DNA from: Anolis carolinensis
Taxonomy: Eukaryota
Direction: 5' to 3'
DNA: 64,000 nucleotides
Assembly (NCBI RefSeq): GCF_035594765.1
Contig: NC_085843.1
Coordinates: 26,489,955 to 26,553,954 of the forward strand
Made by a program: the position numbers and the translations under genes. A model generated the notes under the pieces. That model ran no database searches, was not told the DNA's origin, and worked only from the letters and a program-made list of their open reading frames with translations. Below, one piece after another: positions 1-64,000 of this stretch; the stretch's first letter is position 1, and the number at the start of each line of letters is the position of its first letter.

Positions 1-117
1 GGAGCCACATACTTCCCCAGGCTGGTGCCCTCAAAGCTATGTTGGACTACAATGCACTGTGTTGTTGGGGGGGGGGGTGCTGAGATTTGTAGTGGCAAAA
101 CATTTAGAGGATACCAG
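1..117. mobile_element. Old small palindromic hAT-type MITE fragment
   Basis: tgttggactacaat...tgtagtggcaaaacatttagagg...caggtt resembles the 135-bp MITE at 29363-29497; degenerate. Confidence 0.4.
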
Positions 118-2277
118 GTTAGAGAAGGATGTGTTTAGGCAAAAAATGCAGAGCAAGGCACCCATCATAGGATATAAATATCTAAACTCTTGCTTGAGTA
201 GATCTGTCTTTTCTTTCTTCGCAACAACTGTGATTAATATTTCACAACACTTGTCTTTTTATGCTGGTTGTTTTATGTTGGCTGTCTTTTTATTTCAGCC
301 TATGCTTTTTCCCCAAAAGAAATTCCCACTTGAATTTTTGAAAGCTACTTGGCCAGCTGCTTGTTGAATCTGTGTCATATTTAGTAAAGCCACTTGAAGA
401 AGATTAATCCGTTGGTAAGGTCAAATTATCAGAATGGAGCAGAATGTGTTAAAGACTGTTGAAAATTCCTTTGGAGGCAGACAAGAGAAAAGGCAGTTAA
501 TTAACTGCAATGGCTTATTAAATTCAAGAGAAATGACTTTTTTTACAAGATTTGACAGGGAAGCTTATCTGCATCAGTTCAGATGTAACATTAAAATAGG
601 GGTGGCCCAAACACAGGCCACATAGAGATACCACCTTTATCAAAAAAACAATTAAGATGTCTCCAGTCCTATAAGCCTTCCAAAACATCAAATCTCTCTT
701 GTTCCAAGTCCAGTACAAGGTCTTCTTTTTATGCTTTTGCTGTTTAATAAACAGAGAGCTTTAAAATTAGAATGCGGCTCTTTTTAGATGTGTTCTAAAA
801 AGAACATAACTTCTTTTGAGTTTGTGATAAGTCCTTGGGTGCAGTTTGTGGTAAGTCCTTGGGTGATGAAATTGCCTCCTGGGCCTTCAGGTTTTGCTTC
901 TCCTTGTAATGAATAATAGTTGAATGGTATTTGGACAAAAACCTGAGGATCAGCATCCTCTCCTTTCTTGGTTTCCCAGGTGGCATCAGAGGAAATTAAA
1001 AACATCTACCTTCAGTTTAAACCAAACAGGCCTTTCTGTTATAGCAAGATTTTTGGGGTATCCTGTTGAAACCTTAAGTTCTCTTTCAAACAAGCCAAGC
1101 TTTAAAACATGGTTTATATTTCAGGCTTGTTCTGAAAACTGTTTGAAGACTTGAGCAAATTCGAAACGCTGACGTGGGCTGCATACAGGGAACATGTAAC
1201 TCATTTGTTGAAACATACACACTGGTTGGATATCTGAAGGTCTGTATGAATCTGACCAAGTTTCAGGGGAAGGTTCTTTCAGTCCCATCAAAAGTACATT
1301 TCATGGGGACCAGGGTGAGAGCCCTCATAGGGGATGTTCTCAAGTTGTTGAATTCCCTCCTACTTGAAGTCCAGTTGGTCCATCCCTGCTTTCTTTTTGC
1401 CGGCATTTAAAAACTCACCCCTCTTTTGTTATTTGGACTGACTTTTATTTACTTATTTTTAAGACCTTTGGCTCTTAACTGATGTGGCAGGAGGATGTTT
1501 TAATGTGGTATGCCAGGTTTTTATCATTTTTATTGTACATATTTTAAAATTATTTGAGATTTGCATATGTAGGCCAGTTTTAAATGGAACGCCCAGTGGC
1601 ATCCTGTTTTGAGAAAAAAGAGGAGCATAAAAACAAGCACGCGCCCAGTGATAATCCAGTCTAGAGAAAATCAGCAAGGACTAGTTAGTTGATTATAGCA
1701 TGTCACTTATATAGGTAAGAATGTCTACATAGGGTTTTCCTATAGGCTGGATATAGTTCGTACTGACTCAGTCCTCTTGATCTTATCTTAGAAGTAGCAT
1801 GTTGTTAGATAAATTGTGCATGTGAAGTTCATTGTCTTGTTCACTGGGGGTATATTTGTATTGTCTTTGATTTTTTTCACAATCATGCAAATATTCCCAG
1901 TGATCATCTTCCTTCTGGAAAGTGCTTATTTATTTAGAAAGTAGCAGCTGAATGCAGGAGGAATAAAGTGATGCAATTTGTATTTCCTTCCTTTTTAATG
2001 CTAATCTTCTGATTTCCCCTCTTATATAAGTTTTGAATATGTAACATGAACTAAAATAAACTTACTCTATAGGTGCAATTAATATCTAGTTTGTCTCCAT
2101 TTTGCAATTTTCATTTGATTTACAGTTGTAACGTACCAAACACCTTTGCAGATATGCAAAGTTGTGTGTGTGTGTGTGTGTTTAAAGAAACATTTTTCCA
2201 GACCAAGTTTCTTCTCAATAGGGTATTCTATTGAGAAGAAATCTTGTCTGCTAAGTATTTTTGTAGTTTGGGACTTT

Positions 2278-2682
2278 GCTGTTGTTTATTCGTTCTGTCG
2301 CTTCCAACTTTTCATGCCCTCATCGACCAGCCCACGCCAGAGTTCCCTGTCGGCCATGGCTATCCGCAGCTCCTTCAAGATCAAGCCAATCACTTCAAGG
2401 ATACCATCCATCCATCTTGCCCTTGGTCGACCCCTCTTCCTTTTTCCTTCCATTTTCCCCAGCATCATTCTCTTCTCTAAGCTTTCTTGTCTTCTTCTTT
2501 GCTTCTAATATCCTTCCCTTCAGTGAGCAGCTGGGCATTATTTCCTGGAGTATGGAATGGTTGGATCTTCTTGTGGTCCAAGGCACTCTCAGAATTTTCT
2601 TCCAACACCACAGTTCAAAAATGTCTATCTTCCTTTGCTCAGCCTTCCTTATGGTCCAGCTCTCACATCCATAAGTTACTAC
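2278..2682 (-). mobile_element. RTE/BovB-type LINE, 5'-truncated 3' fragment
   Basis: Minus-strand peptides PWTTRRSNHSILQEI and LGKMEGKRKRGRPRARWMD...DRELWRGLV are the typical RTE/BovB ORF C-terminus; short CAA-like tail at the left end. Confidence 0.85.
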
Positions 2683-4234
2683 TTAACATACATAGGTTTG
2701 GGACTTATCCTGTGTAAAATTCACACGTAGATGTTTTGCAGAAGAATCAGTGCTTCCTGCATAGGAAACTAGAAATAACATTCCTGTATATTTCTGCATT
2801 TCCTAGCAGAAAACAGTATTGTATTGTTTCCAAATTTTGCAACTGAATTGCAAATAGACTTTGAAAACATGAAAAGTGGATGTCAAATACATTCTTGCAG
2901 TAGGAAATAAATAGTTAAAATTGCTCATTGCATCCTTTATAAAGAAACTCTGTGCAGAATTACATTCCTCTTCCCATTCCAGACATGATCCAAACCATTT
3001 TAATATGCATTTATAGGAAATGTTTGCATAGAGCAAAAGATGGTGGCTAATATAAACTTTTGGATTAGTTTTAACAACAGGCCCAAAGTCAGAGGTTAAG
3101 GTAGACCATGACTTTGAAGCACAGTGTATTAACTGTTCTGAAGTGTTTCTAGTGTGAAAGGTTAATTGGATAGTTTAGACATCTTAGGTGCAGAGAGATA
3201 TCCAATGCTAACATAAGGCTCCTTGAATGGATGTTGCCTAGAGCTGTTGTCATTGACAAATAGCATGTGCTGAGGCATCATCTTGAGGAACTGAACATTT
3301 TTAATGTGGGAAGTAAACAAGTGCTGATGGATGTTCTGGATGCTGCAGAAACAAAGATTACTTCAGAGGACTTTTTGGATGTCGAAAGTAATTGCTACTT
3401 TTAGATATCACCAAAATTGTCTTACATTTTGTATTCTCTGTGCTTTTGATTTACTGTGCTAGAAGAAAATTGTTTGTATTTGTGACTGTAAGGATTTGTG
3501 ATCTGAAATTTATTTAATGGGTCCTCGAGTTAATTAGTGTGTTATCTATCATTTGGAGCTGCAACAAGGAAAATAGTCCTCTATTCTTCTGTAACCATCC
3601 GCCTCAGACATCCCCCAAAACAAAATATATTCTTAGAAACTGACTTACTAAACACTTTGCCTCACAAGTTCAGTGCATCTGTCTGTAAATAAGTGCCAAA
3701 AATATTAGAATGCTTTTTGGATAGATGTTCTTTTGTCTCCTTCCTCTTTCATCGAAATTGTTCATTTCTTCCCCTGTTTAGTTTTAGCCAAGGTCTTGAG
3801 TTACTTCCACTAAGCAGGGTATTCCTTTTAAACAGATCTTGAAACCAGGTTTTCAGGTTATACTTAAACTGTAGAAGTTATATGTAAACTGTAACTGGAT
3901 TGTTAGTGGCATTGTACTTACAGTTGTCTCATGGCTAGTGTAGTGAGTTAAAAAAAAGAACAATTTTGCACTGGGGTGAGTGGTAGGTGCCAGGAAAGAG
4001 CATATTTTCCCCAAGACTGCTTTTTGATTTTCAAAGCATAGTCTGAAGAGCATCTGAATTGCTTCTGCACTAGACTTGAGATGCAGATTACAGATTTTTT
4101 TTTTCCAGAATGGAGAGTTAACATCATGGCTGGTAAAATTCCAGTACCATGTTTGTATGAACATGCTAAGGAACATGATATAACCCACACCTACATCTAG
4201 TAATACTAATTATATATTCAACATGGTTTATATA

Positions 4235-4553
4235 AAAGGTAAAGATAAAGGTTTCAGTCCACTCGTGACTGACTCTGGGGGTTGGTGCTCATCTCTATTT
4301 CTAAGCCGAAGAGCTGGCGTTGTCCATAGACATCTCCAAGGTCATGTGGCCGGCATGACTGCATGGAGCGCCATTACCTTCCCGCCGGAGCGGTACCTAT
4401 TGATCTACTCACATTTGCGTGTTTTCGAACTGCTAGGTTGGCAGGAGCTGGGGCTAACAGTGGGCACTCATTTTGCTCCTGGGATTTGAACCTGGCACCT
4501 TTTGGTCCACAAGTTCAGCAGCTCAGCGCTTTAACACACTGTGCCACCAGAGG
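4235..4553 (-). mobile_element. Sauria SINE
   Basis: (ACCTTT)-type tail and tRNA-derived head with A/B boxes (ggtggcacagtgtg, ggttcaaatcc) on the minus strand. Near-identical to 24691-25031. Probable TSD ggtttRtata. Confidence 0.88.
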
Positions 4554-4741
4554 TTTGTATAGGTGCCTAAAAATATTGAGCCGTACTCCCAAGAATTCTT
4601 CGATGTTTTTGTAACCAACATCTCTTAGGTTTGTTTTAAACATCCAATTTCTGACTCATAACTTAGCTTCATATTACAATATCTCTTATCTCTGGAATTG
4701 AGCTTGCATTTCTGATTTGGATAAGTTTAGTTCACTGATAT

Positions 4742-5062
4742 AGTAATAATAATAATAATTATTATTATTATTATTATTTCTTACCACCTCTCCTTGTGGC
4801 TTCAGGAGGGTTACAGCATGATTAAAACACATAAACATTGTAAAAATTCTATATTACACGTATTAAAATGTATTTCTATAAAATACTGTTAAAATACACA
4901 GAACAGAAATTAAACACAAGACATGAGTTTAGAAGTCATGCTTAAAACTGACTGGGTAGGCCTGCTGGAAGAGATAGGTCTTTAATTGGTTTTTTAATTC
5001 CTACAGTTGATTTAGCTGTCGGGTCTTTTCCGGCAGGTTATTCCACACTCTGAGGGCAGCTG
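4742..5062 (-). mobile_element. L2-type LINE 3' fragment with (TAA)n tail
   Basis: Homologous to the start of the longer copy at 50998-51872 (tttctt...cctctccttgtg, gaagagata...gtctt, ttccaca). Confidence 0.6.
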
Positions 5063-5185
5063 ATGACTGCTAGTGGATATTTTCTAATTCAGCCCATGGT
5101 GGTTGGAAAATTGGACATGTTTACAAGGATTACCCTAGAAGAGGCAGAAAAGATTAAGAGACAGGATGATAATTATTTCATTTTA

Positions 5186-7004
5186 CCATATATACTCAAG
5201 TATAAGCCAACCCAAATAAAGGCTGAGGCACCTAATATTACCACAAAAAACTGGGAAAACTTACTGGCTCAAGAATAAGCTGAGGGTGGGAAATTCCGCA
5301 GCTACTGGTAAATTTCAAAATAAAAATAGATGCCAATAAAATTATATTGAGGCATCAGTAGGTTAAATGTTTTTGAATATTCGCCATATTTCAAAGAAAA
5401 ACAGTAAGCTAGCTCTGTAAGTGGAAAAGCGGGGTCAATAAAAACAATGTTATCCACAATAACTTTATAATAATAATAACAACAATAATAAAATTTATTT
5501 CACATATGCATTTCCCCTGAAATGTTTGTAAATCCTCTATATATGTGCATTTCCCTTCTGCAATATTTGCAAGCCCCATATATCTATGTTTATATTTATC
5601 TAGACATCTATCTCTCTATATGTGTGTGTGCATTTCCCCTGAAATTTCTGCAAGCCTAATAAATCTATATTCATATCTGTACATGTCTATATATGTGATG
5701 ACTCATGGGCTTTGTAGTCCTATTCCTAGTACAATTGTGGCAGATGAAGAGGAAAACATGGGATTTTTGCCGGTTCAGCAAGAGCCGGAGCCTCTTCACC
5801 TGGAGGATGTTGACGTTTGCCCTCAAGAATCCAGCCAAACAGGCCTTGGGCAGAACTCCCCCCCGTATTCCCGGAGGGACAATTATACCAAAGATAGGGG
5901 AGTCAGGCAGGCTAATCGCAGGAGCCTGAGAATCGCTGCCAAACAAATGGCTGATTAGGTCTGCTTCCCTTGGGAAATTCTAAGGAGTCATGCATCTGGA
6001 CAGAGTTGAGTTTCGCTTCTCGTTCTCTTGGGAAAGAGTTCTGTTGGCGCAAAAATGAGACCCTATATAGGTGTTTGGCGCGAGGGAAACTTTGCGGAGT
6101 CAATTGATCAGCTAGAGGAGAGAGATCGTGTGTGGACTTCGTAATCCCAGTTCCTTGCTTCCCGGATCAAGCTTCGAGCCTTGCCTTGTCTCACGGATTT
6201 ATCACGGACTATATTTCATGCTTCATGTTTGCCTCGTTTTTCAGCCAAGGATCTAGCCAAGAATCAAGTTTACTTCCAGCCTTGTTGTCAAGCTTCATTG
6301 GATTTAAGGACTCTGTATTTTCCCCACACCATTGCTTGGCAAGGTGTGTGTTTCGGTCAAGTGGATTAAAACTTTGAACTCTAATATCTTATATTGGACA
6401 ATACATTCCTGGACTATATTTGACCTCATCTGAAAGGTCTGCTTCTGAACTAAATTCTTCACTTGTTTTTATTGATTTTATATATTTCTTTAATAAAGAT
6501 ATTAGATAGAGACTGGCCTCTGTGTAAGGTTATTGGTGCTCTGCAGCCAGGGTCCTGACAATATATATTTGTGTGTGCATTTCCACTCTGTAATATTTGC
6601 AAGTCTGATATATCTATATTCATATCTATCTATCTAGACGTCCCTCTATATAGAGATAATTATAGCTATATAGGATATGCAGAGACTTGCGAGGGGAAAA
6701 TTCATATAATGTATACATATAGATACAGATATACAGGTACATGGAAATCTCTAGATATTTATATGTATATAGGTTTTGTAGAGACCTGCAAACATATGAG
6801 GAGAAAATTCATATGTAGATAGATAGATACAAATATATAGGTACATAGGGATTGCAAAGGCTTGCAAGGGGAAATGCCTATATATCTGTAGGAGAGATTA
6901 ACAAATATTTCAGGGGAAAATGCTTTTATAAGATTAATGGATATATGTATTTTCTTCTTCCTGACTTGCGAGGCCTCTCTCCCCATATCTTCGAGTATAT
7001 ACGA
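5186..7004. mobile_element. Non-autonomous Tc1/Mariner-type DNA element, interrupted by a solo LTR
   Basis: Terminal inverted repeats ccatatatactcaag / tcgagtatatacga flanked by TA. Internal gcatttcccc...tttgcaag repeats occur in inverted orientation in the two arms. Confidence 0.75.
5694..6560 (+). mobile_element. Ty3/Gypsy solo LTR (867 bp), sister family of the provirus at 35430-41806
   Basis: TGTGATGA...CTGACA termini, 5-bp TSD ATATA, TATA box at 6064-6069, AATAAA at 6492-6497. Homologous to the LTRs at 35430-37226 and 36027-36938. Confidence 0.93.
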
Positions 7005-7537
7005 TAATTTTAATATATGCCTTCAAAAAGAAACAAAATCCCACAGTAAATACATCTTAGAGCTTGGAAAATTTGCCCTTTTGTTCTGGAACTTTCAGTT
7101 AAACACAGATAGAAAATACAATATAACCTATAGGGAATAATTCTGAGAGTTCTAGTCTAAAACCGTTAATTTTTCTGAGTTCCAATTGGCTCACTTGAAA
7201 GAGATGTTTAAAAAAAGAGGGTCCTGATTATATCTCTGGTGGATTTACCAAATGTAATAATTTTGAAAATAGAGATAACAGGCAAACTTTACCATAGAAC
7301 ATTTGCAAGGGCATTGGATTGGATCAGGGACGTAGGACGAGATCGCATTAATATTATAGAACAGAGGCTTTCATCTCCCAATCACCTGGTTTGCTCTTGC
7401 AGAATTCTGGGAAATGTATTTTAGGGCCTTTGGAATTCTCAGCTCGAGAGGTCCTCCGTTCTATAATGGTAATGTGATCTCATCCTTAGATTGCTTCAAC
7501 CACATCCTTACCAATTAACCAGAATTACTTGGAAGTA

Positions 7538-7851
7538 CAGTCAGCCTTCCACATCCAATGGAGTTAGGGGTCCATGACCCTGGTGAAAGTGAAAAACCTT
7601 TAATGGTTTTTTAAGCTGAAGTAGTACCTCTCTAGACATTTCTAAGTTTTTCAGTATGATTGAATTGCTGAAAAATCTAGAAGCTGATAATAGAATTGTA
7701 TGATCCAGCATTTTATCTAGGTCCTCCAGTATGACCTGAAAAAGTTGACCACAGAGCCACACTGGAGGAGCAAGAGATTCCCAGAGGTAACAAATCTGTG
7801 AATAGTCAAATCTGCAAAAACCAGAGTTGCAGATTTGGAGGAATCACCATT
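7538..7851. mobile_element. Old Tc1/Mariner (Tigger-like) MITE
   Basis: Starts TA|cagtcagccttccacat, with a degenerate inverted right end; homologous to 29790-30156. Confidence 0.55.
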
Positions 7852-8989
7852 AGTGATTTGAATTTGCTTATATTTTCGTGTACATATATGCTTGAGTTAT
7901 GTTTTAATTCAGGAGGGCACCATTCTTTGTTAACACTCTTGGGAGAGTTCTTGTTGTTGTTCATATTTGATGCATGAATGACTTAAATAAATTAAAAGAC
8001 ACTTTGTGCTGGTCCTGGAAATGGCAATGCTTGGGGCAGTTTACAGATGAGCTATTTTTGCCATTGACATTCAGTGATTTGAGCTGGACTAGATGCTTGG
8101 ATGCTAAAGTATCTGTTATGAGAGAATTTATGGAGAGCTGCTTTTGGTAAGAACCTTGGATTTCTTCTTCTTTTAAATGCATATTTCTGCTCATTTTTAA
8201 AAGAGGAAATGAGCTTGGAATAAGTTCAAGTTCTCTGTTTATTCCAACAGAGAATGTTGCCTTTTCTCCATCAGTAGTGCCTTTTAGTACTTTAAAGAAC
8301 AGATTTCTGACATTGGAATATATATTTTGAAAGTGTCAGCAAAACAATATTCTTAGTTTTGCATCAAAGTTAGTATCTGTCCTTGGTAAACTCTCATATT
8401 TAACTGGAAGCACTTTTTAAAAGAGGTAACAGATGAAATATCAAAACATTAATTTTTATGTTGGATACCAAGACCCTAAAAGAGAGTTTATTATCTGTTG
8501 TATAAGCTTGTTTTGAGTAGAAGTGGGACAAGTTTAGGCAGCCTAGAAATTGAACATTTTATCTTCATTTTTTTGGAAATACATTTTCCTTTTGTGGAAA
8601 TACATTTTCCTTTCCTTTATAATCCAGCAATAACCCATTGTTTGTTTAACGGGAAACATAGCAAATTTCTTCTTGGAAGTATTGAAGTAAATAATTATAC
8701 AAATACAGTGCTTCAAATACAAAATAAAAAATAAGATGTTTACATTTTAGATTCATTACAAAATTGAAATATGTAATTAAAAAAATACCATGATCTTGTT
8801 GATAGAATTTTTCCTATGTACAATAATATATAAATCAATCTCATGTATAAATCAAGGACAAGTTTGGGGACAAACATTATGGATTTTGATATGGCAGGTA
8901 GAGAAATGGATGGTCGTTCCATAGAAAACTCCAGAACCCCCTCAAGGGACCAGCTGCCCGTAATTGCCATTATTTCCTCAACCAGGCAT

Positions 8990-9585
8990 TCAAAAAGGCC
9001 AGAAGTCATGCTGCTACAGAGAAAGTAGACAGGATTAATGCTTCCTTTAGGTTCTCAAAGGATGAACTAAGCTCCTGCCTTTTGCCATTCTACTCAGAGA
9101 AGAGAGTGGTTCCTTTTATAAAAAGAAGAATTAAAGTGCTCCTGCCCTGATCTATATTTAAATCATTGCAAATAACCCCTGAGTTACAAAAATCCAATTC
9201 ACATACAACTCATAATTACAAATGGGGGGTGAGACAACAGGAAGTGAGAGGAAACATACCCCTTGGAACGGAAATTCAAGCCAGTAAGAGTTATCATGGG
9301 AAAAATTTATTTATTTCCAATATTTCTATCCCGCCCTTCTTACCCGAAGGGATTCAGGACAGCGAGTCTCCACTGAAGTTTTCTCACCAATCCTTGTTTT
9401 CACAACCATCTAAACTTTTCAAAATCCAATTGTCATGGGGACAGACAGTGAGGTGAAGTCTTCCCTATGCTATCAAAAAATGGCTGGAGTTAACTTTAAA
9501 AATGTACCTGTTCCAGCAAACATACAAATGTAACTTAAGAACAAACCTACAGAACCTATCCTGTTTGTAGAGACTGCTTGTGCAG
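8990..9585. mobile_element. Old Mariner/Tigger-like MITE with a short L2-tail insert (~9305-9365)
   Basis: Right end aacttaagaacaaacctacagaacctatc...gactgcttg is the reverse complement of the TA-flanked terminus at 59550-59620. Left boundary approximate. Confidence 0.45.
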
Positions 9586-10712
9586 ATTTTGGGTCAATTT
9601 TTTGACAAAAAAATTTACATATGTACAGCATTATATGAAAATTACATTAATATTTGGTATTTTAAATGAGCAAACTAGATAACTCTGGACAACCCTGTTG
9701 TTTATTTCTATGTTTAGAGTTATAGGTCTTCTGGACGTAGTGGTAGGAAACTGTACCACAATAGAGATGTAATTTTTTGGAACTGGACAGTATGAGACAG
9801 TAGTTCCAGTTTGGTTTTGTTATTTATGTCTGTTTTGGGAAGCAAGGAGCAAGATAAACAAAACAATTCATTTGGTGTGGTTTAAGGGAGTTCAGAGCTA
9901 TTCTGAGGTGGAAATTGTCTAATTCTTTTTTTAGGCGAGAAAGGGGTGCCGGGGTGACCTTGGTGTTAGCTGAAGAAATAAAGTTCAGAGTTGCATGTGT
10001 CTGTGGCTTTGAGCTGCTCTCTGTGACACCTGATTTAAATATTGTGCTTTTTAATTGTTGCTAAACTTTTTATCCATTAATAAGGGAAAGAACACTTCTG
10101 CCAGCATTCTGCAGTGGGAGTGTCAGCCTTCTTATGGCTTCAGTTACCCGCACTAGGAGAATAGGTCTTTTGAGCACAAATCCTATCACCAATACTTCTT
10201 TGGGATACTCTTCAAGGTTCTGACAGTTTCTAGCATTGCTTTTAGTTTACTTTACCTGGTGTACATCCTCACCATTTGCAGTGTTAGATAGCAGTCCCTA
10301 ATAATAAATACTGCAGGGTAATTTCTATGGATAGAACAAAAGAACATGGTATGAACAAAAGAACATGGACTGTACACAGTTTAGAAACCAAAAAGTTCAG
10401 AAGATTTTATCACTATGTCAAATGCCATTCCTCATTAAAACCCAACTTTGCTTGGGTGTATTCTCTTCCCTTTCCTGTCCCACTCCCCAGAAGATAAAAT
10501 CAAGCATTGTTAGCAGTGCTCTAGTGGAAGCATGTTGACTGGTTTCTTTTCAAATGGATGCTTTCCCTTCTGCCTTTATTTAATTGATTTCAGTGGGAAA
10601 AACATATATGTTTTCCCTCGATGCCTAACGTATCTGAGTTGCTAGAACCTCCTGACATGGCGAACCATATTCTCCAAAGTGAATGGCTCAGATAAACATG
10701 TTTTATACTTCC

Positions 10713-11058
10713 TGTTGTTTGTGGGTGTGTAAAAGTGTACACTTTCCCCCAACGTAGGGAAGATATGTGTCAATCACTTTTCCGGTGTGGAAAAATGGCA
10801 ATGAGTCGGGTCCTCTGAAGCTCTGCCAGAGGATCAGCCTTTCCGAACGGCTGGATAGAGAGGACGCTCCCTCTCCCCTTGCGGACCGAAGCGGGGAGAC
10901 AGCATAACCCACAAGGACACCCGAAGGCCTATAGAGTGGTCCCCCCATCAAGGAGGGGCACCTAAAAAGGCCTGGGAGACAGTCCTCACAGGGTACAGCG
11001 AGCCGCGGGAGGTGAACCGATCGCCGGACAGGCGATCGGTACAATCATCGCTACAACA
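10713..11058. mobile_element. 346-bp GC/CpG-rich LTR-like insertion of unknown family
   Basis: TGTTGT...ACAACA inverted termini and a sharp composition change from the AT-rich flanks; no matching TSD. Confidence 0.55.
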
Positions 11059-11930
11059 TCTTGACAAAAGCTACATTTTCAATATCATTTATTTCACTGA
11101 TTTATGAGTACGTCAGTAGTTGCTACATCATAACAGGGTAGCAATTTAAAGCACAGACTATTCCACAAAATATCTGACTTCCCAGAGATTACTTAGTTAG
11201 AAAACAGTAAAATAGAAAGTGTGAGTTGGGACCTGCTCTTTCAAAGAGCTTGGTTCTCTTTCGCTGGCTAAATGTCACATTGCTATAGAGTTACAGAGCA
11301 TGGGTATGTGTATATATCTGTGTTTTTAATGTTTATAGAAAGTACTATCAATAGATAGTCTTTCTGAACTCTGTGAAGAGTTTGCCTCTGTGCAGATACT
11401 ACAATACTAAGAAACCTTAGTAAAACAAAGTGAACAAATTGGGACATCTCTTCTAGGTTTCAAGTTGGAAAACAAATGAAGTCTATCCAACCCTATTTAC
11501 AAGAAGAGTTAGAAGACTGAAATTATATGTATTGCATTTTAGTCAAAAATGTTCCACTTGGTAATACTTCAATGTGCCACTTGGGATATCAACCATTCTC
11601 TGTAAGGCCATTCACAATTTTTGTCATGTCCAGCACTGCAGCATCTTGTAGGAAGGACACTGTATGATCTTTCAACCATGGCAAGTTGGGAAAAAGCATA
11701 TTTCAAGGTTCTTCCTGTTCTTCTTTTTTTTTAAAAAAAACTAATCTTTCTGTCTTTGATTCAGAACTATTGATGATGTGTTCATATCTGAAACAAAGAT
11801 AGATTAGCTTTTGCTCATCATTGTTAGCTCTAAATCAGTGGTTCATAATAATTGTTAGAAATAGTTTTGTCTCTTTGTGAGTTGAACTCAAGGTGAAGGA
11901 TGAGAGGGAGTCATCTGCAAGCCTTTAAGC

Positions 11931-12640
11931 CAGGGGTCCTCAAACTTTTTAAGCAGGGGGCCGGTCCACTATCCTTCAGACTGTGGAGGGGCCGAATTAT
12001 CATTTGAAAAAAACAAAACCAAACAATTTCCTGTACACACTGCACATGTCTTATTTGTAGTGCAAAACAACAACAACAAAAGAACAATACAATGTTTAGA
12101 AATGAAAACAATAGTTAACAACATAAACCTATCAGGATTTCAATGGGAAGTGTGGGCCTCCTTCTGGCCAATGAGATAGTCAAGTTAATTAGGATTGTTG
12201 TTGTTGTGTGACTTCAAGTCATTTCAGACTTTGGGCGAGCCTAAGTCTAAAATTATTTATTTATTCATTTACTACATTATTTATTACATTTATATCCTGC
12301 CCTTCTCACCTTCTCACTCCAGAGCAACTGTATGTACATACAATATATTATACTATTAGCATATCACAATATTAGCATTATATATTACTATATTGAACTA
12401 TACCACTATACTGTAATATTATATGTAATATATAACTTATAATTAATATTATTATATGGTATTATTATTAGTATTATATTGTATAACATTATAATATTAT
12501 TATCAATATTATATGTATATACAATATATTATATTATTTAAAATGATATAAAAATATTATATTATAAATGAGGGCGGGGGCCAGGTAAATGACCTTGGAG
12601 GGCCGCATCCGGCCCCCGGGCCTTAGTTTGGGGACCCCTG
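11931..12640. mobile_element. Non-autonomous hAT element (CAGGGGTCC TIR family)
   Basis: TIRs caggggtcctcaaact / agtttggggacccctg; perfect 8-bp TSD CTTTAAGC. Confidence 0.93.
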
Positions 12641-25031: not shown

Positions 25032-28000
25032 CAAGAAAAAGGTTGGGATTCTCAAAAAGTGATCCCTAAGCAGTGCACTAAGAAGTAGCAACGGCATTGA
25101 GACAGAATGCACGGAGCTAGCTAGCACGATCTCTCTCTCCCTCCCTCTCCCTCTCCCCCCCCCCCCTTTCTCTCTTGCTCAAATGCCAGGATGCCACAGA
25201 AATGATAAGGCTAACTGGTGGGTGGGGGCAACTGGATACAGTCGAAGGTTGACCGCCACATGCTCCGTTATTGTCGGCTTCTAGCTGTTCCCCCCACCCT
25301 GTTTCTTGGGATCTGGCTGACACATCACCCAAATCCCCCGAATATTGTACATCAAAACAATATCATACACACCCCTATCATTTATTATTGTTATTATTAT
25401 CAATATTTATTTATAATAAATATGGTGGCTTTCAGTCCTCCATAGTCTGACAGCTCTGTATAAATAAAATATATTTAAATTATATTTTTTTATATTAAAA
25501 TCAACTTTTACATCTTTTTTTAAAAAAAAAAATTGTACAAATAGACACAACCGTACAGCTCAGAGGAAAGTGTATTAGCCCTACATTGTCTTGCTCTGCC
25601 TAATGTGTAGAACTGGACAGGGTCCAACTTTTAGCTTGCTGTTCAATTTTGCAATAAACAGAATAACTTCTTTAAAAATTGTCAAGATGTCCCTTTTTCT
25701 AAGAATGTAGAGACAGGAATAATTTCAATCCCTCATGCACATATTCTTCATCTTGCTTATAATGCTTTTCCCCAGTTAACTCAAGATATTTTCTTCAGTC
25801 ATGTAAGGTGTGTGGTTTGGGTTTTTTTTAACAATACCTCAGATGTGACATATTGGCAGGCATATTAAAATACTTAGGAAGTACAGTATGTCTTCAAAGT
25901 ATTGCCTGTCAAGCCTTTGGAGGCTTGCCTAAATCTCACTATCTTGTAGAACTTTGAAATTATGATAAATGTCCCAACCTGCCTCTGTCTTTCTGTGAAT
26001 AAATTAATATTTTTTGTTTAGGAAAGGATTTTGATTATTTTTGTATCCTCATTTTTTCCTTTTCTGACAATAAAATTAAACACCTTTTAGAAGAAATACT
26101 GTTGTTCCCTCCCCCTCCCCACTATACCTACCTTATTTCAAATTGTGGAATGTTCTCCCTTTCTTCAGCGGCAGGTATGTGTGACAAATGTCCTCAGGCA
26201 AATAGTAAGATCAGGTATTAATTATGATTAGAAAATTACATTTTCTTCTCTTCAAATAGAGGAAAATTTGCTGTGTACATGTGAAAGAATATTTATTTTG
26301 AAGAACTGAGTGGATGGGTGATTAATTTTGAAGAGCGAACATTCAACCATTCCATTGCCAATTTGCCGCAAGGCAGCAACTTTTACATATAATGAAATAA
26401 GTTTTACTAGTCACTAGTCAGTCTCTATATGAGTTGTTTTCAGATTCAGTCATGTAAGTCTTGAAATCACTCGAGAAAGTGCTTCAGCTGAAATGCCAAG
26501 CCAAAACAGTGCAAAATATTACACAGAATGAAGGGCAGCATAGACACAGTTGTTTTCTTCCTCATGCCACCCAAGATGCCACTATGATCCATAAGTCATA
26601 TTTGCTAGTCTGAATCTGTAAATAACACTCTTAGTAAATATTAGTTACTATTCTCCCATATGTGTGGGTCACAAAGAGCATGAAGAACATGTTGCCAACC
26701 TGTAATTGTTATCTGCGAACTCACACAATCTCCTCCCTTCTTCATTCTGTCCCTTTCTCCAAATCTTGCAATGTCAGACTTGGAACTAGGTTTTGACAGG
26801 AAGGCAGGGCTTATATGCATGTGGGTTAGGCTGTGTGGTTAACCCTAAAATGCAGCTATAGAAATTTCTGAATATACAGGGCCAGAATTATTCATATGAG
26901 TGAATTCACAGAAGACCTCTCAAAGAAACACAGTTATAGATAGACAACTTGGTGTCTACACAATCTCAAACACCTAAAAGGCAGTGGTTCTGAATTAGGA
27001 GTCAAAGTCTCTAACCTGATAGTCATTAAAAGCAAAAGAGAATAATTAGTACAAAAACACCACATACTTAAAAGTACATATAAGACGAGCTCATATAATT
27101 TTTTCAGGCTAAGATGGTAATTGTTTAAAAATATGAAGACAGTTGTACTTCTTGGTTTGAACTATAGGAACCACACAATATGAGTCTTGGAACAGGTCTT
27201 ATGATCAATATGAATAGCCTCAACATCCACATATGTAAGAAGTTCTCATCCTGTTTTTGTCCAATGATCCCATAGACTTTGGTGCAGTGGATCCTCCATT
27301 CATGTTAGTGGATTCAGTGGAAATCTTATATGAACTTAGATATATGGAATGCGACCAATGCATAGCTTCTTGACTTAGATGCTTATTGTCTTCACCCTGT
27401 TGAGTCACTGTTAAATGCAGTACAGAAGCCATCATCATTGCTCAGAACTATGTACAAGAGCTGTTGTGTAAATTTGGGATCTGAGTAGGGAAGAAGCAGA
27501 TAAGAGATGGCAGATAGACTTGCAGTAGAAAGATAAGTGGGAAAATCAACCTATTTTGCATTGTATAATTTTATAGTTACAGTGTGCATATAATATCTAT
27601 AAAATGAATTACCTACAGTGTCTCTTTTTTCATTTTTTTCCATTACGAGCACACCATACAAATGAAAAAGTAGAACAGACTATGAGAAGTAAATAGCAGC
27701 ATCTCAGAATGAAATGCAGTGCTTTCCTTTGAACACAATGGTTCTATTTTTCAGGCTTAGAGACATTTGATGTTAATCACTGATTTGTTCCATGCAAATG
27801 CTTTGTGGTGCAGCAAAAGTTTAACGATAACAATCTCTCAGCTCTAATGTGAATACTGGCATATAACTTCGAAGAAAGGACTGGCTTCTGAATAACATAT
27901 AATTGCCCTACAAGATCTGCTGTTCAGAGAGTCATGAAACTTGTGAAAATTTGTACATAAAAACCTGGTGTTCAGATACGAGCTACCAGCAGAAGCAGAT

Positions 28001-29362
28001 GTAACAAAAATGGTTTGAATATGTTTCTCCACTGGGTTCCCTCTCTGCTTTCCCTTTCTGGCACAAGGCCTCTCTAATTTGATCTAGGAGCTTCAATATG
28101 CTTCCATCACGACATAATGTATCATTTACTATAAATTCACTCTTATTTAACATGTATTACATGGATGTTTTCCCCAGCCTGGTTCTCAGTAAAACAGTCT
28201 ATGTTATTTTCTATTTTGAGGCATTGCTCTTTCTTTGTCTTCCTTCCCCTCGAGATAAAAATTACATCTTACTCATACGCGTAGGGACCTGGTGTCTTCG
28301 GCACTTGTCTGCCCTCGCATGACCCATCTTCAGAAATGTTCATTTGTTATAGCTTTATTCAAATAGCCAGCCTCTCTATTACAAACAAGCAGACAGCCCA
28401 ATTTCTATTAACCATGCACCATTCTTTTGTGCTTCCCAAATGTCTTCCTGCAAGCACTAGAAATTATTTCCATATATTATGTTGCCAGTTGTCCTCTGCA
28501 ACATATTGCCCAGGTTCTGTATATCTTGTTAGCGCTGGTCCATGAAATGTGACGCTGCCCATCCTTCCCATATATTTCCGTCATCTTTTTGTTGTCTTCT
28601 CTGGCAAATATTTTATCTCAATGAGTAAAATCAACCAATGCAGTTTTATTTTGCAGCCTTTATTTAATTTTCTGTGGCTTGCACCAGCCTCCATCAGAAA
28701 GAACAGAGCTTGCACAGCAAGCAGTGCCTAGTTGGCTTGCACCCTGTCTTTTCTATTTGGATCAATTATACTTGATTGACATGATGAGGGAGACGAATGA
28801 GTGTTGGCAAAATAGCACAGGGAAACAAAATCACCTTGTGCTCAAAAGAATCTTTCCTCTTGAATTTTTCATGTTGGCTGCGTTCAAATCAAGTTATATC
28901 TTGTTCTGATTTGTCAGCTGTCTGGGCTTCTTTTCATTTCTTCTCCAGTTTCCCCTTCCGCCCAGGTCACTTTTAATGCAGGTTTGCCATCTCCTTCTCT
29001 TTCTCTTTCAAAGTGAGCAATTTAATGGGAGTAGGTAGTTTTTCAGAGAAATGGGCAAGTGACATAGGATGACAGGCTACACCACAGCGGGTCACAGCAC
29101 AGTAGTTTGGAAATTGGATTGAAGGAGATAGAAAATTGAGTACTATCTTACAAGAGCCATCCACATGTATAAAATGCAGAAGAATTAAGCAAGTTGTGGT
29201 TGGAGCAGCAAGAAAGGACCTAAATTGCGGCATACATTAGAAGAGGGGAAAGGAAGAAAATTGGGTTGCCCTATTGCTTCTGGTTTATGTGGAATAGTTT
29301 GTGACCTGCACCTGAACTTCACATTGCACCCTCATTATGCTGCTATCATAAATCGATTAGAA

Positions 29363-29497
29363 CAGTGGTTCTCAACCTATGGATCCCCAGGTTTTTTGGC
29401 TTACAACTCCCAGAAATCCCAGCCAGTTTACCAGCTGTTAGGATTTCTGGGAATTGAAGGCCAAAACATCTGGGGACCCACAGGTTCTGAACCACTG
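29363..29497. mobile_element. 135-bp palindromic hAT MITE
   Basis: TIR cagtggttc / gaaccactg, largely self-complementary, 8-bp TSD gattagaa/gattagag. Older relatives at ~43558-43692 and ~50163-50285. Confidence 0.85.
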
Positions 29498-29789
29498 GAT
29501 TAGAGACTAAATCATGACTTTAGGTGGCGTATTGATGTGTATATATACACAGGCTTGTACCAAATAAATAGGAAAATGAGAATACAGCCCCTTCTCCACT
29601 GCAAAGAGTAAAGAAACTGATTGCAGTTACCTCTTTGAGTTCCACAGCATTGGGAGCAGGTAAGCAACAGGTGAACTTGAAGGCTATGTTTGAAGGCCTC
29701 ACCACATTGCCCTTCTATTGCCATCATCAAAACCTTGTAGTAAAAATGATCAAGAATCTCATTGTGTTGCTCCACCCTTTGTTCTGGTA

Positions 29790-30156
29790 TTCAGTAAAGG
29801 TTTCCCCTACCTAGAAAAAACCTACTCAGTGAGGTTAGGGGCACAGGATCCCCGTGCAAGTGGAAAACTATGAGTTTAAAAGTTGCAAATTTTTACCAGA
29901 CAGAACACCTCTCTATGAATTTCTAAATCTTTCAGCATGACTCAACATCTGCTGAAAGCTGATCACAGAATTGCACTAGAAGACTTACAAATTAACAGAG
30001 AATTTTTCAATTTAGGAACTAATAGGTCCTCTGATATGACTTCTGAAGGAGGTTTACCATAGAGTCAAACTGGAGATTTAGTGAGACAAGTTTTAGTCAA
30101 ATCCATGAATAATCAATTCCGCAAAAGTCAAACCCACAAATCTGAAGGGCCAACTA
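29790..30156. mobile_element. Old Tigger-like MITE
   Basis: ggttaggggcacagga...aagtggaaaac and right end gaagggccaactata; homologous to 7538-7851. Confidence 0.5.
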
Positions 30157-31455
30157 TAATTTCTTCCTAATTTCTGTCTTTCTATTGTAGTATCCTTCTC
30201 TTTCTGTGTTATAGAGACAATCATAAAGAAAAGCAGCCTTTCTCACAAAAATTGTCGGTAGTTGCAGTGGTGATAATGCTACTTCATGAGTTCTAGGGTT
30301 GTATACTGTGACACCCCCCCCCCCCGCCCCCCGGCATCCTTGAAATTTATCTCCCCTTCTGTCTATTTTACAGATGTCTTAGTGTTGCTCTGCTGAATCT
30401 GTAATGTATACATGAGCTGCAGCACTGCCGATGAACTAGCAACTACATCTTTAAAATAGTCTAATTGGACTGTACTGAAAATCCTTACTTTCAGTTGAAA
30501 ATAATTAGGAAAATCCCATCCCTGTTTTCTTGTCCTTTCAATTTCTGCACATGGTTTTTGGAAGAACTATTGCTTGTCCACTTATACATGTGAAATGACT
30601 ATTATATCTCAAAATCATATAGGTAGACTTATAGTTACCAAAGTCTTATGGTCTATAAAAGTGAAGTTGAGATTAGGAATGAATGAATACATGAATTCCT
30701 GTTCTTCCCATTGTATTAATTTTAAATCTGCTTTGCCTCATTTCTTTATCAGTTTTTTTTTCTCAGCATGAATATTTACATGCAATTTTGTACACAATTT
30801 CTGATATTATACACAGTTTCTTCTAATAAAATATTTTCACTAATATCCATTCTTTTGTGTACATGTACTCATGACAGAAGCATTTTGTATGCATTTTTGT
30901 TGGTGATCTGCATTGCAAATTTAATGCAGGAGTGCATTTTAATTTGTGTATTGGTCTGAGAAATAGAAATTAGCTATGTTTGTATTGTAATTGAGCTGAA
31001 TGGTCCCTTAACCCTACTCACAATATATTATTTGAACCACATAATCAAAGTGGGAAGGATGATCAGTTATACACCAGATTGCTGTGGGTTGGATGTGTTA
31101 TGTTCCTAAAGCAGAACAGCTGCAGTATTTGGAAAAAATAAGAAACTGATTAGGTGAAAATACTTAAGGTGATAAAAACCATGTTGCTAGGAGGAACCCA
31201 ATGCTAATAGAGCATTACCCTGCCTAAATTAATCAATTACACATAAAACACAGGTAATTTTGCAATTCTGTGATGACTGTTCTCCAAAGATAGTATTCAG
31301 CCCTTAGGCAGTGAAGTCCAGAGAGTCTCATTTTGTTGCATATTTCACCCAGAGTGCTGCCTAAAAGGTAAGTATTTCATGACATTGTTGCTGGATTAGC
31401 TGTACACAAGATCCCTGAGTTTCAGCCACCTGTCGTATATGGTTTTGTTTAACTA

Positions 31456-31784
31456 CAGTGTTCCCTCACTACTTCACAGTTTGCTTTTTGCAGCTTTTCT
31501 TTTTTTTCGGTTTTCCAATAAACTCTAAAAGAATATTATAAATCATAAAAAATTACAATTTACAGCCTAAGGAAGGGAGGAAGGAGAAGCAGAAGGGAGA
31601 GGAAAGGAGCCCAAGTGGCAACAGGAGGAGGAGGAGGAGATTGGTTGATAAAGACTTAAAATAGTGTATAACTACTAAAATAATGTATAAATATTAAAAT
31701 AAATATAGCGTCCCTACTTTGCGGATTTTCACTTATTGCGGGTGGTACTAGAACCTAACCCCCGCGATAAGTGACGAAACACTG
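31456..31784. mobile_element. Tc1/Mariner MITE
   Basis: TIRs cagtgttccctcact / agtgacgaaacactg with TA TSD. Confidence 0.82.
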
Positions 31785-32200
31785 TACACAAAAGACAGCT
31801 GGTATACAAATGGTCCCAACAAATCTATTGCAGTTACATCAGTTACATTCTTTGCAATCTAGGATTGCTGACAATGACCCAAAACAAGATTTCCATCTCA
31901 TGTAAAGATTTGTTTTCATTTGCTGTCTTTCTCTCTATGCGTGTGTTTGGTCATTTTGGAATGACTGTATGAGATTCTGCAGTCAAAAATACTTCTCTGA
32001 ACATGGGACATTTTTATACCTTGCAATACTCATTCGCATTGGGGACAGAAAATACCTCCGATTAAAGCTCTCTGTTGATGTTTATAATCTGATTGGCTGA
32101 TGTATTTGGCAATATAAGAAAAGCTGCAATGATTACATATCTTGATGTTGGAACCACTTTAAGTAACTTTGTACTCGAAAGGAGAACCCCCTGTTATAGA

Positions 32201-32234
<34 letters not shown>

Positions 32235-32450
32235 ATACTTTTACCCCGCCCTTCTTACCCCAAAGGAGATGCAGGGTGGCTTTACAATGTGACAATAATT
32301 CAATGCCATTTAAAATACAAGGAAACTCATTTAAAATACACATTAAATTACAATAGAACACAATTAAAACCAGTAACATCACATGATCCAAGAGCAAAGT
32401 CCGGGCCATTCCCTTAGTCAAATTTCATGTCTTTCGTGTCTATTGTATTT
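32201..32450 (-). mobile_element. L2-type LINE 3' tail with (TTAC)n microsatellite
   Basis: (ttac)n followed by taccccgcccttcttacccc...; shares ccgggccatt with the copy at 50540-50899. Confidence 0.55.
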
Positions 32451-32905
32451 CAATCTAACAACTTTTTCTCCATTAAATCATTTTTAATTATGTTGTGAGC
32501 CAACTTAAATTCCAGCAGTATGAAGAAACACTTTTCCTTAGAATCAGAAGTTTTGTCTCAAAACTAGTTCTAGCAGTTGAGATCTTTATCAGGAGAAAGG
32601 GTTTTTTGTAAAATTAATGGAACTTAGTTTTCCACTGAAGACAAATCCCAGCCCCCACCCTAAATACATTGTATTACAGTAGAGGTATCTCGCAACAAAG
32701 GCTGTTGGCAGTGGTATTAATTCTCACGTCCCAACTCAGTCATGGTGAGGTCCGTCACTAAGCTGAGACGGAATGGGAGACATTTGAGGTGTTTGAAGAT
32801 GGTGGTGGTGTTGCTATTTGTCGAAAATTATGGATACTTTGATCTTACGAGGCCTGGATCCAATGCACCTCTTCTTGCCAGGTCATAAAGTTGCATAATC
32901 TAGAT

Positions 32906-33724
32906 CAGGGGTCCTCAAACTTTTGAAGTGGAGGGCCGATTCATGGTCCCTCAGATTGCTGAGGGGCCGAATTATCATTTGAAAAAAAAAACGAACAAAT
33001 TCCTATGCTCACAGCACATGTCTTATTTATAGTGCAACCCCCCCCCCCCCCAACATTGATTTATTTACAGTATTTACTACATTTATACCCCACCCTCTCT
33101 CATCCCGAAGGGGACTCAGAGCGCCTTACAAGTTGTATGTACATACAATATATTATTATTAGCATAGCACAATATTAGCATTATATATTACTATATTGTA
33201 CCATACCATTATGCCGTAATATTATTAGTGACATTACATTAAATATATAATATATAATTAATATTATTATATTATACAATATTATTATATTGTATTATTA
33301 TTAGCCGCCCTGAGTCCCCTATTGGGTGAGAAGGGTGGTGTAGAAATACTGTAATAAATAAATAAATATTATATTGTATTACATTATAATATTATTATCA
33401 ATATTATATGTATATGCAATATATTATATTATTACCATATCATTCATTTACAATATTTCATTTACAATATTAGTAAATGAAAGAACAATACAATATTTAA
33501 AAATAAAAATAATTTTAACCAACATACTGTAAACTTATCAGGATTTCAGTGGGAAGTGTGAGCCTGCTTCTGACCAATGAGATAATCAAGTATGATTGTT
33601 GTTGTTGTGCCTTCAAGTCATTTCAGACTTTGGGCGAGCCTAAGTCTAAAACTGAGGGTGGGGGCCAGGTAAATGGCCTTGGAGGGCCGCATCCGGCCCC
33701 CGGGCCTTAGTTTGGGGACCCCTG
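32906..33724. mobile_element. Non-autonomous hAT element (CAGGGGTCC TIR family)
   Basis: Same TIRs as 11931-12640; perfect 8-bp TSD ATCTAGAT. Confidence 0.93.
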
Positions 33725-33943
33725 ATCTAGATTGTGAATAAATCTTGTTGAAATGAAGGTTGCTTCTTCTTAAGTTATGTTATATTCTTTAGTTTACACT
33801 TGAAAGCTAATAGCAAGAAGTGTGCATATACTGGGAAAGCATTTGTAAAATGATCAGGCTTTTTTATAATGCTTATTTGCCTTTTTTGTTCTTTCTTCTT
33901 CTTTTAAAATATAGCTTCATGTATTTTAATTTGTCATTTACAG

Positions 33944-34000
33944 GAGAAAAGGTTGAAGGAAAAAGCAGCTAGAAGGGAAGCCAGAAAGAGAAGTGCAAAG
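33944..34000 (+). CDS. DDX10: DDX10 coding exon, 57 nt, phase 0
   Basis: Acceptor tcatttacag| and donor |gtaagg. Translates EKRLKEKAARREARKRSAK (DDX10 EKRLKEREARREANKRQAK-like) and continues the frame of the previous exon. I found no further DDX10 exon in the window. Confidence 0.93.
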
Positions 34001-35429
34001 GTAAGGCTTTTTTATTCTTTCACTGAAATTGTTTGATAATGTAATTTTGATGACATGTTTTTCTTAATGTTTCCTAATATTACCAGATACCCTCCAACAT
34101 TTTGCTTTTAATATTTTATGCCTCTACATACTGTGAAAAGTAGCAGGGTAGTATCTATTTTAGGAGTCTAAATAGGCTGTATCTGTCCTGAAAAAAGATG
34201 TCACTGCTGGAGGCTCACGTAAGATATCAGTTCAGAGTTCTGTAATAGGCATCGTGGAAATTTTGTGCTGGGAATTGGGGGGGGGGGAGTGAAATAGATG
34301 TCATAAAATTTGGGAATGAGATAAGCAATGGGCCAATATAAATGAAAAATTTGCACACTTCCAAACCCTTTATCATAATTAGAATTTCTCCAGCGTGGTC
34401 CCTGTGAAATACGCACAAATGGTATTTGCTGCGCCTGCGCAGGCAGCTTCAGAATCTTCTAGAAGTCTCTTTTAGTACAAAATGGTGGTAGCCCCGTCCA
34501 CTCTCCCCATAGAGTATATATAGCCAGTGGGAGGGGCTACTGCCTCAGTTCCATTTGTCCACCGCTTCAGCAGCAGCTATGGAATCTATTCTTTGACTAG
34601 CCAATTTTTTTTCTTTTCCTTTTAATCTCTTATTTATTATAATTTTTATCTATTAAACTATTATTCTTATTATTAGAAGGGCCACTGGACATTGATGTTG
34701 TTGTTGTTGTTGTTGTTATTAGATAATAATACTGGTGTACATGACTACCTGACAGATGGGTAGACGGCTGCCTAGGTGTCATGTTCCTTTTACTTAGACC
34801 CCAACCTTCATGTGCGCCTTCCCTCCATTTTTCTCTTAACATGAGCTGTGCTCAGTCTGAGCAATAGATACAATCTACGTATTGATCACCCTTGGTGGCC
34901 TCGACGGGCTCAATTTGCTTCATTCTTCAAGGCTTCTAGTGGGAGTTTATCCACTTTCAAACTCTCCCTTAACTTGCTGACCTCGCAAGGGGGACAAGCC
35001 TACCATCCCAAGTCTATGCCTTACGACTTGGCGAATAGGCTCCAACACCTCTCTAAATCGTAAGCCATTATTGGGGCATCCCAGAGGCTCCCACCACGTG
35101 TCCTTAGATCTATAAGTGAGACTGCTTCATTACCCCTCTAAAGGGAAATGAGTTGTTCCGTTTGCTGCCACTACTCCAGCGATTCTGGTTTTCCTGCTAT
35201 CCATCTTCTCTAAAACGTTACTTGGTAGCCATTTCATGGTACAGGAGGAAATCGGGGTGCCCTCTGTACTTCTCTGACCACTTGGTTCTGCTTTTCTCAT
35301 GGTTTCAAAAACATGCAACCTCCTGTCACCTATCATGCCCCAGCTTGGGGTTTGGAAATCATCCTCTCATGTCTATCGAAGCTGTTTTTCGATTTCTCCT
35401 CTTCAATGGATGTAGCCTTTCTCCCCAGG

Positions 35430-37226
35430 TGTCAAGACCCAGGCTGCAGAGCACCAATAACCATGCACAGAGACCAGAATCTATCTAATATCTTTATTAA
35501 AGGAATATATAAAGTCAATAAAAACAAGTGAAGAATATAGTTCAGAAGTAGACCTTTCAGGAAAGGTCAAATATAGTCCAGGAAATCAGTGTCCAATATG
35601 AGATATTAGAGTCCAAAGTTATAATCCAATAACCGAAACACACACTTTGCCGAGCAAAGTGTGGGGAAATGACAGGGTCCTTTAGTCCAATGGAGCTTGA
35701 CAACAAGGCTGGAGAGCAAACTAGATTCTTAGCAAACAAGGCTTGATTCGAGGCAACAAGAAGCAAGAAACAAGAACAGGGTCCGTGGCGAAGTCCGTGG
35801 CAAGGTCCGGGGAACAAGGCAGGGTTGGAACAAGAACAAGGTCCTGGAAACAAGGATCAGGAGTAGCGTAGTCCACACACGATCTCACTCCCGAAGCTGA
35901 CGAATTGACTCCGCAAGGATCTCCTTGCGGGTAAACACCTATATAGGATCTTGTTTTCCCGCCAAAGAACACTTTCCCTGGGGAACAAGAAGTGAAACCC
36001 ATACTATGTCCAGATGCATGACTCCTTGTCACGACCCAGGCTGCAGAGCACCAATAACCATACACAGAGGCCAGAATCTATCTAATATCTTTATTAAGGA
36101 AGTATATAAAGTTAATAAAAACAAGTATAGGAAATAGTCCAGAAGTAGACCTTTCAGGAAAGGTCAAAATTAGTCCAAAAAAGCAATGTCCAATATGAAA
36201 TAGTAAGGTCCAAAGTTGTAATCCAATAACCGAAACACTCACTTGCCAAGCAAGTGAGGGGAGATGACAAGGTCCTTTAGTCCATGAACTTGAGCAAGGC
36301 TAGGAAATAACTTGATTCTTGGCACACAAAGCTTGATTCAAGGCAACAAGGGAACGAGGAGCAAGAACAGATCCGTGGCAATTACTTGGCGAGGTCCGGG
36401 AAACAAGGCAAGATCCGGGGAGAAAACAAGGCTGAGAACGAAGGCTTGGAACAGGAACAAAGGCTTGGAAGCAGGAGTAGCTGTCCACACACGCTGCTCC
36501 GGTAGCTGACGAATTGACTCCGCAAGATTCCTTCGGGAGCAAGGAACCTAAATAGGCCTCGTTTTCCCACCAGAGAACACTTCTCTGGGGAATCAGAAAC
36601 GAAAGTCAATCTCTGTGTCCAGATGTATGACTCCCTAAAATTTCTCATGGCAGCAGGCTTAATCATCTGAATGCTTTGCTGCAATTCTCAAGCTCCTGCG
36701 ATTAGCTTGTTGCACTCCTTTTTGCTGGAGATAATAATTACGGCGCGAAAAAGGGGGAGAACTCGACTCAGGGCTTGTTTGGCAGATTTCTGGAAGACAA
36801 GCCTCCTGCAGGTGCAAAGGCTCAATTTTTGGCTGGGATAGTTCCTTTTCTGGCTGAAATGGTGGAAAACCCAAGTTTTCCTCTTCATCATTCACAACAG
36901 CACTAGGAACGGGACTACATGGCCCATGAGTCATCACACTCCTTAAGATTTCCCAAGGGAAACAGGCTTAATCAGCTAATTGTCTGGCAGCGATTCTGGC
37001 GCTTCGGCGACTCGCCTCCCTAGCGCCTCTATCTCGATTATAATTATCCCGGCGAGAGAACGGGGGAGAATTCTGCCCAAGGCTTGTTTGGCTGACTTCT
37101 GGAGGACAAACATCCTGCAGGTATAAGGGCTCCAATTCTGGCTGAAACGGTGGGAAACCAAAGTTTTCCTCTTCGTCTGCCACAATAGTACTTGGAAGGG
37201 GACTACATGGCCCATGAGACATCACA
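35430..37226 (-). repeat. 3' LTR of the provirus (880 bp = 35430-36026 + 36944-37226)
   Basis: Matches the retained part of the 5' LTR (about 7 mismatches in ~393 bp by manual count); interrupted by a solo LTR. Confidence 0.92.
36027..36938 (-). mobile_element. Solo LTR (912 bp) of a sister Gypsy family, nested in the 3' LTR
   Basis: TGTGATGA...GTGACA termini on the minus strand; perfect 5-bp TSD CTCCT (36022-36026, 36939-36943). Confidence 0.93.
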
Positions 37227-40200
37227 CTATCCCCCTCCTCAAGGCCCCTCTCCAAAATGGGCCCTCTTCCCGAGGTGCGGGGCCGCGGCTTGGCAGGGTA
37301 GACCTGATGGAAGCGGTGGACTAAATCGGGGGCATGGACTGTGGAAGCGTCTTCCCAAGAGCGTTCTTCGGGGCGAAAACCCACCCAGTCAATGAGATAC
37401 TGAAGACGGCGGCGGTGGAATCGGGAATCCAAAATGTCCTGAACCTCGAATTCCTCCTCCCCGTCCACCAAAACAGGGGCGGGGGCCGGCTGGTCTGCAT
37501 CAGGGCGCACACCATCCGCCGGAAGGAGCAGGGAGCGATGAAACACAGGATGGATGCGCATAGAGCGCGGAAGTTGGAGTTTGAAAGTCACGGGGTTAAG
37601 TTGCGCCACCACTGGGTAGGGACCAATGAAACGGGCATCTAGCTTCCGGCAGGGATGGTGGGAGGGCAAAAAACGAGTGGACAGCAGAACCCGATCTCCT
37701 ACCTTGATTTCGGGGCCCGGTTGGCGATGACTGTCAGCGTGGCGTTTATAGTCCTCCTTGGCTTGGTCCAGTTGCTGGAGCAATAGTTGTTGCACCGCTG
37801 TGAGTTCTTGCAGCCAGTCCTCCGCTGCGGGGACTTCTGAGGTTTCAATGACTGAAGGAAAGAAACGTGGATGGAATCCGTAATTTGCAAAGAACGGGGT
37901 TTCCTTGGTTGAAGCCTGGACACCGTTGTTGTAGGCAAACTCTGACAGAGGTAACAGGGATGCCCAATTGTGCTGTTGGTAGTTTACATAACAGCGAAGG
38001 TATTGTTCCAAAGTGGCATTGGTGCGCTCCGTTTGTCCATCAGTTTGGGGATGGTGAGCTGAAGATAAACGAGAGTCTATGCCTAGTAGTTGTTGTAGTG
38101 CCTTCCAGAAACGAGAAGTGAATTGAGATCCACGGTCAGTGACCAAACTCTTGGGCAATCCATGTAGCCGGAAAATATGCTGAAGGAATAAATCTGCAGT
38201 CTGTTTGGCCGTGGGAAGGCCATCACAGGGAATGAAGTGGGCCAATTTGGTGAAAAGGTCCACCACCACTAGGATCGTGGTATATCCAAGGGAGGGTGGT
38301 AGGTCGGTGATAAAATCCGCAGAAATTATCTCCCATGGACGAGATGGAGTAGGAAGGGGATGTAGTAGCCCTGAGGGCTTCTCCCTTCTTGTCTTGGAAC
38401 GCTGGCATACCGGGCAGGTATTGACATATTTCTCTACATCCTTGCGGATCTTGGGCCACAAGAAATCTCTTAGGATCAAATGCATGGTTTTAAAAAGTCC
38501 AAAATGTCCTGCTGGCTTGCAGTCATGACACAGGTGAAGTGCCTTTTCTCTGCCTGGTCCTGGAGGGATGTAGACATGATTTCTGTAGCATAATAGCCCA
38601 TCCTTAAGTGAGAAGGGGAAACGTAGTCCTTGGCGAATTTGATCTTGAGTCCAGGCATCCGCCTGTTGACTGGCTCTAAGTTCTTGAGCACAAAGGGGTC
38701 CTGAAGTAGAGGGAATTGGTTCAACAGCGGTGGATTTGGTGTTTCCCACTGTGAGCATGGCAAAGGTTTCAGGCTGTAGCAATTGGGATTCGAAGGTCTC
38801 TCTGCGCCCTGCAGCATATTCTGGTTTCCGTGATAGAGCATCTGCTTGCTTGGTCTGAGCTGGGGTTACATAATGGATCTGGAAGTCAAAACGTTCAAAG
38901 AACAAAGCCCAGCGCTGCTGCCTCTGATTTAACCTGCGGGCAGTTCTTAGATGTTCCAAATTACGATGGTCAGTATGAACCTCAATGGGAAATTTGGCCC
39001 CTTCTAACCAATGTCTCCAATTTTCAAAAGCTGCCTTTATGGCCAAAAGTTCCTTCTCCCAAATAGTGTAATTTCTCTCTGGGGCTGTTAGTTGACGGGA
39101 GTAAAAAGCACAAGGATGAAGATGTTCTCCCACTGGTTGCATGAGTACAGCCCCAATTGCCACATCAGAGGCGTCAGCCTGCACAACAAAAGGGGTTTTA
39201 GGATCAGGGTGCTGTAGAATTGGCTGGGACGTGAATAACTTCTTTAGTTGCTGGAACCCTTTCTCTGCTTGCTCCGTCCAACGGAAAGGCTGTTTTCCAC
39301 GGATGCAGCTGGTGATTGGGTCAGACCAGCGGGCAAAGTCTGGAATGAACTTGCGGTAGTAGTTCGCGAACCCCAAGAAGCGTTGCACCTCTTTCTTGTT
39401 GGTTGGCGCCCGCCATTCCAATACTGCTGAAACCTTTGCCGGGTCCATGGAAAGTCCTAGTGGCGAGACACGGTAGCCCAGGAAATCTACCTCTTGTAGA
39501 TCAAAAGCGCATTTTTCCAACTTGGCATATAGTCCATGATCCCGCAATCGTTGTAACACCAATCTGACGTGGTTCTCGTGCTCCGATTGTGATCTAGAAA
39601 ACACCAAAAAATCGTCTAGGTATATGATCAAGAACCGATCTAGATAATCTTGGAAAATATCATTGACAAAATGCTGGAACGCTGCGGGAGCTCCGGATAA
39701 ACCGAAATTCATGACCAGGGACTCGAATAATCCGAATTTAGTCTGGAAAGCGGTTTTCCACTCGTCCCCCTCCCTGATGCGAACTAGATTGTAAGCCCCC
39801 CGGAGATCCAGCTTGGTGTAAACCTTGGCCCCTCGAAGCCGGTCTAATAGATCCGAGATCAAAGGCAGGGGGTAGCGGTTCCGCTTCGTGATATTGTTCA
39901 ATGCTCTATAGTCCACAACCAAGCGTAGGTCCCCTGACTTCTTTTTCACAAACATCACCGGGGAGGCAGCTGGGGATTGAGAGGGTCTAATGAATCCCTT
40001 GCGAAGATTTGACTCTATGAACTCCCTGAGAGCTTCTTGCTCTGGTTCCATCAAGGAGTAGAGGTGTCCTCGCGGGATCGGGGCCCCCTCCACCAAGTCA
40101 ATGGCACAGTCATATGGTCTATGTGGGGGTAGTTTCTCGGCTTCCTTTTCATTGAAAACATCCCAAAAGTCTGAATATTTCTTGGGTAAGGTGATGATGG

Positions 40201-40822
40201 GCTCAGCGTCTGTGGCATGGCAGACCTTGGCTACTAGACAATGGTTTTGGCAATATTTTGAAGCAAACTGTAGTTCTCTGTTGGTCCAGGACATGTTTGG
40301 GTCGTGGAGCGTCAGCCATGGAATTCCCAAAATCACAGGGAAGTGGGGCACCTCGGTAACAAAGAAGGAAATCTCTTCCAGGTGTTCCCTTATCCACATC
40401 CTGGTGGGTTCAGTCCATTGACTTACTGGACCCGTCTTTAGGGGACGGCCATCGATAGCCTGCACCACCCGGGCGTTCTTGAAATCGTGATATTGTAATC
40501 CCAGAGAGTCGGCATACTCTCTATCGATGAAATTGTTTGTTGCCCCTGAGTCTATCATGGCATGGATCATGACGGGTCCTTTTTTCGCTGACCACAATGT
40601 GACCACTAGGAGAAATAGGACCCCAGTTTGCGGCTCTTGAGTGGGGTTCTTGACCGGGTTGGCGAGCCTCTCTATGCCCGGTCGCTGGCTTCCCCCGCCG
40701 GCTTTGCGCCAGCCGCCTCGGCCGTCTCCGTCTCCGCGGAGGACGCCGACGCCAAGCGAGCGGCGGGCTTTTTCTTGGCTGGACATTCTCTGGCGAAGTG
40801 GCCCCCGTTCCCGCAGTACCAA
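36968..40822 (-). CDS. pol: Gypsy Pol polyprotein (protease-RT-RNase H-integrase-chromodomain); probably entered by -1 frameshift near 40690
   Basis: Uninterrupted 1284-codon frame with AMIDSGA (protease), YLDD (RT), DASD (RNase H), H..H..C..C zinc finger, DF/TDRG/TER integrase core, GPY motif and chromodomain (EFEVQDILDSR...YLIDWVGF...SWE). Confidence 0.96.
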   Translation of the reverse strand: MVLRERGPLRQRMSSQEKARRSLGVGVLRGDGDGRGGWRKAGGGSQRPGIERLANPVKNPTQEPQTGVLFLLVVTLWSAKKGPVMIHAMIDSGATNNFIDREYADSLGLQYHDFKNARVVQAIDGRPLKTGPVSQWTEPTRMWIREHLEEISFFVTEVPHFPVILGIPWLTLHDPNMSWTNRELQFASKYCQNHCLVAKVCHATDAEPIITLPKKYSDFWDVFNEKEAEKLPPHRPYDCAIDLVEGAPIPRGHLYSLMEPEQEALREFIESNLRKGFIRPSQSPAASPVMFVKKKSGDLRLVVDYRALNNITKRNRYPLPLISDLLDRLRGAKVYTKLDLRGAYNLVRIREGDEWKTAFQTKFGLFESLVMNFGLSGAPAAFQHFVNDIFQDYLDRFLIIYLDDFLVFSRSQSEHENHVRLVLQRLRDHGLYAKLEKCAFDLQEVDFLGYRVSPLGLSMDPAKVSAVLEWRAPTNKKEVQRFLGFANYYRKFIPDFARWSDPITSCIRGKQPFRWTEQAEKGFQQLKKLFTSQPILQHPDPKTPFVVQADASDVAIGAVLMQPVGEHLHPCAFYSRQLTAPERNYTIWEKELLAIKAAFENWRHWLEGAKFPIEVHTDHRNLEHLRTARRLNQRQQRWALFFERFDFQIHYVTPAQTKQADALSRKPEYAAGRRETFESQLLQPETFAMLTVGNTKSTAVEPIPSTSGPLCAQELRASQQADAWTQDQIRQGLRFPFSLKDGLLCYRNHVYIPPGPGREKALHLCHDCKPAGHFGLFKTMHLILRDFLWPKIRKDVEKYVNTCPVCQRSKTRREKPSGLLHPLPTPSRPWEIISADFITDLPPSLGYTTILVVVDLFTKLAHFIPCDGLPTAKQTADLFLQHIFRLHGLPKSLVTDRGSQFTSRFWKALQQLLGIDSRLSSAHHPQTDGQTERTNATLEQYLRCYVNYQQHNWASLLPLSEFAYNNGVQASTKETPFFANYGFHPRFFPSVIETSEVPAAEDWLQELTAVQQLLLQQLDQAKEDYKRHADSHRQPGPEIKVGDRVLLSTRFLPSHHPCRKLDARFIGPYPVVAQLNPVTFKLQLPRSMRIHPVFHRSLLLPADGVRPDADQPAPAPVLVDGEEEFEVQDILDSRFHRRRLQYLIDWVGFRPEERSWEDASTVHAPDLVHRFHQVYPAKPRPRTSGRGPILERGLEEGDSVMSHGPCSPLPSTIVADEEENFGFPPFQPELEPLYLQDVCPPEVSQTSLGQNSPPFSRRDNYNRDRGAREASRRSARIAARQLAD
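37227..37242 (-). other. Polypurine tract (PPT)
   Basis: GAGGAGGGGGATAG immediately precedes the TG of the 3' LTR on the minus strand. Confidence 0.88.
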
Positions 40823-41265
40823 CAGAGGTTTAAACGTTGGCGGCGGGCCTTCTCAGCAACATCTAATCTGGGACGCACATTGCCCAACTGCATCGGCTCC
40901 TCCTCGCTTCCTCTGGGGTATGGGGCTGGTGGCGGGGGTCTCCACACTGGACGCGGCTGAATACTGGCGGGAGCGGGAGGTTTCACTCCTGATCTTCCAC
41001 TCTGGCCTCGGAGCCACTGTTTTTTGTTGGCAAGCAGGACTTCGGCTCGTAAACATTGATCAATAAGTCTCTCAAGAGAGTTTGGGGGATCCACCTTGGA
41101 GATTTCTTCCTGCATCTCGAAGTTGAGACCCTCACGAAACTGTCCTCTGAGGGCTATATCATTCCAACCGGTGTTTTGGGCCAGCACTCGGAACTCGGCT
41201 ATGTACTGGGACAACAGCCTGTCCCCTTGGAAGAGACGCCGGAGTTTATGGCCGGCCGCCTCCAC
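40672..41265 (-). CDS. gag: Gypsy Gag C-terminal part (capsid remnant + CCHC zinc knuckle); N-terminus deleted or disrupted
   Basis: LFQG...QYIAEFRVLA...W (retrotransposon gag) and CWYCGNGGHFAREC zinc knuckle. The upstream remnant to 41413 has a stop codon and a frameshift. Confidence 0.9.
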   Translation of the reverse strand: MEAAGHKLRRLFQGDRLLSQYIAEFRVLAQNTGWNDIALRGQFREGLNFEMQEEISKVDPPNSLERLIDQCLRAEVLLANKKQWLRGQSGRSGVKPPAPASIQPRPVWRPPPPAPYPRGSEEEPMQLGNVRPRLDVAEKARRQRLNLCWYCGNGGHFARECPAKKKPAARLASASSAETETAEAAGAKPAGEASDRA

Positions 41266-41413
41266 ATTGTCCTCAATCCCCCATGTCGCCTTAAGGTGGT
41301 TCAGGAAGTTTTGCGCAAGTTTTGCATGGAGCCCGCATCAAATAGCGCCGTCGCCCAATTGGCCGCTGGCCCTTCTAGGAGACTGTAAATCTACGCCACC
41401 TTGACAACTTCTT

Positions 41414-41806
41414 GGATCTCCTTGCGGGTAAACACCTATATAGGATCTTGTTTTCCCGCCAAAGAACACTTTCCCTGGGGAACAAGAAGTGAAACCCATA
41501 CTATGTCCAGATGCATGACTCTTTAAGATTTCCCAAGGGAAACATGCTTAATCAGCTAATTGTCTGGCAGCGATTCTGGCGCTTCGGCGACTCGCCTCCC
41601 TAGCGCCTCTATCTCGATTATAATTATCCCATCGAGAGAACGGGGGAGAATTCTGCCCAAGGCTTGTTTGGCTGACTTCTGGAGGACAAACATCCTGCAG
41701 GTGCAAGGGCTCCAATTCTGGCTGAAACGGTGGGAAACAAAAGTTTTCCTCTTCGTCTGCCACAATAGTACTTGGAAGGGGACTACATGGCCCATGAGAC
41801 ATCACA
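41414..41806 (-). repeat. Truncated 5' LTR (U3 with TATA box at 41437-41442; R/U5/PBS missing)
   Basis: Matches 35917-36026 + 36944-37226 and is fused directly to gag sequence at 41413/41414. Confidence 0.9.
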
Positions 41807-41811
41807 CCAGG

Positions 41812-42404
41812 AAAACAATCTTCTTTGTTGTTATAACCTCTGCACAACGAGCCGGTGATCTGTGTCCACTCTGAATAGATGAACCATGTCGGCACTTCCT
41901 CAAATATAAAGTGTTGTTTGGGACATTGCCTTCTTGCCAAGTTCTCCTCGAAATCTGCATGTCACAGAACATACTATTACCAATCTTCTTTCAGAATCCA
42001 TCTTCGCCTCTGGAACAATCCCTTCACCTCCTGGATGTTTACAGAGGTTTAGCATACTATATACGCAGGACGTCTGGACTTAGAGTTTCCAAGACTTTTC
42101 CTCAAGTGCTGGAAGGTGCCAGTGACCTTCCACTCCCCCCCCCCCTCCAACAGCTTTCTGTGTGGGTTGTATCCACTATCTGTTGGTGTTCCAGTTGGCA
42201 GGTTATTCCTTGCCTCTGCAAATCAAGGGCCACGAGAGTGGTCCCCAATTTACAAGCCTTTTTGAGGGGCATGCCTTTAGAAGACCTATGCTGGGATGGC
42301 TGCCTGACCTACTATCCATCATTGTTGCTCATTACAAGGTGGATGCCTTCTCCAGAAGAGGTAGGGCCCTCGGCACAGAGACCATCTTCTCTTCGGTGGC
42401 CTGA
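41812..42404 (+). pseudogene. DIRS tyrosine recombinase, 3' part (degenerate); the 5' part is at ~35060-35429
   Basis: Removing the Gypsy insert and one TSD rejoins DVAFLPR|KTIFFVVITSAQRAGDL (YR box-I-like). Downstream remnants AFLRGMPLEDLC and AHYKVD lie in different frames. Confidence 0.78.
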
Positions 42405-42439
42405 CTTCCACCATCCATGATTAATAGCTTGCTAGTCTA

Positions 42440-42536
42440 CCATATTTGCATATTTCACAGGGACCATGATGGAGAAGTAAAGGTTGCTTGCCTGTAACCG
42501 TGTTTCTCCAAGTGGTCACCTGTGAAATTCACACAT
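42440..42536. other. DIRS internal complementary region (ICR)
   Basis: The first half is the reverse complement of the element's left start (ttctccagcgtggtccctgtgaaata...). The second half is the reverse complement of its right end (...cacaggtgaccact...ggttacaggtaagcaacctttac). Confidence 0.9.
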
Positions 42537-44669
42537 CCCCACCCATCCTCCTCACTTTTGCCATGCCTCAGTCCTTCAAGTTGCTACTTGCAGTGGAGGA
42601 ACTGAGGCAGTAGCCCCTCCCACTGGCTATATATTCTCTATGGGGAGAGTGGACGGGGCTACCACCATTTTGTACTAAAAGAGCCTTCTAGAAGATTCCG
42701 AAGCTGCCTGCGCAGGCACAGGCAATACCATATGTGCGAATTTCACAGGTGACCACTCGGAAAAACACGGTTACAGGTAAGCAACCTTTACGTATCATTG
42801 AATTGGAACAGATTCACATGGTAATGTGATTTCACCCCAATGAGTGCTTGCAGTCCTGCCTTCCCCAATCTTGTGTTGTGTTTGAGGCAGTAAACACAAA
42901 AAGGTGTTTTTCTCGTATGTTTTTCAAGCTAGTTTCAAGCCCTGGCTTAGAGAGAACTAGATTATTGTGCACCATGTTTAATACTGATGATAGTGTAGTT
43001 CTTAACCAGAGATAGTATCAACCAGTGGTAACTGGCCCAGAAGTGGATAAGAGTTATGAAGAGAGATTTCACAGTCTTTGTAATCTATTCCTGGTTTTAC
43101 ACCTGTGACACAAAAGTCAAGAGTGACAGTTGCATTGTCAAAAGTCTCTTGGTTTTGGAATACTACTTCAAGTGAAGTTCTACTCACCCTATTTCAAAAA
43201 ATATATATTGTATAGCTCAGGAACTTAGAAAAAAGAGTAATTAAAATGAGCAGGAAAGTGAAGCATCTCCCTTATTAAGAAAGGTGTAAAAAGATGGCAG
43301 TTGTTTTAGCTTACTGAAAGTCAATTAAGAAAAATGCGATAAAGGCTTTAAAATTATAAACAAGAAAAGAGTGAGTTAAAAAGCAATTAGCTCAAAACAT
43401 CAAGACTATATCATTCAATATCGTGGATTGACAGCTAGCTGAAGTCAAAAGAAAGAAAGGAAATGCTTTACCCAACTTGAACTAACAGACTTCATTACCA
43501 CAGGCTGTTGTGATGATTGCTAGTAGGTCTTGAAGGATCAGTTTGCGTAGAATCCACCAGGGATGGGAAACATGTGGCTCTCCAGATGTTTATGGACTGC
43601 AACATTCATTATATCTTACCATTAGCTATGCTGTTAGGGATGATGGGTGTTCCATTGTAACAACGTCTGAATGACACTTTCCTCACCCATACACTAGAAT
43701 ACACCATGGATATCAAGCACAGGTAGATAGTAAGTGATATAGGTTATATTTCATTTACACAGGAAAGCCAGATGTAATGACACTCTATCTTGTAAATCCC
43801 CTGATTTGTCACTTCTCAGGGGATCCCTGTTAGATACGGAATGGTGTGTGTATGTGTGTGTAAAATCCATCAAGGCAATTTTAAATATGTTGTATTTAAT
43901 TTTTTTTTTTAATCCTTGCACATTGTAGATTTAGCTTTCCTCTCCAAGAATTCTTTTTGTTCCCCAGTTGCATGGATCCATGTGTATCTATGCAGTGGTT
44001 GAATGCAACACAACAGTTACAAAGGTATTTTAAAGAACATCGTTGTAGCCAAAGTTTGAAACATTTACATGCAGCAGGGAGTCCCTAATAGCAGGTCTTC
44101 CAACGAAGAAGTAAATGTAAACCATGTGTTAAGTTATAATTTTGTTCTGAGTTTTGATTGCAGTGATATTTTTTCAGTCTTTTGAAGGCATACAGTCCAA
44201 AATGATTTTCCAGGATGGAGTCCACTTGTGTACCTGATTTCCCTTACCTTTTGCATCTAGTTTCATTTTGTACCTAGCATTGAGGAAAGATTGGATTCCT
44301 TTGAGAGTAAATTTAATACTGTGCTGTTTCTTTTTCTGTGTTCTCCTTATGCTGCCACTTAAACTTGGGAAACTTGTCTGGGAAAATTATTCACATTATG
44401 ATCTGAGAATGGGGTGTTGGGAATAATTGATGTTCATACAGAAGTAAAAAAAAGTCTGATTGTGCTGAGTACTAGCTCTCAAAGCTACATTAAAAGATGA
44501 CTTTAAGAAAATGTATTAACAGCAGCACATTCAAATTGTGTCTGTTAGGGCCTGAACTGTAAGTAACATTGCTATAAAATATATGCTGCTGAGCTTATAT
44601 CCCTCACAGAAGCAAACTAGAGTGTGACCATTGAAGGCCTCTTTTCTGAATTGCAAAAGGCAAGATGTG

Positions 44670-44807
44670 AGGCTTTTAAGCAAAGGCTGGATGGCCATCT
44701 GTCGGGGGTGTTTTGAATGTGATTTCCTGCTTCTTAGCGGGGGGTTGGACTGGATGGCCCATGAGGTCTCTTCCAACTCTATGATTCTATGATTCTATGA
44801 TTCTATG
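44670..44807 (+). mobile_element. CR1 3' end
   Basis: gaggcttttaagca...ggatggccatctgtc...ttccaactc followed by an (tatgattc)n tail. Confidence 0.9.
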
Positions 44808-45758
44808 TAACTTGCAGGGTGGTGGATCTACTCTTGGTTTTAGTTTAAATGTTACACAATTAGGAGATAAGTTTCAGAACCTTGGATAACTCCTTTTAAC
44901 ATTTAGACAAAATCCTGGAGCAGACTCTTTGCTTATTTGACCAATCTGAAAGATTCAGACAATGCAGCAGGGAGTTCCTAATAGCAGGTCACATAGAACA
45001 TGTGAAATTTATTTTAAGGACAGAGCTTCAAAAATGTTTTTTGACAGCTCCCAGAGTTCCTATTTAGCAAGGAGGGAAATTGTGGTCTAAAAAGAAAAGT
45101 TTCCAAGTTCCAGCTAGAAAAGGGTTAAAACTCAGTGGCAGAGCACTTTGAAGGGGGAAAAACTGCAGGATTAATCCCTACTATCCTCATTTAAGTTGAG
45201 GGGAAATTTCTGTCTAAAATCCTGGACAGAAAAGTACAATTAGTCCATATGCTATCTGGTCTACATCAAGATGTTGGCTGTGGTCTTTAAAGGTAAGAAA
45301 GCATGGAAACATCCATTGAAACCTGATAAGGAAGAAAGGTTTAGTTTCAGAATTTTAAAAAGAAGGTTATATATGAGACATTAGTTGGTTGGGTTAATTT
45401 GTAAAGTAAACCTTTTTGAAATGTATCCTTAGTGTCTTTGTCATGTTATGCAAGACATTTAGATCTCAGAATGTCTCCTGCTTCATTTCTTCATTCAAAG
45501 TCAGATTTTCTTGCAATCTTTGATTCTGCTCCATTTCCTATTTTTGTATTCCAATCGCCTTTGTTTAACAAGAAGTCCTGTTTTGATGTGTAATCAATTT
45601 TTCTGGACTGAAGCAGAAAATTTTCTTTCCTCCTCCTCCTCTCCCCCCCCCCCCTCCACCACCACCACCACCAGTAGTTAGAACATAATCTTGGTTGCAG
45701 GTAATGTTGGTGGTTTTTACCTGAAGACTTGTTGACATGATTGTTGACTTTGGATTAT

Positions 45759-46062
45759 ATCATAGAATCATAGAATAACAGAGTAGGAAGAGACCACATG
45801 GGCCATCTAGTTCAACCTCCTGCTATGCAAGAAAAGCGCAATAAAAATATCCCTGACAGATGGCCATCCAGCCTCTGTTTAAATGTTTCCAAGGAAGAAG
45901 CTTCCATCACACTCTGAGGCAAAGAGTTCCACTGTTGAACAGCTTGTAAGGTCAGGAAATTCTTCCTAATGTTCAGGTGGAATCTCCTTTCCTGTAATTT
46001 GAACCCATTGCTCTTAGTCCTAGTTTCAAGGGCAGCAGAAAACAAATCTGCTCTCTCTTCCT
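45759..46062 (-). mobile_element. CR1 3' fragment
   Basis: Minus-strand peptide [31 protein letters not shown]...WNSLP and a (catagaat) tail. Confidence 0.9.
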
Positions 46063-46319
46063 ATATCCTTTGACGGCTTTTCCTACATGTCTCCTCACTA
46101 TAAATACCATCTCCGTTTTTCTTAAATTGGATTTCTGAGTAAAACACTGTGTAATTTTGTGATTCTAGATCCAGGGAAGTCATGCTACCTCTCTATTCTG
46201 CCTTGGTCAGGCCACACCTGGAATACTGTGTCCAATTCTGGGCACCGCAATTGAAGGGATATGTTGACAAGCTGGAAAGCGTCCAGAGGAGGGCAACTAA
46301 AATTATCAAGGGTCTAGAG

Positions 46320-46999
46320 CAGGGGTCCTCAAACTTTTTAAGTGGAGGGCCAATTCACGGTCCCTCAGAGTGTTGGGGGGCCAGACTATGATGAAATAGT
46401 CCAAAATTAGGATTGTTTTTGTGTGCCTTCAAGTCATTTCAGACTTAGGTCTAAAGGTTAGGACAGAGGCCAGGGAAATGACCTTGGAGGGCCGCATCCG
46501 GCCCATGGGCCTTGGTTGGGGACCCCTGATCTAGACAATCTCATAAGACCATAGGTAAGCAAAGAGACCTCCAAAGACCATCTAGATGGTTTCATAAGAC
46601 CATCGGTAAGGGAAGGGACCCTCAAAGCCCATCTAGATGATCTCATCAGGCCATCAGAAGACTATAGAAAAGGAAAGGGACCTCAAAGACCACCTAGATG
46701 GTTTCATAAGACCATAGGTAAGGAAAGGGGCCCCTAAAGGCCATCTAGACAATCTCATAAAACCATAGATAAGGAAAGGGACCTCCAAAAGCCATCTAGA
46801 TGGTCTCATAAGGCCGTAGCTAAGCAAAGAGACCTTCAAAGACCATCTAGACAATCTCATAAGACCATAGGTAAGCAAAGTGACCTCCAAAAACCAGCTA
46901 GACTTAGGTCAACCCTAAGTCTAAAGTTTAAGACAGGGGCCAGGTAAATGACCTTGGAGGGCCGCATCCGGCCCCCGGGCCTTAGTTTGGAGACCCCTG
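46320..46999. mobile_element. Composite hAT element with two right ends and an internal 51-bp minisatellite
   Basis: TIRs caggggtcctcaaact / agtttggagacccctg with perfect TSD GTCTAGAG; an extra right end finishes at 46528. Confidence 0.9.
46529..46902. repeat. 51-bp minisatellite, about 7 copies
   Basis: atctaga-like anchors at 46529, 46580, 46631, 46692, 46743, 46794, 46845 and 46896 (one unit is 61 bp). Confidence 0.9.
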
Positions 47000-48867
47000 G
47001 TCTAGAGAACAAGCCCTATGAGGAGCGGCTTAAAGAACTGGGCATGTTTAGCCTGCAGAAGAGAAGGCTGAGAGGAGACATGATAGCCATGTACAAATAC
47101 GTGAAGGGAAGTCATAGGGATGAGGGAGCAAGTTTGTTTTCTGCTGCCCTGCAGACTAGGACAACAATGGCTTCAAACTACAGGAAAGGAGATTCCACCT
47201 GAACATCAGGAAGAGCTTCCTCACTGTGAGGGCTGTTTGGCAGTGGAACTCTCTCACCCGGACTGTGGTGGAGGCTTCTTGTTGGGGGTGCTTTGAATGC
47301 GATTTCCTGCTTCTTGGCAGGGGGTTGGACTGGATGGCCCATGAGGTCTCTTCCAACTCTACTATTCTATGATTCAAAAAGTCAAAATTCCTACCCACTT
47401 CAGCTTACTCACCCCAAGTATTATAGTGTTTAAATGTACATAGTACATACGTATAATTCATCAGAATGGGATGGCAAATAGTATATGTTTGTAAATTAGA
47501 TAATAAATTTTATGTCTTTTAAAACTATTTTGAAATAGTTCGTGAATGTATTCAACTTGTATTTTAGGGGGTAAATACATTTCATAAACATTTCATAATA
47601 TTCAAGAAGCCATAAGATAGATAGTAATGTTCAACCTGAAATTAGGAAACATTTTCTAAATGACTATTCTCATTTTCTGAAAGACTATTTGCAACTGCTT
47701 TTCTCTTATTCATTCTATCAACATCACTTCTCTTTGATATAATTTTAACTTTATTGTACATTTTTTGGGAGTCAGTTGAAAATCATGCCAAGCAGTCTTT
47801 ACTTTTACAAGAAGATGGCTAGCAACACAGAGGACTTTAAAATGCAGCTTTGACATATTGTCTCCTTTTACACCCTCCACTCAATATCATTTGTTGGAGT
47901 ACATGAGTGAGAAGGTGTCACTGTATCCATGCCCTACTTATAGGCTTTCCATTGGAGTGGCTGACTGACTGCTGTGTGGTGCAAATGCTACAGTGTCTGG
48001 GCTTTTCATCTGATACAGCAGTGCCCCTCTCAAGTTTTTAAAAGCTGCAAGTGCCTTAGAAGTATTTCTTGTCTCACTGGCTTTGTACAGATTCTGCTGG
48101 CTCCCTTTAGCTTAATGAAGACTGGGTTTTTTTTTGTTGGTTTATGGTGCAATGAATGGCATATTCTTTCAGATGTTTCCCACTTCTTTTAAAGCAATAT
48201 ACGATAACTGTTTATGTTTGGTGCAAGAGAACACAACAAATGAGCAGCCAGCCAGAGCATTTGACAGCTTGGAAGCAGGAGTCAAAGCCTTACGAGAGTC
48301 CAAGGAAGCCAAAGATGATGTACACAGAAGGCAGTCCCAAATGGACAGGAGCCTAAGGAATTCATTTAGAGTTCCTCCTTGCTTCAGAAATTTCTCTAGT
48401 TTCAGCAGTGTTGCCTGAAGACTTTCACAGTTCACCTTGGGTCAGGATCAAAGAGCCCCATGTGGGCTTTCAGATTTAATACGCCAGAACAAAGTATAAA
48501 GCTAGCACTAGCTATTAGAAAAAAAACAACTACTTCTATTTATTTTTTTATTTTTTTGAGTCTTAGAGTTCTGAATCCACACGAAGAAAAATTCTGATCT
48601 GCAAGTTGATTTGCAAGCAGAACAAATCATGGCAACATTGCCGTATCATTTTAGCCAATCAACCAGTGATGAATTAACTCAGATGACTTGCACGTTGTTC
48701 CTGCATCATGTTCACTTCATGCAAGAATTTGCCTGATGTATCCATGTCTGTACAGAGATTTCTATGTCTATAGCTAAAGAGACAGATATAGTTCAAAGAA
48801 ACCATTAGTTATTACTCAATACACATAGACATCAATACACATTAGGCATTATTAAAATACTATCAGT

Positions 48868-49110
48868 AGTGCATCCCTTATCCAAAATTTCAAAATCCAG
48901 AACTCAAAAATTAACCACTTGGATGGATGGGAAAGTGACACGTTTACTTTCTGAGGGTTCAGTGTGCATAAACCTGATTTCTTGGCCATAATTCTTTAAA
49001 ATATTGTATAAAATTGCCTTTGGGCTGTGGGTATAAGATGTATATGAAACACAAATTAATTTTGTAGTTCCCATCTTGAGATATCTCATTGTTTGCTATA
49101 TGCAAATACA
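48868..49110. mobile_element. Tigger-like MITE fragment
   Basis: gcatcccttatccaaaa...ctttctgagggttcagtg; same family as 15011-15282 in the opposite orientation. Confidence 0.6.
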
Positions 49111-50504
49111 GATATTATTTACCTATATGCAAATATAGTTTTTAAAAAAGCCAATTCGTACTGTGTAGTTGGGAGGAACATCACAAATGCTTTTATTTTT
49201 GTTTGCCATTTTCACAAAGGTTAAATCCTTCCAAATTTGAAAGAGAAATTTGGAAATGCTGGGATGAAGCCTGGACTATTTCATGGTTTCTTTAGCCTTT
49301 TCTCCCCTTCTTATTCCACAAAGATTAGCATTCAATCGCCTGCAAATGGAAGCTAGTGCAGAAGGCCTCACTTGATCTCACAGCGTATTTCTGCTGCTTT
49401 AATGTTTCCTAAGATAAAATATTATTGTCAACATTTGTACCCTATTTTCTCTTTTCTTGTACCTCATTTCTCTGTTTAGCTCCTTTTCAAGCATTTTACC
49501 CATATGGCTATAGCAATTCATCATTTATAGTTTGACTCCTTCCTCCTCTCCAGTTGGGACGTTGATCGTTCTATCAAGTAGCTCTTTTCCTTACCTGGCA
49601 CAAAGATTTTTCCTTCATCTCTCTTAGTCCTTTTGTTCTTGTACCTCCCATTGATTTAATTAAAGAACTGCCTATTCCATTTGACTGACAGCCATATATA
49701 TTCTCCTACACAATTGATTATTCTAACTCTTGCTTGTGTGTATTGGCTGCTGCTTCATTTTAGAGGGCCCTGCTTTAAATCTGTTACTTTTCTCCACTTG
49801 ATTATGATTTAAGAGTATGGGTCTCAAAATTCATATTATTACATATTGGTTCTGCATCCATGCTCATTATTTAGATGGACAAGGAAGGAAATATATCAAA
49901 GCAGGATTCACGAAGTGGGAGGAAAGTTTAGTGTTCCTTGATAGATGATTACTTAGGTTACTGATCAAGTAGCTACAGATTGCTCAGACTGGAATGCTAA
50001 AACTTGGGGGGGGGGAGAGAGGTGTTTATCAGGCCATCAAGCTGTTAGTTTAAGAAAGCTATTATTTGCTCCCCAGTTCATCATCTGGGCTGACTGACAC
50101 CAAGAAGTCTTTCTTCTTTGCCTTGTTAGGATAATAAAGAAGCATCCTGGATTCCTTCTAAATCATGCCTGCTCAACTGGTGGCTCTCCAGGTGTTTGGG
50201 ACTCCAACTCCCAGGAACCCTAGCCAATTTGTCCAATGGTTTGGAATTTTGGGAGCAACATCTGGAGGGGCACATGTGCAGGCCTGTTCTAAATGATTGG
50301 GAGGGTCAATAGTGATACAGGCTAAATTATTATAAATGAATTTTGTGTTTAGACTTGAGTCCTATCTCCAAGATATCTCATTATGTATATGCAAGTATTC
50401 CACAATCCAAAAACACCCAAACTATGCAACACTTTTTGTTCGAAGCATTTTGGATAAGTGATACTCAGCCTATATCACGATTGACTCTTCCAATCATTTA
50501 GAAC

Positions 50505-52063
50505 ATTTAGAAATGCTTGGGACCAAAAATGTTACATACTTTTATTTCTACCCCGCCTTTCTCAACCCTGGAGGGGACTCAAGGTGGCTTACATATAGGC
50601 AACTATTTGATACCTTAAAAACAGTGTACAATTCAAGTCGACGTTGCAAGAGAATTATAAAATACATTAAAAGAATTAAAACATTTAAAACAATACATTC
50701 ACAGTTAATCACGTAATCCACAAGCGTAAACCGGGCCATTGCAAGAGTCATTGCACATCAATCTATATATGTCTATTTCACAAGTTCTCCAAAGGCTTCG
50801 TCACAAAGCCATGTTTTTCTCCCTTACAGAAGGTTAAGAGGGAGGGGGCTGATCTAATATCCCTGGGGAGGGAATTTCACAGCTGAGGGGCCACCACTGA
50901 TTTTGGGGGTTTTTGGATTGTGGAATACCTGTATATACATAATGAGATATCTTGGAGATAGGACTCAAGTCTAAACACAAAATTCATTTATAATAATCAT
51001 CATCATTTTTATTTCTTGTCTGCCTCTCCTTGTGACTTGAGGCAGGCTACAACATTGCTAAAGCACACATTCATCTAAAATGTTCTTTAAAATACCCATA
51101 TTGAAACATATTTTTACAAAATACATATGAATACAAAAAATGAATGCAGAAAACAAAAATTAAACATAATATGTAAGTTTAGAATTAGTCATTAAAACTA
51201 TTTGGGTAGGGCTGTCAGAAGAGATAAGTCTTCACTTGTGTTTTAAATTGCGACAGTTGATCTAGCTGTCTGAGCTCTTTCAGCAGGTCGTTCCACAGTC
51301 ATGGGGCAGCCAATTAAAAGGCCCTCTGAGTGACGGTTGTCAGTCGGGTTCTGGCAGGCTGGAGCAGATGCCCTGCAGAGAACCTAAGTGTTTGGAAGAG
51401 ATTGTATGGGAGAAGGTGATTCTGTAGGTAACCTGGACACAAACCAAGTAGGGCTTTAGAGGTCAAAACCAACACTTTGTACTTTTGCCCAGAAACGAAT
51501 TGGCAGCCAGTGGAGTGACTTTAGGATAGGTGTAATAGTTCACTCCTGGATGATTCCGTAACTAATCTGGCTACTCTATTTTGAACCAACTGGAGTTTCC
51601 AAACTTGGCACAAAGGTAGCCCAATAAAAAGTGCATTTCAAAAGTCCAACCTTAAGGTTACCAGTGCAGGCACTGCCATCTTAAAATCCTTCAAATCTAG
51701 TAAAAGGGCTCAGCTGGCGGATCAGCCAACGCTGATAGTAAGCACTCCTGACCGTCGCACCTACTTGGACTGACATTTGGAGAACTGGGCCCAGGAGCAC
51801 TCCCAAGCTGCTAACAGTCTTTCAGAGGGAGTGTACCTCATCCAGAACTGGTTGACACACCTCCATCCCCAGAATTATGTTTTATATATGTCAGAGATTA
51901 ATTTTGTACACAATAATTTAAAAATAACTGTGTAGGAACCAAAGTTTTTGTACATTGAACCTTCAGAAAGCAAAGGTTTCACTTTCTCAGCAACCTGAGT
52001 TGACTGTATGGGTGTTTTGCAGTATTTTGGATTTTGGAATTTCAAATAAAAATACTCAAGCTG
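50505..52063. mobile_element. Tigger-like MITE split by two L2-type insertions (50540-50899 and 50998-51872)
   Basis: MITE segments aaatgcttgggacc (50511), 50900-50991 and 51876-52063 (gaaccttcagaaagcaaagg...tactcaagctg|ta) are collinear with the family of 15011-15282. Confidence 0.65.
50998..51872 (-). mobile_element. L2-type LINE 3' fragment
   Basis: (AAT/CAT) tail; aaaaccaacactttg...ggcagccagtggagt...aactggagtttcc are typical L2 ORF2 3' remnants; homologous to 4742-5062. Confidence 0.65.
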
Positions 52064-55000
52064 TATATTGAGAAAATTAATTGAAAGTCCTAGCAGGACC
52101 TGCAATGGAATATATTAGCCATGTTAAGTGCTAACTGACAAGAAACCATGTATTTTTTCAAGGTGTTTTGTTAATTGTGTGCATACACAGAGACACGCAT
52201 TCATCAGTTTAGGAAAGCTCCTTTTTGAACCATCAGGTTCCTTTGGCCAGTGCTTGTAACCCAAAAGAGTAACTTTCCCAAAAGTGCACTCTCTCTCCAG
52301 TTGGTATTTTTGTCTCTCCAGCAGTCAACCTTCTTTGGCCACAGGGCATGCTTAATTTGGCCAGGGGTTTTAGGAGTATCATAGGATGGTGTATGTATCA
52401 GATTGATAGCAGTATACCACCCAGTTGTAGTAAATGCGTTTTCATGCTAGCCAAAAGCTTTAATCAATTTTACTGTACTTTCAGTTTCAGTGCAATCAGG
52501 GACTCTTGCCTAGTTTATTAAAATATGTATTAGATTCAGTTTCTTTTCTTTGCAGTCATGGTGACTGCAGGGTGCCTTTTCTACACAGGAGTTCTTATCT
52601 GGATGGAAACATATTTGCAAATGAAACACCAGACCCATTACAGAATGTTTTGAAGAATTGAGCTGAATAAATAGGTGACCCTATAGAACTACTTATCATG
52701 ATTTCACAATTTGTGAAAGTATTCACTCTTAGGGCAAGAATCTGTATTCTTATCTTGAACGTCTTTCAGAAACCTACATATTGCAGAATATAGCTTTCTA
52801 CACAAAAAGATACATTTCAGCAATATTGTTAGAAGTAGTAGGATAATAAAAAAGAAAGAGATTATCTCAACTCAGTGTGAAATCAGAAGGTGAAAAGTTT
52901 TATTAGGTTCAAGCCAACAAAGAGACATAGTAGAAATCTAAAAGTCTTTTCTTATGCTACTGTGTATAAAAATTGTGCTAAATCTTACTGACTTCGTAAA
53001 TGAGTACAGCTTCCCTAATTTTGGTATCCAGAACATAATGTTTCAAGTGCAGCTTTCCCATTTCTCCTAGTATTGTGATTGAAAAATCCACAGATGCTCA
53101 TTGTTGCTTATTTTCTCTGATTAAGATACCTGAGAAGGGAAGTTGAGAACTATATTGAAAAAATCAGATTAAATACTCACTGAAGAGATACATACTTCAT
53201 GAATGAGGGCAGATTGAAAGTGATCACATAGAAATGATACATCTAAGATAAATGGAAAAGACAATAAAATAGCAACATATAAGTTGAAGCAGAAATTATA
53301 ATGGATTGTAAAATACAAAACCCACACATGCACATTCACACCTTAATGGGCCTCATTGCAAACATTTTGGTTTTCCCCCTAGCTCAGCACCAGTTCTTGA
53401 AATCCTCAATTTGCAATAGGAAATAAAGCAAGAAACACATTTGATACTTACCCTGTGTTTAATTGTCAATCTAATCCAGGAGCCATATTTTTAATTTGCC
53501 ACAACACAAGCATCCCATGGTGGCCCCAGGATGAGAAATCAAAATGACAACCCCTTTTGACACTCCAGTTGACACTGATGTCTTCATCAGACATGCTTTA
53601 AATGATTAAATAGTGCCCTTGTAGAAAGGTGTAGCTTGATTATATCTTAACTTTTCAACAATGTAACGGCCTAACGTTTTAGGCTGTATCTCTTTTATCT
53701 TTTGTGAACTATCTTGATTCCCAAATTGGGGAAAATAGCAGGATTTAAATGATCATGATCCCACCTGCCATTGCTGTAAGAACCGCAGGACAATCAGCAA
53801 CAAGAAGGAATGCATGCAGTAGAAGGAAAGCTATGGTGGACTTCTTCCGATCTAGAATAAACTCTTGCTTTAATTGTTGCTGTGCATTATATATGCTTCA
53901 TACCTATTGTAATGTATTTTGTACTCTTACGTCCGAACCTAGGTTCAGAGCACAGAGAAACTGTCCTCCAACTGAGAAATAGGTGTGATGACACCATGTA
54001 GAGTTATTGAAGGGACTTGAACTCATTGATAAATGGAGATGTGATAATTGGGGAGTGAAGTACTGAAGTCGGCTCTGCAAAAATCTGTTGTCAGGCAACT
54101 GAGCCATTATTTGATTTATTTATAAACCTAATCTGTATGGAACAGTTGTTAAATAGCTCTGTAATGCTATCTTTGTCCAGGTAGTTCTTTCTTCTAAACT
54201 GCATCTCTGAGAAAGCAATACTCCTGTTTGTATTGATTGCAGACCACTAATAACAGCAGTCTCGCATATTCATTAAACATATAGAAGACCTCTTAGGGTC
54301 ACCTGGACTAATTTTCTAGGTGAACATTGCTCTCATCTGCCCAATGCATATTCATCAAATTTTCATGAGAATGTCTTTTTCACAGAAAGATATTTATGCT
54401 TATAGTGTTTTTACTCTCACGGAGACACTCTAATTGGGCAACCATCCTTACTTGTAGGAGTTCATCATATTTTCATCTACACATTCAGCACAGACCTTCT
54501 CATTAACATCTGAGAGACATTCATTGCTGCCATTAAGTAGAACTAGCCTGAGGGACCAGGCTAGTTTCTCTGTGCATTTGTGTGGGAACTTCCACCCCAT
54601 AAGTTTGATGGGACCCAAAATATTCATTTGCCTAATTCATTTATGTAAGTAGATTACTTGCTTAAAACGTTTTGTCATAACCTTTAATTTCAGTAGGAAA
54701 AGCTCAAGACAGCTCACATGATGATCAACACTTTTAAAAGCTAGATCAACAGGCTATACAACCAGGAAACAGGAAATACAACAGAGTAACAAGCAGATAA
54801 TATAAATAAACTCAATGTGAAAGAATAGATGTAACAAAATTGGAAACACGAGATCTTTAGGTCTCTCAGAATCTGAAAAAGCTGAATGATTTTCCCTCAC
54901 ACCAGGACATTCCAAAATCTGGCTCCAGCAATAGAAATAGTATTTGGACAACAGCGCCCAAAACTGCCCCACCTTTCTTGGGATTTTGGAACCTAGAGTC

Positions 55001-57506
55001 TAAAATAGAATCAAATGATCATGAAGTTGAAAGGAACCTCATGGGCCATTGCGTCCAACATTCTGCTCAATGGAGAATCTCCAGCAGGTATCTGTCCAGC
55101 CTCTTTTTGAAGGTGTTCAAAGATGGAGCTCCTATTACCTATTTCAATTTCTGCAACAGATATTGTCTTACTGCAGATTACCATAAACAAATATCCAGGT
55201 CAAACTAGAATAAATTGTGTCATTGCAATTCACACACTTAAGTTTAAATGTTTAACCAGACACTTTTGTGGAGAGATTCCATGATGTGAGGGTAGGAGGA
55301 AAGATTCACCTCCTTGATTTTGTGGCTGCTATTTCAGATGAAAAACTAAGCTGCATTAATTGTAGTTAGATAGTTAATGTCAACTCTAGTTTGGTGCTTG
55401 GATGTTAGTAGGATGTGTGCTGATGGTCCAGAATATATCATATTTGTAGACAATTTAAAATAATTAAAACCATATACCTTCATTATCTTGTGTGTCACTG
55501 CTTACACTAACTCAGAAAAGAACATCATTGTTGTGTATCTCAAATGATAAAAATAGACAAAAAGGCTAAGGATACATGTACGTTCATGGCAGATGTAATT
55601 TTCAAATCAGAGGCTTTCTGGTCCATTACTCAATTTCTTAACAACTGTCGGACATCAGTTTTCATCAATGAAGAAGTTATATTCTTCATTTTAATCATCA
55701 AGCCAGATTTATTCTTGAAGCCATTGCTAGATTATGAATGGAAGGCTTAATTTGATTTTGTATGTGCGTGTTTGTGTGTATGCCCACTTCCAAGTTGCCC
55801 ATCAACTTATGACATCTCCTTGAATTTCATAGGGCTTTCTTAGACAAGGAATATTCAGATGTGGTTTGTCAGTGTTTTGATCAGACAGCATCTGGTGCCT
55901 TTAGAAAATTTTATACTATTTCAAATATAACTCTGACCTTGGTCAAGCTATTTCTATTTTTGCCAGTATTCTTCATTATAGATTCAGCATTATCGCTTGG
56001 TGTTCACAGTTCATCTGTTCCAATCAATATTCCTGGTTCTCGTTCCATTAGAAAAAATCATCCACATGTTCACTAATTTGGAAGATTCTTACATAAGAAT
56101 GTAGGAAGAGCTTTTTTGGTTCAGGCCAGAAACCCATGTAGTCCAATGTTCTGCTCAGGCAGTGACCAATCAGTCCTGTGGGAGAAGCATGTCAGTAGAA
56201 TAAGAGTGCTAGTATAGCAACTGATATGCAGAATCCTGCTACTTCTGATGTATCCGTATGTGTCTTCAGTTTGCCTGTTGATCTATGGTGACCTTATTAA
56301 TTTAATAGGATTTTCTTAGGCAATGAATACTCAGAGGTAGTTTTATTAGCTCTTTCCTCTGAAGTATACCCTACAGCATCTAGTATTCAATAGCAGTCTC
56401 CTGTCCCAAGTACTACCTGGTGTTGAGCCTGCTTAGCTTCCTAGATCAGAAAATTTTTAGGGTAGCATCCTTTACAAAAGAACTGCACCCAGTGGCATGG
56501 AAAACCTTTGGAACAAGATCAAAAGAGCTGTCTTGAATTTTTAGCCTTCTGAGGATGGGCTATAATGATTACCGTGATCACATCACATTGAAAGTTTCTA
56601 CTATATTTCTGGATTTTAGACTTGTGTTGACCAAGCCATAGTGTGTCTCTCCATTTTAATGTTGCTGTATTCAGGAGTTTTTAGATCAAAGAACGTTTCC
56701 CCAATTTTTAATGAGAGCCCTGCATTTGCTGCTTTCTTCTCTCTTCCCCCATGGTTGTCTGGGGCTTGCATTTTTATGTGCTGCTACTGGTGGCTCTGAA
56801 AAACATAATCTGAAAAAAAAATTACAATCAGTAATCAGAAAAACATTGTCACTCTGCTTTCTAATTATTTTTAATGCAATTATTCAAATTAATTGATTCT
56901 ATTATGGTCATTAATATTCCAGCTGCTAGAACAGCATGTAGATACATTCTCTGGACTTTTAATTTTCCCTCTTGAAATTTGTCAAGGTTGTTTCAGATGG
57001 TTTGGAAATGTACCTTGTCCTTGCTTCTCCACAGTTGTGCCACATTAAAGCAGGATTGGCAGAATAAATAGTTGCTGTTGTTTCTTATAGCAACCCTAAT
57101 GGAACCTATTATGAGCTTTTCTTGGCAAGATTTCTTCAAGGAGAATTTTTCTTTTGTCTTCCTCTAAGGCTGAGATATTGTAATATGCCCAAGGTCATCC
57201 AGTTAGTTCTCATGGCCAAGTGGGGGGTTTGAACCCTGGTCATAGTCCAATGCTCCAACCATTACATATTGTCTGTTTTCAGACACATGGTTTACAATAA
57301 GAGAATCAGAACTTGCAGTATCTGTTTTGTTTTTGTTTTTTGTAAGTTTGTGTCTCAGCTGAGTTAGATCTCAGCACTTTTTTTCTTAGATTTCATAGAA
57401 TTGTGAAGCTGGAAGGAGCCAAATGTTTCATATAGACAACCCCCTACCATACAGGAATGCCCAAATACAGCACTTTTGAAAGACCCCCGAAGCAGAAAAG
57501 TCCACC

Positions 57507-58972
57507 TGTCAAAAGTCAGATGCCAATGGAGAGCAAAAGAGAGTTTAATTCAGTTAAAGCCCAAAAAACAATTCAATAACCTAAAAATGGCTTAAAACAC
57601 TTAACATTCAGTGTTATTAAGCAGTCTAAACAAAGAAATGCCAAAAAGCGTGAATTGGCGAATAATCCGGATTAATCAGGAATATAATCCGGATTAAACT
57701 TAAAGTCCTTCAAATAAGGCCAAAAGTTCAGAGTGGACTTAGAAAGAACATACAAAGTAAAGTAAACAGCTTCGAAGCCCCAAAAAACCTCCTAAAGCCC
57801 AAAAATGCAGAAGCAACTTTGAACCCAAACAGGAATCCAAATCGGGCAGAAAAGCTCTCAACTGAGAGCAGCTAAGTAAACGGAGCTGAAGGACACTGGC
57901 AGGCTAGCGGCAACCGCTGCAGAGCAAAACGCCAAGCCAGGAGTTAAGGGAGCAGAGAGAGAAGCGTCATCAAGCCGGTCCGAGGTTGGGATGGGGAGAC
58001 AGCGTCAAACCACTGCAGGAGCGAAGCTCAAGCAAAGAGTTTAAAGGTGCAGGGCATAGAAGCATCATCAAGCCGGTCCGAAGTCGAAGTGGGGAGACAG
58101 CGTTAAACCGCTACAGGAGCGCAGGCCAAGCCAGGATCCCAATGAGCAGAGCGTAGAAGCGTCGTCAAGCCGGTCCGAGGTTGGAATAGGAGACAGCGTC
58201 AGGGTCAGGAAACAAGCCAGGAGTCAGGAGCAGAAAGCAGCATTTAAGGGCAAAGTGAAGAGCCGAGTCGAGTTCCAGTCCAAGATCCAGGGATTGAAGT
58301 CATCAAAAGGAGATCCACAACACGGAATGGCACAGAGAGCCAAAGCAACGAGGGCGAACAGCACATCTGTTGCAAAGTCCCAGTCCAGTCTTCAGTAACA
58401 CACACACAGGAAACCCAATGGTGCCCAGCAACACCTTGCCACACGCAAAGTATAATGGCCAAACATCCCCAATTTATCCAGGTCTCCCTGGGAGTCCAAA
58501 CCTCTAACACCCAAGGAACAGGTGTCCCAACTTCTTAATCCGAATCAGAGCTCCACACAGCCAACGCCCTTGGGTCCCAAATTCTTCATCAGAGTCCCAA
58601 TCATCTTGCCCACACCCAACTCTATCCACACCTGTGGACCCACCCTCATTCCTCCAAACAGACCAAGTGGGATCTGCTTCTGAAGGTACCCTAGCCTCTC
58701 CAGCATCAGCAGCATCCATGGGCCCCGATTCCTCTCCAAGCACCTCCGGTGCCCGTGCCCAGTCTGTGCCCACTTCCTCCGTTTCCACCTGTTCCCCAGC
58801 ATCCATTTCCACTTCAAGATCCCCACGTGAATCCTCCTCAGAAGACTCCCCATCAATTTCCCTGACCCTCTTCCTATGCAAATCCTCCAACGAGCCCTCC
58901 TCGCGAGGGTTTTTCCTTCCTCTCCTGATCCCACCACTATCATTCACAGCCTCTGAAGGTGCATTCACAACA
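57507..58972 (-). mobile_element. Large solo LTR (1466 bp), probably Gypsy
   Basis: TGTTGTG...TTGACA termini on the minus strand, perfect 5-bp TSD CCACC, ATTAAA near the 3' end, CpG-rich, acidic ORF in the first ~470 nt. Confidence 0.88.
57910..58202. repeat. 97-98-bp tandem repeat (x3) inside the solo LTR
   Basis: gaagcRtcRtcaagccggtccga...ggagacagcgt at 57961, 58059 and 58156. Confidence 0.88.
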
Positions 58973-60574
58973 CCACCCACCTTTCAGCAATCTGTTTTAA
59001 TGTTGAAAAATTATTACAGAAAGGGCATTCTTCCTAATGTTTAAGAGGAATTTCTTTTCTAGTCTCTGGAGCAGTCAAAAAATAAGCTTGCTCCATCTTC
59101 CAGATGTCCTCCCTTTAGATAGTTAAAGATCACTATAATCTCAGTCATCTCTCCTCCAAGCTATACATACCTAGCTCCCTAAGGTTTTCCTCACAAAGCT
59201 TAGTTTCCAGAGATGTTGCTATTACTTTTCATATGAAACATTTTTTGTGGCTCTCTGGTTTGCTACCCTGTGTGCATGCACTTCTGCTGAGCCCCATAAT
59301 TCACAGAATTAAGTGGCATAGCTGTATGGCAAACTGTACTAGCACAGTTTTTATCAGGTGGGGAAGAAGGAATTGCATGTTTTCTCTTTATCAGTAGTTT
59401 CATGACACATTAATTGTAAGTTGTGATAAAAATAACTTTGCAAAGCAATAGAGGTATAATTTTTTCATATAGTGAAATATTGGATTTGATGTAAAATTGG
59501 TAACCAAGGGAATCAAGTAAACATGAGATATCAGTTTGGAATGCTATTACAGGCAGTCCCCAAGTTGCAAACAAGATAGGTTCTAGAGGTTTGTTCTTAA
59601 GTTAAATTTATATGTAAGTCAGTCAGGAAAAAAGTCAGGCCAGTTTGGAAAAGTGGCTACATTCTAGAAGACAGAGCTGTGTGACATCTAGCTGGGCCTT
59701 TGTGCACTTCTAGCGAAGTTGTTGCCTTCCTGTGCTAAAAATACTGATGATACATGGAATGGTCAAAGAGCCCTTATGTCATTTGCATCTGGCAGCAAAA
59801 TGGTCTTGTTGTGTTTCTGGACTACCTGCTTGCGCTTTCATTGTGAACATCAGGGTCAATTACATATTTTACCTAATTTTCTGAAAGTGGAGGTACTCAG
59901 ACACCTATTCTTTTTTCTTGATTTTGCATGTTTCTCTGGGAAAAGTGAACATGGTTATTTCTAAAGATTGTTTTACAGTTGTGTCAGTAAAACAGATCAC
60001 GTAAAAGTGAGAAAGGATGATCTCTAATTGCCATCTGAGTCAAATTACTCTTATAAAATTGATTTACCATTTAGCAGATCTTTGAGGGGGAAATCCATAA
60101 AGAACATTAGGTTTAGTTCTGAAAGCTATCACGCTATATCATTATCTCAATAATGTATGTTGATTGGGTGATAGGAGAAGAAGCCCTACATTATTGCTAG
60201 ACTTTTAAAGCTTTACCTTCCTTGCCTTCTTAAATGTAGAGTCATGATAAACACTAGCTTTCCATTAAGTTAGAAGGGGTAACAGTTTAGTGCTCTGATT
60301 AATATTTGCATCCATATTAGTTAATGGCTGACATTTATAGTCTTGTAGGGAAAAGTAAACCCCCGCTATTGAAAAATCTGTTGCAGTGCATTTGCCTTTT
60401 GCCATTGGCACTGGATTCTGTAAAGAAGAGAGAGTTCATCAGAAAAATATTATGCCCTGTCTCATTCACGATCTTTTCTTGTCCTCCCCACACAACCCAT
60501 CTGTCATCATCACAAACATTTTACTAAATTACTCAGAATGGGAAATAAATTATAAAATCTGTATTAGAACCAGT

Positions 60575-60800
60575 GAGAACCAGTATGGTATAGTGGTTTG
60601 ACTGTTGGACCAGAACACCAGATTAACAGGTTTCAAATCCCCACTTGGCCATGGAAAATTTGGCTGGTCACATCATCTCAGCTTCAGAGGAATGCAATGG
60701 AAAACCTCCCCAAAACACACATTTCAAGATACCTCCTTGGTAGTTTTCCCTTGGGATTCCCATAAGTTGGGAACTACTTCATGGCACTCAACAACAATAA
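60575..60800 (+). mobile_element. Old tRNA-derived squamate SINE
   Basis: A-box tggtatagtgg and B-box-like ggtttcaaatccc, with a caacaacaa tail; opposite-strand relatives at 16065 and 57075. Confidence 0.6.
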
Positions 60801-62267
60801 CCGTAGAAACCTATAACCTGTGGTCACAATTGTGGCATAGATTCTCATTTTCAGAAAGACAGTTTGCCTGTTGTCTTAAGGAGAAAATTCCCTTGTTTCC
60901 TTGTCTTTAGTGCCATGCCATGTGGCAGAGTTCAGTGCCATATTATTCCTTATTTGACAGAAATACTGACATCTGCTTATTTGGAGGTTTAATATCCCTG
61001 GCTGTTTGCTTTTATTCATGTACAACTCTGAAACCACTTTGAGTCACAACTTTTTTTGTTTTAGATTAAACAACCATATGTTGTAGAATTAAACAGTCTC
61101 GGTTGTTATATTAAATTTGTAGATGACTCGCCACCTTCCAAAACTCAGTTACCTCATATCCCCCACCTACCCTTTCAGAAGGCAACAGATGGAACAGTTC
61201 TGCTGCGCCGTCATGTTTTCATGACTTATGATTGGAATTGCTAAAGATAAAGTGTCACTCACATGTTTTCTGTTTCTCCTTTCTGAAGAGTTGCTCTTGA
61301 TTGCTCTCTTCTTTAGCCTCCAGACTTGACACAGCTGGGAACCCTTCTGGCTTATGATATGTAACTGAAACTCACAGCAGTGCAAGATTGGGGAAAATGG
61401 CCCTTATGTTTGTTCTTTCTGAGATGGATCGCCCGAAGGATAATTAAGCCTCCTTCCCACCCATTGAAAATTTGGCTGGCAAATTTTTGTTCTCTTTTCT
61501 CCAGTCTAGAGGCTCAGTGATCATATTAAAAGGCATCAACATAAATGTCACACTGAACTAGGCCAGTATTCCTCAGATGTACTGTGTTATCTTCAGAATA
61601 GCCTACTCCTAAAAGACATCTTGTTCTTTCTAACATTAGTTATACTTATTGGTTCTCCCTAGAAACATTCCCACAACTCTATGGCAAACTACAAGAGGAG
61701 GATCAGGGACAGTAAATCCCAGATTTAATCTCCATTCAGGTTTAACTCACTAAAGGAATATTAAAAAGTTGAACACCTTTTCTGACATGCTACTTCTCCA
61801 AGCCAAATTCCAGCATATCTCTTACAATGAAACTCCCCCAAAATAAATCAGTGCATGTGATAGCAGAAGAAAGTCCACATTCCATGATTGGTTTGTTTTT
61901 AAAATCCCACAAACCCTTTTTTTTTCATTGCAGTGTGTTACCAATGACTGCAGCAAGCAACTGATAGATTACTTAGGCTCTCATGTTCTTCCTGGTTTGG
62001 AAAATTAAAGGGAGGACACTTAAATTTACTTCCATGGTTCAATTTCAGGAGGAGCAAGATTTACAAACAAATATTGGAGGCATTTTACAACTAAGTAATT
62101 TTTCTTCTGTAAACTTCTGTGAACTATTCTTTTAGAATCATAGGACCATAGAGTTGGAAGGGCTAACCCCTGCCAATACAGAAAAACCCAATCAAACCAC
62201 AGCCCTGACAGATGGCCATCTAGCCTCTGCCTAAAAACTTCCAGAGAAGGAGACTCCACTACCCTGC

Positions 62268-62805
62268 TGTCCTGTTTTGTCTTTCAAGAACAGCCTTAAA
62301 ACACTGTGGTAAGTAAATGAAAACTGCTTTACTTCAGCAAAACATAAAGCACAGCACACACTGTGGAATAATGCAAAAGGAAGCAAAGAAGTCTTTGGGC
62401 AAACACAGTCCTTAGTCTCTGATAAATTCCCAAATCAAATAGCAGTCTTACTTCAGACAAAGAAACAGCAATAAATCCTTAGGAGCAGTTTCCCAGATGC
62501 AGACTCCAAGCAGGCACAAGGGGAGCGAAGGCTTAGGCATTAGAGTCAGTTTGTTACTAGCAAAAGCTGGTTGCACCTGCTTCTGCTTTATAGCCGTGAG
62601 TACCCCTCACAACTGCTAGGACAGTTCCCAATTACTCAGCTGCATTTCTGGCAGCTATTCTAGCTGAACATCTCTGCTCTGTTTCCCTTCGCCTCTCCTG
62701 AAATGTGGGCACTTGCAAAATCTCCTCCTCAGATTCCAACTCACCCTCAGATTCATGAACACTTTCCTGCTCCCTTCCTCTTCTGAAGAAGAGGAATCCC
62801 TAACA
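62268..62805 (-). mobile_element. Solo LTR (538 bp), probably Gypsy
   Basis: TGTTAGG...GGACA termini on the minus strand, 5-bp TSD cctgc/cttgc (1 mismatch), TATAAA at 62587-62592 on the minus strand; interrupts a CR1. Confidence 0.8.
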
Positions 62806-62845
62806 CTTGCGAGCCATCATATTCCATTGCTGAAGAACTCTTACC

Positions 62846-63338
62846 ATCATAGAATCATAGAATAGTAGAGTTGGAAGAGACCTCATGGGCCATCCAGTCC
62901 AACCCCCTGCCAAGAAGTAGGAAATTGCATTCAAAGCACCCCCGACAGATGGCCATCCAGCCTCTGCTTAAAAGCCTCCCAAGAAGGAGCCTCCACCACA
63001 GTCCGGGGGAGAGAGTTCCACTGCCGAACAGCTCTCACAGTGAGGACCTTCTTCCTGGTGGAATCTCCTTTCCTGTAGTTTGAAGCCATTATTCCATGTC
63101 CTAGTCTGCAGGGCAGCAGAAAACAAGCTTGCTCCCTCCTCCCTATGACTTCCCTTCATGTATTTGTACATGACTATCATGTCTCCTCTCAGCCTTCTCT
63201 TCTGCAGGCTAAACATGCCCAGTTCTTTAAGCTGCTCCTCATAGGGCTTGTTCTCCAGACCCTTGATCATTTTAGTTGCCCTCCTCTGGACGCTTTCCAG
63301 CTTGTCAACATCTCCCTTCAATTGCAGTGCCCAGAATT
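62846..63338 (-). mobile_element. Young CR1 3' fragment
   Basis: [46 protein letters not shown]...; (catagaat) tail; close to the copy at 46167-47374. Confidence 0.93.
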
Positions 63339-64000
63339 AGAAGTTCTTCTTAATGTTTAGGTGGAATATCTTTTCCTGCAATTTGAATCCATTGTTCTTG
63401 GAAAAATCACCTTCACATGTTAAAATGGCCAGAACTAAAAAAGCACCCAACAGATCCCCTATTCTGACAGGTCCCACAGTTGGGCTCCTGTTTTTCAGGG
63501 TGACCTTTTATACTTAAGATCCCTTCCTGTATATGATTCTCAGCCTTCAAGGTAGCTGCTATTATGAATAGTGTCTGACTGCTTATATGTTAAAATTAAA
63601 AGAGAAAATTGCTGATTTTTAAAAGATTCTGTTTAGTCCTAGGAAAGTTGTAATGTTAAAGGAAGATGTTCTTAAAAGTCTACTTCTTCAGTAAATAAAT
63701 GCACCAGGGAAAAAGTTTGGGTCCTGCTCATCTCTGTGAAGACTCTCTGCCACCAGTGATGTGAAAAATCTTTTCCCAGCTTTGGAATGCTACTATTATA
63801 TTCCATAGTTTAAAAAATTATATTTTAGAGCTGGAGTACTCTAGTGCTTTGGTAACAGATGATGTGCAAATAATAAAGGCACTCATGTGCTTATTCATTG
63901 CTCCCCATCGCCACTGAAGTATTTTTATGCTTCACTTAATTTTCTTATTGTTGCCATTTTTTCTCCAGCGGGCCAAGGCTTCAGTATGGCCAGCTAGGGA

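Follow-up and report, generated by a model that had tools for sequence, protein, structure and literature searches.

Type I chromoviruses of the Ty3/Gypsy group encode gag and a pol in the order PR-RT-RH-IN, carry PF00385 at the C terminus of integrase (IN) and are bounded by TG...CA LTRs and a 5-bp target duplication. In the plant CRM group A, the accessible part of the description reports coding sequence that extends into the 3′ LTR and a CR motif that replaces the chromodomain (PMC3059260). Short arginine-anchor peptides tether foreign genomes to the nucleosome acidic patch in prototype foamy virus Gag, LANA and IE1, and the Gag anchor affects integration sites, according to excerpts of the reports (PMC9040877; PMC12125541). 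Among chromatin proteins, published excerpts describe binding of the acidic patch through RRSARLSA in HMGN proteins, with contacts by R23 and R26 of HMGN2 and Ser phosphorylation as a proposed off-switch (PMC12487698), through RRSARIAT in yeast Dot5, for which R6, R7 and R10 are needed (PMC13347269), and through RRSSRLTS in Dsup (PMC6773438).

The locus described here lies in a 64,000-nucleotide stretch of the Anolis carolinensis genome that was analysed as a whole (the window). We interpret it as a decayed solo LTR of a chromovirus whose pol-end motif is probably an arginine anchor that grips the H2A–H2B acidic patch, a reading drawn from sequence comparison. The lizard elements share the chromovirus organization given above, with the difference that an acidic LTR-encoded arm of 45–84 residues plus the motif follows the chromodomain, whereas RRSxR(I/L) is missing at that place from most of the relatives fetched (fish, amphibian and fungal-like). 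Their motif reads RRSARIAA or RRSARLAA, against RRSARLSA in HMGN and RRSARIAT in Dot5, with the same three arginines in the published excerpts (PMC12487698; PMC13347269); there is no homology to HMGN or Dot5 beyond the octamer, and the lizard motif lies at the C terminus of a retroelement polyprotein, with binding predicted. In foamy virus Gag, LANA and IE1 the anchor sits on Gag or a nuclear antigen, has another sequence and is not LTR-encoded, whereas the lizard motif sits on integrase. The elements do not belong to CRM group A, having both chromodomain and motif and LTR starts (n = 89) that are spread along contig C1, where no centromere restriction was seen.

A solo LTR and its fossil pol end

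The locus comprises the following features.

62268..62805, minus strand: solo LTR of Gypsy/chromovirus family B, TG...CA, 538 bp, with matches 92–100% identical
62806..62810, minus strand: upstream copy of the target-site duplication, GCAAG, with one mismatch against the downstream copy
62263..62267, minus strand: downstream copy of the target-site duplication, GCAGG, 5 bp
62632..62804, minus strand: fossil LTR-encoded pol end (acidic linker, motif and stop), with one frameshift after codon 11
62650..62673, minus strand: HMGN-like motif decayed to RCSARIAA, compared with the printed RRSARLSA and RRSARIAT
62587..62592, minus strand: TATAAA, a likely LTR TATA box, 3′ of the stop

The original prediction described a minus-strand reading, VRDSSSSEEEG, that starts at the second base of the LTR and continues after one frameshift, with a motif five residues ahead of the stop and upstream of a TATA box. 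Each of these elements is present in the sequence: the frameshifted tail reads EQESV...EQRCSARIAARNAAE*, the motif occupies 62673–62650, the stop 62634–62632, and TATAAA follows downstream of the stop at 62592–62587. Compared with most family B copies, the window copy lacks 4 nt ahead of the Ser, reflecting the frameshift and one codon fewer in the Arg run, and has Cys instead of Arg at motif position 2. The proposal that this TGT is a CpG transition of CGT agrees with the second motif codon of 30 family copies (CGT 18, TGT 11, CAT 1), which indicates that the Cys in the window copy is CpG decay. The pattern R[RC]SxR[IL]A arose by chance, in any of six frames, in 9 of 20,000 shuffles of the window LTR, and control flanking DNA held 2 matches in 492,142 positions; the motif is therefore no product of chance.

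The window solo LTR is a decayed and ordinary fossil, and its value is that of a second witness to a selected motif. In solo and 5′ LTR copies the frame lies upstream of its own TATA box and would not normally be expected to be expressed. Directly upstream of the window LTR (62846–63341, minus strand) lies an abundant repeat with an ATTCT-type microsatellite end, which we take to be the 3′ end of a CR1 LINE.

Family B and its kinship with family A

Family B is an abundant Gypsy (chromovirus) family. A genome search with the LTR returned 2173 first-look candidates, and all 40 that were scored were 92–100% identical along almost their entire length; the LTR start is matched exactly at 567 places. 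Thirty loci were fetched, picked by likeness to the window copy. Their 5-bp target duplications were perfect at 19, had one mismatch at 4 and were worse at 7. The frame was open from base 2 in 15 of these 30 solo copies and the motif stood in phase with base 2 in 25, so that most copies lack the frameshift of the window copy. RRSAR was intact in 9 copies and the anchor Arg in 29, most other changes being CpG transitions.

Parental elements were sought with a purine-tract pattern, which gave five matches (none in the control); four share the tract and the upstream integrase sequence, the fifth is L035, and a search with internal DNA added further copies. Across ten distinct junctions between internal sequence and LTR, the end of the chromodomain region runs in phase into the LTR in eight and is shifted at the junction in two. 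Two of the ten are open all the way from chromodomain to stop, and the copies share no earlier stop before the LTR. The decayed parents therefore run integrase and chromodomain through the polypurine tract into the LTR, a point that the original prediction had put up for checking; neither a family that lacks the open frame or motif nor a pol that stops short of the LTR was encountered among the B copies and parents. Two-LTR copies exist and are broken; one of them, L073, retains gag, a pol with frameshifts and an insertion, LTRs that are 90% identical and matching flanks. B copies are collinear with the pol of family A, whose close homologues carry the Pfam PR-RT-RH-IN domains. The chromodomain ahead of the motif matches PF00385 and HP1; that of L043 exceeds the PF00385 cut-off (E 3.5e-11), with HP1/CBX as best PDB matches. 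Aromatic residues occupy three positions that we take to form the chromodomain cage.

LTRs joined to internal sequence in L070–L075 are often about 460 bp long, with some of the 538-bp solo form missing; RRSARLAA occurs in several of them, which marks at least two B subfamilies. Nesting was seen in L037 (G000:C2:5024050-5034000), L075 and L070, with an A element within a B integrase region and B LTR pieces within B elements. In the less biased listing of LTR starts, 19 of 89 on contig C1 lie within 15 Mb of chromosome ends (8% expected); among the best B matches the bias had been stronger, with 24 of 33 placed at chromosome ends. Family C shows no such enrichment (4 of 38). The B enrichment could reflect targeting, recombination or ascertainment, and we do not take it as a sign of targeting.

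The window also holds a family A element (35430–41806) and other A-type LTRs.

36968..40852, minus strand: family A pol frame, 1294 codons from stop to stop, ending in chromodomain, linker and RRSARIAARQLAD* in the 3′ LTR
36986..37009, minus strand: RRSARIAA in the family A 3′ LTR, also present at 41589 in its 5′ LTR
5917, plus strand, and 36700, minus strand: RRSLRIAA in two other A-type LTRs

An A-type LTR of the RRSLRIAA subfamily (36027–36940, minus strand) is inserted in the 3′ LTR of this element directly after the pol stop.

The solo LTR had been called apparently unrelated to this element, a claim that the phylogenies overturn. In an IN tree of 51 rows, A and B are sisters (96/93) in a clade (100/99) that includes Podarcis, Vipera and Rhineura proteins. 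The RT tree (27 rows) joins them weakly (80/88) and leaves the placement of Podarcis unsettled, and both trees comprise chromodomain-bearing relatives only. Identity between the families is 52–63% in RT (five B copies) and 46–67% in IN. The closest named proteins to the element come from Anolis carolinensis.

Given this sister relationship within the sampled rows, the motif that A and B share is best explained by descent; convergence between them was rejected as less parsimonious on the IN and RT trees. The original prediction, which left conservation and convergence side by side, thus holds for conservation only. Its statement that the LTR has no further DNA similarity to family A LTRs stands outside a single 33-nt stretch (79% identity, E 0.098) over the motif and stop. 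Likewise, the motif does look functional, as proposed, and the A/B match, being inherited, lends no independent support; that support comes instead from silent divergence and pN/pS, and from the presence of the motif in two further families of the genome and in a Podarcis element, described below. The original prediction named no mechanism, and the HMGN-like match provides one.

Three chromodomain-less gene models (P0007, P0174 and P0192) terminate with the tail of an A-type LTR, including the motif or a variant form, and are either exonised solo LTRs or annotation artefacts; one of the three bears the annotation of an Anolis cation-transporting ATPase.

Breadth and selection of the LTR-encoded tail

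The RRSxR(I/L)A motif is conserved in four LTR families of the genome. A-type subfamilies read RRSARIAA, RRSLRIAA, RRSLRLAA or RRSTRLAL. Their 21 rows, once 3 duplicates are set aside, represent 18 distinct loci; the motif was found in 16 and was in phase in 14. Family C, a third LTR family with 220 candidates, has an acidic linker followed by an RRSARL-type motif, which is in phase in 14 of the 17 copies where it was found (20 examined); its anchor codon decays by CpG, and one copy has the chromodomain in phase. The fourth family (L135, family E) reads RRSQRLAL. Open representatives keep R1, R2, S3 and R5, with position 4 varying among A, L, T and Q. Family D tails were too decayed to read. 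In one family C copy (L078, 7781–8900), two LTR-like stretches surround little beyond the chromodomain, possibly a miniature derivative.

Beyond Anolis, Podarcis P0009 has a chromodomain, an acidic tail and PRRSARL. Tails from Rhineura, Vipera and Crotalus are acidic with an Arg-rich end but lack RRSxR(I/L), and the Salvator and Naja models look cut short. Only 4 of 264 fetched chromodomain-pattern proteins carry the motif; one of these, P0214, falls outside the squamate rows, and an AU test did not reject its placement inside (p-AU 0.43). Further squamate tails (P0148, P0191 and P0222) close with Arg-rich runs of other kinds, and in one of them a KRGRP stretch presumably resembles an AT-hook; this suggests that the end module is swappable.

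Two accounts accept a signal in the protein end and give it another role. Integrase C termini often bear import signals, as in Ty1, and the tail could be a real selected protein end whose motif serves nuclear import or acts as a general DNA- or RNA-binding basic helix. The basic stretch ahead of the motif in A and B fits this account, as do the differing Arg-rich runs of other squamate tails, which would be expected if charge alone mattered. We nevertheless consider it rather unlikely: R-R-S-x-R-(I/L)-A is kept exactly while adjoining basic residues turn over, the Ser is preserved across AGY and TCN codons, a Lys-rich classical signal is absent, and the octamer is identical at 7 of 8 positions to the Dot5 motif RRSARIAT, for which acidic-patch binding was tested according to the accessible text (PMC13347269).

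In families A, B, C and L135, five residues separate the octamer from the stop, apart from exceptions in single copies. Such a fixed distance would suit a signal read from the protein end, and RRS is a kinase-type site, so the motif might be a host-read regulatory signal, either a C-terminal degron or a kinase or phosphatase site, that sets the integrase level. The distance differs, however, in Podarcis P0009 and in P0214, and the final residues are not constant (D, N, E, R); we judge this account improbable. Ser phosphorylation does not separate it from the anchor reading, because phosphorylation is also the off-switch proposed for HMGN in the available part of the source (PMC12487698).

The tail is under purifying selection, and the constraint acts on the peptide. 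Across six open A-type copies, dN/dS stood at 0.08 over the chromodomain, rose to 0.80 over the pre-LTR linker with the purine tract, and fell to 0.25 in the LTR-encoded linker and 0.13 in the motif, values taken from 15 non-independent pairs of copies picked for open frames. In the coding part of the LTR, the pol frame has a pN/pS of 0.42 and the two alternative frames have 1.06 and 1.07; past the stop, values are 0.87–0.99. Between the window A element and a B copy with an identical octamer, every codon difference is silent. The Ser codon is AGC in the former and TCA in the latter; more generally, A uses AGY codons and both B and C use TCN, and Arg codons of both classes occur. A test of DNA gap lengths gave no support for coding constraint (multiples of three in 15 of 50 gaps, control 25 of 127).

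These data also bear on whether the conserved stretch is a promoter element of the LTR, with the peptide an incidental read-through. Its place, about 60–80 nt upstream of the TATA box, speaks for this view, as does its being the sole A–B DNA match. Silent differences, Ser codons that differ at all three bases and pN/pS below 1 in the pol frame alone largely refute this explanation, which we regard as very improbable.

A candidate nucleosome anchor on integrase

The reading that we favour, an arginine anchor for the acidic patch, agrees with residue correspondence: motif R1, R2 and R5 align with R6, R7 and R10, which Dot5 requires, and R2 and R5 with the HMGN2 contacts R23 and R26, and the octamer varies where known motifs vary (position 4 in Dsup), as far as the cited excerpts go. 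The pol frame crosses the polypurine tract, continues within the 3′ LTR and ends in the acidic linker and RRSxR(I/L)A; the tail would presumably remain part of integrase, forming a flexible arm that follows the HP1-like chromodomain. With the chromodomain on a methylated H3 tail and the motif on the acidic patch, of the same nucleosome or of neighbours, this two-part grip could hold the integration complex on chromatin; the motif would then add affinity rather than choose sites.

Several observations weigh against the anchor reading. The motif is short and basic, and RRSxR is also present in plant CMT2, where the accessible text assigns it no function (10.1101/2024.07.11.603080), so short matches are no proof of function. 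Nor is the motif universal in the squamate clade. The Pfam HMG14_17 model matched 0 of the 5 proteins searched, with E values up to 10 admitted, so that the element is not an HMGN family member, and the long acidic linker might itself engage the arginines or might be removed by cleavage. A complex prediction with H2A and H2B from the same genome and the family A tail scored 0.02, which speaks on neither side; AlphaFold 3 also fails on the HMGN2–nucleosome complex, according to the part of that report available (PMC12487698).

Among the search results viewed, drawn largely from outside subscription journals, we found no description of a retrotransposon integrase with a motif of the HMGN-like or acidic-patch kind; the LTR families may already bear names in repeat databases. 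On a broader scenario, which we hold to be evenly balanced, squamate chromoviruses evolved a U3 coding extension that places a host-mimicking, HMGN-type anchor beside the chromodomain on integrase. Lizard lineages would have retained the resulting two-point nucleosome reader, a distant chromovirus (P0214) may have reinvented it, and host genes could receive the motif from thousands of LTR copies.

The engagement of vertebrate Gypsy elements with chromatin is poorly tested, and a peptide-level binding test of the motif would be cheap. If the anchor reading is true, it extends to mobile elements a motif that published work describes for HMGNs, Dsup of tardigrades and Dot5 of yeast, and a selected motif of this kind on a retrotransposon integrase would parallel the foamy virus Gag tether. 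The LTR promoter region doubles here as selected coding sequence in an animal, as in plant CRM, and an LTR-encoded motif could be a route for such motifs into host proteins.
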